Positions 1-64,000 of a stretch of DNA of 64,000 nt are shown here, in pieces (within the stretch, counting starts at the first letter, position 1; every line of letters starts with the position of its first letter). The DNA is from a bacterium. GTDB taxonomy: Bacteria; UBA8248; JACPRG01; G963555815. The notes beneath the pieces were generated by a model. The model ran no database searches and had not been told where the DNA came from. It worked only from the letters and a program-made list of their open reading frames with translations. The stretch is from the NCBI GenBank assembly GCA_965261595.1, contig CBDHDG010000005.1, forward strand, positions 768,001 through 832,000, read 5' to 3'. Position numbers and translations under genes: made by a program.

Positions 1-645
1 ACACTGGCCGGCCCCAAGAGCCGGGAAGCGGTTCGTGAAGTTTTGGGTGCGGCGCCGGACTTCGACAGGCGTTATGAATGCATGGCATTCGACTGGGGAG
101 GCGCGGGAATGATCGCGGCCGCGACGGATCGCCTGGGTCCGCCCGCGATTGACCTCATCGTCCCGACCGGGAATCTGTCGCTGCTTTGGGACGCCTTCGA
201 GGCCGTGCCGGCTTCGGGGTTTTCGGCCCTGGAGGCGCTCAGGATCGAGGCCGGCGCGCCCAGGTTCGGCGCGGACATGGACGAAACGGTCAACCCCATG
301 GAGGCCGGTCTTCTGAACGCCCTCGACTTTGACAAGGGCTGCTACATCGGTCAGGAGGTGGTCGCCAAAATCGAATCGCTGGGCCACGTGAACCGGCGCC
401 TTGTGGCCCTTCACATTGAAGGCGATACGCCGCCCGAAGCCGGCGCCGCGATCTTCGCGGACGGCAAGAAGGTCGGCCAAGTGACGAGCGCGGCATGTTC
501 TCCGGCGCTGGAAGAGGTCGTCGCCCTGGGCTATGTACACAGGAAGGCCTCTTCAACGGGGCAGGCGTTGGCAATCGACTGCCGAGAATCGCGGGTCGCG
601 GCGGTCGTCGGCGAACGGCCTTCCGCGTCGGGGGGGGGGGATTAA
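1..645 (+). CDS. YgfZ/GcvT-family folate-binding protein, C-terminal part (5' end outside window)
   Basis: Signature DFDKGCYIGQEVVA plus GcvT C-terminal barrel (VGQVTSA..SP.L...VALGYV). Confidence 0.9.
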   Translation, partial: TLAGPKSREAVREVLGAAPDFDRRYECMAFDWGGAGMIAAATDRLGPPAIDLIVPTGNLSLLWDAFEAVPASGFSALEALRIEAGAPRFGADMDETVNPMEAGLLNALDFDKGCYIGQEVVAKIESLGHVNRRLVALHIEGDTPPEAGAAIFADGKKVGQVTSAACSPALEEVVALGYVHRKASSTGQALAIDCRESRVAAVVGERPSASGGGD

Positions 646-706
646 GACAGAGAGGTTGAGATTCAGGCTTCAGCGGGTCCGGAAAACCGTTTCGGACAAA
701 CCTCTC

Positions 707-735
707 TTGACACCCCTAGGCCGCCCAATATATAT
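707..735 (+). promoter_or_regulatory. Probable sigma70 promoter of the tRNA pair
   Basis: TTGACA at 707-712, 16-17 nt spacer, TATATA-like -10, ~45 nt upstream of tRNA-Lys. Confidence 0.6.
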
Positions 736-778
736 GGAGAGCAACGAGTTTGAGCGTCTCCATCGGACGCCCATCTTC

Positions 779-855
779 GGGCCGCTAGCTCATCAGGTTA
801 GAGCACCTGCCTTTTAAGCAGGTGGTGCCAGGTTCGAGTCCTGGGCGGCTCACCA
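779..855 (+). tRNA. tRNA-Lys (anticodon TTT)
   Basis: Acceptor stem GGGCCGC/GCGGCTC, anticodon arm CCTGC-CTTTTAA-GCAGG, GGTTCGAGTCC T-arm, encoded CCA. Confidence 0.97.
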
Positions 856-895
856 ATTGTCTGATGCCAAAATTGCCGAAGCCCTTATCTCAGAC

Positions 896-973
896 GTCCC
901 CATCGTCTAGCCCGGCCTAGGACACCGCCCTTTCACGGCGGCGACGGGGGTTCGAATCCCCCTGGGGACGCCA
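896..973 (+). tRNA. tRNA-Glu (anticodon TTC)
   Basis: Acceptor stem GTCCCCA/TGGGGAC, anticodon arm CCGCC-CTTTCAC-GGCGG, GGTTCGAATCC, encoded CCA. Confidence 0.97.
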
Positions 974-987
974 ATTAAATCAATATA

Positions 988-1758
988 TTACAGAGACCCT
1001 GCCACTCTCTCCTCTTGCTTAGTGTCCATATAGGTGTCCAGGCGATGGATTGCGGCCCGCTTGTGGTCGGGTGTCAGGTGAGCATATCGGAGGGTCATTT
1101 GCATCGACTTGTGCCCGAGAAGTTCCTTGACGGTCACCAGATCCGCACCCGCCATGACCAGGTGAGATGCAAACGTGTGCCGGATATCGTGGAACACGAA
1201 CCCCTCAATACCCGCTTTCTTTAGCGCCCTCTCGAATCGCCACCTGATATTCCTTAATTCGTTGCCATCCCTTCCCGGAAAAACATAGGGGGTATCCAGG
1301 CGACGTGGGAGGCGACGAAGGGTTTCCCGCAGGGTGTCGCTCATGGGGACTTCCCGCCTTTCCCCATTCTTGGTGTCCACCACCAGAACGACGCCATTTT
1401 GAAGGTCCAGGTCCTCCCATTGGAGCGAGAACAACTCTCCCCGCCTGAGTCCCGTGTGAATCGCCGTCACCAAGATTGGACGCAAGATTTCGTCCGAAAC
1501 CTCTAGGAGGATTTCAATTTCTTCTTTGCTCAGGTAACGCAACCGCTTGTTGTTCACCCTGAGCGGGCGGAAATGCCTGACGGGGTTCGAGAGTGCCATC
1601 CCCCATTCTTCCGCCTTGGTGAACATGTGCCGAAGGACACCGAAATCCCTGTTCAAGGTAGCTGGCTTCAGCAAGCTGGCCCGCCCTTCCACAAGCGTAT
1701 CAATGTCCCTCGGCGTAATTTGATCGAGACGACTCGGGCCAAATTCTTTTCAAAACGC
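988..1758 (-). pseudogene. Tyrosine recombinase/phage integrase, N-terminus removed by IS3 insertion
   Basis: Catalytic residues present (TGLRRGE, TKNG, HDIRH, LGH, RYAH); frame stays open upstream of 1692 (RFEKEFGPSRLDQITPRDI) up to the IS end at 1759; stop lies 14 nt after tRNA-Glu. Confidence 0.9.
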
Positions 1759-1843
1759 TGACCTGCCCCCCTGAAACCGGTCCGGTTTGAGAGTTAGGAT
1801 TTTCGCACGGCTTTCGGGACTGGATTGGCCTAGAAAGGGGGCA

Positions 1844-2125
1844 ATGATGAGTCGGAAGCGATTCACCGCGGAGCAGATCATCCACAAGCTTCGTCAGGCC
1901 GAGGTGGAGTTGGCCAATGGGCAGAGGATGGCTCAGGTCTGCAAGACGCTGGGGATCTCCGAGCAGACCTATTACCGGTGGCGGCGGGAGTACGGAGGCC
2001 TGCGCCTGGACCAGGCGAAACGACTGAAGACACTGGAGCAGGAAAACGCCCGGCTAAAGAAGCTGGTGGCCGAGCAGGCCCTGGATAACGCCATCTTGAA
2101 GGAGGCCTCCCAGGGAAACTTCTGA
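1844..2125 (+). CDS. IS3 transposase OrfA (HTH)
   Basis: MSRKRFTAEQII...GISEQTYYRWRREYGG...LEQENARLKKLVAE; GGGAAAC slippery heptamer just before the stop. Confidence 0.93.
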   Translation: MMSRKRFTAEQIIHKLRQAEVELANGQRMAQVCKTLGISEQTYYRWRREYGGLRLDQAKRLKTLEQENARLKKLVAEQALDNAILKEASQGNF

Positions 2126-2148
2126 GCCCGCCTGCGCGGCGGCGGGCG

Positions 2149-3018
2149 ATGGAGCATGTGCGGGAGAAGCTGAGCGTGTCCGAACGTCGCGCCTGCCGGG
2201 TGCTGGGTCAGGCCCGCTCGACTCAGCGGCGCTCTGCCCAGGTCCCTGACGATGAGGCCCGTTTGGTGGCGCGGGTGACAGAGCTGGCGAGCGAGTACGG
2301 ACGGTACGGCTACCGGAGGATAACGGCTCTATTGGAAAGAGAAGGCTGGCGAGTGAATCACAAGGGGGTGGAGCGGATCTGGCGCCAGGAAGGCCTGAAG
2401 GCGCCGAAGAGACAGCCCAAGCGAGGGCGTTTATGGCTGAACGACGGCTCTTGTGTTCGCAAGCGTCCGTCTTATCGGAATCATGTGTGGTCCTACGACT
2501 TCCTGGCCGCGAGGACGCACGATGGGCGGCCTTTACGGATGCTGGCTGTGATGGATGAGTTGACCCGGGAGCGCTTGGCCCTTGATGTAGAGAGAAGACT
2601 CAACTCCGAGGACGTCCTGGACCGCCTCACCGAGTTGTTCGTCCGGCGTGGCCTGCCGGCTTATATCCGCTCGGACAACGGGGCGGAGTTCACGGCGAAT
2701 GCGGTGAGAGGGTGGCTCACCCGTCTTGGGGTGAGAACGCTTTACATCGAGCGGGGCAGTCCCTGGGAGAACGGCTATGTGGAGTCCTTCATCGGCAAGC
2801 TGCGCGATGAGCTGCTCAACGGGGAGATCTTCTACACCCTGACAGAGGCCAAGGTGTTGGTGGAGAGATGGCGACAACTCTACAACCGGGTAAGGCCCCA
2901 TAGTGCCTTGGGCTACCGGCCCCCGGCGCCGGAGGCCATCGAACCAATGCCTCCGGGCATCCCTACACTTTCGGATATCGGGGAGAAGAGACTAACTCAA
3001 AAAGTGGTACAACTTTAG
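2149..3018 (+). CDS. IS3 transposase OrfB (rve/DDE)
   Basis: YGYRR, WSYDF, SDNGAEF, PWENGYVESF motifs. Confidence 0.95.
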   Translation: MEHVREKLSVSERRACRVLGQARSTQRRSAQVPDDEARLVARVTELASEYGRYGYRRITALLEREGWRVNHKGVERIWRQEGLKAPKRQPKRGRLWLNDGSCVRKRPSYRNHVWSYDFLAARTHDGRPLRMLAVMDELTRERLALDVERRLNSEDVLDRLTELFVRRGLPAYIRSDNGAEFTANAVRGWLTRLGVRTLYIERGSPWENGYVESFIGKLRDELLNGEIFYTLTEAKVLVERWRQLYNRVRPHSALGYRPPAPEAIEPMPPGIPTLSDIGEKRLTQKVVQL

Positions 3019-3029
3019 GGGGCGGGTCA

Positions 3030-3936
3030 CGAGAAGGACGGACCGGGCGGACGCGATGAAGTCGATGCTTCCTTGGCCCCGGTAAATCGCCTTGCTCGAT
3101 TCGCTCTTTCGAAGATGGCGTACCGCCAGAATCGATATGTCATGGCGCTCGGCTATCTCGGCAAGCGGGGCCAGGATGGCCCGAGTCTGGTTTGCCCGAT
3201 AAGTGTCAACCTTCGCCCCCATATAGGCGATCAAGGGATCGATAACGACCAAAGCCGGTCGAAGTGCCGCAATCTCCACCTCCAGCGCAAGCATGCCCTC
3301 TGAATCAAAAACCATTGGGCGATTCCAGGCGCTTACACGAGACACATCCGCTCTCATCCTGTCCAAGCGCGGACGGATGGTGTCGGCAAGTCCGTCCTCT
3401 GCGGAAAGCAGGAGCACATCGGATGGCCCGAAAGGGTCGGCTTCGGGAAGGGAGACACCAAGACTGACCGCCGTTGCAATTGCAAGGCTGACCCACGATT
3501 TTCCCGTCCCCGGGTCACCTTCGAGAAGGGTCAGTTTGCCTCGGGGGATGTACGGATACCAAAGCCACGAGACATCCTCGGGTTCCACATCGGCCATGCA
3601 GATGATCGGACTTTCCTCCTCCCCGACCTCCTGAAGCGTGTGTATATGATTAGGGAGACGCTCCGGGTCCTCAGAGGCAAAAACCAGGGAGACCACGTAG
3701 TCGACCCCTCCCACCGTCGGAAGTACGCCGGCCTTGCGTAGCTCGTCATTCAGTGCATGTTGCTCGATGGTCTGCCCTTTTTGATCGAGGGCGATCATCG
3801 CCTTGAAGATTTCCCGGTGACGCTCATCCTCAAAGTTGTTCAATCCAACATCAGCGGCGATCTCCTTGAACGTCCGCGCCCCCGCGAGTACCGCCCCTAG
3901 GACCGCCTGCTCGGCCTGGACGCATACCGTTGTCAT
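3030..3936 (-). pseudogene. DnaB-N-terminal-like + RecA/AAA_25-type ATPase (replication protein of integrated element), 3' truncated by IS
   Basis: AEQAVLGAVL..F...RHREIFKAM (DnaB N-domain); V.WLWYPYIPRGKLTLLEGDPGTGKS (Walker A), LVVIDP (Walker B); runs into IS at 3029. Confidence 0.8.
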
Positions 3937-3939
3937 CCT

Positions 3940-4119
3940 CTGTTCTCCTCCCGCGCCGGGACCCGATTTTTTTTTCAACAAGGCGGTCGAGGTCTTCCCG
4001 CTTGATGAGAACGCGGCGACCCAACCGGACAACAGGGATTTTCCCCTCGGCGACCCACCGCCGAAGACCGTGAATGCTGACGATAGTTCTTGCGCGGCTT
4101 GTGTCATTGAAACCAACAT
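3940..4119 (-). pseudogene. Excisionase-like HTH protein (frameshifted in this sequence)
   Basis: MLVSMTQAAQEL in one frame continues as SIHGLRRWVAEGKIPVVRLGRRVLIKREDLDRLVE in another; typical HTH_17/Xis pattern; 3' end approximate. Confidence 0.75.
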
Positions 4120-4497
4120 CTTTAACTTCTCCCGTGTTCGGACCGACCCCATGCCGGACCATCACAGCGTATATGCAAGGAGAAAAAGCTTTTGTAAGGA
4201 CACAACCCCCCATAGATTTATCGGTTTTACGTAGGGTTGTGATCGCAAGAGTCGAATGGGAATTTTGAAATAACGCCCGGACCAAAGCGGTGAGGAAAGA
4301 GCAGGATTTTCTACTTCTCTCTTCTCAATCTGCGGTATCGCGAACCAATAGACGCTTGGCTCACAAAACCTGTCTCCTTGTCCTCCGTTGGAGGCGATTC
4401 ACTCAACCACCAAAAAGCGTCTGCCACAATGTCATACGTCTTCATCGCGGGTGGACCGCCCCTGGGTTATTGGACACTCGGGTGAGGGTATTCGACC

Positions 4498-5415
4498 TCA
4501 TGCGGCCTCCGCAACTTGAGCGAGTTTTTCCTGCCTTGCCTGGGCCGGCGTTCGGTAGCCGTAGCCCTCGAGAATCCAATGATGGTTATACAGGTTCTTG
4601 AACTCAAGCAGCGCCCACCGCAGTTCCTCTACGGTGGCGAAAGAGCGCACCCACAGGAGATTCTCCTTCAAGATGCGGATAAACCACTCACAGTAGCCAT
4701 TTCCCTCGGGCGCCCGCACGAAGCTGGGCGAACTGGTCATGCCCAGGTAGGCGATCTCCCGCTGAAAGTCATCGGACAGATAGGCGGGGCCGTGGTCGTG
4801 ACGAACTTTAAGCCCCTCGGCGACGTCCGCCTCCAAGCCGGCGAAGCGCTCGGCGACCCCCTGCCGGATCGGCTCCAGGGCCTCGAAGCGGTTGCCGCTC
4901 TTGGCCGCATGGATCCCCACGCAGTCCACCGAGCAGTGATCCACCGCCACGAACACCGAGGCCATCCCCTCCTCGGTGGTCACCGTCGTCGTCATGTGCG
5001 TGCCCCACATTCGGTCGGGCCGCTCGGTGCGGATGGTCCCGTTGTGGGCCTTGGGACCTCGGGGTTTGCCCACCCGGTGGGGGGCCTGAAGCCCCGCCTC
5101 CCGCATCAGGCGACGCACCCGCTCCTTGCTGGTGCGGATGCCCGCGAAGCGCAGCCTCGCCCACACCTTGCGGTAGCCCTCGCCATGGAAGGGAGAGTCC
5201 TCCAGGACCTGCCGGATGTGGCCGAGGAGTTCCGCATCGGTGCACGGGCCCACAGGGCCGCGCTTATTGGGCGTGGGGCGTTCATGAACGGGGACCGCCT
5301 CTCGCCGCCGTTGCGCGTAGACCGTGGAGCGCGCCAAGCCCCAAAGGGCGCACACCCGCTTCAGGCCGTAGGCTCTGCCCGTGGAGGTGAAGCGGGCCTG
5401 ACTCATCGCCTCCAC
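4498..5415 (-). CDS. Transposase OrfB (integrase core) of second IS
   Basis: GYRKVWARLR, RHDHGPAY, PEGNG..E.FIR.LKE; first catalytic Asp appears replaced (WGTHMT). Confidence 0.85.
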   Translation of the reverse strand: MEAMSQARFTSTGRAYGLKRVCALWGLARSTVYAQRRREAVPVHERPTPNKRGPVGPCTDAELLGHIRQVLEDSPFHGEGYRKVWARLRFAGIRTSKERVRRLMREAGLQAPHRVGKPRGPKAHNGTIRTERPDRMWGTHMTTTVTTEEGMASVFVAVDHCSVDCVGIHAAKSGNRFEALEPIRQGVAERFAGLEADVAEGLKVRHDHGPAYLSDDFQREIAYLGMTSSPSFVRAPEGNGYCEWFIRILKENLLWVRSFATVEELRWALLEFKNLYNHHWILEGYGYRTPAQARQEKLAQVAEAA

Positions 5416-5789
5416 CTCCTGCCGGCTAAAGGGCGGCCGGCCTCCAGGCGGTCGATCTTCTCCCGCAGGACCTCGCCCTCCATCGTGAGTTCGCCCACCT
5501 TGGCCTTGAGCCGGGCGTTCTCCTCGTCCCGCTCATCCGCCGGGCGGGCTTTGAGCGCCGCCTCGCCCCCGCGAAGGAACGCCTCGCGCCAGGCGGAAAG
5601 CCGAGCCGCTGTCGTGCCCAACTCGCGGCAGAGCGTCTCCAGGCTCTCGCCCCGCAAAAGACGCAGGACCGCCTCCCGCTTGCGCTGGCAGGAGAACCGA
5701 CCCCGCTCACTGCGATGCCCTGGGGCCTTGGCTCCGTTCGCCCTGCGGGCGCCCTCCGCCAAAGCCCCCTCTTGCTTTTGTTCGTTCAT
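5403..5789 (-). CDS. Transposase OrfA (HTH) of second IS
   Basis: RFS..RKREAVLRLLRGESLE.L.RELG....LS.WRE.FL; coiled coil LKAKVGELTME. Confidence 0.85.
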   Translation of the reverse strand: MNEQKQEGALAEGARRANGAKAPGHRSERGRFSCQRKREAVLRLLRGESLETLCRELGTTAARLSAWREAFLRGGEAALKARPADERDEENARLKAKVGELTMEGEVLREKIDRLEAGRPLAGRRWRR

Positions 5790-5856
5790 CGCGACACCCC
5801 TTTCTCCATGAATCATGGATCAATCGAGTGTCCAACAAAACCCTAGAGCGGGGGAT

Positions 5857-7124
5857 CCGCCCCCTAAAGTTGTACCACTTTTTGAGTTAGTCTCTTCTCC
5901 CCGATATCCGAAAGTGTAGGGATGCCCGGAGGCATTGGTTCGATGGCCTCCGGCGCCGGGGGCCGGTAGCCCAAGGCACTATGGGGCCTTACCCGGTTGT
6001 AGAGTTGTCGCCATCTCTCCACCAACACCTTGGCCTCTGTCAGGGTGTAGAAGATCTCCCCGTTGAGCAGCTCATCGCGCAGCTTGCCGATGAAGGACTC
6101 CACATAGCCGTTCTCCCAGGGACTGCCCCGCTCGATGTAAAGCGTTCTCACCCCAAGACGGGTGAGCCACCCTCTCACCGCATTCGCCGTGAACTCCGCC
6201 CCGTTGTCCGAGCGGATATAAGCCGGCAGGCCACGCCGGACGAACAACTCGGTGAGGCGGTCCAGGACGTCCTCGGAGTTGAGTCTTCTCTCTACATCAA
6301 GGGCCAAGCGCTCCCGGGTCAACTCATCCATCACAGCCAGCATCCGTAAAGGCCGCCCATCGTGCGTCCTCGCGGCCAGGAAGTCGTAGGACCACACATG
6401 ATTCCGATAAGACGGACGCTTGCGAACACAAGAGCCGTCGTTCAGCCATAAACGCCCTCGCTTGGGCTGTCTCTTCGGCGCCTTCAGGCCTTCCTGGCGC
6501 CAGATCCGCTCCACCCCCTTGTGATTCACTCGCCAGCCTTCTCTTTCCAACAGAGCCGTTATCCTCCGGTAGCCGTACCGTCCGTACTCGCTCGCCAGCT
6601 CTGTCACCCGCGCCACCAAACGGGCCTCATCGTCAGGGACCTGGGCAGAGCGCCGCTGAGTCGAGCGGGCCTGACCCAGCACCCGGCAGGCGCGACGTTC
6701 GGACACGCTCAGCTTCTCCCGCACATGCTCCATCGCCCGCCGCCGCGCAGGCGGGCTCAGAAGTTTCCCTGGGAGGCCTCCTTCAAGATGGCGTTATCCA
6801 GGGCCTGCTCGGCCACCAGCTTCTTTAGCCGGGCGTTTTCCTGCTCCAGTGTCTTCAGTCGTTTCGCCTGGTCCAGGCGCAGGCCTCCGTACTCCCGCCG
6901 CCACCGGTAATAGGTCTGCTCGGAGATCCCCAGCGTCTTGCAGACCTGAGCCATCCTCTGCCCATTGGCCAACTCCACCTCGGCCTGACGAAGCTTGTGG
7001 ATGATCTGCTCCGCGGTGAATCGCTTCCGACTCATCACTGCCCCCTCTTCTAGGCCAATCCAGTCCCGAAAGCCGTGCGAAAATCCTAACTCTCAAACCG
7101 GACCGGTTTCAGGGGGGCAGGTCA
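5857..7124 (-). mobile_element. IS3-family insertion sequence, copy 2 (inverted; orfA 6757-7038, orfB 5864-6733)
   Basis: Near-identical reverse complement of 1759-3029; terminal TGAC of its IRR is missing where it abuts the second IS. Confidence 0.95.
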
Positions 7125-7655
7125 GTCGATTCCATCGAGGGGGGTCTCACCGTCGCGGAGAGCGTCGATCTGGCCGCTGCGCTGGAGGAGATGGGGCTGG
7201 ACGCCATCGAGGTCTCTTGCGGCGTGATGGAGAAGGAGAGCGACAGTTGCGGGGAATACATCGGCGTCGGTCCTGGAAGGGCCGCGCGGGACTGGCTCTT
7301 TCACCGCTTGGCTTCCCCTCCGGGCCGAGAGGCGTACTTTCTGCCGTACGCGCGGGCCATGAAGAAGCGGCTCGGGATTCCCGTGATCCTCGTGGGCGGG
7401 CTGAGGACAACGGAAACCATGGAGCGGGTCCTCTCTTCGGGCGACGCCGACTTTCTGGCCATGGCCCGGACCTATATTCGGGAACCCGATATCGTGGACC
7501 AGATCCGAAACGGGCGACGCGGGCTCGTCGATTGCACCTCGTGCAACCTCTGCCTGATGCACGAAGGGAAAGATTCTCTCCGGTGTTGGCGGAAAAACGC
7601 CTCGTCGCTCCTGTATCACGCCTACTGCCGGTTCTGGAGGGATCGGGGGGAATGA
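7125..7655 (+). pseudogene. NADH:flavin oxidoreductase (Old Yellow Enzyme family), 5' truncated by IS
   Basis: GLDAIEVSCG, IPVILVGGLR, DFLAMAR.YIREPD, CTSCNLC; only the C-terminal part is present. Confidence 0.85.
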
Positions 7656-7696
7656 CAGCGCACGCGGCCGACAGGGGAGGGGGAGGGGGAGAGACG

Positions 7697-10021
7697 ATGA
7701 AATCAACCTGGATCGGGGCCTCCTACGAGCGGGGGGACGGTTACGACAAGGCGAGCGGGGTGGCGGTGTACGGGACGGACGTGGTCCGGCCCGGGATGCT
7801 CCACGCGAAGATCCTGAGAAGCCCCTTGCCCCATGCCCGGGTTCTGCGCGTCGATACGGAGCGGGCGAAGCGTCTGCCGGGAGTCCGGGCGGTCGTTACG
7901 GGAGCGGACCACCCCGATTCGAATTGGGGGATGATGCTGGCCGATCAGCCCATTTACGCCGTGGACCGCGTTCGTTACGTGGGCGAGGCGGTGGCCGGCG
8001 TGGCCGCCGTCGACGAAGACGCCGCCCTAGAAGCCCTGGATCTGATCCAGGTCGAGTACGAAGAACTTCCGCCGCTGTTCGATCCCGTCGAGGCCGCAGC
8101 CCCCGACGCACCCCTCCTGCATCCCGACCTCGGCCAATACGCGTGCAACCGGAAGCTCTTCGCTCCGGTCCCGGGAACCAATATCTGCAACCATTTCAAG
8201 CTCCGCCGGGGGGACGTGGAGGGGGGATTCCGGCGATCGGACCGCATCTTCGAGGATACCTTCGAGATCCCCATGGTCCAGCACTGCCCCCTGGAGCCCC
8301 ACGCCTGTGTCGCGCAGTTCTCCCCGCAGGGAAAGCTCACCCTGTGGAGCAACACCCAGGGCCCCTACCTGACCCGGGAACAAGTGGCCAAGGGGCTGAA
8401 GCTTCCCCAGAGCGATGTCCGCATCGTGTGCTCGTACGTCGGCGGCGCGTTCGGCGGCAAGATCAGCGGCGTCATCGAGATCCTCGCCGGGGCCCTCTCC
8501 CTGAGATGCAACCACCGCCCCGTGCGTCTGGAGATGTCCAGAGAGGAGGAGTTCACCTGCACCTTCGTGCGCCAGCCCGCCCGGATCACGTACAAGACGG
8601 GCGTCGGGTCCAACGGGGATTTTCTGGCCCGTGAGGTTCGTCTTCTCTGGGAAGCGGGGGCCTACGGCGACTATGAGGTCCTCATCTCCCGAAACGCGGG
8701 CTACTCGGCGTCCGGCCCCTACCGGATTCCCAACGTCCGGATCGATTCCTACTGCGTTTACACCAACAAGCCGGTGGCGGGGGCCTACCGGGGATTCGGC
8801 GTCCCGGAGACCTGTTTCGGGTACGAGGGTCAGGTCGATCGCATCGCCCGGGAGCTTGGGATGGACCCCGTCGAGCTCAGACTGCGGAACGGGGTGGAGA
8901 CCGGTGACCTCACGCCGACCGGGCAGACCCTCGTGAGCGTCGGGCTCAAGGAATGCATCCGCCGGGCCGCGGACGGGCTCGGCGGTCCGGACGAGACGGT
9001 GGAGCGGGCGGGGAAACGACGCGGACGGGGGCTGGCCTGCATGTCGAAGTTCACCGTCACCGGAGCGCACGTCCAATCGGCCATCAAGATCAATGAAGAC
9101 GGAAGCGCGGTCCTTCTCTCCAGCGCGGTGGAGCACGGCCAGGGCGCTCACACCATCCTGCGGCAGATCGCGGCGGAAGTCCTGGGCCTCGACCCCCGGA
9201 GGATCTCGATGGGACAACCCGATACCGCTATGACCCCGTACGGGTGGGAGACCTCCGCCAGCAAGACGACCTTCTTCGACAGCAACGCGGTGCGCCTGGC
9301 CGCCGGAGACGCCAAGCAGCAGCTCTTCCGCGCCGCGGCGGTCCTGCTGGAGGCCGCGCCGGAGGACCTGGAAGCACGGGACGGGAGGATCCACCCCCGG
9401 GGGGCGCCCGAGCGCTCGGTCTCTTTCGCCGATGTGTCCATGGGGGTTTACGGTCCGGACGGGCGCGTCGTTGGGGGACCCGTCCTCGGCCGCGGTCATT
9501 ACACGCCGGTGGACGGCACGCTTCTCGATCCCGAAACGGGGCAGGGAGACAAGCCGGCGGTCTTCTGGATGTTCGCCGCCCAGGCAGCGGAGGTCGAGGT
9601 GGATGAGGAGACGGGTGAGGTCCAAATCCTCAAACTCAGCGCGGCCCATGACGTGGGCCGGGCCATCAACCCCAACGGGTGCACCGGGCAGGTTGAAGGG
9701 GCCCTGGGGCAGGGGATCGGAACGGCGCTGTTCGAGGAGATGTCCTTGGAGGATGGGAGGGTGTTGAACCCGAACCTGATAGACTACAAGATCCCCTGCA
9801 CGCTGGACCTGCCGCCCCTGGTCCCGATCCTCGTGGAGGAGGCTCACCCCGAGGGGCCCTACGGGGCCAAGGGGGTGGGCGAGCCCGGTCTGGCGCCCAC
9901 GGCCGCCGCCATCGCCAACGCCGTTTATGACGCCCTCGGCGTGCAGATCAAGACGATCCCCTTGACGCCGGAACGGGTCCTGGGGGCGCTGGAGGGCGGG
10001 GCGGACCGGGCCTCACACTGA
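7697..10021 (+). CDS. Xanthine dehydrogenase family molybdopterin-binding (large) subunit
   Basis: [58 protein letters not shown] after G/A-rich SD. Confidence 0.93.
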
Positions 10022-10059
10022 CGGTCACAGCTTCGAAAGCCCGGCCGCTCGCGCTCCCC

Positions 10060-11364
10060 GTGGTCCAGCCGGCCCCGGATATGGGGGCGCTCCGCGTGAA
10101 CCGGGCGCTCCCCCCGTCCCCCCTGGCGGGCGTCCCCTTCCTGCTCAAGGATCTGATCGCGACCTGCGAGGGCGTGCGCCATACGGAAGGCTCCGCGTTT
10201 CTGCGCGATTACGTCGTCGACCGGGACAGCGAGCTCGTCGCGCGGATCAAGCGCGTGGGCCTCGTCGTCGTCGGAATCACGAACACCGCGGAGTTCGGGA
10301 ACGCCTCGACGGCCGAGCCCCGCCGCTTCGGCCCGAGCCGGAACCCCTGGGACACGACGCGGACAACGGGCGGATCGAGCGGCGGCTCCGCGGCGGCCGT
10401 GGCGGCCGGTCTCGTGCCCATGGCCCACGGCAACGACGGGGGAGGCTCGGTCCGGATCCCGGCCTCGTGTTGCGGCCTCTTCGGCCTCAAGCCCACGCGC
10501 GCCCGGAACCCGCTCGGCCCCGAATTCGGGGATTTCTACAGCGGTTTGGTGGTCGAGCACGCACTGACCCGGTCGGTGCGGGACAGCGCCGCCCTGCTGG
10601 ACGCCACCTCGGGACCGATGCCCGGAGATCCCTACCGCGCGCCCCCTCCCGTCCGCCCGTTTCTCGATGAGGTGGGCGCGGACCCGGGAACCCTTCGCAT
10701 CGCCTTCTCCGTCCGCGCGCCGAGCGGGGTCGAGGTCCACCGCGACTGCGTGCGCGCCGTGCGGGAGGCGGCGCGTGTTCTTGCCGCCCTGGGCCATGAG
10801 GTCGAAGAGGGGACTCCGCGATTCGACGCCAAAGCGGCCGAGGAGGCATGGTTCATGCTGTGGGCGGAAGGGAACGCCCGGCTTCTGGAGGACTGGTCGC
10901 GCCGCCTGCGCCGGACGCCCGCCGAGGGGGAAATCGAGCCGCTCACCCGGGCGCTCTGTGATCTCGGGCGGAAGCGGAGCGCCGCCGAGCATCTGCACAG
11001 CGTCCAGGTTCTCGACCGGCCCGGGCGGGAGATCGCCGGGTTCTTCGAGACCTACGACCTTTGGCTCACCCCGACCCTCGCCCGGCCCCCCGTTCCGCTC
11101 GGGGCGCTTGAGCCGCCCGAGGAGAATCCCTTGGCTTGGTGGGTGGAGGTGGACGGAAGGTTTGCGCCTTTCACGGCGGTCGCGAACGGCGACGGCCGGC
11201 CCGCCATGTCGGTCCCCCTCTTTTGGAACGAAGAGGGCCTTCCCGTGGGAACGCACTTTCTGGGACGCTTCGGCGGGGAGGCGGCGCTTTTCCGCCTCGC
11301 GGCGCAGCTCGAGGAGGCCAGGCCCTGGGCGGACCGCCGTCCCCCCGTCTCCGCCTTGGAATGA
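10060..11364 (+). CDS. Amidase-signature family protein (usual N-terminal helices appear absent)
   Basis: [39 protein letters not shown] (Lys/Ser/Ser triad). Confidence 0.88.
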
Positions 11365-11490
11365 CTCCAACGCCGCACGCTTGCGGGGCGTCGAGACACA
11401 AGGGATTTGAGGGCTCCGGGCTGGAAGACCATTGAGGGCTTCTATGAGGACGGCCCGCCGGCCCTGGATTCTCCGGTGTCGGGGTTTTAC

Positions 11491-13775
11491 CTACGAGACG
11501 TTCCCGGCCCCGGCGGGCAGGCCGGAGAGCACCTTCTCCGGTGTCACAGGGAGGTCCGTCACGCGCACGCCGACGGCGTCGTATACGGCGTTGGCAATGG
11601 CGGCGGCCGTTGGAACCAAGACGCCTTCGGAGAAACCTTTGGCGCCGAAGGGGCCGGTGGGCTCGGGCTCTTCGATGAACCTGCACTCGATGGGGGGTAT
11701 GTCCAGGATGTTGGGCGTCTTGTAGTCCATCAGGGTCGGGTTGGTGACGACTCCTCCGGAATAAACCACTTCTTCGATGAGGGCGTAGCCGATTCCCTGC
11801 GTCGCCCCTCCCTGGAGCTGCCCCACGATCGCGACTTGGTTGATGATCTGCCCCACGTCGTGGGAACAGACCAGACGCAAGACCTTCACCTCCCCCGTCT
11901 CCACGTCCACCTCGACATCGTCGCCGCGCCCCCGCGGGGACTCCCATCCTGACAGTCCGGGATCAGGGGGGGGCCTACGGCGTCGAAAACGCCCCGGCCC
12001 AGGATGGGTCCTCCCCGCTTGATGTGGGCGGCCTTGACAATTTCTCCGAACGTCATTCCCTTTCCCGGGGCCCCCGGCATGAGGACTTGTTTGTTCTCCA
12101 CGCGCAAGTCCTCGACGGGGACTTCCAGAAGATCCGCGGCCCGATCCAGGAGCTGCCGCTTGGCGTCCGCCGCGGCGAGGCGGACGACGTTGCCCACGTT
12201 GTAGGTGACGCGGCTGGCCGCCGTGTGATTTTCGAAGGGGGTTGCGTCGGTGTCGGCCGAGACGACGCGCACGTGCTCCATGTCGATGCCGAGCTCCTCG
12301 GCGGCGACCTGGGCCGCCATGGTGATCTGCCCGGCGCCGACTTCGATGACCCCCGAGACGACCTGAATGGTCCCGTCCTCCATCACCTTCACGATGGCCG
12401 AGGAGCTGAGTCCTCCCGAGACGTGCATCCCGCACGCGATCCCCCGGCCCCGCCTCATCGGGCGATCGCCGTCTCCGCCGTGAATGCCCGCTTCCCAGTT
12501 CACGCACCGGGCGGCATCCTCCAGGGTCTTTTTCAACCACACCCCGGGCATTTTCTGGCCGTTGGCCAGCGAGTCTCCGTGCTCCATGCCGTTGATCCGC
12601 CGAAGGTCCAGGGGGTCGATCCCCAGCTCCGTGGCGACGGCGTCCATGTGGGACTCGACGGCGAAGGCGCTCTGGGGGTTTCCGTAACCCCGGAATCCCC
12701 CGCTGATGGTCTTATTCGTGTAGACGGTGTAGCCCACGGTCCGTACGTGGGGAATGCGGTAGACGCCCTTGGCATAGATGGCGCCACACGCCGCAATCAT
12801 GGGTCCGTGGCCCGTGTAGGCGCCCGTGTCGTAATACAGCTTGGCCTCGCGGGCGGTGAGCCGCCCATCCCGCATCACGGCGCTTCGGATTTCAGTGACG
12901 GTGGGATGGCGGGGAAGGCCCGCGATGAACTCCTCATCACGCGTGAACTGCATGCGCACCGGTTTCCCCGCCTGAAGGGCCAACAGGGCGGCGTACATCT
13001 CCACCCGGGGTTTCTTTCCGCCGAAGCCCCCGCCGACCGCTGAGCCGATGACGCGAACTTTGCTGAAGGGGAGCTTCAGAACCTTGGAGATCAGCCCCTG
13101 GGAATAAAAGACCCCTTGGGTGCTCACGCGGATGGTCAACCCCCCCTGTCCATCCGGGATGGCCAGGGCCGTGTGGGGATCCAGGTAGGTCTGGTGGGTT
13201 TGGTGGGTGCGAAAGGTGTGATCGAAGACCTCATCGGCCTCCCGCAACCCCGCCTCGATGTCTCCTTGCGTGAACGTTACCCGGCACGCGACGTTCCCTT
13301 GCTGTCCTTTTACGTCGAAGGTTGTGTCGTAATCGCCGACGTTGTCGTGGATGAGGGGCGCGTCGGGAAGGATGGCCTCGATGGGGTCGAAGACGGCCGG
13401 AAGCTCTTCGTAGTCCACCTCGATAAGCGAAAGGGCCTCCTCCACGATATCCAGATCTGTGGCGGCCACCGCGGCGACTTCATCCCCCAGGTAGCGGACC
13501 TTCTCGGGATCGAACAGGATCTGATCGGAGATGTTCATCCCGTACCGGACAAGGGGCGTGTTTTTGTGGGTCGCGACGGCGCGCACGCCGGGAAGGCGTT
13601 CGGCCTTTTCTGTCCGGATGTCCAGGATGCGGGCGTGCGGATGCCGGCTTCGCAGAATCCGCCCCTGGAGCATTCCGGGCATGGAAAAATCCGCCGTGTA
13701 CTTCGCCGTCCCTTGGGCCTTTGGAACCCCGTCGATTCTGGGAATGTCCTTTCCTATCACCTTGAAATCCGTCAT
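11491..13775 (-). pseudogene. Xanthine dehydrogenase family molybdopterin-binding subunit, frameshifted near 11930-11980
   Basis: 11886-13775 carries VGGGFGGK, GFRGYG; C-terminus VEVDVETGEVKVL..HDVG..GQLQGG..GAKGFSE lies in another frame beyond a C-run. Confidence 0.85.
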
Positions 13776-13948
13776 CGGGACAATCTCCCCCCTCCCTCTT
13801 ACTTTCCGCTATTCGGCATTTCAGAGGAATTGAATCGGTTAAGCGGGGATTCCCCATATCAACCGTTGATTACGGCCTAACCCGCACTGTCCGGCGAATA
13901 GGTGAATTAAAGGATTCTTCTCTCGGGTTGTCAACAGTGGTTGGCTCC

Positions 13949-14941
13949 CTACAAGATCCAGGCTTCAGCCGTGCCGGGTGCGAAGAGCTCCTCGACGGCG
14001 ACCCGCCGCGCGGTGAGACCCTGCTCGAAGGCGTATTGACAGAAGGTGTCCAACGTCGCGCGGTTGGCCTCGATGCCGTAGGGCCAGAAGTCGTCGCCCA
14101 TCAACTTCCGGGTCTCTTCCTGCTCCGCGACCGACCACGGCAGTGTGCAGATGAGCCAATTGGGGTCGCCGAGCCGCTTTTGGATTTCGTCTTTCGCCTG
14201 GGTGAAGGCCTTGAGGATGCTCTGCGCCAGCCAGGGGCTCGCGTCATACACATCGCGCCGGATGACGAACGTGTGCATGATGTGGAACAGGCCCGTGCGG
14301 CGGTAGTAATCCTGCTCGACCGATCGGTAGTCCGGAAAGAGAAGCCGAATCCGCGGGTCGCCGGCCGTGAACGCGGACGGGACATGGGGGCAGAAGAGGG
14401 CGTCGATCCCGCCCTCGCAAACGGCCCGGGTCAGCGTTTGGCCTTCCGGAAGCGATTCGAGGCGGATGGAGGGCGGCAGGTCCAGCTCGACCCGGTCCTT
14501 CCGTCCCGGTTTCTCCTGCCCTCCGGTCACCCAGGTGACTTCTTCCGGGGCCACCCCGTATTCGTGGTGCAGGACCCCCCGCATCCAGACGCTTGCGGTC
14601 ATGGCGTATTCCGGGACGCCGATGCGTCCGCCCCGCAGGTCTTCCGGTTTTTCGATGCCTTTCTCCGCGCAGATGTACATGGCGGAATGCCGGAAGATCC
14701 GGGACGGGAAGACCGGCACCCCGACGAACGGCGAATCCCCCCGGCCAATCAGCGTGGTGTGGGCGGCCAGGGACATTTCCGAGGCGTCGAACTCCCGGTG
14801 CTTGACCATCCGAAAGAATATCTCGGCCACGTGCATGTCGATGAAGTTCGCATCGATGCCCTCAACGGGAATGGTCCCGTCATGCAGGGCGCGCGTGCGG
14901 TCGGAAAGATGACAGACGATATTGAGTTTCGGTTTGCTCAT
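13949..14941 (-). CDS. 4,5-dihydroxyphthalate decarboxylase-like protein (solute-binding-protein fold)
   Basis: DRTRALHDG, EIFFRM...EFDASEMS, PVFPSRIFRHS, GVPEYAMTASVW.RG, DFWPYGIEANR. Confidence 0.8.
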   Translation of the reverse strand: MSKPKLNIVCHLSDRTRALHDGTIPVEGIDANFIDMHVAEIFFRMVKHREFDASEMSLAAHTTLIGRGDSPFVGVPVFPSRIFRHSAMYICAEKGIEKPEDLRGGRIGVPEYAMTASVWMRGVLHHEYGVAPEEVTWVTGGQEKPGRKDRVELDLPPSIRLESLPEGQTLTRAVCEGGIDALFCPHVPSAFTAGDPRIRLLFPDYRSVEQDYYRRTGLFHIMHTFVIRRDVYDASPWLAQSILKAFTQAKDEIQKRLGDPNWLICTLPWSVAEQEETRKLMGDDFWPYGIEANRATLDTFCQYAFEQGLTARRVAVEELFAPGTAEAWIL

Positions 14942-14955
14942 CGACTGTGAACCCC

Positions 14956-16355
14956 TTATGGGTTATCGGACAGGTAATCTCCCAGGTAATCTTCCAGGCG
15001 GATGCCTTCCGTGCCCGGGACGGAGACCTCTTCGGGATAGCCGTCCTTCCGCGTGGCATCGATTCCCATTTTGGTGACCAGGTGGGAGCCCCCCTCCGGG
15101 CCGTATGCGCACGGATCCAGGGAGATCCCTTGGCGCCGGTCACCAGGAAAGTGTCCCGCTCAGGCCGGACCCGGAAAGCCAGGGCGTGGAGCACCTCCGT
15201 GTCGCTGGACACGTCCACGTCGTGGTCCACGATAACCACCATCCTCAAATAGGGGTCCGCCACGAAGGCCGCCATCGCCGCCTGCTTGGCCTCTCCTTCG
15301 ATCATCTTCTCGATGGCGATGTAGCAAGAGAACCGGATTCGTCCGCCGCCGCTCATTTGAACCGCCGTCACGGTCGGACAGGCAATCTTAACGGTCTCCT
15401 CGACAAAGTTCGCCCGAATGAGCCCCGCCAAGAGAAGGTTGTCCGGGTGGGAGACGAAGATGCTTTGGTACAGGGGGTTCTTGCGCATGGTGATTGCCTT
15501 GACTTTGACAATCGGGCTCATGCGTTGGGGTCCATATGTGCCTGGAAACTCCCCGAAGGGCGCTTCCGCTTCACGGACGTGAGGCTGGACCTCGCATTCC
15601 AGAACGATTTCGGCGTCGGCAGGGACCTTGAGCGGGATGGTCCGGCACTGGACCGTCCGAACCGGCTGCTGCAAAATCCCGCCGGCCACGTGAAACTCGT
15701 CCATATCGTAGGGCGCCAGGGGCTGGAGGGCGCCCAGGTAGAAGGCGGGGTGGTGGCCGATGACGGCGGCCAAGGGGGTGGGTTCCCCCCGCTTTTCATA
15801 TTTCTTCCAGATGATGTTGCCGTGGGCGGTTTCCGAGATGAGGATGCCGAGGGTATTTTTGTCTTTGAGCATCATGCGGTAAATGCCGATGTTATACCCA
15901 CCCGTGTCAGGGTCCTGCATCACGTTCAGAGCCGCCGTGATGTAGGGCGCCGCATCCAACTCGTGATAGGTGAGGATGGGAAGCCGAGTGACGTCGACCT
16001 CGTCGCCTTCGAAAACGACCTCCTGCACGGGCGCCGTCTCGGTTTCTTCCGGCGGGATTGGCTCGGCTTCCCGCCTGGCGTATTCCTTCAGATAGGCCTT
16101 CGGGTCCGCGGATTCCATTCCCAAGGCCAGTCGAAGCCGCGTGAAACTGGCGTTCATATTGGCTACTACTGGGATTTCCGATCCCTTTACATTCTCGAAA
16201 ATCAAAAGCGGGAACTTATTCTGCTTCTCTAAGAGGGCGAGAATGCCCGTTACCCCAAATCTAGGGTCTACCTCTTTGCGGATGCGAACAACCTCGTGGG
16301 GATGGCGTTCTTCGAGGAATTCAATGAACGCACGCAGATCTTTAATCCGGGACAC
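14956..16355 (-). CDS. UbiD-family (prFMN-dependent) decarboxylase, frameshift near 15120
   Basis: DLR.FI..LE, N.GIYRM, VPADAEIVLE, EAPFGEF; C-terminus LDP...KMGIDAT restored by one extra C in a C-run. Confidence 0.88.
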
Positions 16356-16716
16356 TTCCCGCCTCCTCAGCTTCGGGGGTCAACGCCCGAACCATTTCGA
16401 GGTCCGGGGGAGATGCGTTCCGTTTTAAGATTGTCACTATGTGCGACGGGGCCAGACTCGATACGTTGATTGTGCCACGGTGTTCATAATCTCTTCATAG
16501 AAGATTCGTGTAGACGTTCTCGTATCCCGGGTTGTTCAGGGGTGTAAGGCTCATTGGTTTGGACTGGCCCCGGAGGAAGACGTCGTCGATTCTTGGACGC
16601 CCCCCCCCGGGGTCCTGGCTGAACTAGGGGGTTCTCTCAGACCTTTCCCAAAGCGGTTTTAACCAATCAGGAAAGGATGCGCTCACGCCGGTGACTCCAC
16701 TTTATGACGAGGGGCC

Positions 16717-17752
16717 TTACCGGATGTGAAAGAAGCGCAGTGACTTTGGAACCCGGTCCACGAACTCGTTGGTGTATAGCTCTGAGGGATCAAGCTTCTT
16801 CTCGACCCCCGATGCGGCCAATACGATCTTGATCGTCTTATCCATCTTCTGCCGGTCCATACGTCCGACGCCAATTTTGTGGGTGTTCTTGTCAAAGCAG
16901 GTGACGGAAGGAGATGCTTTGTGCCTGAAGGACGATAGCCAGCGTCGTCGCAGGATGTGCCTTAAAGTAGATGGCCGCCGCGGCCTCCCGATTTTTGAAA
17001 CCCCAAGCCAGGGATTTGTAGTAGCCCCGCAGGAACCGGAGGGTGACGTCCTTCTGGGTGGCGAGTCTTTTTTCGGAGGACACTAGCCCGCTGTTGTAGA
17101 TGTCCATTCCGTTTTCGGCCCAGAGTTTGACGACGAGTTTCTTTCCCTTCTGATCGGCGGCCTTTTGATACCCGGCGATGGAGCTGTGGTAGCTGATCAC
17201 CATGTCCACACTTCCAGCTCCCAAGGCCGCGGCCTTGGTTCCGGGAGACATATGGAGCACCTTCACCTTGCTGGTGTCGATCCCATGGACCTTGGCGAAA
17301 GGGGGCCACATCAGGATGTCCGATGAGGTCTTGGGACCTCCGGTGATCGTTTTTCCTTCGAGGTCTTTCCATGTCTTGATCCCGGCTTCGTGGAAGTAAA
17401 TAGGAGGTTTCCAGAAACTTTGCGCTCTTCATCATGAACATTTTGGATTTCAAGCCCCGGATTCGCGCCATGGCTCCGGGTCCGGCGCCCGCCTCGGCGT
17501 AATCGCATTTACCGGCCGCCGCGAATTTGAGGGAATTCCCTGAGCCGAAGCCTCGAACGAAGTTCAGGTCTATTCCCTCGGACTTCCAAGCTCCATTTTT
17601 AACGCCGCTCACAATGAACGCGTCCCGCCCGTAAATGATCCACGATGAGCAGAAGGTCACCTTCTCGGCAATCGCCGGAGGCACGAGGGTGAACAGCCAA
17701 AAAGCCGCCCCCAAAAGGCCAATGCAATCCGTGTTGATCTTTTCATTCTCAT
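16717..17752 (-). pseudogene. ABC transporter substrate-binding protein (NMT1/SsuA/THI5-like), three frameshifts
   Basis: Signal peptide, RGFGSG, GIKTWKDLEGKTI, ALGAGSVD, RFLRGY, LYTNEF distributed over several frames. Confidence 0.78.
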
Positions 17753-18038
17753 TCCTCCACTGGAATTCAGTTATACAGCCTTTGTCTCCTCTGGAAGATC
17801 GGTTCCCTATGCCCTGAACCGGCCTTTCCCCTCTTTGAAAGCTCACGGTTGCTGAATCGTGAATGGCGCCCGCCGTCTCGGACGCAGGGGCGGAGCCCCA
17901 CACGCCGAAGCGCGTTCACCCTTCTGGGCGGTTCATCACGCTCCGCGTCAAGCGGGCATGACAATCTTTTCAGTTCCTTGTTACAATCATCTCTGAAATC
18001 GCGGGATCTGTCAAATGTTAAATGGGGCCTCCCAGTCA

Positions 18039-19418
18039 TCAATCCTCGATGAAGTCGCGCAAGGACACCTTCCCGGAGCCCATGGGCCGGACGATCTCGA
18101 AGCGCTTCCGGGCTTCGGGCTTGGAGAGGGGGGGCTTGGTGGCGTCGACCCCCATTATCCCGTTGACCAATGGGTCATCTTCGAAATGGCGAACCTCGGG
18201 GCAGGTCGGATCCAGGTGGTGCCCCCGTGTCCCCGTGACCGTCACGACATCGATCGCGGGGTTGACCCGCATGGCCAGCGCCCAGATGACCTGCTTCATA
18301 TCGTAAATGTCCACGTCATCATCGACGATGATGACTTCCTTCTGGTGCATGTTGAAGGACATGGCGGCCATCATGACCGCTTTGGCGTGCCCGTCGTAAA
18401 CGGGGTTCATTTGCACAATGGCCATGAAACGCGCCCAGGGCGGGCAGAAGACGTCCAGGATCTCAGTGTTGCCGTATACCCGGCTCAGGTTCTGGTAAAG
18501 CTCGGCCTCATTAGGGAGGGTCCCGAGGGATTGATGATCGGTGAAGAGGCTGGCGTTGAGGTGGCGGTAGATGGGGTTCTTTCGGAGCGTAATGGCCTTG
18601 ACCCTCCAGATCGGCCGTTCCGCCGCTTTCCCCATATACGCTGTGAACTCCCCGAAGGGACCCTCGATCTCGCGCTCATCCATCGATATTTCCCCCTCGA
18701 TGACGATCTCCGCGCAAGCGGGCACCATGATGTCGGACGTCTCGCACCGGACCAGCTCGACCGGTTCTCCCAGGAGAGGGGCCGCGAGGGCGAACTCGTC
18801 ATACCCTGCGTGGCGTCCGCTGTAGACAGCTGCGATTTCGTACGCCGGGTGGAGACCGATGGCGATGGCCATCGGCATCGGCTCTTTTCGGCTCTGGTGT
18901 TTCTTGAAGTGCTCGAAGCTGTGCCGCCGGGCCATCATGAAACCGGTGTGGTGGCGCCCTTTGATCTGCGTCCGCAGGATGCATTCGTTCTGCACGCCGG
19001 TGTCCGGGTCGCGGGTGATGTGGATTCCGCCGCCGATGTATCGTCCGCCGTCGCCCTCGCTGTGAATGGCGATGGGCAGGCGGAGCAGGTCCGCCTCTTT
19101 TCCCAGCCAAATTTGTTCCTTGCACGGAGCGCTCTCGGCGGTGCGGATCTCTCCCGGTCCCTGGGAAAGGAGCCGGGCCAGCTCGGGCACGACGCGTTTG
19201 GGATCCACCCCCAAGACGACGGCCTGCATGGCCCGGTTGCTGATGATTCGGTCGCACACCCGCCAGCCGGGGTAGCCCTTGACGTTCTCGAACAAGATGG
19301 GCCGCTCGCTCTCCGAGCATAAGGCGCCCATTTGCGTCAGCGGGTCCACCTCCTTGCGAATGTGCAGGACCTCGTCGCGTACGCTGTGCAGGTAAGTCCT
19401 CAAGTCTTGCATGTCCAT
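18039..19418 (-). CDS. UbiD-family decarboxylase
   Basis: DLR.YL, DGGRYI, VPACAEIVIEG, EGPFGEF, VDDDVDI, LDP, MGVDATKP. Confidence 0.92.
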   Translation of the reverse strand: MDMQDLRTYLHSVRDEVLHIRKEVDPLTQMGALCSESERPILFENVKGYPGWRVCDRIISNRAMQAVVLGVDPKRVVPELARLLSQGPGEIRTAESAPCKEQIWLGKEADLLRLPIAIHSEGDGGRYIGGGIHITRDPDTGVQNECILRTQIKGRHHTGFMMARRHSFEHFKKHQSRKEPMPMAIAIGLHPAYEIAAVYSGRHAGYDEFALAAPLLGEPVELVRCETSDIMVPACAEIVIEGEISMDEREIEGPFGEFTAYMGKAAERPIWRVKAITLRKNPIYRHLNASLFTDHQSLGTLPNEAELYQNLSRVYGNTEILDVFCPPWARFMAIVQMNPVYDGHAKAVMMAAMSFNMHQKEVIIVDDDVDIYDMKQVIWALAMRVNPAIDVVTVTGTRGHHLDPTCPEVRHFEDDPLVNGIMGVDATKPPLSKPEARKRFEIVRPMGSGKVSLRDFIED

Positions 19419-19829
19419 TCTCCCTTATTCTTCCATCGGGGGGAAGGGGGCGGCGGATCGGACGGAAGCCCTTCCCAGCGGGAGAGGTCGAGTCTCAGAG
19501 ATGGGTGGATGGAAATAAGCAATCCGGAATTTTCGCACCATCATTGCCAATTGTAAAAGATCGGCGGTCTGGAATTCAATGAACGTTCATCCTTGCGGGC
19601 CGCGTTACGGGAGTTTCCCGTCCGTTATTCCCATCAGCACAACGGTCCCGCGGACGGGAATCGCTGGGCCTCTTGCCTTATTCTGGAACCATTTGTGATC
19701 ATTAAGGCCCAAAGACCGGGGGGCATACGCTGTGTGTGTGCGCCCGACGCGAGGGGGGGGGAGGGGGCGGGAATGGGCGAGGCCATATCCAAAATATCGT
19801 TTTTCACTTCAGAGGCGTCGCTTCATCAC

Positions 19830-20076
19830 CAACGGAAAATTAATCAAGGGGCGGTTCATCCTGACGGTCGATTCCGAGGATCGGGTTATCGATAATGGGG
19901 GGGTTGTCGTCCGGGAGGACCGCATCGTTGCGGTGGGAGATGGGGAGGGGCTTGAAAAAGAACATCTCGCTGCGAGGTCATCGACGCGGTGCCGGCACGC
20001 TGTGATTCCCGGCCTCGTGAGCCTGCATGCACTCCGGCCTCAGCCGACAGATATCGCTGCGAGGGTAGCCCTTTGA
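19830..20076 (+). pseudogene. N-terminal fragment of a metal-dependent amidohydrolase
   Basis: LIKGRFILTVD...DNGGVVVREDRIVAVG...VIPGLVSLH then degenerates. Confidence 0.65.
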
Positions 20077-20267
20077 TTCTTGCGCCGTTAGCACGTTTTG
20101 AGTATCCTTGGGGAAGGATTCGTGGATTGTTCCGGCCAAGGGGTCTATCCTTAATCGATAGGCCGATCTCGGCGAAGCAGGGAGTGATTGATCCATTGAT
20201 AAGGGACTCGGCTCGAATGGATGGCCGAATCCGATATGTCCCGCGGGGTTGCGGAGAAGGGCGACGA

Positions 20268-22223
20268 ATGAGCAGGATTTCGAGGACCGGATTGACTCTC
20301 CGTGCGGCGTTGATGCTTTTCGCTTTCCTCAGTGGAAGCGCGGGGGCTCAGCGCATCGGCCGAGACGCCCGTGACAACGGCGCGGCGCTGGATCACCGGG
20401 CTGCGTTGGAACGCATCGTCAAGAAGCTCACGGCGCAGTTCCCGCGCGTCAAAGGTCTGGTCGCTTCGGCCCGGGGGAACGAGCTTTACCTGACCCTTGA
20501 GGGAGGCGGCAAAATCCGGCCGGGCACGCGCTTGAGCGTCTTTCGGAAAATGGGGTCCTTCAAACACCCGGTGACCGGTGAAGTGCTCGGCCATTTCGAA
20601 GAAGACCTCGGCAGCGCGGTTGTCACGGATTTGCGCGACAAATTCCTCGTGGCGCGGTTTGAGCCGAAGGGCAAGCTGGTCCCCCGCCCGGGGGACGGGG
20701 TGCGAATCACGGCGGCCCAGATTCGCGTCGCGCTACTCCCGATCGTGAACAAGACGCGCGAGAAATTCAACCAGGACGAGACCCTGCTGGATTTTCAGAC
20801 CTTATTGGAGCGAACCGGCCGGTTCCGGGTGTTCGACGTGGATAAGCTCCGGGTCTGGTTGTTGGAGAATCGGGTCCCGTTGGATTCTATTTTGAAGCAG
20901 CGGTTGCGGGACAGGCTGAGTCAGTTTGTCCGGACGGACCTGGTGTTGATGAGCGAATTGCGCAAGCTCGGCGGACGGTATGTTCTGGAGACGCGGTTGG
21001 CCAACCTGGCGGACGGGACGTCCGGCGAAGCCATTGCCGCCATGATCAACAGGCTGCCGACCGCGATCGCCACCGGCCGCTCAAGGCTGAGGGGAAGGCG
21101 GGGTGGACTCCTTCTCGATGAAGGGGCGATCCGGGAGCGGGATCAGGCCTCGCGACTGAACCCGAATTTTCGGGTTCGCCGGGGAGCGCCCCGACGGGGT
21201 ATCCAGCGAAGCCAAAAGCTGGATTGGGTCGCGAGCGGCCTCGCCGCCGGAGATTTTGACGGAGACAAACAGCAGGAAGTCGTCCTGATCCACGACAGCG
21301 AACTCAACGTTTATCGTTGGGAAAAGGGTGTTCTGGCGGAGGAGTTCTCCTATCGGGCCTCAGCGGGCGACCGGTTTCTCACGGTCGACTCGATCGATCT
21401 GAACGGAGACGGGCGGCCCGAGATTTACGTCACGAATTATCGGCATCCCTTTCTCAACAGCTTTGTGGTGGGGTTCGAGAAGGGAAAGTACAAGATTCTC
21501 AAAAGCGGTCTGGATTCTTTCTTCCGCGTCATTCAGGGCATGGACGGCAAGCCGATCCTTGCGGGACAGGCCCTTGGCCTGGAAACCCCTTATTATGGAA
21601 ACGTATACGAGTACGAATGGAAGAACGGCGGCCCGGTTAAAAAGAAACCGCTGCCCCTGCCCAGAGGTCTCACCATCTACGGATTCAATTACTGGGACGT
21701 TGATGAAGACGGAATTTCGGAAATCGTCGAAGTCAAGAGGTTCGGCCGGATCGCCGTTTACAAGACGGATGGAAGCGTCATCCATGAGACGCGACGGACC
21801 TATGGCGGATACTCCACCCGATTTCGCTACGATCAGGCTCTGACGCGTCCCGAGATTCCGGACCTCATCCACGGGGCGGACGCGGACCCGAAATTCGGGA
21901 CCATCCGCGGACGGCTTCTGTTGAGAGACGTCACGGGAGACAGGAAGCCCGATCTGGTGGTTCCGGTCAATTTGCAGCGGGTCGCGTACATCGAGAACCT
22001 CGGCATGGGCGATGCCGAAATCGCGGCCTTGGCATGGGACGGGAGCGTGTTGACGGAGCAGTGGCGATCCAGGAAAATCGGGGGAGTCGTGGCCGATTAC
22101 CAGTTCGTGGACCTGGATGGCGACGGCGAAGAAGAGCTGGTGGCCGCAATCGTGGAAAGCAAGCTCCTGTCACTCAAGGCCGGCACGACGCGCTTGGTTG
22201 TCTACCGCTTGAAAAAAGGGTAG
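20268..22223 (+). CDS. Secreted FG-GAP/VCBS-repeat protein
   Basis: Signal peptide; repeats GDFDGDKQQE, DLNGDGRPE, DVDEDGISE, DVTGDRKPD, DLDGDGEEE. Confidence 0.85.
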   Translation: MSRISRTGLTLRAALMLFAFLSGSAGAQRIGRDARDNGAALDHRAALERIVKKLTAQFPRVKGLVASARGNELYLTLEGGGKIRPGTRLSVFRKMGSFKHPVTGEVLGHFEEDLGSAVVTDLRDKFLVARFEPKGKLVPRPGDGVRITAAQIRVALLPIVNKTREKFNQDETLLDFQTLLERTGRFRVFDVDKLRVWLLENRVPLDSILKQRLRDRLSQFVRTDLVLMSELRKLGGRYVLETRLANLADGTSGEAIAAMINRLPTAIATGRSRLRGRRGGLLLDEGAIRERDQASRLNPNFRVRRGAPRRGIQRSQKLDWVASGLAAGDFDGDKQQEVVLIHDSELNVYRWEKGVLAEEFSYRASAGDRFLTVDSIDLNGDGRPEIYVTNYRHPFLNSFVVGFEKGKYKILKSGLDSFFRVIQGMDGKPILAGQALGLETPYYGNVYEYEWKNGGPVKKKPLPLPRGLTIYGFNYWDVDEDGISEIVEVKRFGRIAVYKTDGSVIHETRRTYGGYSTRFRYDQALTRPEIPDLIHGADADPKFGTIRGRLLLRDVTGDRKPDLVVPVNLQRVAYIENLGMGDAEIAALAWDGSVLTEQWRSRKIGGVVADYQFVDLDGDGEEELVAAIVESKLLSLKAGTTRLVVYRLKKG

Positions 22224-22284
22224 AGTCCCCGAAAGACGCTGGCGCCTTCATCGACTGACGGGGAGAACCGCGAACCCCCAATGG

Positions 22285-22376
22285 GTCATTCCCGCGTAAG
22301 GCAGGAATCCAGAAAAAGGACCGACCCAAGCCGCGAAGCCCTACCAGCCTGTCATTCCTGCGCAGGCAGGAATCCA
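22285..22376 (+). repeat. Two palindromic GTCATTCC...GGAATCCA repeats (REP/dRS3-like)
   Basis: GTCATTCCCGCGTAAGGCAGGAATCCA (22285) and GTCATTCCTGCGCAGGCAGGAATCCA (22351). Confidence 0.85.
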
Positions 22377-22454
22377 AGGCTTCTATCGGGAATCCATAAA
22401 CAAATGTCGGCCGATTTCACCTGTTGGAAGAGCAAAAAAATCTCAAAAAATGGC

Positions 22455-22484
22455 TTGACAACATCATTCATGGATTGTTAGAAT
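22455..22484 (+). promoter_or_regulatory. Probable sigma70 promoter upstream of porin
   Basis: TTGACA-18 nt-TAGAAT with extended -10 TG. Confidence 0.6.
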
Positions 22485-22781
22485 TCGCTAATAATTGGAT
22501 TGGGGAGAGAGAGAATTCTTTGCGCCATGGCGCAAGTGCAAGACGGGAAGGTGTCGTACAATTGCAATATCGGGGTCGTTGCCGACGGGTCGCAATACCG
22601 GTCAGGCAGCATCTTTTGGAGCGGGGAAGTTTAAATGGCCCGAATGGAGAAAGGAGGGCACGGGGGGCACGGGGGGCACGGCACGGTATTTGTGGGTTCT
22701 TCATGAGGCGGTCGCCGTTGGTTGGCAGGTGAAACGGCGGCTAATCTTCTATAGGTCTCTTTTGGTGGTGGGAGGATTGAG

Positions 22782-24239
22782 ATGAGTAAGAAACTCTTAG
22801 GCCTCGCCGTGGCTCTTGTCATGCTCTTCGGTGTCGTGGCAATAGCAAAGGCGCAGATGGACCCGATCAAATTCAAGTTCGGCGGCTGGTTCCGCTACCG
22901 GGGAATCGCGACCAACAACCGGGACCGGCTTGATACGAAAGGCGGTGAAAACGACGATAACAACAGCTACTACGACGTGGTGTTCCGGCCCTCCTTCACC
23001 GCGACGATGGGAGACACGGCCCGGGTCTTCTTCCAGCTGGACATCCCGTCCTTTAACGGAATCGGCGGCGATGACTTTCACAACTTCGGTACGGGCGTTG
23101 TAGCCACAGACGGCGCGCGCGATATGCACATTTCAGGTCGCCCGGGAGCTGCCCGGACCGCCGTGAATGTGGTGGTCTACAACCTGCAGGTCAAGGTGCC
23201 CGGCGTGCCCGGCCCCTGGTTCGTGAAGATAGGCCGCGACAACGGATTCATGCCCCGGGGTATCATAGCGGACGTTCCGACCCTCCGCTCTTTCGCCGTT
23301 CAGGTCTGGGGCACGGTCGGCATGTTCAAGCCCCGCTTCGAGATCTGGAAGCGGGACGAGACAACCCAAACGGGTACGTTTACCGCAAATAGTCCTAACT
23401 ACGGTCTGGCCTTGAACGACGACGACGACCTCTACGTCTTCAAGATGCCCTTCACGCCGATGAAGGGCGTCCGGGTGATGCCTTACATCGCGTACTGGAA
23501 ATCCAGCAACAGAGAATACGCCTTTGACTTCCAAGGGTTAGGTGAAGCCGACATAAACATGTACTACCCCGCGGTCTCGATCTCGGCGCGGCAGGGGAAC
23601 ATCTTCGGGAAGCTCGACTTCGTGTACCAGACGGGTGAGGTGGACCACGATGCGGGTGGTCCAGCTGACTATGACGCGAAGGCGTATGTGTTTTGGGGCC
23701 AGGTCGGCGGTTCTTGGGGTCCGCTCACGGTGTCCGCGAACTACGTGTTCGCTTCGGGCGACAACGACGATACCGCCGACGAGGTGAACCGGTTCACCGG
23801 AGTGGGTTGCGCCGGGACGACCAGCGGCATTTTTTGCGACGCGTACGCCAAGGGTCCGACGGACCTGTGGTTCGGCGGCAAATACACCGACGTCAACATC
23901 GTGGGCTCCCGGAATATCGGCGGGGACGGTGGAGCTGGCGGCAACGGGACCAGCACGTTTACGATTGACGCGGCGTACGCCCTGACCAAGGTCCTGAAGT
24001 TCCAGGGCACGTTGGGCTTCATCTCCTCGGCGGAAGCCGATTCGCGCGAAGATCGCGTCTCCGACAAGTACATCGGGACGGAGATCGACCTGGCGGCGAC
24101 TTGGTCGATCGCCAAGGGCGTATCGCTGAAGGGTGGTTTGTCCTACCTGGCCGCGGGCGAGTATGGGGAGCTGGCGGACGACTCCCAGAAAAACGACGAT
24201 TCCTGGCAGGCGGTGTGGAAGCTTCAGTGGTTCTTCTAA
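22782..24239 (+). CDS. Outer-membrane beta-barrel porin-like protein
   Basis: Signal peptide ending AKA, alternating aromatic beta-strands, IGTEIDL motif, C-terminal Phe; strong SD GGAGG. Confidence 0.85.
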   Translation: MSKKLLGLAVALVMLFGVVAIAKAQMDPIKFKFGGWFRYRGIATNNRDRLDTKGGENDDNNSYYDVVFRPSFTATMGDTARVFFQLDIPSFNGIGGDDFHNFGTGVVATDGARDMHISGRPGAARTAVNVVVYNLQVKVPGVPGPWFVKIGRDNGFMPRGIIADVPTLRSFAVQVWGTVGMFKPRFEIWKRDETTQTGTFTANSPNYGLALNDDDDLYVFKMPFTPMKGVRVMPYIAYWKSSNREYAFDFQGLGEADINMYYPAVSISARQGNIFGKLDFVYQTGEVDHDAGGPADYDAKAYVFWGQVGGSWGPLTVSANYVFASGDNDDTADEVNRFTGVGCAGTTSGIFCDAYAKGPTDLWFGGKYTDVNIVGSRNIGGDGGAGGNGTSTFTIDAAYALTKVLKFQGTLGFISSAEADSREDRVSDKYIGTEIDLAATWSIAKGVSLKGGLSYLAAGEYGELADDSQKNDDSWQAVWKLQWFF

Positions 24240-24278
24240 GACGCCGCTGAGCAGTTGCAGTTGAAGTTGCAAGAGAAA

Positions 24279-24320
24279 AGAAGCCGGAGCGGCCGAAAGG
24301 CCGCTCCGGCTTCTCTCTTG
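24279..24320 (+). terminator. Intrinsic terminator after porin
   Basis: 16-bp stem AGAAGCCGGAGCGGCC-GAAA-GGCCGCTCCGGCTTCT followed by pyrimidines. Confidence 0.8.
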
Positions 24321-24346
24321 TCTGGCTCCGCGCCATCGCAGCCATC

Positions 24347-24650
24347 TGGATTCCCGCTTTCGCGGGAACGACGGGTTGTTGGAGGTCTGCTCCCGTCAAT
24401 GGGTCGTGCCTGGGCCTTTTTCCGGGAGAGCCGCTGGCTCGCCATTCTCGTGGATTCCTGCCTGCGCAGGAATGACAAGAATGACAAGCTGGGTGTTCAC
24501 GGCCTTTGTTCGTCATTCCCGCCGGGAGGCTTCCGCGCGCCGGACCGGGGCTTGTCCCAAAGTCTGTCATTCCCGCCCCCGATTAAAGCCTTCGAGGGCA
24601 GGCTATAGCAGGAATCCAGAACATTGGGGGCAGGCTATAGCGGGAATCCA
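24347..24650. repeat. Cluster of GTCATTCC...GGAATCCA palindromic repeats, both orientations
   Basis: Units or half-units at 24347, 24451, 24512, 24566, ~24627. Confidence 0.85.
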
Positions 24651-24790
24651 TGCGGCATAACGATTGACAGGAGCAAGCCGCGAAATTAGAGTGTGTAGGG
24701 AAGGCGCAACGAAAGAGGGCGTCAAGGCGCGCGGCAGCGCGCCGTATTTCCATTCAAGCGATGACTCCGCGTTTTCAAGGGAAGCGCTCA

Positions 24791-25798
24791 ATGAAGTGGT
24801 GGTGGTATTGGCTGAGACGTCTCGCGAACAAGGCCCTCTTCGAGTTGTCCTTCCTGATGGGCAAAACCCGGGTTTGGGGACTTCCGGACGACTTGATGAT
24901 CGAGCCGGCGAGTGTCTGCAATCTGGGCTGCCCCACTTGCCCGACCGGAGCCGGAACGCTGAACCGGCCGGGCGCGCTGATGGACTTTGAACTCTACAAG
25001 AAAATCATCGATGAGATCTGGCCGACCACGTCCAAGATCCGATTGTGGAATTTGGGCGAGCCTTTTATGCATAAAGATGTCTACCGAATGATTCGCTACG
25101 CCAAGGACCGGCACATTAAAGTCCTGACAAGCACCAACGGGCATTATTTTCGGGAACCCGACGCCCCGAAAAAAGTGGTGGAATCCGGTCTGGATTTCAT
25201 GATCGTATCGATGGATGGGGCGACGCAGGAGAGCCTGGAGAAGTTCCGGATCGGTGCCCGGCTTGACCGGATTGTCGAGGGGGTGAAGCGCGTCATCGAG
25301 CACCGGGATGCGGTGGGGGCCAAGAACCCGACCGTCGAATTCCAGTTCATCGCCATGAAGCACAACATCCATGAAATTGCCGAGGCCCGGGTTCTCGCGA
25401 AGACGATGAAGACGGACATCTTCAAGCTGAAAACCATTGGGATCAGCGCCAACGATCCGCATGCGGATGAGCTCATCCGAGAATACCTGCCCGAAGATGC
25501 GAGATATTCGCGCTACCCGGATGCTGAGGCGATTCGAAATGTCGCAAACCATATCGATAAGCTGGATTGCAAGCGTCCCTGGCGTCACTCCGTAATCAAT
25601 CAGGACGGAGACGTTGTGGCCTGTTGCTATGATGATCAAAACCATTATGTCTTCGGCAACCTTCGCGAGATGACCTTCCGACAGATCTGGAACGGAGAGC
25701 GGTACGTGCGCTTTCGGCGGGGCCTGCTGAAAGGAAGGAGCCATTTGAAGACCTGCGCGGTTTGCACCGAAGGGCTTCCCTCGTCCGTGACCCCGTAA
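24791..25798 (+). CDS. Radical SAM protein with SPASM/twitch domain
   Basis: CNLGCPTC; GEPF; C-terminal CKRPW...ACCYD..GNL....IWNG...CAVC. Confidence 0.9.
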   Translation: MKWWWYWLRRLANKALFELSFLMGKTRVWGLPDDLMIEPASVCNLGCPTCPTGAGTLNRPGALMDFELYKKIIDEIWPTTSKIRLWNLGEPFMHKDVYRMIRYAKDRHIKVLTSTNGHYFREPDAPKKVVESGLDFMIVSMDGATQESLEKFRIGARLDRIVEGVKRVIEHRDAVGAKNPTVEFQFIAMKHNIHEIAEARVLAKTMKTDIFKLKTIGISANDPHADELIREYLPEDARYSRYPDAEAIRNVANHIDKLDCKRPWRHSVINQDGDVVACCYDDQNHYVFGNLREMTFRQIWNGERYVRFRRGLLKGRSHLKTCAVCTEGLPSSVTP

Positions 25799-25892
25799 CG
25801 CAAGTTTCAGCATTGCGATTCCCGTCACATGTCCTCCGGCGTCGTCCGCGTGGTCGGGCCCGCGTTTCTTCGGTGCGTAGGGATTTCAAGGT

Positions 25893-27260
25893 TTGGAAAA
25901 CTTTGATTCATTTAACACCCGGAACGGTCCTGGCGCGCGCCAGGGGCTGCCCAGGGGGGTTCGTATCTATCCGCCTCCCGAAGCGGAGCGCAAGCGCGGG
26001 ATGGAGTCCCGCTTGCTGGAGGTTTACCTGCGGTGGGGGTTTCAGGAGATTGTCACGCCGACGCTCGATTATTATGAAACCGTCGCTCGCGGATTGGGAC
26101 ATCAGACCCTTGGAGACCTCTTCAAGGTCATCGACCGCGAGACGGGAGAGCTCCTGACGCTTCGGTCGGACATCACACCGCAGATCGCTCACCTGGTTGC
26201 CACCTCACTGCGGTCGCTCCCCCTGCCGTTGCGACTGTGTTATTCGGGGAGAATTTATCGTTACGTCCACACCCAGGGGCGCGTCCAGCAGGAGTTCCAC
26301 CAGAGCGGCGTCGAGTTGGTGGGGTTGGAATCCCTGGAGGCGGACGCCGAGGTTATCGCCATCGCGGTCGAGGGCCTCCGCGCGTGCGGTTTGAAAGAGT
26401 TCTCCCTCATCCTGACGCACATGGGTTTTCTCCGGGAAGTCCTGGAAGGGATCGAGGCCCCGGCGGATTGGATTTCGGCCTACCGGAGCGCATTGGGCAG
26501 GAAGGACCTCACCTCCCTGGGGCGGCTGGTGAATGGACTCGACGTCTCCTCGCGGCTTCGTTCCGCATTGCTCCAGGCACCCGAATGGGCGGGCGGGCCG
26601 GAAGTCCTGGACCGGGTCGAGCGGGCCCTGCCGGGCAGGAAGAGCAGGGAGGCGATGAAGGAGCTGCGCACCATCCTGGACATGCTGGACGTCTATGGCG
26701 TGGCGGAAAATCTGACGTTCGATCTCAGCGAAGTCCGGGGGTTCAATTACTACACGGGGACGGTGTTTGAAGTGTTCTCCCCCCTGGCCGGATACCCCAT
26801 TTGCAACGGCGGGAGATATGACGACCTCGTTGGACGCTTCGGCGCGCCCGTTCCGGCGACCGGATTCGCGATTGATGTCGGCGGTCTTTTCGAGACGATA
26901 CAACGACAGGAAAGGGAGCCGTCGGCGCCTTTGGGCCCGGACGTTTTGCTGATCGATTTTTCCCGGCGGAAAGACCGGGCCCTCGCGCTGGCCAGAGACC
27001 TGCGAAATCGAGGTTTCCGCGTCGCGCGGGACATCATCCGCCGGACGCTTCCCGCCTCGGTGAAATACGCCCGGGCGACGGGGTTTCGGTACGCGGTTGT
27101 CCTCGGACATCGAAAGGTCGCCGCGGAGGATGCGCGCTTGATGAACCTGCTCCGGGCGGAGGAGACGACTGTGAAGCGAGCCGCCGTGGCCGGGACCCTC
27201 CAGAAGTGGGAGAAGAAACATGCCGACCGTAGCGGTCATCGGCGCCCAGTGGGGGGATGA
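25893..27260 (+). CDS. hisZ: ATP phosphoribosyltransferase regulatory subunit
   Basis: HisRS-like: LRSDITPQIA, QSGVELVG, YYTG.VF, GGRYDDL, ATGFA; directly upstream of purA. Confidence 0.9.
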   Translation: MENFDSFNTRNGPGARQGLPRGVRIYPPPEAERKRGMESRLLEVYLRWGFQEIVTPTLDYYETVARGLGHQTLGDLFKVIDRETGELLTLRSDITPQIAHLVATSLRSLPLPLRLCYSGRIYRYVHTQGRVQQEFHQSGVELVGLESLEADAEVIAIAVEGLRACGLKEFSLILTHMGFLREVLEGIEAPADWISAYRSALGRKDLTSLGRLVNGLDVSSRLRSALLQAPEWAGGPEVLDRVERALPGRKSREAMKELRTILDMLDVYGVAENLTFDLSEVRGFNYYTGTVFEVFSPLAGYPICNGGRYDDLVGRFGAPVPATGFAIDVGGLFETIQRQEREPSAPLGPDVLLIDFSRRKDRALALARDLRNRGFRVARDIIRRTLPASVKYARATGFRYAVVLGHRKVAAEDARLMNLLRAEETTVKRAAVAGTLQKWEKKHADRSGHRRPVGG

Positions 27261-28509
27261 GGGCAAAGGAAAAATCGTGGACCGGCTGGCCGAGGAGGCC
27301 GACTGGGTCGTTCGCTTCCAGGGGGGGGCCAACGCCGGCCACACCATATTGGTGAATGGTGAAGAGCGGGTTCTGCACTTGATTCCCTCGGGGATTTTCC
27401 ATGAGGGAGTGCGCAGTCTCATCGGGCCCGGGGTCGTTGTGGACCCGGGGGAGCTGCTCGGCGAGGTGGAGTCTCTTCGCACGGCCGGCATCGAGGTGGA
27501 AGACCGTCTCGGTGTCAGCGGCAACGCCCACGTCATTTTCCCCTACCACCGCGCGGAAGAGACCTGGATGGAAGCGGCCCGCGGCAAGGGCCGAATTGGG
27601 ACGACGGGACGGGGAATCGGTCCCGCCTACGCGGACCGCATCTCCCGGACCGGCATCCGGATCTTCGATTTGCTGGACGCGGATCGACTTTCCGAGAAGC
27701 TCACGCTCAGCCTCCGTCTCAAGGCCCACATCCTCGAGGCCTTGCCGGATCGGGCCGATGATTTCGACAGGGAGCGGTTGGTGGAGACCGCGCTGGCGAT
27801 GGGCAAAAGGTTGGCGCCCTACTTGGGTGACGTCGAGGACGAATTGGCCCGGGGGATGGAACGGGACGCTCGAATCCTCCTGGAAGGGGCGCAAGGAACC
27901 CTCCTGGACGTCTCCCATGGGACTTACCCGTTCGTGACTTCCTCACACACCGTCGCCGGCGGGGCCTGCACGGGATTGGGGATCGCCCCCGGCCGCATTC
28001 AGTATGTCCTGGCCGTCGTCAAGGCTTACTCTACGCGTGTGGGGGAGGGGCCTTTTCCCACAGAGTTGACCGGAGAGATCGGCGAACGCCTGCGGGAGCG
28101 GGGGCGGGAGTACGGCGCGACCACCGGGCGGCCGAGGCGGTGCGGATGGTTGGACCTGATTGCGCTCGCGTACGCCGTCCGATTGAATGGCGTCACCGGC
28201 CTCGCCGTCACCAAATTGGACGTCCTGGACGGCATGGAAGAGTTGTGCGTCTGCACCGGGTACCGGATTGGAGAGACCATCCAAGAATCTTGGCCCGTCA
28301 ATCCGAATCAGCTGCGGGAGGTCGATCCCCGGTGCGAGACCCTGCCCGGCTGGAAAGCGAATACGGAAGGGGCGAAGCGTGTCGAAGACCTTCCCGGCGA
28401 AGCACGCAGTTACCTCGACCGGATATCCGAAACCTTAGGGGTCCCGGTGAATGTGGTCTCAACGGGTCCCGATCGCGGCCAGGAGGTCTGGTTCCGCCGT
28501 CCGTGGTGA
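27220..28509 (+). CDS. purA: Adenylosuccinate synthetase
   Basis: GAQWGDEGKGK, QGGANAGHT, IGTTGRGIGPAY, EGAQG, GATTGRPRRCGW, TKLDVL. Confidence 0.98.
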   Translation: MPTVAVIGAQWGDEGKGKIVDRLAEEADWVVRFQGGANAGHTILVNGEERVLHLIPSGIFHEGVRSLIGPGVVVDPGELLGEVESLRTAGIEVEDRLGVSGNAHVIFPYHRAEETWMEAARGKGRIGTTGRGIGPAYADRISRTGIRIFDLLDADRLSEKLTLSLRLKAHILEALPDRADDFDRERLVETALAMGKRLAPYLGDVEDELARGMERDARILLEGAQGTLLDVSHGTYPFVTSSHTVAGGACTGLGIAPGRIQYVLAVVKAYSTRVGEGPFPTELTGEIGERLRERGREYGATTGRPRRCGWLDLIALAYAVRLNGVTGLAVTKLDVLDGMEELCVCTGYRIGETIQESWPVNPNQLREVDPRCETLPGWKANTEGAKRVEDLPGEARSYLDRISETLGVPVNVVSTGPDRGQEVWFRRPW

Positions 28510-28541
28510 ACGCCGGGGAGGGGGGGGAGAACGAAGCGGAG

Positions 28542-29024
28542 ATGCGGACGATATCATCCGGAGGGAGGCGCGTTTTCAGGGAATCGCGGGGCAGGACGCG
28601 TGCGGTGGTGCGCTTTCTGATGGCCGCAAGCCTGACCGTCCCGCTTTACGCCCTGAATGCCCGCGCCCAGGAGGCCATGCCCGGGTTCGGCGTCCCCCAA
28701 CTGGTCCGGCTTGACTCGAAAGGCATCCTTCCTGTTGAAGTGAGTGTCCAAAAGGGCGCGTCTGTTATCTGGCTGAACGCGACCCGGGGATATGTGACCG
28801 TCGTCTTCTCCGAAGGCGAAGGGACCGTTGCTGCCACCCAGTCACCCACGCGGTTTTTCATGGCCCCGGACGGCACGTTCACGTCGAACGCCTTCGGACC
28901 CGGGGCCGTGGCGTCCCTGGCCTTCCTGACCGTCGGCAAGTACCGCTACTTTGTCTCGGGAGTCCCGGGGCACGCGGTCCGGGGTGATGGAATTTTCGGA
29001 ACAGTGATTGTCAGGAACGAATGA
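28542..29024 (+). CDS. Exported cupredoxin-fold-like hypothetical protein
   Basis: Signal peptide; V.V.KG.SVIWLN...F...G.Y.Y.......G.VIV pattern, but no Cys ligand. Confidence 0.55.
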   Translation: MRTISSGGRRVFRESRGRTRAVVRFLMAASLTVPLYALNARAQEAMPGFGVPQLVRLDSKGILPVEVSVQKGASVIWLNATRGYVTVVFSEGEGTVAATQSPTRFFMAPDGTFTSNAFGPGAVASLAFLTVGKYRYFVSGVPGHAVRGDGIFGTVIVRNE

Positions 29025-29159
29025 GCGCCGCCGCGGGGGAAGGCCGGGCGCCATGTTCTTCCCCGCCGCGGTGAAGACCGGACGCCGCGAACAACCACGG
29101 GGATCGGGTCGGGGATCCCGCTCGGGTCGGAGACCCCCTCGGAGTCAACAAGGGTTTCG

Positions 29160-29441
29160 TCAATCCGTACGAATGTGAAATGCGGTCAAGGTCTCTCCGT
29201 TCCGTTCAGGAATCACCTCGCTTCGATCCACCTGGGCCACGAGGGGCCCCTTCTTGCACCAAGCCAGGAAACATTCCAGGTCGCTCCCTTCGGCCAGGGT
29301 CTCGACGGAGCCGTCCGGAAGGTTCCGGACCCAGCCGGTGAGACCCCGCCGGCCGGCTTCTCGGACGGCGCTCCAGCGGAACCCCACGCCTTGAACACGG
29401 CCGTAGACGCGGATGCGCGCCCTCCGCACGGGGTTGTTCAT
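29160..29441 (-). CDS. acyP: Acylphosphatase
   Basis: [21 protein letters not shown]. Confidence 0.95.
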
Positions 29442-30199
29442 GAGAGCGGCGGCGCCCCGGTTCGGGACAATCCCCCTCCCCGTGACATCTCCTCCAGCAC
29501 GGACTCGGCCGCGGCCGCCGGGTCATCTGCGCCGGTGATGGGGCGGCCGACCACCAAATAGTCCGCGCCGTCGGCAAGGGCGGCTTCGGGCGTGGCGAAC
29601 CTTTTCTGGTCCGTGGGATTTTTGTTCTCCGCGCCCGCCAGCCGGATCCCAGGTGTGACGATCCGGAATTCGCTCCCACAGGCGTCACGGATGGCCCGCA
29701 CCTCCCGGGGGGAGGCGACGACGCCGTCCAACCCCGCCGCTTGGGTCAACCGAGCCAGCCGGACGACCAGGTCTTCGGCCGCCGGGGCAAACCCAATGGA
29801 CTTCAGATCCTCCGTATCCAGGCTGGTCAAAACGGTCACGGCGATCAACAACGGGGCGGGATTGAGGTCGGCCACGGACTCGCGGGCCGCCCGCAGCAAG
29901 GCGGCGCCGCCCGAGGCGTGGACATTGAACATGAAGACGCCCATTTCCCCCGCCTGTCGGGCGGCCAGGCCGACGGTTTGGGGGATGTCGTGAAACTTCA
30001 AGTCGAGGAAGACCTTCGCCCCCCGCCGGTGGACCGCCTCGATGGCGGCCGGGCCGCACCGGGTGAAGAGGGCGCTGCCGACTTTGAAGAACCGGACCTT
30101 CCCGCGAAGCCGATCCAGCAGGTCCTCGGCCGCATTGAGGTCCGGGTTATCCAAAGCGACGATGAGGCGATCGGTCGCCCGCTCGATGTCAAGACTAAT
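29438..30199 (-). CDS. pyrF: Orotidine-5'-phosphate decarboxylase
   Basis: [41 protein letters not shown]; start uncertain (see findings). Confidence 0.95.
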
Positions 30200-30929
30200 C
30201 GGCGGCCTCCCGGGCTTTGCGGCGTTTCAACGCAAGCTTTGAAGTTCCGATGCTGACCTCATAAAGAACGAGCAGTGGCCCGGCCATCAGGACTTGCGTA
30301 AAGATGTCGGGAGGCGTCAGGATGGCGGCCGCTACGAACATGAGGACAATCGCGTACCGCCGATTCCGCCTCAAGACGGCGGGGGTGAGGAGGCCGAACC
30401 GGGTCAAGAGAAAGGAGGCCAGAGGCATCTCGAAGACAAGCCCGAACACCAGCAGCATCCGGATGGTGAAGGAGATGTAGTTCCCGACGGTGATGCTGGC
30501 GGAATAGGCCGCTCCGGCATAGCCCACCAGAAACTGGATCCCGAAGGGCATGACGACGAAAAAAGCGAAAGCGGCTCCGATCAGGAAACAGATGGTGGAG
30601 AGGATAACGAACGGCAGGGTGAGGGACCGCTCGGATGAATGCAGCCCGGGGGAGATGAACGACCAGAGCTGGTGCAGGACGAGGGGCAGGGATATCAGCA
30701 CCCCCGCCAGGAAAGCGACCTTCAACTGGGTGAAAAAGGCCTCGGTGGGGGCGATGATCAAGAGTTTTGACTGAATGGGCTGTATCGGGGCTTGCAGGAA
30801 GGAAAGAATGGGACCCGTGAAGTTCCAGGCCGCTAAAAATCCAAGGCCGATGCCGATCAGGCTGACCATGATGGACCGGCGTAGATCTGAGAGATGTCCC
30901 GTGAGGGACATCTTCTTTTCATCCGCCAT
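30195..30929 (-). CDS. tatC: Twin-arginine translocase subunit TatC
   Basis: MSL..HL.DLR, PTEAF, W.FISPGL...E, FGLVFEMP, AAILTPPD. Confidence 0.96.
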   Translation of the reverse strand: MADEKKMSLTGHLSDLRRSIMVSLIGIGLGFLAAWNFTGPILSFLQAPIQPIQSKLLIIAPTEAFFTQLKVAFLAGVLISLPLVLHQLWSFISPGLHSSERSLTLPFVILSTICFLIGAAFAFFVVMPFGIQFLVGYAGAAYSASITVGNYISFTIRMLLVFGLVFEMPLASFLLTRFGLLTPAVLRRNRRYAIVLMFVAAAILTPPDIFTQVLMAGPLLVLYEVSIGTSKLALKRRKAREAAD

Positions 30930-31392
30930 GGTCTTTCGACGCCTTTGTCCCTGAACCGGACGCTTCCTCCGGGGTCGGGGTTGATTCTCCTCTTGCGGAA
31001 ACGGCGGCTTCCGCCCGGTCTGGGGCGGCCGGCGATTCGTCCGATGCGCCCGCCGGGGGTTCCGAGGCGGGGGGCGCGTCCGGGGGCGGAGCTTGATCCG
31101 ATTCCGATTCCAACGAGGTGTCTTCGGAGGATGCCGCTCCGGCGGCGTCCGTTTTCAGGGTTTCTTCCTTTTTCTCCGTGTCCGGTTGATCGCCCTGGGC
31201 AACGGCCTCTTCGACGTCCAGATCCTCCAGGTTATCCATCCGCAGCTCATCCTTCAGACCGGAGGTGGCGTTTCGGAATTCGCGAAGCCCCTTGCCGATG
31301 CTGCGGGCGACATCGGGCAACTTCTTGGGTCCGATGACCAGAAGGGCGATCACGAGGATAACGATCAGTTCGGTCATGCCGATTCCGAACAT
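30919..31392 (-). CDS. TatA/TatB-family subunit (position and length suggest TatB)
   Basis: MFGIGMTELIVILVIALLVIGPKKLPDVARSIGKGLREF; overlaps tatC start. Confidence 0.9.
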   Translation of the reverse strand: MFGIGMTELIVILVIALLVIGPKKLPDVARSIGKGLREFRNATSGLKDELRMDNLEDLDVEEAVAQGDQPDTEKKEETLKTDAAGAASSEDTSLESESDQAPPPDAPPASEPPAGASDESPAAPDRAEAAVSARGESTPTPEEASGSGTKASKDHGG

Positions 31393-31643
31393 GTCTGCGA
31401 TTCACCTATTGCGCTGGGATGAGCGTTGTCTCTTCCCGGATTTGGAGAAGCGCGACATTCCGGGAGGCCGAAAATCAAATCTGAACAAGCATAGACAATC
31501 TATTTCAATCCCCGTTGGGAATCAAGCGGTATCCAAGGCGAATTCCCTCTTTGCCCTTCCGAGGAATGATTGAAAATTGATTGTAATTTTGTATTAATTT
31601 GGCTATGATTTCGTCATTCACTCATTATGGGCGGGTTGGAAAG

Positions 31644-32459
31644 ATGAAGGCAAAGCTTTACAAAACTTTGTGTGTCTCACCCAATGGGCTCAGTTATCGG
31701 GAGCTCGCCAGCAAAACGTTGAAATCGAAGGACATCTCCGAATCTTTGGGCCGTCGAATCTTTGAGCCGATTTTGAGCGGTGAGGCGAATTTTGTCCAAG
31801 AGGAAAGCGGGCTTTGGCATGTTCGTGAGCCGGCGGATCCGGCGGACCGGTTCTTGGGCAATCTGACGTATGTCGTGGTCGACCTGGAGACGACGGGATA
31901 TCCGGTCCCTGAGGAGGGTGTCACCGAGATCGGGGCTGTCAAGGTTCAGGGAGAGCGCTGGATAGAGGAATTTCATGCGCTCGTCAACCCAGGCCGTTAC
32001 GTTCCGGTGGCCGTTTAGCGCCTGACGGGAATTTCAAACACCCTGTTGCGCTCTTCCCCGAGGATTGCCGAAATCCTGCCGGGATTCGCGCGGTTCTGCG
32101 AAGGAGCCGTATTGGTCGCCCACAACGCCCCGTTCGACCTGCGAATCCTTCAACGGGAGGCCGCACCGTTGGGAGTCGCCTTGCCGGAATGGTCGTTTTG
32201 CACATACAGTTTGGCTCGGAGGTTGTTGCCGGAGCTGGAAAGTTATCGTCTGGGCGACCTTGCGCGCAATCTCGGGTTTCCGGATGAGGGCAGCCACCGC
32301 GCCCTTCCCGACGCAAGGACGGCGGCCAGGCTGTTCAGCCGGCTGATGGTTGACCTGCTCTCCCTCGGAATCGAAACCCTGGGCGGCGCGCTCCGCTTCC
32401 TGCAAGCCAAGCGTCCCCCGCGCCCCGGCGATGCGCCGCGCCGGCGTCGCGTCTCTTGA
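31644..32459 (+). pseudogene. DEDDh 3'-5' exonuclease (DNA polymerase III epsilon-like) with in-frame TAG at 32016
   Basis: VVVDLETTG, EIGAV, [TAG]RLTGI, VAHNAPFD, HRALPDA all in one frame. Confidence 0.85.
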
Positions 32460-32486
32460 GCCGAAAACAACTGTAACCGTCCCGGA

Positions 32487-32963
32487 TCATGAAGATTCGC
32501 CTTCTTTGCTGACCGGATCTCCGGGACGGATGACCCCGCCTTCGAGAACCTCGGCGAACAGACCGCATCGGTGCAGGAGGAGCTTGACGACCCTCTTTCC
32601 GGTTACCTCTTCGAGGTGTTCGCAGGGTTCGTTGAGGCGCACCCCGCGCAGTGTCGCCCCGCCCACCCGAAACGTTTTTCCGACCAAGTGGGTGAGTGGG
32701 ACTTCAGACGTGATGATGTTCATGCGGCATTCGTCCGCGGAGAGCTCGAAGTCGTCATCCCGCTTCAAGGTTTCCAGAACCTCGCTCTCGAAGAGCGTCA
32801 CTTGGCGATGCGGCCCCATGTTCTTGGAAAAAAAGCCTTCCCCCTTGAAATACCGGTCTCCCTCGATGCCCTTTCCCGCCACGGCGAGGATCTCTTCAAA
32901 GGTCTGCATGGGTTGTTCGGCCTCGTGGGTGATATGAACCGAGACCACTTCACCTTTCCACAT
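32487..32963 (-). CDS. MOSC-domain protein
   Basis: GIEGDRY, RQVTL, R.NIIT, LVGK.FRVG, EPC, G.IRPGD. Confidence 0.88.
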   Translation of the reverse strand: MWKGEVVSVHITHEAEQPMQTFEEILAVAGKGIEGDRYFKGEGFFSKNMGPHRQVTLFESEVLETLKRDDDFELSADECRMNIITSEVPLTHLVGKTFRVGGATLRGVRLNEPCEHLEEVTGKRVVKLLLHRCGLFAEVLEGGVIRPGDPVSKEGESS

Positions 32964-33112
32964 GTCGTCCGGGCCTCCCTCGGCAATTCCAGCGTGTGTT
33001 TCCCCGCCAGGCAAAGTTCAGGAAAGAAATGAGTCCTCGAAAAAAGCCGAATGCGTCAAAAACGTTATCGTCCCCAAAGTGATTTCGCGAATCACAACGG
33101 CGATGCGCCGCG

Positions 33113-34262
33113 TTAGGCGGATCCGGGTGAACTTGTGAACCTCTCCCCCCCCTCCTGACCGGCGTTCGCGGTTCGCTCGTGGTGTCTCTGGATGACGTAG
33201 CGCCCGATCATCTGTCCCAGGGCGATGCCGCCGACAGCGTCGCTGAGCCAATGTCGGGTGCGGTAAACCCTTCCGGCGGCGACGAGGCCCGCGATTCCGT
33301 ATGCCGCCCCCGCCACCCAGGGATTCTTGGACCGGGCCGCGATGACTGTGGCCAGCGCAACGGCCGAGGTCGTATCTCCGGATGGAAAAGAGCTGTTCTT
33401 GAGGCTGAAGAGAGAGAAATCAAACGGGTTTTCGGCGTTGCGGGGGCGTTTGCGCCCGATCACCCCTTTGAGTGGCAAGACGACGGCCGCTGTCAAAATG
33501 AGAGATTCGAGGCCCAACATGCCCGTGTCCACCCACTCGGGTTTGTTCCGGAGCTTGCCCGCGGCCAGAAAGGCCCCGATCACCCCCAACTGGCCCTCGG
33601 TTCGTCCGAAAGGGCCGATGTATTTCCTGAAAAATCCGATCCGGTCGAATCGATGGGCGACGGCGCCGTCCCGAATCCCTTCATCCCACGTTGAGCTGGC
33701 CGCCGTTCCGGCCAGAATTCCCCCCCGGATCAGCCAGTCGGGCCCGCTCCAGCGGGGGGGGCGCTTGGCCGCCAGAAGGATATCCTCGCGGACCCGTCCG
33801 GGAATCTCACGGAGCCTCCGCTTGATGGAAATTTCCGGAGCGCCGGGCGTAGAGGGCGTGGGGGGGGGGGGGGGGGGGCTCACCGCTGGATGGGTCGCCG
33901 GTTGGCGAGCCCGGCGGGGGAGGACCGGGGACTGTTCTTGCGGCGGGTTCAGGCTCGGGCGGAAGGTCGGGGATGACGCCTCTCCCGCACGTGGCCGCGC
34001 CGCTGGAGGAGGGTGCGGGGTCGCCTGGATTCTCCCTCGGGGAGGGCCCCGTCCGCTGAGGGAGAAGGGGGGAGAGAGGGGAGGGGGGAGGGAAATGTGA
34101 TGACCCGTTTTCTCGGAGGCCGCCTTTGAGATGGCCGGGGACTCCGGATTGCGGCGGTTTCCCCTTGACGGCTCCCGCCGATCCGGCGAGCCTTCTGGGT
34201 CCGAATAACAGGAGCGCGGCGGCCAGGATTACGAGGAGTTCGGCCGAGCCGAGTTCGGGCAT
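33113..34262 (-). CDS. PAP2-family phosphatase with TatA-like N-terminus and Pro-rich linker (frameshift in a 19-nt G/C run)
   Basis: K..IGRKRP, SFPSGDT, GRVYRTRHWLSD; N-terminal ELLVILAAALLLFGPRRL; frames joined by deleting one base at 33860-33878. Confidence 0.65.
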
Positions 34263-34349
34263 CGATTCATTTCATCTTCCGCGGCCGGTGTCCGGGTCAA
34301 GAAGGCTCGGCGCATGGGTCTCAGCGGGCGTCGCGGCGTCCGGGCCGGC

Positions 34350-35033
34350 TCAACGCAGCTCAAGCAGATGGAATCCTTCGGCGAATTGGAGTCCACCCTT
34401 CTTTCCGACATCCGCCGCCCGCCGGCGGACGCGATCCCGCCAGCCGTCGAGGCGGGTCATCTGGGATTCATGGAAGACGATGGAGTCAATCTTGGTGTCC
34501 AGGGTTCCCGAGATGTCCATGAAAAAATTGGGATTGTCAGCCCCCGCGAACAGGGCGTTGGGCGTGTGGTGAGGCTTGAGGTCGATGACCGAAAGGGCGG
34601 GTAGAAACAGGTGATCGCGCGCGGCGATAATTCCGTCCGTGACAGCCGTGCCCAGCGCCCGGTGATCGGGGTGAGGCTGATACAGGCGCCAGGGGTCGTG
34701 GGTCACGATCGCGTCGGGCCGGTAGTGGCGAAAGAGGATCGCGAGCTGAATCTTCAGGCCGTCATCCGCCCGGAGCTCGCCGTCATTGTACCGGAGGAAC
34801 ACCACCTCGTTCACACCGAGAAAGTCGGCCGCCGCTTTCTGTTCGGCCTCCCGGGTGTCCGCCAGCCGGTGGGGGGAGATGGTGATGTCTTTGGTCCCTT
34901 TGTTGCCGTTGGTGGCGATGACGTAAGTCACCGTTGCGCCCTCGCCAATCCACCGCGCGATGCTGCCGCCGCTGCCGAGCTCGGCGTCGTCCGGATGGGC
35001 CACGACAATCAGGACGCGTTTCCACTCAGCCAT
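34350..35033 (-). CDS. PIG-L/LmbE family deacetylase (MshB/BshB-like)
   Basis: VVAHPDDAE, T.G.KG, R..EQ..AA..LG, DGEL, HPDH, HESQ. Confidence 0.92.
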   Translation of the reverse strand: MAEWKRVLIVVAHPDDAELGSGGSIARWIGEGATVTYVIATNGNKGTKDITISPHRLADTREAEQKAAADFLGVNEVVFLRYNDGELRADDGLKIQLAILFRHYRPDAIVTHDPWRLYQPHPDHRALGTAVTDGIIAARDHLFLPALSVIDLKPHHTPNALFAGADNPNFFMDISGTLDTKIDSIVFHESQMTRLDGWRDRVRRRAADVGKKGGLQFAEGFHLLELR

Positions 35034-36381
35034 GAATGGCGATCCCTCTTCGGGACCCTTCGTCGTTCCGGGTCCTCCCTGGGCCCGGGCGATCGTCGAT
35101 GAGCGATCGATAAACCTCCTGGAGTTTCAGGGCCGTATCTTTCCAGGCGAAGCGGCGGCCTACGGCGGGGGCGCGCTGGCGCAGGTCTTCCCGCAAGGCC
35201 GATTCCGCGCAAACCCGGTCCAGGGCCTTGGCGAGAGCGTTACCGTCTCCCGCGGGCACCAGGAGTCCCGCCCTTTCCTGGGCCATCATCCGCGGATACC
35301 CCCCGACGTCCGAGGCCACAACCATCGCTCCGCAGGAAAGGGCCTCGATGACGGCCAGGCCGAAGGTTTCATAGCGCGACGGGAACACGCAGCAGTCGGC
35401 GGCCGCGTAGTAGTCGGCCAGGACTTTTTGGGGTTTGGACCCGAGGAAAGTCACCCGGTCCGACATCCCGAGGTCATCGATCAGCTTCCGGATTTTGCCC
35501 GGATAGGACTGTTCGTCGGCTCCGGAGGCGGGCATCCCGTTATTGCGCGGCGCCCCGTTTTGAGCGGGATGAGGGCTCCCGCCGATGATGACAAGATTCC
35601 AGTTGCAGTGATCGCCTTCCTGCCGGCGCAGGAGGGTCAAGGCCTGTATCAGGGTTTCGAGTCCCTTGACGGGTTCGATGCGGCCCACGAACAGAACCAC
35701 CTGGCCCTTGGGCAGACCGGCCCGGGTTCGGGCGACGGCCTGGTCTTGCGGGGAAAAGACGTCCGGGTTCACGCCTCCCGGGACGATGTGTATCTTCCCG
35801 GCCGGGATTCCATAATCGGAGATCAAGCTCTCCCGGTCGCGCCGGCTTCCTACCGTCAGCACGTCCGCGGAGCGCCACAAGGAATCCTCCTCGCCGCTTC
35901 GCCGGGCGTTTTCGATGTGCAGGTCGCCAAGCAGCCGGCGCTTGGTCCGCTCCATGGTGTGGAACATCTGGACGAAGGGGGTTCCGCTTCCGGCGGACCA
36001 GGACCGGCCGGCGACCCCGGAGACCCAGTAATGGGCGTGTATCACATCGTAGGCGTTGGCCGGCCATTCCATCAGGGCTTGGATCATTTGGGGGATGTGG
36101 CGGGAGATCTGGTCCCTCGATCGGGCCTCCGCGGGGCCGGCTGTGAGGTGAATGAGCCGCACGCCCTCGTCGATCTCGACAACGGCCGGTTGGTCGGGAT
36201 GGTCCCGCCGGGTGAAGACGTCCAGGCGGTGTCCCATGCGCCCGAGCTCGCGGTTGACTTCTCGCAGGAAGACGTTCATCCCCCCCGCGATTTCTCCCCC
36301 CAGCTCCGCCAAGGGGGAGGAATGAAGGCTCAACATGGCGATTCGAATCGGACGGTCCTCCGCGCTCCATGAAGTGTTCAT
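35026..36381 (-). CDS. GT4 glycosyltransferase, MshA-like
   Basis: LHSSPL..LGG..AGGMNVF, HAHYWVSG, FVGRIEPVKG, PSRYETFGL..IEA. Confidence 0.9.
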   Translation of the reverse strand: MNTSWSAEDRPIRIAMLSLHSSPLAELGGEIAGGMNVFLREVNRELGRMGHRLDVFTRRDHPDQPAVVEIDEGVRLIHLTAGPAEARSRDQISRHIPQMIQALMEWPANAYDVIHAHYWVSGVAGRSWSAGSGTPFVQMFHTMERTKRRLLGDLHIENARRSGEEDSLWRSADVLTVGSRRDRESLISDYGIPAGKIHIVPGGVNPDVFSPQDQAVARTRAGLPKGQVVLFVGRIEPVKGLETLIQALTLLRRQEGDHCNWNLVIIGGSPHPAQNGAPRNNGMPASGADEQSYPGKIRKLIDDLGMSDRVTFLGSKPQKVLADYYAAADCCVFPSRYETFGLAVIEALSCGAMVVASDVGGYPRMMAQERAGLLVPAGDGNALAKALDRVCAESALREDLRQRAPAVGRRFAWKDTALKLQEVYRSLIDDRPGPGRTRNDEGSRRGIAIHG

Positions 36382-36403
36382 CGATGAGGGCGCCGGTTTT
36401 TTG

Positions 36404-37414
36404 TCAAGGGTTTGGCCGAAGGTTGAAGTGGACCAACGGTCGGTCGCGTCCGCCGAGGCGATATTTGTACGTTTCGTTTCCTCGGAGAAAATCAAAGGTC
36501 CGCCGGCCGTCCCGGATCGCTTCGCGGATGGCGTACCCAAAAAGCGCGATGCCGGGGCTGGCCGCCGAGAGGCCCGTGTCATAGCCCGAATTGTAAACCA
36601 GGAGCGCACCGTCGATATCAAAACAGAGCAGGGCCGCCGCAGGGGTTCCGTCGAGCTCGAGGAATGTGAGGCGAAGCCATCCCTCCGCCGCCAGGGTCCG
36701 GCCGGTTTGGCGGAAAAACTCCCGCATGCGGTCATCCATGAATTCGGATTTTTCCGGGGCGCTGATGGCGTGCAGTCTCAGGAAGACATCCATGTCCTCC
36801 TGGAGCTCGGCGGGCGAGCTGTTCCGAATCTGGAGGGCGCCGAATTCCTCGGCGCGGCGCATTTTTCTGCGCAGCTCGTGGCGGTCTTTTCCCCGCAAGG
36901 TTTCCAGATACTCTTCCCACGTGGGGGGAAGGAGGATAAAGGGAGAGGTTTCTTCCGCCTCGAGGGTGACCTCCCATCCCATCCCTTCCGCCGCTTCCCG
37001 CAGGGGGGAGAGGGTTTTCGAGTCCTCGGGGATAAAGTGAAGATCCAGTTCAACGGGCTCGGGGAGGGAATCGGCCAGGGTCTCCAGGATTCCACCGGCC
37101 ACCGTTTCTTCATGACCCGGCCGGGCGAGGACATCGAGGTGATCGCAGAGGTCTTTGCCGCCCAGAAACTCGAATCGTCCTTCCGCCTCGGCCAGGGAGC
37201 ACAGGCCCAGCAGCTCCCCCTCCTCGGAACGCACGGTCAGGATTCGCAGGTTGAGGCCGTCCGAAAAATTGTCCCACCAGAGGTTTTGCCACTGAGGGGT
37301 TTGGAATATCGAACGGGGAGCGCTCTGGGCGAGAAGGTCCATCCACTCCGGTTTCAGCTCTACGAATGCCGAGGCATGCGCATAGATATCAGTTTTCACA
37401 CAGTTGATTCCCAT
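36404..37414 (-). CDS. GNAT acetyltransferase (CelD/BcsL, Acetyltransf_6 type)
   Basis: FQTP.W...WW, LP.TWEEYL..L..K.RHELRRK.RR, YNSGYD, SPG, FDFLRGNE.YK. Confidence 0.88.
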   Translation of the reverse strand: MGINCVKTDIYAHASAFVELKPEWMDLLAQSAPRSIFQTPQWQNLWWDNFSDGLNLRILTVRSEEGELLGLCSLAEAEGRFEFLGGKDLCDHLDVLARPGHEETVAGGILETLADSLPEPVELDLHFIPEDSKTLSPLREAAEGMGWEVTLEAEETSPFILLPPTWEEYLETLRGKDRHELRRKMRRAEEFGALQIRNSSPAELQEDMDVFLRLHAISAPEKSEFMDDRMREFFRQTGRTLAAEGWLRLTFLELDGTPAAALLCFDIDGALLVYNSGYDTGLSAASPGIALFGYAIREAIRDGRRTFDFLRGNETYKYRLGGRDRPLVHFNLRPNP

Positions 37415-37494
37415 TGATCTTCCACGAATGGTGAAGCGGCTTCCCGAGGGGACCCATGCGGCCGATGATCCGGGTGGGCCAAGTGAACTTCCGT

Positions 37495-37523
37495 AATCTA
37501 AGAGAGCCGACTTCCATTGTCAA
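37495..37523 (-). promoter_or_regulatory. sigma70 promoter for GNAT-MshA-like-PIG-L operon
   Basis: Minus strand TTGACA-17 nt-TAGATT, ~80 nt upstream of the GNAT start. Confidence 0.65.
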
Positions 37524-37546
37524 AGAAAACGCGGATCCTGGAATGC

Positions 37547-38110
37547 TCACAGCGGTTTGAAGACGGGGGGGCGTTGTTCATGCAGGGGCTCCGAGTAACG
37601 GTTGAAGGGAATCCCGAGAATCGATAAATGCGTGAACACCTGGAATTCCAGGAAGCCCGCCTTCAGAACGCCCCGCCTGGAGGCCGTGTTGCCGGCGGCC
37701 ACGAAGATGAGCGCGCGTGAAAAATCGTTCATCCCCGCGTAAAGCAACATTTCCCGCAAGACCACAGGGTAAAGCCCTTTCCCCCGCCAAGGCTCCAGGG
37801 TGAAGGCGTCATAGAGATAGACCTCGCCCGGAAGCGTGGAGATGGCGAGGTGGATCTCCTCGATCCCGATCTTCCCCTGTGCCATCCAGCAATAGGAAAT
37901 GATGTTTCCCTCATGAATCGCCGCGAAGCAGATCTCGCCCCGGTCGAGGCGCCTTTGGACGAGATTCGGGTCCAGGGCCTTGGCCAGCTGATCTGCCGCG
38001 GGGTCTCCCTTCTTGACCCGGATCAGGTCCACCTCGATGGAAGACTCCTGCGGCCGCAGGGACCCCGGAAGGGGAAATACATAAAGAACTAGACGGATGA
38101 ATTGGAACAC
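37547..38110 (-). CDS. GNAT-family N-acetyltransferase
   Basis: YLYDAFT...WRGKGLY, N.ASRRGV.KAGF; GTG start after GAAGGA overlaps upstream gene end. Confidence 0.8.
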   Translation of the reverse strand: MFQFIRLVLYVFPLPGSLRPQESSIEVDLIRVKKGDPAADQLAKALDPNLVQRRLDRGEICFAAIHEGNIISYCWMAQGKIGIEEIHLAISTLPGEVYLYDAFTLEPWRGKGLYPVVLREMLLYAGMNDFSRALIFVAAGNTASRRGVLKAGFLEFQVFTHLSILGIPFNRYSEPLHEQRPPVFKPL

Positions 38111-39219
38111 GACAACGGTCCTTCGGCGGCGCAGGCCGCGAAATCGGCGGAATCGGGCAACAGGGGAGCGAGGATGACCCAAAGGCCGGCAAGCTCGGGA
38201 AGGCGCCCGCAATGGTCCCGGACATACTCGAGCGTTGGCGGGATGGAGGCAAGGTAGCGATTTTTCCCCAGGACTCCGGCCTGGTAGGCGAAGGTTCCCA
38301 CCGCCTTCAAGTTTCGCTGTGTCGCCGCGATCCACAGGGAGCGGTTGAACGTCTCCCGGTCCGATCTCTCGCCGGTCTCACTCTCCAGGCGGCTCCGATA
38401 ATACTCGATGAGCGCATCCCGGATTTCACCGGGAAGCGTCACATAGGAATCATACAGGAGCGAGGCTACGTCGTAGGCGGGGGGGCCCAGACGGGCGTCC
38501 TGAAAGTCCAGAATGCCCAGCTTGGGGAAATCCGTGAGAACCATCAGGTTGCGGCTGTGATAATCGCGATGCACGAAAACGGAGCCTTGCGAGACCAACG
38601 CTTCCGAGAGCCGGCGGAACTCGCCCGTGAGCGCCGCCCGGTCCCGAGGCGATACTTCTCTTTTCCATAGACCTTCGACGGCATGTTCAAGAAAAAAGGC
38701 CAATTCCGACTCGAATTTCTCCGATGTGAACGCATGGGTGAAGGCGGAGCAATCCCCCTCCCCCCGGTCCGTTTGCATCCGGATCAGGGATTCCAGGGCC
38801 TCCCGGCGCCAGGCTTCCGCTTCGGGGCGCGAAGCGGACTCGAGCGCCGTCTCCAGGGTCTGATCGCCCAGGTCTTCCAATGCCACAATCCCCTCCCGCG
38901 GCATGGAGAAATAATGGCCGGGAACGGGAAGACCCAGACCCGCCAAGTGCGACCGGACGTTCAGGAAAGGGAGGTCCATAGGTTCCGGCGGACAGGCTTC
39001 CGGCAAGACCATCAGGATGGCCGAGGCGGGATTTCCTCCAACGAGGGAGACCCGGTGGTATTGTCTCGTCGAGGCGTCGCCGGGCATGGGTGTCACGCGC
39101 AGATCGAGGATGTTTTCGTCGAGATGAGTCCGAAAGGATTGAACGAGGTTCTCTCGGGAGACCCCGCGGAGGCCATCGGGCCAAGCGGGTTCGGGCGCCT
39201 TTGGGATTTGGGGTTTCAT
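38089..39219 (-). CDS. APH-family phosphotransferase, AmgK-like anomeric MurNAc/GlcNAc kinase
   Basis: GDASTRQY.R, EDLGD, VHRDYHSRNLM, LDFQDARLGP..YD.ASLL.D, QRNLKA.GTF. Confidence 0.88.
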   Translation of the reverse strand: MKPQIPKAPEPAWPDGLRGVSRENLVQSFRTHLDENILDLRVTPMPGDASTRQYHRVSLVGGNPASAILMVLPEACPPEPMDLPFLNVRSHLAGLGLPVPGHYFSMPREGIVALEDLGDQTLETALESASRPEAEAWRREALESLIRMQTDRGEGDCSAFTHAFTSEKFESELAFFLEHAVEGLWKREVSPRDRAALTGEFRRLSEALVSQGSVFVHRDYHSRNLMVLTDFPKLGILDFQDARLGPPAYDVASLLYDSYVTLPGEIRDALIEYYRSRLESETGERSDRETFNRSLWIAATQRNLKAVGTFAYQAGVLGKNRYLASIPPTLEYVRDHCGRLPELAGLWVILAPLLPDSADFAACAAEGPLSCSNSSV

Positions 39220-39485
39220 GGCTCTTCTTGCCGCTCCAGCCGAAGCGTGTTCCGGGTTGAATGCCGGCCGGTGCGTTCGGTCCTGAAAGATTGCGGCTGT
39301 TCCGGCTCGATTCACTGATCCAATGATAACACGGCGGGGGCCTCATTTTCCCCCGGCCCGGCATTCTTCAGGGCATGCTCGCGAGAGATTGGCTGTTTCC
39401 TGTCTCCTCTCTGATAACCACTTTCGGGGAAGATGGGGGGGTATTTTGTTCAATGGGACATGCCCATCCGGTTTTCGGCCGGGCC

Positions 39486-40514
39486 TTATGGCCCGTATAT
39501 CACCTCGGCCACGACGCGGGCGACCTCCTCCAGGCTTTGGGGGCTGACTTTATCCAATGTGTCCCGCGAGGTGTGCCATGCGGGATAATCGAAGTCGATG
39601 ATGTCCGCGGTGGGGAGGCCCGCGTCGTTCAAAGAAATGTGGTCGTCCCGGATGTAGTTCTTGACTTCGGGATAGAAGGAAAGGGCGCCCACGCGCTTGG
39701 CCGCGGCCAGGATCTTCTCCACGACCCGGGGGGCTCTTCGTGCGGAAAACCCTTCCGTGTAGATGTTCAAGTCCCGGTCCCCCACCATGTCCAGGAGGAT
39801 TCCGTAGTCGATGCGTGGTTTCTTCCCGTCCTGGACCCAGGTCCGGGCGAAGCGCTTGGAGCCGATGAACCACTGTCCCCCGAGGCCGTAGTCCTCGGCG
39901 TCGAACAGCACGAGCAGGACATTGCGGGGAGGCCGGACCCTGCGCATGCCCCTGGCCAGCTCCAACAGGATCGCCGTCCCGGAGCCGCCATCGTTCGCTC
40001 CAGGGACCGGTAGGCGGCGGCGGGACCGGTCGGGATCGCGCGAGGCGTACGGATGCGTGTCCCAGTGGGCGGAGAGAAGGATGGCCGGGCTGTCGCCGGC
40101 CCGGCCCGGACACGGCTCTTTCGACCCGGGCGGGGCGGCGGGAGATTCATCCGCGGAAACCTCCTCCGCGCAGATCCACCCGATAAAGTTCGTGAGATCG
40201 AAATCCCGCCACCGAAAGTTCCGCACGGTGACGTAATCGGCATAAAGTCGGAGCTCTCGTTCCAGGAAGCGCTTGGCGGATTCATGTCCCGGCCGTCCGA
40301 TGGCGCGGCTTCCGAAGGAGAGCTGCTTCCGGATGAGACCCAGGGCCCGGCGGGCATTGAAGGGGGGCCGCTCGGGTTGTCCCTTTTCGATCTGACGATG
40401 GCCGGGGGTGGTTTCAGCGGCGGTTTGGGGCTGGGGCGGTCCGATAGCGATAAAAATCATCACCGTGAGAAAAATGATAAAAATTCTGATTATGCTTTGG
40501 GAATTAGGAATCAA
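39486..40514 (-). CDS. M28-family peptidase / glutaminyl-cyclase-like exported protein
   Basis: AHWDT, GANDGGSG, FDAEDYG, LLDMVG, DDH, WHT..DT. Confidence 0.9.
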   Translation of the reverse strand: MIPNSQSIIRIFIIFLTVMIFIAIGPPQPQTAAETTPGHRQIEKGQPERPPFNARRALGLIRKQLSFGSRAIGRPGHESAKRFLERELRLYADYVTVRNFRWRDFDLTNFIGWICAEEVSADESPAAPPGSKEPCPGRAGDSPAILLSAHWDTHPYASRDPDRSRRRLPVPGANDGGSGTAILLELARGMRRVRPPRNVLLVLFDAEDYGLGGQWFIGSKRFARTWVQDGKKPRIDYGILLDMVGDRDLNIYTEGFSARRAPRVVEKILAAAKRVGALSFYPEVKNYIRDDHISLNDAGLPTADIIDFDYPAWHTSRDTLDKVSPQSLEEVARVVAEVIYGP

Positions 40515-40841
40515 CGGATTGTGGGCCGATCACATACGATTTACAGCTTCAACGAGTGTGGAAGTCGTTGTTCTCTAATGCTTTTCTGGAATATTGGCGG
40601 ATTTCGCACCGCCGCTGTGGTTTGAAACCCGGACTCGTGAGGCGCGGGTGAATCACCTCTTGATGGATGGCCAGCCTCGTGGGGAAGTCCCTCTCTCTCC
40701 GGTGTGATCATACCATCATTAGAGACGGCTGGAGAGATTCCGGATCCGTCGGATAATTTCTATGCATCAAGCGGATAGTTGGGTATAAAAGAGAGAATTG
40801 ACGTTGAGAAATCCTCTTCCAGGCGGGGGGACCCCGGTCCG

Positions 40842-41480
40842 ATGGATGCCATCAGGTTGAAGAGTTATGTCATCGCGGATGAAGGCCTCGTGGAGAGATC
40901 CGACCAGCCGTCTTTTGAAGCCCTCATATCGGCGATTCTCAGGGGCGGGGTCACGGCCATTCAGTTGAGAGGGAAGACCGTCTCCGCGTGCGATCTGGTG
41001 GCCCACGGAAAGCGAATCCGCGCGTTGTCGGGCGACACGGGCACCCTGCTGATCATCAACGACCGTCTGGACGTTGCGTTGGCCTCAGGGGCGCACGGCG
41101 TCCACCTGGGCGCCGACGACCTTCCCCTCGCCGCGGCCCGAAGGATTTCACCGGCGGGGTTTATCATCGGCGCCTCGGTGGACACGCCGGACCAGGCCCG
41201 GGAGGCGGAAAGCCTGGGGGCGGATTATCTGGGGGCCGGTCCGGTCTTTCCCACCGAGACCAAGACCACCTCGAATCCGGTCATCGGCCCGGCGGGTCTG
41301 GAGGCCATCGTGAAGGCGGTGTCGATCCCTGTCGTCGGGATCGGGGGAATCGGTCCGGAGAACATCCAGGAGGTGACGGCGAGGGGAGCGGCCGGGGCGG
41401 CGGTGGCGTCCGCGGTGGTCTTGAGTCCGGACCCCGAGGCCGTCGTGCGCGCTTTGCGCTCATCGGCCGGGAGCGGCTGA
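40842..41480 (+). CDS. thiE: Thiamine-phosphate synthase
   Basis: QLRGK, INDRLDVALA..A.GVHLG..D, DYLGAGPVFPT.TK, VGIGGI. Confidence 0.95.
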   Translation: MDAIRLKSYVIADEGLVERSDQPSFEALISAILRGGVTAIQLRGKTVSACDLVAHGKRIRALSGDTGTLLIINDRLDVALASGAHGVHLGADDLPLAAARRISPAGFIIGASVDTPDQAREAESLGADYLGAGPVFPTETKTTSNPVIGPAGLEAIVKAVSIPVVGIGGIGPENIQEVTARGAAGAAVASAVVLSPDPEAVVRALRSSAGSG

Positions 41481-41696
41481 CGGGGATGCCCGCGACGCCG
41501 GGGCGGGAAGCGATAAGAATTGACACCCCCGGGACGGAGTTGTATCTCTCCTTGGTTCTCTGTGATTTACAAGGCCGATTCGGGTTCAGCGTGCAATTTC
41601 TGATTTGAACGTTGCCGGCTGGCCGGCGTTCATCCTTTGCGCCTGGAATCCAGGCGACGGCGTGGTCGGGTGGTCTTTAGGAAAGGATTCTCTCCC

Positions 41697-42479
41697 TTGA
41701 AGGTCATTGTCCTTGGATGCGGGACTTCAACGGGGGTTCCGAACATCGGATGCCGCTGTTCGGTCTGTACGTCGGAAAATCCAAAGAACAGGCGGTTGAG
41801 GACATCGGTGTGGATGTCCTGGGATGGGAAAGGGGTTCTGGTGGACACCACCACCGACCTGCGGAGTCAAGCCCTGAGGCATAAGATCTCCAGGGTGGAC
41901 GCGGTCCTTTACACCCATTCTCATGCCGATCACATTCATGGGATCGATGAGCTTCGGGCCTACAACGCCCTCCAAAAATCGGAAATCCCTTGTTTCGGAT
42001 CGGACCGGACCCTGGCTTACCTGAGACGATCCTTCGCGTATATTTTCGACCCGGAAGAAAACGGAATGACTTACATCCCCCGCCTCCGCGGGCGGGTGAT
42101 CGACGGACCGTTCGATTTGTTCGGACATCGGGTCGTTCCCTTGCCCGCCGACCACGGTCCGGGAGGGCCGGTGTATGGCTACCGAGTGGGCCCTTTCGCC
42201 TATTTGACGGATGTCGCTTCCGTCCCTGAGGAAACGGTGGAGCTCATGCGAGGGTTGGAGGTGCTGATTCTCGACGCCCTCCGTCCTTCGTTTCACCCCT
42301 CTCACCTGACGATTGATGGGGCTACGGAAGCGGCGCGGCGCATTGGAGCGAAGCGGACGTACTTCACCCACATGAGCCACGATGTGGATTATGACGAGAT
42401 CAATCCCGGTCTTCCCGCCGGCGTGGAGCTGGCCTATGACGGGCTTCAGTTCGATTTCGGCGACCCGGATCCGGACTGA
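41697..42479 (+). CDS. MBL-fold metallo-hydrolase (PhnP-like phosphodiesterase)
   Basis: LGCGTSTGVP..GC.C.VC, THSHADHIHGIDELR, YLTD, THMSH, LAYDG. Confidence 0.92.
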   Translation: MKVIVLGCGTSTGVPNIGCRCSVCTSENPKNRRLRTSVWMSWDGKGVLVDTTTDLRSQALRHKISRVDAVLYTHSHADHIHGIDELRAYNALQKSEIPCFGSDRTLAYLRRSFAYIFDPEENGMTYIPRLRGRVIDGPFDLFGHRVVPLPADHGPGGPVYGYRVGPFAYLTDVASVPEETVELMRGLEVLILDALRPSFHPSHLTIDGATEAARRIGAKRTYFTHMSHDVDYDEINPGLPAGVELAYDGLQFDFGDPDPD

Positions 42480-42693
42480 CGGAGTTTTGCGGGCGGGCCG
42501 GTTGCGGGTGTCGATCAATGGACGCGTCCTTCGGTCCATCACGTTCGGGTGAAGACTTCGACCGGCGCGGGATTGACTTTCCGGGAGAAATGACGATATT
42601 GTCGGGGGATAGTGATCAGGACGCGGTGAGATTCGTGGGGGCGGTTCAGGCGCCGCTCAGGGTTTTTCTCGGCAAACATCGGAAGGAGAGAGT

Positions 42694-42894
42694 GTGGCAG
42701 ACCCACTCGCGGTCAAGGTGGACGAAAATCTCGAACGGGCGATCAAATCCTTGAAGAAGAAGATGGACAAAGAGGGAATCTTCAAGGAGCTTCGCAAGCG
42801 CCGCAGTTACGAGAAACCCAGTGTCCGCCGCAGAGCCAAACGAGCAAGGGCCATTCGCGCGCAAAGGCGAAACGCGGCCGCGCGGACAACATAG
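42694..42894 (+). CDS. rpsU: 30S ribosomal protein S21
   Basis: LERAIK.LKKK..KEGIFKELRKRR.YEKPS..RR.K. Confidence 0.95.
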   Translation: MADPLAVKVDENLERAIKSLKKKMDKEGIFKELRKRRSYEKPSVRRRAKRARAIRAQRRNAAARTT

Positions 42895-42980
42895 CCCAAA
42901 GCGTCACTTGATGTCTCTTCTCTGACGGACCCATTCATCCAACGCGAGGCCGGGAGTTCTCGCAGGGGGAGACGTTTGTC

Positions 42981-43265
42981 TCAAGCCCCCGACGCGGAAT
43001 TCTCCGCTTCTCTCACCGCCTTGTTCAAAAGCCGTCTCAGCCGTCCGGACTCGACACGATACTTGAACACCTTTTCCCCGTTTAGAAAACCCACGGGAAT
43101 CTCTTCGCCGAACCGGGCGAGGATCTCCGGATTTTGGGTGATGTCCATTTCCTCCAGCCACACGCCGAAGCGGGCGCAAACGGGCCGTAACGCTTCCTTC
43201 GCCTCGTCGCACAGCCCGCAATCCTCTTTTGAGTAGAGCACCAGCGTTGGCGTCCGCTCGCCCAT
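42981..43265 (-). CDS. Glutaredoxin-like protein (DUF836 type)
   Basis: LYSKEDCGLCDEAK, DI, EIPV. Confidence 0.85.
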   Translation of the reverse strand: MGERTPTLVLYSKEDCGLCDEAKEALRPVCARFGVWLEEMDITQNPEILARFGEEIPVGFLNGEKVFKYRVESGRLRRLLNKAVREAENSASGA

Positions 43266-43354
43266 GCGTTCAGCCCGCGGGAAACTTCTGGTTTTGGTTC
43301 ATGGAGACGGCCGGGAGGGCGTTGATCCCCTTCCCCCTTGGTCTTCCAACCGGC

Positions 43355-44386
43355 CTACAGGAAGTGGGGGACGACCTCTTTGGCCAGAAGCTCGATGGCG
43401 TCCAGGCGGTTCGGGCCGAGGACCTGATAGCAGGCGGGGGCCTTGAGGCCTTCCGCCGCGAAGGCGTTGAATTTCTCGCAGACATCATCCGGCGTGCCGG
43501 AGGCCGCCAGCTTGTCCACCCAGGCGTCGGGGACGCACGCCTCCGCTTGTTTCGCGTCGCCTTGGTCAAAATACTTCCGCATCCGGTCGCCTATCTCGAT
43601 GCGCTCCTCATCCTCGATGCCTGCCGCCTGGTAGCGCAGCGGCTCCGAGGCGCCCCGGGCGGTGTAGGACGCGATAAGCCCCCGGGCCGCGTCGTTGGCG
43701 GCCCGCCGGTCCCGGTCCACCGAAGTGATGATGTAGGAGCGGATGTCGTAGCGGTCCAGGTCCTTTCCCGCCCGTTCGATCCCCTTGCGGATGGCGGGCA
43801 TGGCGATGTTCTTCAGGAACGCCGGCGTCAGGAAGAAGTTGAGCAGGATCCCGTCCGACGCCGCGGCGGCCATCTCGAGGGTCTTCGGTCCCATGGATCC
43901 CACATAGATGGGCAGGTCGCGGCGGACAGGCTCCATCGTGAGGGACACGCCCGAGCCGCCGAAGGTGAAGACCTTGCCGGTGTAACTGTCTCCTTCGCCC
44001 CGGATCAGCATCCGGACCATCTCGATGGCTTCCCGCAGGGCTGTGATGGGCTTGGCGTCGCGGACCTGATGCTTGTTGAGCTGGGCGTAGGCTGTCCCCA
44101 GGCCCAGGGTGAATCGCCCGCCCGAGACCTCGTCCAAGGTCGCGGCCTCCATGGCGAGGATTCCGGGATGCCGCGTGTAAGGCGAGATGATTCCCGTTCC
44201 CAGGCCGATGGATTGGGTCTGTTGGGCCACGACGGCCAGGTTCGTAAAGGCCCCCCGGGCGTGGTAGCTCTCGGCGATCCAGACCCTTTGGAAGCCCAAG
44301 CGCTCGGCGGCCTGGGCGCAGGGGATGATGACGTCCAGCGGAAGGACGCCGCTGAGGCCGATATCAAATCCGGTGAATTTTGCCAT
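43355..44386 (-). CDS. LLM-class flavin/F420-dependent oxidoreductase (Mer-like)
   Basis: AERLGF..VWIAES, LGTGII.PYTRHP, ATLDEVSGGRF.LGLG, GPKTLE.A...DG. Confidence 0.9.
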   Translation of the reverse strand: MAKFTGFDIGLSGVLPLDVIIPCAQAAERLGFQRVWIAESYHARGAFTNLAVVAQQTQSIGLGTGIISPYTRHPGILAMEAATLDEVSGGRFTLGLGTAYAQLNKHQVRDAKPITALREAIEMVRMLIRGEGDSYTGKVFTFGGSGVSLTMEPVRRDLPIYVGSMGPKTLEMAAAASDGILLNFFLTPAFLKNIAMPAIRKGIERAGKDLDRYDIRSYIITSVDRDRRAANDAARGLIASYTARGASEPLRYQAAGIEDEERIEIGDRMRKYFDQGDAKQAEACVPDAWVDKLAASGTPDDVCEKFNAFAAEGLKAPACYQVLGPNRLDAIELLAKEVVPHFL

Positions 44387-44424
44387 GACGGAGCCTCTCT
44401 GGTGCGCGGGCGCACGGCGGGTTT

Positions 44425-45642
44425 TCAGGGATGGGCCGGTTGCGCCCGTTTTTCGGGCGCGGCAACCTCCGGAAAATGGAGATCGTGAATGGACGCCCCC
44501 TCGACGCCCCGGCTCACGAGGTCTTTCATGTCAAGCAAGCCCTCGGCGGCCCGGACTTCCTCGATGCGGCACCGGGTGGCGGGGTGTTTGGGCACGAACA
44601 GGGTGCAGCAGTCCTGATCCGGCTGGATAGAGGTCTCATAGGTTCCGATGCGCTCGGCCTGGGCGCTGATCTCATTCTTGTCCATGCCGATCAGGGGACG
44701 GAAGATGGGCAGCTCCGCCGCCTCCTCGACGACGCCGATGTTGGTCAGGGTTTGCGACGCCACTTGGGCCAGACTTTCCCCGGTCACCAGAGCCTGCGCC
44801 CCGTGACGCCGCCCCAGCGCCTCGGCGATGCGAATCATGAGGCGGCGATACAGGATGACCCGCAGGGGGGGCGGGACGGCCAGGACCACCCGCCGCTGAA
44901 TCTCGCCGAAGGGCGTCGAGTAGAGCGTGCTGTGGTGCTGGTGAAAGGTGAGAAGCTCGGCCAGGTCCATGGCCTTCTCGGCGGACGCCTTGCTGAGGTA
45001 GGGGGCCCCGTGAAAATGGACGAACGTGGCTTGGCATCCGCGCTGGAGCATCCGGTAGGCGGCCACCGGAGAATCGATCCCGCCGGAGAGGAGGACGCAC
45101 ACTTGCCCGCTGACCCCGACCGGAAGACCGCCCGGGCCCTGGACCTTGTCGAAATAGAAGAACGCCTCCCGGGGGATCACTTCGAGATGAACGGTGAGAT
45201 CGGCATGGTTCAGATTGACTGACGCGCCGGTCAGCTCTTGGAGGTGCGCGCCGACCTCGCGGTTGATCTCCGGGGAGGAAAGCGGAAATTGCTTGAAGGC
45301 GCGGCGCGCGGAGACGCGGAACGTCTTGAAATCATCGCCCGCTTCGCGACGCGCCAGGACGGCCCGGCCGATGTCCCGTTTGAACGAATCGAGGTCGAGT
45401 TGGACCTGCTTGGCGAGAGAGAAGTTGGCGATGCCGAATGTCCCGGCCAGCCGCGCGCGGACCGTCTCCCAGGCGGCTTCCTCCTCCAGCTCCATCACGA
45501 GTCTGCCCCAGACCTTCCGCACCCGGCGGACGGCCAGGTCGGATGTGGCCTGCCGTAGGTTTCCGGCCAGGCGCTCGATGTAGTAGGGCCGGTTTCCCTT
45601 TTTGAGGGCGATCTCGTGGTAGTGGACGATGACACATCGCAT
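44425..45642 (-). CDS. thiI: tRNA 4-thiouridine synthase ThiI (THUMP + PP-loop, no rhodanese domain)
   Basis: EIALKKGNR, GPGGLPVG, LLSGGIDSPVA, TGESLAQVASQT, RPLIGMDK, DCC. Confidence 0.95.
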   Translation of the reverse strand: MRCVIVHYHEIALKKGNRPYYIERLAGNLRQATSDLAVRRVRKVWGRLVMELEEEAAWETVRARLAGTFGIANFSLAKQVQLDLDSFKRDIGRAVLARREAGDDFKTFRVSARRAFKQFPLSSPEINREVGAHLQELTGASVNLNHADLTVHLEVIPREAFFYFDKVQGPGGLPVGVSGQVCVLLSGGIDSPVAAYRMLQRGCQATFVHFHGAPYLSKASAEKAMDLAELLTFHQHHSTLYSTPFGEIQRRVVLAVPPPLRVILYRRLMIRIAEALGRRHGAQALVTGESLAQVASQTLTNIGVVEEAAELPIFRPLIGMDKNEISAQAERIGTYETSIQPDQDCCTLFVPKHPATRCRIEEVRAAEGLLDMKDLVSRGVEGASIHDLHFPEVAAPEKRAQPAHP

Positions 45643-45787
45643 ACGGACGAAGGGCTCCTTCCCTGATGGCCGCGCCGCGGATTCGGCAAATCATTATATG
45701 ACGGAATCCGCTCAACCCGCATTTCTCACAAAGACGTGCGATGGGGCCGCCCCACACGCTCATGGCACACGCGCCGGCTAACGGGGA

Positions 45788-45884
45788 GGGCCGGTGCGGG
45801 AGTCAACCGACTCGCGCCCGGCCCCGACATGGGAAATGTGCGCACGTTCGCTCCAGTGTAGGGGCGGGGCTCTGCACCCGCCCC
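45788..45884. repeat. REP-like (GTAG-type) hairpin pair
   Basis: GTAGGGGCGGGGCTCTGCACCCGCCCC at 45858 and an opposed degenerate hairpin ending CCCCGAC at ~45828. Confidence 0.55.
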
Positions 45885-46141
45885 AGCAAACGCCCAGGGA
45901 GACACTCTGTCTATATCCGATTGAAATCCTCCTCTCTGGTAAGGCGTTGACCGGCAATGAGTTTACCGATCATAGGCGGCTTGACTTTCTAATGGTGGAA
46001 ATTCAGCTTAACCCCGCCGACCGGGAGCGCCGGGCCGGGATGCGGACATTCGGTGTCTTTCTTGGGGCGTTGGCCGGAGGGGGCGGCGCGGCATGATTCC
46101 GTCGGCTTGGGAAAAGCGATGAAGCCGGGCGGCGGAGCGCC

Positions 46142-47092
46142 TTAGCCGCAAACCACCCGGGTCCCCGTTTCTCCGCGAATGGCCTTCGGGAGGGATTCCA
46201 GGGAGGTGATAAGGACCTCCCCCGAATTCCCTTCCAGGAACTCCAGCGCGGCCTCGATCTTCGGTCCCATGCTCCCGGCCGGAAACTGGCCGTCGGCCAG
46301 GTGCGCCCGGGCCTCGCCGGTCGTGAGCCTGATGAGCGGCCGCTGGGTCGGTTTGGCGAAATCCAGGCACACCTGCTCGACGGCCGTCAGGATGATGAAC
46401 GTATAGGCGTTCAGGTCCCTGGCCAGCATGGCGCTGGCGAGGTCTTTGTCGATGACCGCGTCCACGCCGGCGTAATCCTCGTCTTTCAGCACGACCGGGA
46501 TGCCGCCGCCGCCGACGGTGATCACGATCGTCCCCGCGTTCACGAGCCGCCGGATCACCGGGAGCTCGATGATTTTCACCGGGCGTGGAGACGGGACCAC
46601 GCGGCGGTATCCCCGGTTGGCGTCGGGCACGAGCCTCCAGCCGTGGGCCCCACCGATGGTTTTGGCCTCCGATGGGTCATAGAAGGGGCCGATTGGCTTG
46701 GTGGGGTTCTGGAAGGCGGGGTCCGCCGGGTCCACTTCAACCTGCGTCACGATGGTGGCGATGGGATGATCGCGCCCGGCCCGGCGAGTCATGTTGAGCA
46801 GGCTTTGCTGGATCATGTAACCGATGGCTGCCTGCGTGTCGGCCACGCAAACGTCCATCGGCATCGGCGGGAGGGTCTTCCGGGTCTGCTCCATCCGGAT
46901 GAGGAGGCGGCCGATTTGGGGTCCGTTGCCGTGCGTTAGAACCACCCTGTAATCTTCTTCCAGCAGCATCATGACGCACCGGCAGGCGCGGCGGACGTGC
47001 TCCCACATCTCTTCGGCCGTACTGTTTCCGGTCGGATCGACGGCGTTTCCGCCGAAGGCGACGACCGCGATTTTTCGGTCGGACTCAGCCAC
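46142..47092 (-). CDS. arcC: Carbamate kinase
   Basis: VAFGGNA, THGNGPQIG, PTKPIGPFY, RRVVPSP.P, GGGGIPV, AVIDKDLAS, GSMGPKI. Confidence 0.96.
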   Translation of the reverse strand: MAESDRKIAVVAFGGNAVDPTGNSTAEEMWEHVRRACRCVMMLLEEDYRVVLTHGNGPQIGRLLIRMEQTRKTLPPMPMDVCVADTQAAIGYMIQQSLLNMTRRAGRDHPIATIVTQVEVDPADPAFQNPTKPIGPFYDPSEAKTIGGAHGWRLVPDANRGYRRVVPSPRPVKIIELPVIRRLVNAGTIVITVGGGGIPVVLKDEDYAGVDAVIDKDLASAMLARDLNAYTFIILTAVEQVCLDFAKPTQRPLIRLTTGEARAHLADGQFPAGSMGPKIEAALEFLEGNSGEVLITSLESLPKAIRGETGTRVVCG

Positions 47093-47117
47093 GAAGGCCC
47101 TTCCTACGCCGGAGGCG

Positions 47118-48524
47118 TCAGGAATCGTTTTCCGCCAGCGCCCGGACCGCGGCCTCGAAGGGGGCCATCGGCGCCCGGAGGAGTCCCGCGCCGACCTGCC
47201 CGACGCCGGGAAGCCGGTGGGCGATCCCGGTGTTGATGGCCGGCGTGATGCGCGTCTCGACGACCTTGCGGATGTCGATGCCGGTGGGCGTCCCCGCGAA
47301 ATTGAGACAGGGAAGCGTGAGCGTGGGGTTCTGCGCCCAGGTGATCTCGAGCATTTCCCGCGTCATGGCGATGGCGCGATCCACCGTTCCCCCGACGAAC
47401 TGCACGATGGCCGGCGCTGTTCCCATGGCGAATCCGCCGATGCCCGCCGTCTCGGTGATTGTGCTGTCGCCGATGTCGGGGTTCGCGTCTTCGGGTCCGT
47501 ATCCCGGGAAGTAAAGCCCCTCGACGTATCCGGCCGGCGCGGTGAACCACCGGTCGCCCAAACCGCTCACGCGGATGCCGAACTCCGTCCCGTTTCGAGC
47601 CATGGCCGTCACGATAGAGGCGCCCCGCACGCCGTGCGCCGCGTCGGCGGACGCCTTGCAGGCGGGCATGCCGAGGTTCAGGAAGAAGTGGTCGTTGCCC
47701 GCGATAAACCGGTAAACCCGCTCGAGGACCGCGCGGCGCTTGACCCCCTTGGCCAGATGAGGCGCCAGCGTTCGGATGAGGGTCGCCGTCGCGGCGACGT
47801 TGCGGTTGTGGCATTCATCGCCCATGTGGAGCGCCTTGGCCATGATGGATTTGAGGTCGACGCCCCCCGCGTCCTCCACGGCCGCCTTCATGGCCGGAGC
47901 GAGCTCTCTTTCCATCCAGCGCAGCCGCGTAATGACCTCCCGGTCGTTAGCGCCGTAGCGCAGGACCTTTCCCAACCCCTCGTTCAACGTGGCGAACGAG
48001 CGGTTTCCCGCGTGGGCGTTGCGTAAGATGAAAACCGGCATGCTCGGAGATATGACCCCCGCCATGGGACCCACCGCCCCGTGGTGGTGGCAGGGATCGA
48101 ACCGGATTTTCCCCGAGCGGGCCAGGCGTTCCGCGCCGCCGGGGGTCCGGGCGCGTTTTTCGTAGATCAGCGCTCCGATGACGGCCCCGCGCATGGGGCC
48201 GCACATCCGCTCCCACGTGACGGGGGGGCCGGCATGGAGGATCGTGTCCTCATCCATCCCGGGAATCGCTTCCCGGGCGGGGGCGACGTCTTCCCAGACG
48301 GGCCGCGCCGAGACCAGACTTTCGACGGCCCGGTCGTTGGGGGAATCGCAGCCCTTGAGACGGTCCAGCAGGGCCGCCAGGTCGGGGTCGCCGCCCGCGG
48401 GGGGGGTCCAGTCCACGGAGGTCACGTCCGACCCTTGTTTTCCGAGCGAGTCGGCGAAATCTTCAACCCCCAGGTTGATCACGCGCAACGGACCCCGAAG
48501 AATGTCGGGTCGCTCCTGGGTCAT
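47118..48524 (-). CDS. DUF1116/YlbE (AllG-like) protein with short FdrA-like N-terminal segment
   Basis: ILHAGPP, PCHH..AVGPMAG, NEGLGKVLRYGA, MGDECHNRN, DIGDS.ITET.G.GGF, INTGIAH; N-terminal VINLG..F..SL..QG.....DW.PPAGG. Confidence 0.88.
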   Translation of the reverse strand: MTQERPDILRGPLRVINLGVEDFADSLGKQGSDVTSVDWTPPAGGDPDLAALLDRLKGCDSPNDRAVESLVSARPVWEDVAPAREAIPGMDEDTILHAGPPVTWERMCGPMRGAVIGALIYEKRARTPGGAERLARSGKIRFDPCHHHGAVGPMAGVISPSMPVFILRNAHAGNRSFATLNEGLGKVLRYGANDREVITRLRWMERELAPAMKAAVEDAGGVDLKSIMAKALHMGDECHNRNVAATATLIRTLAPHLAKGVKRRAVLERVYRFIAGNDHFFLNLGMPACKASADAAHGVRGASIVTAMARNGTEFGIRVSGLGDRWFTAPAGYVEGLYFPGYGPEDANPDIGDSTITETAGIGGFAMGTAPAIVQFVGGTVDRAIAMTREMLEITWAQNPTLTLPCLNFAGTPTGIDIRKVVETRITPAINTGIAHRLPGVGQVGAGLLRAPMAPFEAAVRALAENDS

Positions 48525-48691
48525 ACGACGCTCCTCTCGATGGGTGAGCGAGCCGGTCCGGAACAGTGTCCGAATTCAGCAAAGAATTGTCAGCCGGATT
48601 GGACCCCAATCATTCTAACCCAAATCCCGGCGGACCGGATCCTGAAGGCAGGACGATGGGGAGCTGCCCGGAGGGGGTTTTCGCTGCGGGC

Positions 48692-49951
48692 TCAGGTGAC
48701 TTCGGAGACGCCGGGAATCTTTCCCGATTGCCGTTGAGGCCGGAAGAGGATCCGGACGGCCAGGGCGGAGGCCGCCGTCAGGGCGGCCATGAAGTAGAAC
48801 GTGACGCCGAGTCCCCATTGGTCCGCGATGACCCCCGCGATGAGGGGGGCTATCCCGGTGAAGATCTGGTTGAAACTGAAGAGGAAGCCGACCGTGGACC
48901 CGCCCAAATCCGGAGGGGTGACGTCGAAACCGGAGGCCATGATGATTGGACGAAGGGAGATCAGGCTGAATCCCAGGACGGAGATGGCCGCGCCGAGCGG
49001 CAGGCCGACGGGCAGGAACGGGATCAAAATCAGGGCGATGGTGGAAATCAGGAGCCCCCCCACAAGGATTCCCTTCCGTCCGATCCGGTCCGACAGGAGT
49101 CCGGAGACGGCCTCCGGGATGGTGCCTGAAAAAATGAGCAAAAAGACATAGAAGCCGACTCCGGCGGGACCCATGCCGAAATGAAAAGCGAGATACAAGG
49201 GGAGGAAGCTGTCGAGCGTCCGGTAGCTCATCGTCCGCAGGCAGGAGACAGCCGCCACGGACAGGAGGGCCCGGTTTTTCCGGAAGCCCCGAATGAGATC
49301 CGAGGAGTACTGCCGGACGCTTCCGCTCGCTGCGGTCAACATCGGAGGCAGGAGAAAGAAAACCAGGACAGCCGAGATGAGGGTGGGGAGGAGGTGGATT
49401 TTCATCACCTCCCGCCAGGTTGTGAATTGCAGGAGATATCCGATGACCAAGGGGGCGATGGACTGCGCCAGGCTGGCGCCGCTGCCATGCAATCCCAGGG
49501 CGAATCCCCGGTGGTTGGGATAGAGTCGGGACAGGGTGGACATGGCCGGGGGGTGCCAACTGGAATTGAGCATTCCCGTCAGCAAAAACGGGACAAAGAG
49601 AAACGCGAAGGTGTTTGCGTATCCCATCGATGCGTACATCGCGCCCATCACCGCGAGGTTCACGACCAGCAGGGGCTTTCGTTTGCCCAGCAGGTCCGTC
49701 AGCACACCCGCCGAGGCCCCGCCGAACGACGCCCCCAAGGAGCGCAGGGTGAGCAAAAGACCGATTTGGGTGAAGCTCAGATTCAGGTCCCGCGCGATCA
49801 GGGGGAGGACGGGCCCGAGAACGCCCAGGAACCAGTGGGTGTTCGCGTGGCCGAAGGTGAGGGTGGCCAGGGTGCGCACCTTGGACGCGCGGGTTTGCTC
49901 GGGGTCCGCGGCGCGCTCGCCCGGCGGCAATCTCTCAGGATGCTTCGTCAA
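48692..49951 (-). CDS. MFS transporter
   Basis: About 12 hydrophobic helices; G.LTD..G and SDRIGRK motifs; WHPPA. Confidence 0.92.
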   Translation of the reverse strand: MTKHPERLPPGERAADPEQTRASKVRTLATLTFGHANTHWFLGVLGPVLPLIARDLNLSFTQIGLLLTLRSLGASFGGASAGVLTDLLGKRKPLLVVNLAVMGAMYASMGYANTFAFLFVPFLLTGMLNSSWHPPAMSTLSRLYPNHRGFALGLHGSGASLAQSIAPLVIGYLLQFTTWREVMKIHLLPTLISAVLVFFLLPPMLTAASGSVRQYSSDLIRGFRKNRALLSVAAVSCLRTMSYRTLDSFLPLYLAFHFGMGPAGVGFYVFLLIFSGTIPEAVSGLLSDRIGRKGILVGGLLISTIALILIPFLPVGLPLGAAISVLGFSLISLRPIIMASGFDVTPPDLGGSTVGFLFSFNQIFTGIAPLIAGVIADQWGLGVTFYFMAALTAASALAVRILFRPQRQSGKIPGVSEVT

Positions 49952-50174
49952 GGTCGGCTCCGGCCGGTATGGGCGTCTGGAAATCCGATGGCTTCAGACA
50001 TTCGAAGGGTCTCGTCGGCCTGGGTCCGGTTCGGGGGCCGGTTGTTTCGGCGGAGAGGTTTGGGGCGCAACACCCCCCGTATTTCCCGGGGCAGATCCGG
50101 CACAGCCGGGCCGCCGGGGACCGGGCCCTGGAGAAGGGCCGTCGAGGAGGCCGAGACAGGTGACCGGTTGCGCG

Positions 50175-51074
50175 TCACCCGCTTTGTAAGAGGGTTTTGA
50201 GGATCCGGCGGACGTTTAGACGATAACTTGATTCGTGCGCGGAATCGGGCCGAATCGTCTTTCGATAAGCCCCCACCAACTGATTGGAGTCCGACCGGAA
50301 TTCCAGCACCTGGATGACGTGGTCGACTTTTCCGTTGCTCCCGACATCAATGAATTCGTCATGGTAGACGCTTCGGAGCTCTGTGTTGCTCAGCCATCGC
50401 GCTTCCTGTTCGCTTGCGAGGATGGCGGTTTTCTTTCCAGGCATTTTCAGGGTGAGGGTTCGCCGGCTCCAGGGCGAGTCATGCACCCTGGCCTCGGCTT
50501 TGGAGCCGTCAAAATTCAAACGGAGTTGGTGATAGCTGGGTTCGAAGTGGCCGGGTTCTTTCAGCGCGCCCCGCTCGATCACGGCGGCGGCCAGCAGGCC
50601 GAAGGGGGTCTGGTTGCGGGATTTTTGAAGATTCCGCCAACCGAGGAAGATCGCCAGGATGAGAACGGCGACAGTCAACGTCGCCCCGCTCCGGCTGCCC
50701 AGGAATTGCCGGAAACCCGACAGCAGGGACAGTTCGACGGCCTTGCTGAGTTGCGGCGCGAATCCCCGCTCCATTTCGAGGTCCGGACGCATCGCGGAAA
50801 GATCGGCGAAATCGGGGATGTCCTTGGCGCGTTTTCGGCGGGTCTTCCCCTTGTCGTCATCCACCTTCTGATCGAAGACATTTTTTTCGAGAAAGGTCTT
50901 CTTGATGTTGAAGACCTTGCCTTCCTCGCTCTTGATGAGGCACAGCTCTCCCTTCCAGATTTGGCTCAGGGAGACCTTGGCGCCTTTTTTGAACTCATGT
51001 TCTTGGGGCTCCTGCCCCTTTTTCATCCGCGTATAAGCCGTAAAATCTTCTGCGACGGTCGCCTCGATGGCCAC
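50175..51074 (-). CDS. Hypothetical single-pass membrane protein
   Basis: 299-aa ORF, small soluble N-domain, one TM (LTVAVLILAIFLGW), C-terminal domain; family not recognised. Confidence 0.65.
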   Translation of the reverse strand: MAIEATVAEDFTAYTRMKKGQEPQEHEFKKGAKVSLSQIWKGELCLIKSEEGKVFNIKKTFLEKNVFDQKVDDDKGKTRRKRAKDIPDFADLSAMRPDLEMERGFAPQLSKAVELSLLSGFRQFLGSRSGATLTVAVLILAIFLGWRNLQKSRNQTPFGLLAAAVIERGALKEPGHFEPSYHQLRLNFDGSKAEARVHDSPWSRRTLTLKMPGKKTAILASEQEARWLSNTELRSVYHDEFIDVGSNGKVDHVIQVLEFRSDSNQLVGAYRKTIRPDSAHESSYRLNVRRILKTLLQSG

Positions 51075-51368
51075 GAATCAACGTCCTTTCTGGTTCAGAT
51101 TGAGCTTGCGCCCGGGCAATTGCCGGTGCGGCCACCCATCCCGGTTCATATTTATGTAATGGATTCGGGTGAGACAGTCAAATCCAAGAAGAAATATCTT
51201 GCGCCGGGTGACGGCCGCCGGTCTTCGATCCCTGTTGGAATCACGGTCGCGGCGGCCCCCGCGATAGGGGATCGGGGGGCGGGGACGGCGGCTCAGGTTG
51301 ACCTGCGCTTTGTGGTTATGGTGGAATGCCTGCCTTGGAACCGCCGATGTCGAAAAGGAGGTCGGAGA

Positions 51369-51665
51369 ATGAAGAGCGCGCTGGAATTGGCCATGGAAAA
51401 GACGGAAAAGCTGGTCTCGGAAGAGAGCGCCGGCCTTTCCGATGCGCAGAAAAAACGGATTGCGGAGATCGAAGCGGAGTGCCGGGCGAAGGTCGCCGAA
51501 GCCGAGATCATGCTCGATGGAAAGATGCGGGATGCGGTCTCCGGCGATCCGGGGTCCGCGGAGGCCGCGGTCCTGGCCCTGCGAGAGGAGCACCTGAGAG
51601 ACAAAGAAACGTGGGCGGCGAAGCGGGATCGCGAGGTTGCCAAAGTGAAAGAGAAAAGGGGCTGA
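51369..51665 (+). CDS. Helical hypothetical protein (MKSALELAMEK...)
   Basis: Strong SD AAGGAGG; charged coiled-coil composition. Confidence 0.8.
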   Translation: MKSALELAMEKTEKLVSEESAGLSDAQKKRIAEIEAECRAKVAEAEIMLDGKMRDAVSGDPGSAEAAVLALREEHLRDKETWAAKRDREVAKVKEKRG

Positions 51666-51668
51666 CGT

Positions 51669-51884
51669 ATGAGCGATGAGAGCGCCCGGCGGCCGCAGGC
51701 CGATCGGCCGCCCCGTGAAACATGGCAGAACCGCGTAGCGCAATTCCTGAAGCGAATTCGGCAGATGTTCGGAGGCCAGTGAGGGACCCAGGTTTGACCC
51801 AACTCGACTCCAGGTCTGGAGTCCGGTGAAGAGGAAAGACCGAGACCCGAGCCGGACGTAAAGGATTCTTCTCCCTCCGCGTAA
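51669..51884 (+). CDS. Candidate selenoprotein microprotein (37 aa if first TGA is stop; 71 aa with TGA 51780 and 51795 read as Sec)
   Basis: ATG 3 nt after upstream stop; two in-frame TGA; SECIS-like hairpin at 51806-51823; frame closes at TAA 51882-51884. Confidence 0.55.
51806..51823 (+). promoter_or_regulatory. Bacterial SECIS-like hairpin
   Basis: GACTCCA-GGTC-TGGAGTC; core CAGGTCTG matches the apical loop region of the E. coli fdhF SECIS. Confidence 0.55.
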
Positions 51885-52088
51885 GGCCTTGGAAGCGTTC
51901 GCCCGCACCCTTGCGATTCATGGGTTGGCCCTGGGCGATTCCGCCTGACCGTCCCGCGGCGGAATGAGGACGTGGGCGCCGGCCGCTCTGCGCCCCTCAT
52001 AAGTCTCCATCACGCAAAGCGCTGGATAATCCCCCGGTTCTGTCGGACCCCGGCGGCTGGGAATCTCCTGGGTGTGGAGGTGGTGTCG

Positions 52089-52628
52089 TTGAAGCTGGAG
52101 GAGACCCTGATTACGGCCGAGGAAATTCGGCGCCGGGTGGAGGAGTTGTCCGATCGGATCCGAGCCGATTACAAGGGCCGGGACCTTCACCTCGTCGCCG
52201 TGATGAAGGGTTCGCTGTTTTTCACGGCGGATCTCATCCGGGCCTTGGAACGTCGGGTGACGCTGGGCTGCTTGATTGCGTCCAGCTATCGGGAGCGGAC
52301 GGTCAGTGAAGGCAATGTGGAGCTTCTGACCCAGGGGATGGGCGAGGTCAAAGGCCGCCACGTTCTGGTTGTAGACGATATCGTGGACACCGGGTATACG
52401 CTGGAGAAGATCCGCGAGGTGTTGATGGCCCACGAACCCGCTACGTTGAAGTTCGCCGTATTTCTGGACAAGGTGGAGATGCGCAAGGTTGCGTTCGATG
52501 TGGATTATGTCGGATACACCATTCCGCCGAAATGGGTCGTGGGGTACGGGCTGGATTGCGCCGAGCAGTATCGGGAGCTGGGCTCGATCCGGGTGATTGA
52601 CCCCGCCGGGGATGAGAACGGGGCTTAG
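52089..52628 (+). CDS. hpt: Hypoxanthine phosphoribosyltransferase
   Basis: VMKGS..F.ADL, ASSY, VLVVDDIVDTGYTL, LDK, VVGYGLD..E.YR.L. Confidence 0.95.
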   Translation: MKLEETLITAEEIRRRVEELSDRIRADYKGRDLHLVAVMKGSLFFTADLIRALERRVTLGCLIASSYRERTVSEGNVELLTQGMGEVKGRHVLVVDDIVDTGYTLEKIREVLMAHEPATLKFAVFLDKVEMRKVAFDVDYVGYTIPPKWVVGYGLDCAEQYRELGSIRVIDPAGDENGA

Positions 52629-52740
52629 GGAATTCCCTGCTACGGTGGATGGCCGTCCTGAGTCATTTCAGGAGGAAGCCCGCGTGTCGCGGCGTCAGAG
52701 GGGAAGTCGGCGGCAACCCCCCCCCTCCCCCCAGATTCCA

Positions 52741-52817
52741 GCCGGGCAAGATGCCCGGCCTACCGGACGGCGGAAACCTGGTTTCTCCAATACAGGTAGG
52801 GCGGGCATCTTGCCCGC
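52741..52817. repeat. Inverted REP doublet between convergent genes
   Basis: GCCGGGCAAGATGCCCGGCCTAC (52741-52763) and GTAGGGCGGGCATCTTGCCCGC (52796-52817). Confidence 0.8.
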
Positions 52818-52822
52818 GTTCT

Positions 52823-53517
52823 CTAGTCCGTTGAGGGAGCGGAGCGGCGAAGACGCCACATGTGGACCAGGGTCTTGATGTAGGGCCAGGCGAATTTGGC
52901 GATCCGCGCCTTGGAAGAGCCGTGGAGCCGCGGCTTGTACGTGAAGGGAACTTCACGAATAGACCCGCCCCCGGCCTGAATTCTGACGAGAATCTCAAGA
53001 AGGCCGTCATAGTGGGACGCCTCGCACGCGATGCCCTCCAGGGCCGCCGCCCGGTAGAGGCGGAAATTGCTTGAGAGATCATGAACCGGCAGGGAGAGCA
53101 GGGTGCGAAAGGTTCCGTTCAGGAGGCGGCTCAACAGCCACCGGGAAAAAGGCATTTCGGCCTTTCCACCGGGACATAGCGGGAGGCGATGACTACATCC
53201 GCGTTTTTCCGGTCCGCCCAGAGTCTCTCGATGTAGATGGGATCGTGGGAATGGTCTCCATCCATCGTAAGCACATAGGCCCCCCGGACGCGAGAGAAGC
53301 CTTCAAAGATGGCGCGGGTCAAGCCCGGGCGGGTTTGGGTCCAGCAATCGGCGCCGAAACGTTTCGCCACCTCGGTGGTTTCGTCGGAAGAGCCGCCGTC
53401 CACCACGAGGATCTCGAAATTCGGCGTGAGCTTGGACAGGGCTCGTTGCAGTTGTTCCAACAATCCCGGAAGGGTGCCCGCCTCATTCAAAGCGGGCAGG
53501 ATGATGGATAGGTCCAT
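52823..53517 (-). CDS. GT2 polyprenol-phosphate glycosyltransferase (DPM1-like), frameshift near 53170
   Basis: SIILPALNE, VVDGGSSDET, MDGD.SH.P, ASRYVP; continues D.SS.FRLYR, EVP..Y.PR..G.SK in a second frame. Confidence 0.85.
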
Positions 53518-53732
53518 GGGATTGTCCGAGGATGTGAGAGAAGCTTGAGTCCGGTTCACACCCTTTTTTATTGGATGGCTTTGGGTAAGTCAACTTTTTG
53601 GAATGGGACGCCGTATTTCGCCGGGCCGCTTGATTGTGCGGGGCGAGCGCGAAAGAAGCGGGAAGCCATGAGAATGGATCGAACACCGGACCCGCTGACG
53701 ATGCGCCTGCTTGTTCGGAGGCGGGAGAAGCC

Positions 53733-55508
53733 ATGACCGGGAAACAGAAACACCTCGAGGCCGCCGCGGGGGTCTCCCAGGGCGGAAGCGCCCGCCCCGG
53801 ATTGATTCTCGGCGGAATTCTTCTGGGCGCGTTCATCCTCAGGACGGTTGGCGCCAATCAGGTTTTCTCGGCTGTCGAGATGCCGGTGACCTCCTTGCTG
53901 GCCGGCTTCAGGCTCACCCTGGCCCCCTGGTTGGGCGGGGACGCCCTCCTGGAGAACTTTTTCGTTCAACTTGTTTTGTTCTACCGGGGCGTATCGGCCC
54001 CTTTGATCCTCTACATCGATCTCTCTTTGTTGAGGCTGTTCGGGATTCGCATTTCGGAATTTCTTTTGGTGTTGCCGTTTATCCTGGCGGGTTTGCTGGG
54101 GGTGGCCGCCATTTATGCGCTGGGGAAGCGATTCTTCGGGGTGCGGGCGGGGCTTTTGGCCGCGCTTTTTATGGGATTGGCTTCTTGGCACGTAGCCAAT
54201 TCTCGGACCCCGCAGTCTTTGGTGGTCGTTTTTCTGATCCAGGTTCTCGTCTTCCTGGCGGTGGATAAGCTGATTGAGACGCGCGCCCGCCGGTGGGCGA
54301 TAGGGAGCGCCCTGGCCCTCGCCTTGGAGGTGATGAGCAACAACGGGTTTCCCTTCACCCTTCTGGTGGTCGCTTTTTTCTTCGTCGCCCGCGCCCGGCG
54401 GAATGGAGGGGATTGGAAAGGCCGGTTGGGCGAGGTCGTCCGCAAATCCGGTTTTCGTTATTGGGCAATGATTCCCATCCTGGCCGTTCTCTTTCAGGGC
54501 GTGGTTTTCATTCTTGCGATGTGGAGGAACGAGCTCCTTGGCCTTCTGGCGTGGTCCAACCAGCACAGCCGGTATTTCTTCGATGTCGGACCGTCGGTCA
54601 TTATTCATGAAGCGGGGTCCCCGCTGACCCAGAGGATGTTCGGAAGCATTCTCAACATCGGGATTGGGTTGAACCTCCTTTTCGCATTGACTTGTTTGGT
54701 TTCCCTGGTGTTGCACATTCCAAGGCTTTGGCGCTTCGACACCGCGGGGGTCCTGGTGTTCTGGTATGGGGTTCTGGGTCTTCCGCAAATCTTTTTCTTC
54801 TACACCTATCCGGAGATTGCGGCGACCAACATCGCCGTGCCGCTCTGCCTTCTGGGCGCGAAGCTCATGAGTGACCTTTGGGAGCGACGGCGGGTTTTGG
54901 GCATTGCCCTGGTGGTGTTGGCCGCGGCCGATGGACTGTCGGGGGCCCTTTATACGAACCTGTTTTTACCGACGCCGAACTGGGGCCTCTATATCCGGGC
55001 CGAGGCGGAAAATGCCTGGGGCGCATCCCGCGGATTTCGTGGAATCAAATCGGCCGCGTATTTCGTCCGGGCCCGGATGCCGAAAGACGATACGGTCTAC
55101 GTCAATCTGTATGGCGAGGCTTCCGAGCTCTACTTCAACCGGCAGCTTTGTGAATGCGGGGGCAGGGGAAAAAAGGCGCTTTACCGCAACGCGGAGGATC
55201 AGGGGAATCCGGGCATCGACTGGTTCATCGAATACAACCCGTGGATGGACCCCCTTGGGCGGGTGACCGGAGGAAGTGATTATGAAAAGTGGGTCGGGTG
55301 GACGACGAGATTGAATGGCGGGCCGGGCCATCTGGCCGCCGTCGGGCGCGATGGAGAAACCGTCCTGTGGAAGGTGTTCAGCCGGAAGCCGGCCGAGACG
55401 GAAAACCTCCAGCACGGACCCCTCGTCTCCAGATTCAACAGGGAGTATATGACCCCCGATCGATTCTTCACGAACCGATTGGGGGGGATGACCTTCTGGA
55501 TGAACTGA
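53733..55508 (+). CDS. Multi-pass membrane GT-C (ArnT/PMT-like, family 39) glycosyltransferase
   Basis: Many TM helices; LP..LAG......IY.LG.R.F....GL.AA.......WHV..SR pattern; divergent from the GT2 gene. Confidence 0.7.
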   Translation: MTGKQKHLEAAAGVSQGGSARPGLILGGILLGAFILRTVGANQVFSAVEMPVTSLLAGFRLTLAPWLGGDALLENFFVQLVLFYRGVSAPLILYIDLSLLRLFGIRISEFLLVLPFILAGLLGVAAIYALGKRFFGVRAGLLAALFMGLASWHVANSRTPQSLVVVFLIQVLVFLAVDKLIETRARRWAIGSALALALEVMSNNGFPFTLLVVAFFFVARARRNGGDWKGRLGEVVRKSGFRYWAMIPILAVLFQGVVFILAMWRNELLGLLAWSNQHSRYFFDVGPSVIIHEAGSPLTQRMFGSILNIGIGLNLLFALTCLVSLVLHIPRLWRFDTAGVLVFWYGVLGLPQIFFFYTYPEIAATNIAVPLCLLGAKLMSDLWERRRVLGIALVVLAAADGLSGALYTNLFLPTPNWGLYIRAEAENAWGASRGFRGIKSAAYFVRARMPKDDTVYVNLYGEASELYFNRQLCECGGRGKKALYRNAEDQGNPGIDWFIEYNPWMDPLGRVTGGSDYEKWVGWTTRLNGGPGHLAAVGRDGETVLWKVFSRKPAETENLQHGPLVSRFNREYMTPDRFFTNRLGGMTFWMN

Positions 55509-56320
55509 TGGGCGCATTGCTTGAAACCCTGTTCGGCGCGCCGAACCCGCTTGTGGTGATGGTGCATTTGCTCCCGCTGCCGGGAAGCCCTTTTCACGAT
55601 GAAGGGGGGGGCGGGCTGAAGGCCATCCTCGACCGAGCGGTTGCGGACGCGGAGGCCGCGCGGGAGGGGGGCGCGCACGGAATTGTCGTCGAGAATTTCG
55701 GCGATATGCCGTTCCTGCCCGTCGCGGTGGAGCCCATCACGACGGCCTGCGTCGCCCGGGCCGTCGGCGACGTGCGCGAGGCCGTCGACCTGCCCTGCGG
55801 CGTGAGCGTTCTTCGTAACGACGCGGCCGCGGCCCTGTCCATCGCCTCGGTGGCCGGGTGTTCCTTCATCCGGGTCGGCGTCCACACGGGGACGATGGTC
55901 ACCGACCAGGGGATCATCCGGGGGACGGCCCATGAGACCCTCCGTTTGAGGAAGCTTCTGGGATCGAACGTCCGGATTTTCGGCGACTTTCAGGTGAAGC
56001 ACGCCGCCGCCCTCGCGCCCCCCGACCTGGATCGGGACGCCCGCGATCTGGTCGAGCGGGGGCTGGCCGACGCCGTTGTGGTCTCTGGAATCGGGACGGG
56101 AATTCCGGCCGAGCTGGACATCGTTCGGCGGGTCAAGCGGGCAATCCCCGGAACGCCGGTTCTTCTGGGGAGCGGCGTCGATGCGGAGAACGTGGCCGAC
56201 ATGCTCGCGGCGGGCGATGGGGCCATCGTGGGCTCTTCCGTTAAAGAGGACGGGAAGCTCGGACAACCGGTGAGCGCAAGCCGGGTTCGGGAGTTGGTCC
56301 GCCGGGGCGGGGGGGGCTGA
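55508..56320 (+). CDS. BtpA/SgcQ family protein
   Basis: MVHL.PLPGSP, ENFGDMPF, VLRND, DQGII.G, VKHA, ADAVVVSG..TG, GSGV, DGAIVGS. Confidence 0.92.
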   Translation: MGALLETLFGAPNPLVVMVHLLPLPGSPFHDEGGGGLKAILDRAVADAEAAREGGAHGIVVENFGDMPFLPVAVEPITTACVARAVGDVREAVDLPCGVSVLRNDAAAALSIASVAGCSFIRVGVHTGTMVTDQGIIRGTAHETLRLRKLLGSNVRIFGDFQVKHAAALAPPDLDRDARDLVERGLADAVVVSGIGTGIPAELDIVRRVKRAIPGTPVLLGSGVDAENVADMLAAGDGAIVGSSVKEDGKLGQPVSASRVRELVRRGGGG

Positions 56321-56356
56321 CCGGGTGAGCGTCTCCCGCGAATTCCTCCTCCGTGG

Positions 56357-56776
56357 ATGCGTGAATTGAAGGCTGTGGAAGTCTTTCAGCTTGCGGAAGA
56401 AGTGAGCCGCCTGCGCCGGTCGGAGGAGAAAATTGGCCACCGGGACTTGGTCGTGCGCCCGGAGTACCGGGCGGGGATCGTCGTCTTTCGAAGCCCGGGC
56501 GCCCGGCCGGATGACCCGGGGGATCCCAAAGAGATCACCCACGCGGACCTGGACGTCCTGGTCCACGTCCTCGGGGGCGGTGGGACGTTGACGGTGAGAG
56601 GCGAGGCCCGGGACCTGGTTGCGGGAATGGCCGTCCGGTTGCCGGCCGGGACGCCGCATGATTTCGCCGCCGGGGAGGGGGAGGGGGGGGAGGACCTGGT
56701 TCTGTTCTACGCCATGATTCGCGTGAAAGCCGAGACGCCTGAATCTCTCACAACGGATTCCCGCCAAACCGGATAG
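56357..56776 (+). CDS. Cupin-domain protein
   Basis: H.D.D...HVL.G.G.L.V.G....L..G.....PAGTPH.F. Confidence 0.8.
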   Translation: MRELKAVEVFQLAEEVSRLRRSEEKIGHRDLVVRPEYRAGIVVFRSPGARPDDPGDPKEITHADLDVLVHVLGGGGTLTVRGEARDLVAGMAVRLPAGTPHDFAAGEGEGGEDLVLFYAMIRVKAETPESLTTDSRQTG

Positions 56777-56788
56777 ACCGGCCCGGTC

Positions 56789-57817
56789 TTATGGATCGAC
56801 CCCGATTTCCTTGAGCATCCTTCTGTACTCGATGGCGGCCGCGTCCGGCGTCTTGACGTGTAGCTCCTCGGTCAAGTCCAAGGGAAGTTCTTCGGGACGC
56901 TGGCGCTCGACGATCACCAAGTCCTGTTCAAAGACGATTTCGTGATTCCGGACGACCTCCCGCACGGTCTCATCGAGAACCTCGGCCTTCACGTCGTCAT
57001 CGGTGACGATGATGGGTCCATGAATGATGTCGTTTGTTTCCAGATCGTAGTTGCGAATCCCAATCAGGAACCGTGTGCTCAACCTGGCCGAGTGGGGCAG
57101 GCCCAACACGAAGAGCACTTTGGTCCGTCCGTCGTGTTCCGCTTTCGACATGTGACATGTGAAGGGCAGGTTGACGCGGTAGGTTTGACGGTGAGGGAAT
57201 GGGGCGATGGGGGTCGGGATGTTCTCGAATCCGCACACGAACTCTTCACCGTTGCGGTTCAGGTCCATTTCGGGCGCCAGGGTGTCGGAGCGGTCGCCGA
57301 GAATGCCCTCATGGACCCAGGCGAAGTGGGATTGGTCCAGGAAGTTTTCCATCACGCGGGCCGCGCTGCCCTTCCAGAATTTTCTTTGGAACAGGAACGG
57401 CCGATAGCTCGGGTCGTCATACTCCGGGCACTGGGGAATCGGCGCCCGGGGGGTCTCGGACAGGCAGACCCACACGAGGCCGTACTTCTCGCGGGCCCGG
57501 AAGGACTTCAGGCACGCCTTCTTGGGGATGGGATGCTCCGCCGGGACCGAGGGAATCCGGACGCACCGGCCGTCCTCCCCGTAAGCCCAGCCGTGATAGG
57601 CGCAGACGAGATTTTCGCCTTCCACCCATCCCATGGAAATGGGCGTTCCCCGGTGGATGCACAGGTCTCGGAACGCCCTGACCCGGCCCGCCAGCCGGCA
57701 GACCGCGATGCGCTCGTCCAGAAGGGTGACCGCGATGGGCCCATCGCCGAGCTCCCCGGATAACGCGACAGGATGCCAGTAGTGTCGCAGGACGGGCCAA
57801 AGGTCGCTCTCTTTCAA
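56789..57817 (-). CDS. Rieske non-heme iron oxygenase alpha subunit (VanA/N-demethylase-like)
   Basis: CIHRG...CAYHGW Rieske motif; ENFLD.SHF..VH; D..IVE.Q.P; no reductase gene adjacent. Confidence 0.92.
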   Translation of the reverse strand: MKESDLWPVLRHYWHPVALSGELGDGPIAVTLLDERIAVCRLAGRVRAFRDLCIHRGTPISMGWVEGENLVCAYHGWAYGEDGRCVRIPSVPAEHPIPKKACLKSFRAREKYGLVWVCLSETPRAPIPQCPEYDDPSYRPFLFQRKFWKGSAARVMENFLDQSHFAWVHEGILGDRSDTLAPEMDLNRNGEEFVCGFENIPTPIAPFPHRQTYRVNLPFTCHMSKAEHDGRTKVLFVLGLPHSARLSTRFLIGIRNYDLETNDIIHGPIIVTDDDVKAEVLDETVREVVRNHEIVFEQDLVIVERQRPEELPLDLTEELHVKTPDAAAIEYRRMLKEIGVDP

Positions 57818-57896
57818 AGGCCTTTCTCCCGGGCGTCCAGGTCCGGCAGTTTTTTCATCCGTGAATGTTCGAGGGAGGGAGAAAAGGGTCCCCGGT

Positions 57897-58742
57897 TCAA
57901 TCGCTGTGGCTCAGGACGGCCGTATTGCGGCCTTTCAGCTCCTCTTCCACCAGACGGGTCGCTTCGCGCCGAACGAGGTTGAAGTCCGGTGCGGTGACAT
58001 CGCGTGGGCGCTCGAGGGAGATGTCGATGATCTCTTTGATGCGTCCGGGGCGCGCCGTCATGACGACCACGCGGTCCCCCAGGAAGACGGCCTCTTCCAC
58101 GTTGTGGGTCACGAACAGAATGGTTTTGTGGGAATCCTGCCAGAGCCGGATCAACTCCTTCTGCAAGTCCTTGCGGGTTTGCGCGTCCAGGGCCGCAAAG
58201 GGCTCGTCCATGAGCAGGATCTCGGGGTCGTTGGCGAGCACGCGGATGAGCGAGACGCGTTGTTTCATTCCCCCGGACAGCTCGTGGGGATAACGGTTCG
58301 CAAACTCTTCCAGGCCCACGGCGTTCAGGTAGGTCTCGGCGATGCCGATCTGCTCCTCCTTGGGCAGGCCTTTTTCCTTCAGTCCGTAGCAGACGTTGTC
58401 CAGGACCGTCATCCAGGGGAACAGCGCGTACTCCTGAAACACGACGCCCCGATCGGCGCCCGGCTTCGTGATGGGGCGGCCTCGGAGCGTCACCTGGCCC
58501 GCGGTTGTTTCCTCGAACCCGGCGATGATGTTGAGCAGGGTGGATTTTCCGCAGCCGCTCGGCCCGAGAATTGTGAGGAATTCACCCTCCAGGACCTCGA
58601 AGTCGAGGTCCTGGAGGGCGATGATTTCGCGCCCTTCGGAAATGTCGTGAAAGCTTTTCTGGAGGCCCCGGCAATGGATGAGGGCTTCCCCCCCCCGCTC
58701 CCCCGATCCGCCCGATGGAGAGGATTGCGTCGCATCTGTCAT
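57897..58742 (-). CDS. ABC transporter ATP-binding protein (nitrate/sulfonate type)
   Basis: GPSGCGKS, VFQEYALFPW, LSGGMKQR, LLMDEPFAALD, VTHN. Confidence 0.95.
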   Translation of the reverse strand: MTDATQSSPSGGSGERGGEALIHCRGLQKSFHDISEGREIIALQDLDFEVLEGEFLTILGPSGCGKSTLLNIIAGFEETTAGQVTLRGRPITKPGADRGVVFQEYALFPWMTVLDNVCYGLKEKGLPKEEQIGIAETYLNAVGLEEFANRYPHELSGGMKQRVSLIRVLANDPEILLMDEPFAALDAQTRKDLQKELIRLWQDSHKTILFVTHNVEEAVFLGDRVVVMTARPGRIKEIIDISLERPRDVTAPDFNLVRREATRLVEEELKGRNTAVLSHSD

Positions 58743-58746
58743 GGGT

Positions 58747-59529
58747 TCAGGTTCCTTCCGCCCACCGGAGCGCGCGGTCTCGAATGAAGACGATGATCCG
58801 GTCGGACAGGAAACCCATAGTCCCGATGCTCACCATGGCGGCGACGATCAGGTCCATCCGGATGAATTCATAAGCGGTCCACAGGGCGCGCCCGAGGCCG
58901 GCGTCCACGGCCAGCATCTCCGCGACGATCACCAGGACCCAGGCGAGGCCGATCCCGAGGCGCAACCCGGTGATGATCGACGGGAGCGCCGAGGGAAGGA
59001 CGACGCGTCGAAGGAGCTGGCTCTGCTTGGTCCCCAACATCAGCGCGGCCCGAATCAGGACTTTCGGAACATGTTGCGCTCCGGCCGTTGAATTCACCAC
59101 AATCGGGAAAAACGTCCCGAATGCGATGAGAAAGATGGCGGAAGTGTCTTGGATCCCGAAGAAGACGATGGAAAAGGGGAGCCAAGCCGTAACCGGAATG
59201 GGCCGCAAAAGCTGGATAAAGGGGTCGAACAAATTTGACATCAGCCTGAACCACCCGATCAGGACGCCGAGGATGACGCCCGCCACCGCCGCGATGATAA
59301 AGCCGATGAGGACCCGGTAGAGGCTGTCCAGCAGGTGTAGGAGCCAGGTTCCGGAGTACCATACATTGGGATTCGTCGGGGACCCGAAGATCCACTCCCA
59401 CCATCCGGTCACCACCTGGATGGGGGAGGGGGTGTACCTGGGCTCCATCAGTTCCAGCCAACTGATCATGCTCCACAGAAAGACGAACACAACCGGAACG
59501 ATAAACTTTTGGAGAGTGTCACGCTTCAT
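58747..59529 (-). CDS. ABC transporter permease (SsuC/TauC type)
   Basis: SL.RVLIGF, LRPIP..AW.P, P.ALP.I.TGLR, V.AEM. Confidence 0.95.
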   Translation of the reverse strand: MKRDTLQKFIVPVVFVFLWSMISWLELMEPRYTPSPIQVVTGWWEWIFGSPTNPNVWYSGTWLLHLLDSLYRVLIGFIIAAVAGVILGVLIGWFRLMSNLFDPFIQLLRPIPVTAWLPFSIVFFGIQDTSAIFLIAFGTFFPIVVNSTAGAQHVPKVLIRAALMLGTKQSQLLRRVVLPSALPSIITGLRLGIGLAWVLVIVAEMLAVDAGLGRALWTAYEFIRMDLIVAAMVSIGTMGFLSDRIIVFIRDRALRWAEGT

Positions 59530-59637
59530 GAATCACCACCCCGGTCAACAAGGGGGAGGGGGCCGGCAACGCGCCAAGCCCGCGGGCTTCCGGCGGCTCA
59601 GCCGCCGACCGAACGGTTGGTTCGGAAATCCTCCGCG

Positions 59638-60597
59638 TCATTTGAATTGCGGCATCACTTTCTCCGCGATGACCCGCAAAGACTCTTTGCACCTTTCCCA
59701 TGGGCAGAAGGCAAAGTGGAACTCTTCGACGCCGATGTCGATCCATTCCTGTATTCGGGCGGCGATCTTCTCGGGGGGGCCGATGAAAGAGTTGGTGTGC
59801 ATGAATTCCATGCCGATGTCCATTTGGTGATGCTCGACAAAATAGGACAGCGCCGGCTGGATGGCCGATTCGGCCCGCTTGACATCGTCATCGACGGCGC
59901 ACCACGCCTCGCAGATGAACCGGAAGCCGTTCAGGTCGCGGCCCTCTTTTTCAGCGGCCGAGCGAATGGCGGCTATCCCTTCCCGCATGTGGTCGAGGGT
60001 CGGCGCCCAGGGGCCCCAGCCGCATCCGATGCGCGCGGCGCGCTCCCAGGTTTTGCGAACCCCGCCCCCGAACCAGAGCCCGGGATAGGGCTTCTGGATG
60101 GGCTTGGGCTCCAGGGTGACGTTTTCCAGTTGGTAGAACTCCCCGTCATACGTCACGTTGTCCTCGGTCCAGAGGCGGATCATGACCTCCAGCGCTTCGT
60201 CATAAGCCCGGCCCCGGGTCTTGAACGCGTTGCCCGTGTTCTTGTAGTCCGGTTCGTACGCGCCGATGCCCACGCCCGTGTCCAACCGGCCGCCCGAAGC
60301 GCGGTCCAGCGTCGCGAGCGTTTTCGCCAACATGTAGGGATGGCGAAGGGGCACCAGAAGCACACCGGCGCCGAGATGAATTTTCGTGGTGACGGCCGCC
60401 AACTGGGATAGGGTGACGATGGGGTCATAGAGCCCCTTGTGGCCGAAAGCGGCGAGCCCTTCGGTGTAAATTGGGTGATCCGCGACCTGAAGCGTATCGT
60501 ACCCCAACGCCTCCGCTTCCTGGGCGGCTTCCTTCAGGTACTCCATCGTGATCGTGGGATATCCGAACGCCGGAAGAAAAACCCCGAACCTGGCCAC
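59638..60597 (-). CDS. LLM-class flavin/F420-dependent oxidoreductase
   Basis: AEALGYD...V.DH, DP...L..LAAVT..I.LG, RHP..LAK..ATLD..SGGRL, PKP.Q.P. Confidence 0.92.
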   Translation of the reverse strand: MARFGVFLPAFGYPTITMEYLKEAAQEAEALGYDTLQVADHPIYTEGLAAFGHKGLYDPIVTLSQLAAVTTKIHLGAGVLLVPLRHPYMLAKTLATLDRASGGRLDTGVGIGAYEPDYKNTGNAFKTRGRAYDEALEVMIRLWTEDNVTYDGEFYQLENVTLEPKPIQKPYPGLWFGGGVRKTWERAARIGCGWGPWAPTLDHMREGIAAIRSAAEKEGRDLNGFRFICEAWCAVDDDVKRAESAIQPALSYFVEHHQMDIGMEFMHTNSFIGPPEKIAARIQEWIDIGVEEFHFAFCPWERCKESLRVIAEKVMPQFK

Positions 60598-60845
60598 TTC
60601 TGAATTCCTCCATGAAGAATATGCACACACCGATTATTCGAAATCCGGTGTGTTCCCACTCGGCTCGCGGGACCACTTCGGACGTGCGGGGCGAACGTTA
60701 TCATTTTTTCAGGGGTTCGACAAGCGATGCGCGTCCCGGGGCGGGGATTGAAGCGTTCCTCGGGTTTCCTCTAGTATGGGGTAGTTCGATGCCGTCTCCC
60801 CGGTCGCGTCGAGCTTGGAAACTCTCATCGAGTGGAGCCACCGCC

Positions 60846-62147
60846 ATGGATCTTCTCATCCGGAATGCGCGTCTTCGAGACCGGACGGGTCTCGTTTGCG
60901 TCGGAATCCGAGACGGACGGATTGACCGGATTGCCCCGGACCTGCCGCCGGCCGGCCGGCGGGTCATCGACGCCGCCGGGTCGTTGACGACCCCCGCCTT
61001 TGTCGAACCCCACACCCATCTGGACAAGGCCCTCATCAGCGACCGGATGCCGCCCAACGTGAGCATGTCCTCGGAGGAGGCCCGAACAAACCTTCGGGAG
61101 GAGAAGCGCCGTTTCACCCTGGCGGACGTCGAGGAACGGGCGGGCCGGGTGCTCGGCTGGGCGCTCGGGGCTGGGGTGACGGGGATGCGGACCCACGTGG
61201 ACGTGGACACGGCCGCCGGCCTCACGGGGCTGGAGGGCGTCCTGGCGCTCAAGGAGAAGATGGCCGAATACGTGGACCTTCAGCTCGTCGCCATGCCCCA
61301 GCACGGCATTGACGCCGATCCCGGTACGGGGGAGCTGCTGGAGGAGGCCCTGCGGATGGGGGCGGATGTGATCGGCGGTTTCCCGGAAGAGGAGTTTCAT
61401 GAGGAAGCGGGCCGCCGCCACATCGATTTCATCTTCGACCTCGCCAAGCGGTTCGACCGGCCCATCGACATGCACATCGACATCCGTTACTCGCCGGAAG
61501 TCCGTTACCTTCACTACTACGCCCACAGGGCCCTCCAGGAGGGGTTCAGCGGCCGGGTCGCCGCGGGTCACGTGACCGCGCTGCCCTACTACGACCCCTA
61601 TCATGCCGCGCACGTCATCGAGGCGGTCAAGCGGGCGGAGATGAGCATCACCACCTGTCCGCCCACAACGATGATGCTGGGCGCGCGCCTGTATCCGGAG
61701 CCGAGGGGACGCGGGGTCACCCGGGTGAAGGAGTTCCTGCGGGCCGGCGTCAACATCACCTTCGCCCAAGACAACGTCCTGGATCCGTTCAACGAGAATT
61801 TCGGCGACGCCGACCCTCTGAAGAACGGTTTCCTGGCCGCCTACGCCGCCCAGCTCGGGAGCAAGGACGAGCTGGATGTTCTCTATGACATGGCGACGGA
61901 GAAGGCCGCGAAGGTCCTGGGTCTTCCGGACTACGGGATGGATCCCGGCTGCCGGGGGGACCTGGTCGTCACGCCTGTGACCTCCGCCCGGGACGCCTTC
62001 CGCCTCCAGCCCCCGAGACGGTTTGTGATTCGGCGGGGGAGCGTCATCGCCGAGTCGGAGGTGGACCGCCGCTTTGCGTGGGAGACGGCGGACGGCGCGG
62101 CCGATTTCTTCGGGGCGGTCGGGGCGTCCGCGGGGAGGGCCGTATGA
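60846..62147 (+). CDS. Cytosine/creatinine deaminase-like amidohydrolase
   Basis: FVEPHTHLDKA, RTHVDV, IDMHID, GHVTAL, RGVTRVKE....GVN....QDN..DPF. Confidence 0.9.
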   Translation: MDLLIRNARLRDRTGLVCVGIRDGRIDRIAPDLPPAGRRVIDAAGSLTTPAFVEPHTHLDKALISDRMPPNVSMSSEEARTNLREEKRRFTLADVEERAGRVLGWALGAGVTGMRTHVDVDTAAGLTGLEGVLALKEKMAEYVDLQLVAMPQHGIDADPGTGELLEEALRMGADVIGGFPEEEFHEEAGRRHIDFIFDLAKRFDRPIDMHIDIRYSPEVRYLHYYAHRALQEGFSGRVAAGHVTALPYYDPYHAAHVIEAVKRAEMSITTCPPTTMMLGARLYPEPRGRGVTRVKEFLRAGVNITFAQDNVLDPFNENFGDADPLKNGFLAAYAAQLGSKDELDVLYDMATEKAAKVLGLPDYGMDPGCRGDLVVTPVTSARDAFRLQPPRRFVIRRGSVIAESEVDRRFAWETADGAADFFGAVGASAGRAV

Positions 62148-63514
62148 TGGGGGGGGAGGGCAGAGATGAGATCCGGCGACGCGAGGAGAAAACTTTCTCG
62201 GAGCGGAACCCGGGCTCCAAATCCCTTTACGATCGGGCACGCGCGGCGCTGCCGGGAGGCAACACGCGCACGCTTACGTACTATGCGCCTTTCCCGCTGT
62301 ACATGGCGCGGGGAGAAGGTCCCAGACTCTGGGACGTGGACGGCAACGTCCGGATCGACCTGTTCAACAACGCGACATCTCTCGCGCACGGCCATGCGCA
62401 CCCGGACGTGGTCCGGGCGGTTCAGGAGGCCGCGGCGCTGGGGACGGCCTTCGCTTCGGCTACGGAGTGGGAAATCCGCTTGGCGGAAATGCTCATCGAG
62501 CGGCTTCCGTCGGCCGAGCGCGTTCGCTTCTGCAACAGCGGGACCGAGGCCAATATTTGCGCGGTACGGGCCATGCGGGCGTTCACCGGCAGGTCCAAGA
62601 TTGCCAAGTTTGAAGGGGGCTACCACGGCTCCTTCGATGATGTCACCATCAGCATCCACCCATCGGCGGAAGCGGCCGGGGACAGAAGGTTTCCCGATCC
62701 GGTTCCCGATTCCGAGGGCATTCCGCCCGAGGTGGTGGGGAACGTCGTGATCCTTCCCTTCAACGACATCGAAGCGATCGCCGAGCGTCTGAGGCCCCTG
62801 CGGGACGAGGTGGCGGGAATCCTCGTCGAGCCCCTGATGGGCGGAGCGGGCATGATCCCGCCGAAGCCGGGTTTTCTCCAGGACCTCCGGGACCTGACCC
62901 ATGAGCTGAAAATGGTCCTGATGTTCGACGAGGTGATGATGTTCCGGCTCTCCAGGTCCGGCGCGCAGGGCCTGTTCGGCGTGACGCCCGACCTGACCAG
63001 CCTGGGGAAGATCATCGGGGGAGGGCTGCCCGTCGGGGCGTTGTGCGGGCGTGAGGACATCATGGCCCTCTTCGACCCCTCTGAGGAGGGAGGGGGGGGG
63101 GTGCGGGTTCCTCACGCCGGGACGTTCAACGCCAACCCGGTGACCATGGCGGCCGGCGTGGCGACGCTGGAAAACCTGGATGACGCGGCCTTCGAGCAAA
63201 TGGCCTTCGACGGGGATTATCTGCGCCGGAACCTGATGGAGCTCATCCAATCCACCGGGGCGGCCGTGCAGGTGACGGGGGAGGCGTCCGTATTCAAGAT
63301 TCATTTTACGATGGAAGATCTCGTTGATTCCCGCTCGGCCCACACCAGCGACCGGGGGCTGGAGCGCCTTCTGTTTCTTTATGGGCTGAACCGGGGCGTG
63401 TTCACCAATACGCTTTCCCGGGGCTGCCTTTCGACGGTGACGCGCCAATCGGAGATCGACCCCTTCCTCGAAGTGGTGGAGGGGTTCTTGCGGGAGATCG
63501 CCAATTCAGCCTGA
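62144..63514 (+). CDS. Class III PLP aminotransferase (GSA aminomutase-like)
   Basis: LPGGNTR, FCNSGTEA, FEGGYHG, FDEV, LGKIIGGGLPVGA, GTFNANP. Confidence 0.92.
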   Translation: MMGGEGRDEIRRREEKTFSERNPGSKSLYDRARAALPGGNTRTLTYYAPFPLYMARGEGPRLWDVDGNVRIDLFNNATSLAHGHAHPDVVRAVQEAAALGTAFASATEWEIRLAEMLIERLPSAERVRFCNSGTEANICAVRAMRAFTGRSKIAKFEGGYHGSFDDVTISIHPSAEAAGDRRFPDPVPDSEGIPPEVVGNVVILPFNDIEAIAERLRPLRDEVAGILVEPLMGGAGMIPPKPGFLQDLRDLTHELKMVLMFDEVMMFRLSRSGAQGLFGVTPDLTSLGKIIGGGLPVGALCGREDIMALFDPSEEGGGGVRVPHAGTFNANPVTMAAGVATLENLDDAAFEQMAFDGDYLRRNLMELIQSTGAAVQVTGEASVFKIHFTMEDLVDSRSAHTSDRGLERLLFLYGLNRGVFTNTLSRGCLSTVTRQSEIDPFLEVVEGFLREIANSA

Positions 63515-63546
63515 GATTCAGGCGGGAATGAAGGGAGACTCAAGGC

Positions 63547-64000
63547 ATGGCCAGAAGCGCCCCCAGGACGAAAGTCATCCGGAACGCGCGCCTCCTCGAC
63601 GGGACCGGCGCGCCTCCCATCGACCGGGCGACGGTCGTCATCCGTGATGACACCATCCGGGCGGCGGGCCCGGCCCGGGAGGTGGACGCTCCCAAAACGG
63701 CTGAGGTCATCGACGCCCGGGGCAAGACGCTGATGCCCGGGTTGATCGACGCGCACCTCCATCTTTTCGGCATCCGGAATTACGAGTTTTTCGCCTGGTC
63801 CATGGAGTCCCCCGGGATGCACGCCATCCGGAGCGTCGATGAGGTGCGGCGCCTCCTGGAGGCCGGCTTCACGACGGTCTCCGATCTGGGGAGCGACAAT
63901 GCCCTGTTGATCAAGCAGGCCGTCGAGGAAGGAAGCATCGTCGGGCCCCGGGTGCGCGCTGTCGGGCGGTTCATGTGTCAGACGGGCGGCATCCCCGACC
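63547..64000 (+). CDS. Amidohydrolase-family protein (partial, runs off window)
   Basis: IRNARLLDGTG, IDARGKTLMPGLIDAHLH, AGFTTV.DLG, GPR. Confidence 0.9.
   Translation, partial: MARSAPRTKVIRNARLLDGTGAPPIDRATVVIRDDTIRAAGPAREVDAPKTAEVIDARGKTLMPGLIDAHLHLFGIRNYEFFAWSMESPGMHAIRSVDEVRRLLEAGFTTVSDLGSDNALLIKQAVEEGSIVGPRVRAVGRFMCQTGGIPD

Follow-up and report, generated by a model that had tools for sequence, protein, structure and literature searches.

Bacterial selenoproteins are found almost only via their cysteine (Cys) relatives, and gene callers cut the corresponding genes at the UGA codon; a family of 71-residue proteins without a Cys form therefore escapes both routes. In E. coli, the SECIS element of fdhF (formate dehydrogenase H), the prototype of a SelB-dependent recoding signal for UGA, is an in-ORF hairpin located closely 3' of the UGA codon, whose 4-nt GGUC loop is closed by an A-U and then a C-G pair, and the bulged U of its stem has a role in SelB binding. 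Cys forms of fdhF-type enzymes are widespread. The predicted selenoproteins of the 'UXX-star' group (NF041114, NF041211) are short proteins or domains, which carry selenocysteine (Sec) next to the stop codon and have their SECIS element beyond it.

A 2026 review (PMC13188914) gives a bSECIS model with G at the first two positions of a loop of 3-9 nt, a stem of 4-16 bp, a distance of 16-37 nt from the UGA codon and an MFE of at most -7.5 kcal/mol. It also lists predicted double-Sec families with a UxxU motif, namely the metal-binding protein NF041115 and the FmdB-family TIGR02605, and closely spaced double UGAs thus have a precedent. The usual criterion of the field for a selenoprotein is a Cys-form homolog. 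In the E. coli selAB leader, a SelB-binding, SECIS-like regulatory hairpin without a role in Sec insertion has been described (PMC13449736); only 3 nt separate it from the Shine-Dalgarno sequence that it represses.

Here, we describe a locus of a marine bacterium, in which a small ORF is followed by two in-frame TGA codons and a single hairpin with an fdhF-like loop. The best reading, which we give an even chance of being correct, is a new Sec-only micro-selenoprotein gene encoding 71 residues with a U-x4-U motif, which gene callers cut at the first UGA. A Sec-containing product of any form is moderately probable. Translation through both UGAs is probable and is graded no higher because a Cys form was not found, the codon usage is non-coding-like, the changes between close strains look unselected, the distance of the hairpin fits poorly and the sequences do not support a separate hairpin for the first of the TGAs.

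Layout of the locus and its conservation

The window, i.e. the whole stretch of 64,000 nt that was analyzed, corresponds to C5:768001-832000 of the 6.17-Mb genome under study (G000). Its relevant features are collected in Table 1; re-reading of the sequence placed the start codon, both TGA codons, the hairpin and the final TAA exactly where the initial annotation had put them.

Table 1. Features of the candidate locus (positions within the window)
Feature	Position	Strand	Remarks
299-aa gene, divergent	50175..51074	-	conserved upstream neighbor; without Pfam or NCBIfam family
98-aa protein gene	51369..51665	+	helical, no known family, conserved across the phylum; stop TGA 51663-51665
ORF1	51669..51779	+	ATG 51669, 37 sense codons; variable N-terminus, then basic amphipathic helix
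TGA1, proposed Sec38	51780..51782	+	next letter always G; 30 nt before the hairpin loop
Inter-TGA codons, [G/A]-x-x-V	51783..51794	+	GGG ACC CAG GTT in G000
Heptamer GGTTTGA holding TGA2	51791..51797	+	invariant alignment columns
TGA2, proposed Sec43	51795..51797	+	15 nt before the hairpin loop; 28 sense codons, then TAA
SECIS-like hairpin GACUCCA-GGUC-UGGAGUC	51806..51823	+	loop 51813-51816; begins 8 nt past TGA2
Hairpin core ACTCCAGGTCTGGAGTCC	51807-51824	+	invariant; translation would be T-P-G-L-E-S
Tail, 19 codons	51825..51881	+	hydrophilic; ends in a Ser/Pro-rich stretch
Read-through-frame stop TAA	51882..51884	+	28 codons after TGA2
hpt (hypoxanthine phosphoribosyltransferase)	52089..52628	+	conserved downstream neighbor; TIGR01203 169.8 bits, cut-off 150

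The stop codon of the 98-aa gene precedes the ATG of ORF1 by 3 nt in G000 and by 2 nt in G003, and the two overlap as ATGA in G006. Homologs of the 98-aa protein are present in 29 of the 41 genomes searched, G000 counted; the protein has no family in Pfam or NCBIfam, and the Protein Atlas holds only unnamed 'hypothetical protein' clusters for it. A complex prediction for the 98-aa protein and ORF1 yielded a score of 0.02, which says nothing either way. The helix of ORF1 spans W19 to F34 and includes FLKRIRQMFGG. Among the 12 codons from Q25 to G36, five differ between G000 and the metagenome contig L063, all of them synonymously, and at the level of sequence comparison the helix is evidently under selection. 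The 37-aa product of ORF1 has already been predicted by a gene caller in a public metagenome (P0002).

The arrangement is kept in one family, where it was found in three genera (G000, G003 and G006) and on two metagenome contigs (L062 and L063) in the same gene neighborhood; hpt is likewise the downstream neighbor in G003, G006 and L063. All share the 98-aa gene with a coupled small ORF, followed by TGA, 12 nt, TGA, 9 nt and the invariant ACTCCA-GGTC-TGGAGTCC. Both TGAs, the 12-nt spacing, GGTTTGA and the 18-nt hairpin core are identical in all five DNA homologs, and their flanks have diverged across genera to a peptide identity of 30-36%; the neighboring 98-aa protein is no more than 62% identical. 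The codons between the TGAs read GTQV, GTEV, AAGV or AEKV, with Val always encoded by GTT and the letter before it always G. This arrangement exceeds chance. The initial annotation had held that TAA or TAG variants at the TGA positions, or a loss of conservation past them, would speak against a selenoprotein; neither TAA nor TAG occurs at either position in the five DNA sequences, and the sequence, the hairpin and the frame all stay conserved beyond both codons. Since the element is known from only three of 51 genomes of the phylum (G000, G003 and G006), the number of independent observations is small.

Two deviations were found. In a single RNA-library contig of a variant strain (X18, depth 5.8), TGA2 is replaced by AGA (51795 T>A; GGTTAGA), and in contig L062 the final TAA is changed to AAA, so that the frame would run on towards hpt. 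Genome-wide, GGTTTGA occurs 625 times against 452 expected copies and is not enriched.

The hairpin and its distance from the TGA codons

On its own, the hairpin folds at -9.4 kcal/mol with a stem of 7 bp in G000 and L062, which are identical here. In L063, G003 and G006, the stem comprises 6 bp (-6.5 kcal/mol), with a 7-bp stem and a 9-nt loop as an alternative in L063. The hairpin is invariant across the homologs and shows no covariation. A SECIS-like hairpin by itself is weak evidence: 846 hairpins of the genome have a stem of 6 bp or more and a loop of 4-6 nt starting with GGTC, and 89 of 1871 ordinary TGA stops have a hairpin that passes the published model in a simplified form. The exact 16-mer of the candidate, however, is present as a single copy in the 6.17-Mb genome.

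The fdhF element was described correctly in the initial annotation: in E. coli MG1655, the TGA of fdhF is followed after 18 nt by a GGTC loop with the apex GCAGGTCTGC. As in fdhF, the hairpin of the candidate is an in-ORF one; loop and closing pairs are the same, and the two have the 8-mer CAGGTCTG (CAGGUCUG) in common. The stem of fdhF is bulged, and its loop follows the UGA after 18 nt; that of the candidate is a perfect stem of 6-7 bp without a bulge, and the distances are 15 and 30 nt. Furthermore, fdhF encodes a molybdoenzyme of 715 aa, whereas the candidate would be a 71-aa peptide for which a Cys form was not found.

Measured against the published bSECIS model, TGA1 agrees with every term in G000 (30 nt, -9.4 kcal/mol), with the 6-bp core alone reaching -6.5 kcal/mol, whereas the 15 nt of TGA2 are one below the minimum of 16 nt. 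At 14 UGAs of local selenoprotein genes that pass the simple test, the spacing is 16-22 nt, and the 30 nt of TGA1 exceed every one of these by at least 8. The proposed comparison with other SECIS elements of the genome revealed similar loops but a different spacing.

Several further structures were considered and rejected. An extended lower stem, in which GGUUU pairs with AGACC or AAACC, forms in the fold of G000 and is out of register in G003 and G006. The weaker look-alike CCAGGTTTG, which had been noted after TGA1, is present but makes no convincing hairpin, and its conserved part is the GGTTTGA that contains TGA2; a separate hairpin for TGA1 can be folded in G003 (GGGGGUU-UGAUC-GACCUCC) and has no equivalent in G000 or G006. 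A relation of GGTTTGACCC to the repeated genome element GGGTCGGTTGACCC was likewise dismissed, since the likeness is confined to G000 and GGTTTGACCC itself, with 19 copies versus 14 expected, shows no enrichment. An early crude scan for hairpins with GGTC or GGTT loops past TGAs gave mostly noise, and an Rfam search over 51200-52300 returned nothing but a chance snoRNA match (E 9.3).

Selenium machinery and other selenoprotein genes of the host

The Sec genes, whose presence the initial annotation had proposed to check, are all encoded in the genome: selA (550 bits) and selB (390 bits) at C6:190309-193686, selD at C5:89297-90265 and tRNA-Sec at C6:845075 (ARAGORN SeC, 72 bits). The selD gene itself carries an in-frame TGA. 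All sel matches above the family cut-offs are located outside the window, and selB and tRNA-Sec are present in all seven genomes of the family. A codon-usage scan of G000 detected 140 TGAs with coding flanks, from which 26 selenoprotein-like genes were hand-picked by motif and two were checked further; about 26 other selenoprotein genes are thus likely to exist in this genome. The organism uses Sec heavily and is a selenium-rich marine bacterium.

In the two genes checked, which are CMD/AhpD-like and OsmC-like, a Pfam domain spans the Sec position, and the TGA is kept in G001, G003, G004 and G006. The OsmC-like hairpin is unchanged in five of the six sequences found (G000, G001, G003, G004 and G006). 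The AhpD-like hairpin was recovered from G000, G001 and G004 only (five of eight loci searched), where it is unchanged but for one loop letter in G004 and, directly 3' of the stem, an A for G in G004 and in one pair of paralogs. SECIS hairpins that are invariant at the nucleotide level are normal for this clade.

SECIS hairpins of G000 resemble that of the candidate and have GGUC(U) or GUA loops 16-22 nt past the UGA. The AhpD-like (CMD) genes at C7:382286 and C6:1478491, for instance, possess the hairpin CGGAG-GGUCU-CUCCG 16 nt past the UGA, which is of similar size, has the same loop start, compares with 15 nt at TGA2 and is near-invariant among the relatives recovered. Unlike the candidate, these genes encode a single Sec in a CxxU motif within a Pfam domain, are clearly coding on both sides of the TGA and have many relatives. 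Formate dehydrogenase could not serve as a local SECIS reference, as none of the 17 matches to the FDH-alpha model contains an in-frame stop. The 31 TGA pairs with coding flanks in G000, which were inspected for a local double-TGA precedent, all look like gene junctions.

Homolog searches and coding signals past the TGA codons

A profile search of 1.84 billion representative proteins revealed no Cys form; its matches were confined to the truncated 37-aa ORF and to two repeat proteins that are unrelated. When 41 and 51 genomes of the phylum were searched in six frames, there was likewise no Cys form and nothing beyond G000, G003 and G006, and no Cys-form homolog was found in Pfam and NCBIfam. 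As no homolog with Cys was obtained in anything searched, the TGA/Cys interchange suggested in the initial annotation was not found at either position. The statement that the peptide matches no recognized selenoprotein family holds: hmmscan of five peptides, with U written as C, against NCBIfam release 20 matched no family at E values up to 10. A six-frame match in G028 (E 0.003), which has three TGAs and one TAA inside, and the weak matches of the 41-genome search (E 0.01-10), the G003 and G006 orthologs excepted, were taken as chance.

In G000, L063, G003 and G006, the frame ends exactly 28 codons past TGA2, whereas the other two frames run for 9 to 86 codons. The genome-wide chance of exactly 28 open codons is 0.013 per lineage. 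Nucleotide identity across genera is 0.43 in the tail and 0.27 just past the stop. At codon positions 1, 2 and 3 of the tail, it amounts to 0.49, 0.51 and 0.30 (permutation p=0.014), in a test of low power for which the last 20 codons of ORF1 themselves show no periodicity. BLOSUM sums for the tail are 36 in frame 0 and -10 and 26 in the other frames, and the final Ser/Pro codons have the form YCN, in which C is always at position 2 and A only at position 3. Past TGA1, no in-frame ATG, GTG or TTG is present, and a translated tail therefore needs read-through of both UGAs.

Other features of the tail look non-coding. Its codon-usage log-odds past TGA2 is -0.23 per codon, which equals the median of non-coding frames and is reached by the last 28 codons of only 2.2% of likely genes; ORF1 has a similarly low score (0.04). 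Between G000 and L063, the tail differs by 10 nt (2, 4 and 4 at codon positions 1, 2 and 3), which make one synonymous and five non-synonymous codons, and, judged by these substitutions, it is under no clear purifying selection in close strains. Of the 71-aa U-x4-U selenoprotein proposed originally, the Sec machinery, the constant TGA codons and the conservation beyond them have thus stood up, whereas the Cys relatives, codon usage, close-strain changes and hairpin spacing do not favor it.

Transcripts across the locus

RNA runs were available as assembled contigs, which reveal neither the strand nor the expression level nor where a transcript truly ends. Contigs of X16 and X18, which stem from different studies, are unbroken from before the ATG of ORF1 through the TGAs, the hairpin and the tail, and extend 100-125 nt beyond the TAA, where no terminator-like site was found. 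Contigs of three runs from three studies (X15, X16 and X18) go on for 160-185 nt beyond the hairpin. Those of X15, X17 and X18 share an end at 51982-51986, the contig ends overall fall within 51982-52008, and another contig starts at 52083 near hpt, which is probably a separate transcript.

Proposed expression and alternative readings

As a selenoprotein gene, the locus would be expressed as follows. Ribosomes that end the 98-aa gene would restart at the adjacent ATG and synthesize the basic amphipathic helix, a step for which ORF, coupling geometry and selection on the helix are in evidence. SelB with Sec-tRNA(Sec) would then bind the GGUC hairpin, which would serve both UGAs, and direct insertion of Sec at 51780 and 51795 instead of termination by RF2. 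The ribosome would melt the hairpin, read it as TPGLES, add the 19-residue hydrophilic, Ser/Pro-rich tail and stop at TAA 51882, thereby producing about 71 residues that consist of the helix, U-[G/A]-x-x-V-U and a disordered tail. Judged solely by chemistry, the two selenols, which are five residues apart, might be linked reversibly as a diselenide, or they might hold a soft metal or selenium as a chelate. The full proposal of a Sec-only microprotein with no Cys form anywhere, in which one GGUC hairpin recodes two UGAs and which originated recently in one family of a marine lineage exceptionally rich in selenoproteins, is tentative and falls slightly below an even chance. Apart from the amphipathic helix, a diselenide or metal site formed by U-x4-U would then be the sole functional feature of the peptide that is conserved. 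By the table rows of the review (PMC13188914), NF041115 and TIGR02605 are similar in being small proteins with two UGAs a few codons apart and a presumed metal-binding or redox role, but their motif is U-x2-U instead of U-x4-U, and the candidate matches no NCBIfam model.

If this proposal is true, lineage-specific Sec-only microproteins exist, and U-x4-U joins the few known double-Sec families. Furthermore, two UGAs would depend on one hairpin at 15 and 30 nt, i.e. at the limits of the geometry accepted for SECIS elements. This would be relevant to the coupling of SelB tethering to the position of the ribosome and would provide a natural test of the reach of one SECIS element.

The selenoprotein reading has a serious rival, which we consider rather unlikely: the microprotein ends at TGA1 after 37 aa, just as the gene caller has it, and GGTTTGA and the hairpin form an untranslated RNA element of a bicistronic mRNA, which may act as a SelB-bound SECIS-like decoy or as a site for another RNA-binding protein that controls stability or translation. 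The codon usage and close-strain changes past TGA1 would be expected of such an element, as would the missing Cys homolog, the fixation of the hairpin and of the GTT ahead of TGA2 at the nucleotide level without covariation, a spacing that suits neither UGA by local standards, and the AGA for TGA2 and the loss of the TAA in sequences where nothing else has changed. It leaves unexplained, however, why frame 0 ends at exactly 28 codons in three genera, why the tail is conserved with a 3-nt period and only as far as that stop codon, and why the 12-nt in-frame spacing of the TGAs is fixed. The selAB leader is a model for this rival (PMC13449736); in contrast to that element, the candidate hairpin has no start codon or ribosome-binding site beside it, and hpt begins 266 nt further on, with the RNA contigs ending earlier. 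If it is not translated, the element would be a SECIS-like hairpin that is conserved for a role other than decoding, and this, too, is rarely seen apart from the E. coli selAB leader.

It is improbable that only the first UGA encodes Sec and the second one acts as a stop, giving a 42-residue peptide with U-x4-stop and the SECIS element past the stop codon in a 'UXX-star'-like layout. This peptide would need only the 30-nt spacing, which is inside the published range of 16-37 nt, whereas 15 nt is outside; it would be consistent with a non-coding-like tail, and L062 could lose its TAA without harm. The table of the review (PMC13188914) indeed contains families whose Sec is only two or three residues away from the C-terminus. 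However, a UGA stop located 15 nt ahead of a SelB-binding loop would itself be prone to Sec insertion, and yet TGA is found here in five of five homologs. The conserved 28-codon frame, which UXX-star proteins do not share, and the periodic conservation of the tail would have no explanation, 30 nt is 8 above any of the 14 local spacings, and no UXX-star model of NCBIfam matches.

Finally, it is very improbable that TGA2 is incidental and that the hairpin terminates transcription, or protects the 3' end as a stem-loop, in an operon made up of the 98-aa gene and ORF1: a stable GC-rich hairpin shortly past an ORF stop would suit this role, but, as the initial annotation had already judged, the hairpin is a poor terminator without a U-tract, a terminator scan was negative at this site, RNA contigs of three runs pass it, and neither the stem and loop nor the letters beside them vary in three genera, an invariance that terminators do not need.

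Structure and distribution of the locus

The start codon, both in-frame TGAs, the TAA and the hairpin of the candidate small ORF lie exactly where the initial annotation had placed them (see table), and no credible hairpin was found at the weaker look-alike it had described after TGA1. The small ORF shares its reading frame with hpt (TIGR01203; 52089) and with an open frame that starts at GTG 51972 (window 51882-52089).

Positions of the candidate locus in the window and of related elements on other parts of the source genome (G000; C3 to C7 are its contigs)
Feature	Position	Strand	Basis or remark
Upstream 98-codon gene, stop TGA	51663-51665	+	sequence read
Candidate start ATG, then 37 sense codons (ORF1)	51669	+	sequence read
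TGA1, then GGG ACC CAG GTT	51780	+	sequence read
TGA2, then 28 sense codons	51795	+	sequence read
Hairpin GACTCCA-GGTC-TGGAGTC	51806-51823	+	loop 15 nt past TGA2, 30 nt past TGA1
TAA closing the read-through frame	51882	+	sequence read
Examples of the 26 picked TGAs, outside the window	C7:382286-382288; C5:439281-439283; C6:1478491-1478493		codon-usage scan and motif
CTCCAGGTCTGGAT copies	C3:2664, C4:8569, C5:9900, C5:1105359, C6:1814114, C7:1368640		sequence match

Profile or pattern searches detected the element in three of 51 genomes of the phylum, namely G000, G003 and G006, which represent three different genera of one family; among 185,579 species, one genome each, only G003 and G006 matched (the window's own record was possibly left out). 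A scan of metagenome contigs added two close relatives of G000, the loci L062 and L063. All five loci have the same gene order, consisting of a divergent gene of around 290 aa, the 98-aa gene, the small ORF and hpt; the ATG of the small ORF lies 3 nt or 2 nt past the upstream stop or overlaps it, and the gap to hpt is 200-420 nt. Between genera, the 98-aa proteins are only 62% and the small peptides 30-36% identical; despite this divergence, the alignment shows no variation in TGAG, the 12-nt spacing, GGTTTGA or ACTCCAGGTCTGGAGTCC. With three independent lineages only, the comparative evidence is thin. In L062, AAA replaces the TAA, leaving the frame open over at least 37 more codons in the stretch read; if open beyond it, the frame would enter hpt. 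The 98-aa gene is kept and the small ORF absent in three genomes of the family, G004 (L038), G002 and G005 (L041, L042); the locus of G004 is rearranged, as it has no hpt in the next 1.5 kb either. The assembly of G001 (190 contigs; same genus as G000) does not even contain the 98-aa gene.

A five-peptide profile searched against 1.84 billion representative proteins retrieved nothing but two unrelated repeat proteins and the ORF of L063, truncated to 37 aa, and the candidate peptide had no match in Pfam or NCBIfam; no Cys form, and hence no TGA/Cys interchange, appeared in any of these searches. The 98-aa and 299-aa neighbours belong to no Pfam or NCBIfam family. As initially proposed, the peptide falls outside the catalogued selenoprotein families, including the double-Sec families UxxU and UXX-star as listed in the table rows of a review (PMC13188914). 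A search of NCBIfam and of the literature, the latter including passages of PMC13188914, PMC13326102, PMC1976440 and PMC2398784, found no description of the candidate peptide or of a selenoprotein with two selenocysteines four residues apart (U-x4-U).

Selenocysteine machinery and selenoproteome

The organism is able to read UGA as Sec: a check for sel genes, as suggested in the initial annotation, found tRNA-Sec, selB, selA and selD in G000, and selB and tRNA-Sec are present in 7/7 genomes of the family. G000 selD (C5:89297-90265, minus strand) is a selenoprotein gene itself, with an in-frame TGA in the context KAGG-U-GSKIG; the hairpin downstream of this TGA is not of the GGUC type.

A codon-usage scan of G000 yielded 140 TGAs with coding-like flanks, 26 of which were judged probable selenoprotein genes, picked by eye by their motifs (CxxU, UxxC, OsmC-like, deiodinase-like). 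The picks comprise many AhpD-like proteins with CxxU as well as OsmC-like, Prx/Trx-like UxxC and deiodinase-like T-U-P-P proteins. Verification was obtained for only two of them, one CMD/AhpD-like and one OsmC-like: in both, a Pfam domain extends across U, and the TGA is kept in G001, G003, G004 and G006. The selenoproteome of G000 seems to be large. The BSepDB paper places MAGs labelled Nitrospinota at NCBI (phylum UBA8248 in GTDB) in its list of the ten bacteria richest in selenoproteins; this label is on the record of G003. Several contigs of G000 also carry multi-copy ORFs with an in-frame TGA, coding-like on both sides and with identical contexts repeated 3-6 times, which look like mobile-element genes; their TGA may be recoded or may separate two genes as a stop.

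Comparison of the hairpin with known SECIS elements

A hairpin resembling a SECIS, the RNA element directing Sec insertion, is weak evidence by itself in G000: this genome of 63% G+C has 846 hairpins with at least six pairs and a loop of 4-6 nt starting with GGTC, and 89 out of 1871 likely genes that end in an ordinary TGA have a hairpin passing a simple version of the published bSECIS model. The candidate stands above these chance hairpins because it is conserved; its 16-mer is present in a single copy in G000. The published model, as given in PMC13188914, comprises a loop of 3-9 nt, a stem of 4-16 bp, G in the first two loop positions, a spacing of 16-37 nt and an energy no higher than -7.5 kcal/mol. 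The G000 hairpin satisfies every term for TGA1 (30 nt, -9.4) and is one nucleotide too near for TGA2 (15 nt); the 6-bp core of the other genera reaches -6.5 only.

The initial annotation gave the apex of E. coli fdhF correctly as CAGGUCUG, which is common to fdhF and the candidate; in the MG1655 sequence, the TGA of fdhF is followed after 18 nt by a GGTC loop with the apex GCAGGTCTGC. Clear local SECIS elements are 5-9-bp hairpins with GUA, GUU, GGUCU, GGUCAU or AGGU loops, and 14 of the 26 picks pass the simple SECIS test with a UGA-loop distance of 16-22 nt, a range that the 30 nt from TGA1 exceed by 8. Two AhpD-like genes of G000 carry CGGAG-GGUCU-CUCCG at 16 nt, closely resembling the candidate hairpin at 15 nt from TGA2. 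Of the six sequences recovered for the OsmC-like hairpin, five are identical. The AhpD-like hairpin, recovered only from G000, G001 and G004 (5/8 loci searched), differs there only by one loop letter in G004 and by an A for G just past the stem, in G004 again and in one paralogue pair. Synonymous sites near these two hairpins vary, and an invariant hairpin therefore has the normal appearance of a SECIS here.

G000 also contains two repeated sequences. GGGTCGGTTGACCC, a small GGGUC-GGUU-GACCC hairpin that is often repeated in tandem or located inside a longer GC-rich inverted repeat, has 49 copies genome-wide (0.1 expected), none of them in the window, and looks REP-like. CTCCAGGTCTGGAT, one letter off the hairpin core, occurs in six copies close to contig ends; the copies probably belong to a multi-copy element, e.g., an insertion sequence.

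Proposed translation downstream of the TGAs

The best explanation of the candidate, to which the sequence data give an even chance, is a 71-residue selenoprotein with two Sec, in which a helix would lead into U-[G/A]-x-x-V-U, with a disordered tail at the end; one hairpin would serve both UGAs. The analysis shows the anatomy of the locus, its conservation, the Sec machinery and the presence in RNA libraries, whereas Sec insertion at either UGA, the sharing of one hairpin and any chemistry between the two selenocysteines are inferred. The lack of a Cys form, the non-coding-like tail and the spacing of 15 and 30 nt are its main weakness. ORF1 looks real, judged by its coupled start geometry, conserved amphipathic pattern and synonymous changes; all five changes between G000 and L063 within Q25-G36 are synonymous. 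Past TGA1, there is no in-frame start codon, and a translated tail would therefore imply read-through.

As to coding conservation past the TGAs, which the initial annotation had proposed to look for, the frame and its periodicity speak in favour, codon usage and close-strain changes against. Frame 0 past TGA2 comprises exactly 28 codons in G000, L063, G003 and G006, compared with 9-86 codons in the other frames; genome-wide, the chance of exactly 28 sense codons after a TGA is 0.013. Over the three genera, nucleotide identity of the 19-codon tail is 0.43 versus 0.27 in the 57 nt past the stop, with 0.49, 0.51 and 0.30 at codon positions 1, 2 and 3 (p=0.014 in a column-permutation test, a weak test as the last 20 codons of ORF1 show no periodicity). 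The amino-acid score of the tail is highest in frame 0 (36 versus -10 and 26), and its final Ser/Pro codons are YCN, with A at the third position only. On the other side, the codon-usage log-odds past TGA2 is -0.23 per codon, a value as low as is found in only 2.2% of gene C-termini; the score of ORF1 is also atypical (0.04). The tails of G000 and L063 differ by one synonymous and five non-synonymous codon changes (2, 4 and 4 over the codon positions). AAA for the TAA in L062 and AGA for TGA2 in one RNA-library contig likewise speak against a translated tail. A 37-aa protein followed by an untranslated SECIS-like hairpin is a serious, though less probable, alternative; it leaves the conserved frame unexplained. 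The same applies to a 42-aa protein with one Sec and TGA2 as stop, which is improbable, and in which the use of UGA as a stop would be risky.

Presence in RNA libraries

Contigs of metatranscriptome libraries placed on 51300-52150 derive from four runs, counted as three studies; they do not prove where transcripts end and may include DNA carry-over. Two contigs (51631-52008 and 51591-51986) reach from the end of the 98-aa gene through ORF1, both TGAs and the hairpin to beyond the tail, and one contig has AGA for TGA2. A terminator scan at the hairpin found nothing and the RNA evidently does not stop there, in agreement with its initial description as a poor terminator; that it is a terminator or 3'-end hairpin is very improbable, since the RNA contigs go past it. 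Three contig ends from three runs fall at 51982-51986 (within 5 nt), one lies at 52008 and another contig begins at 52083, which may reflect a transcript boundary separating the small ORF from hpt, close to the inverted repeat GGGCGC...GCGCCC.
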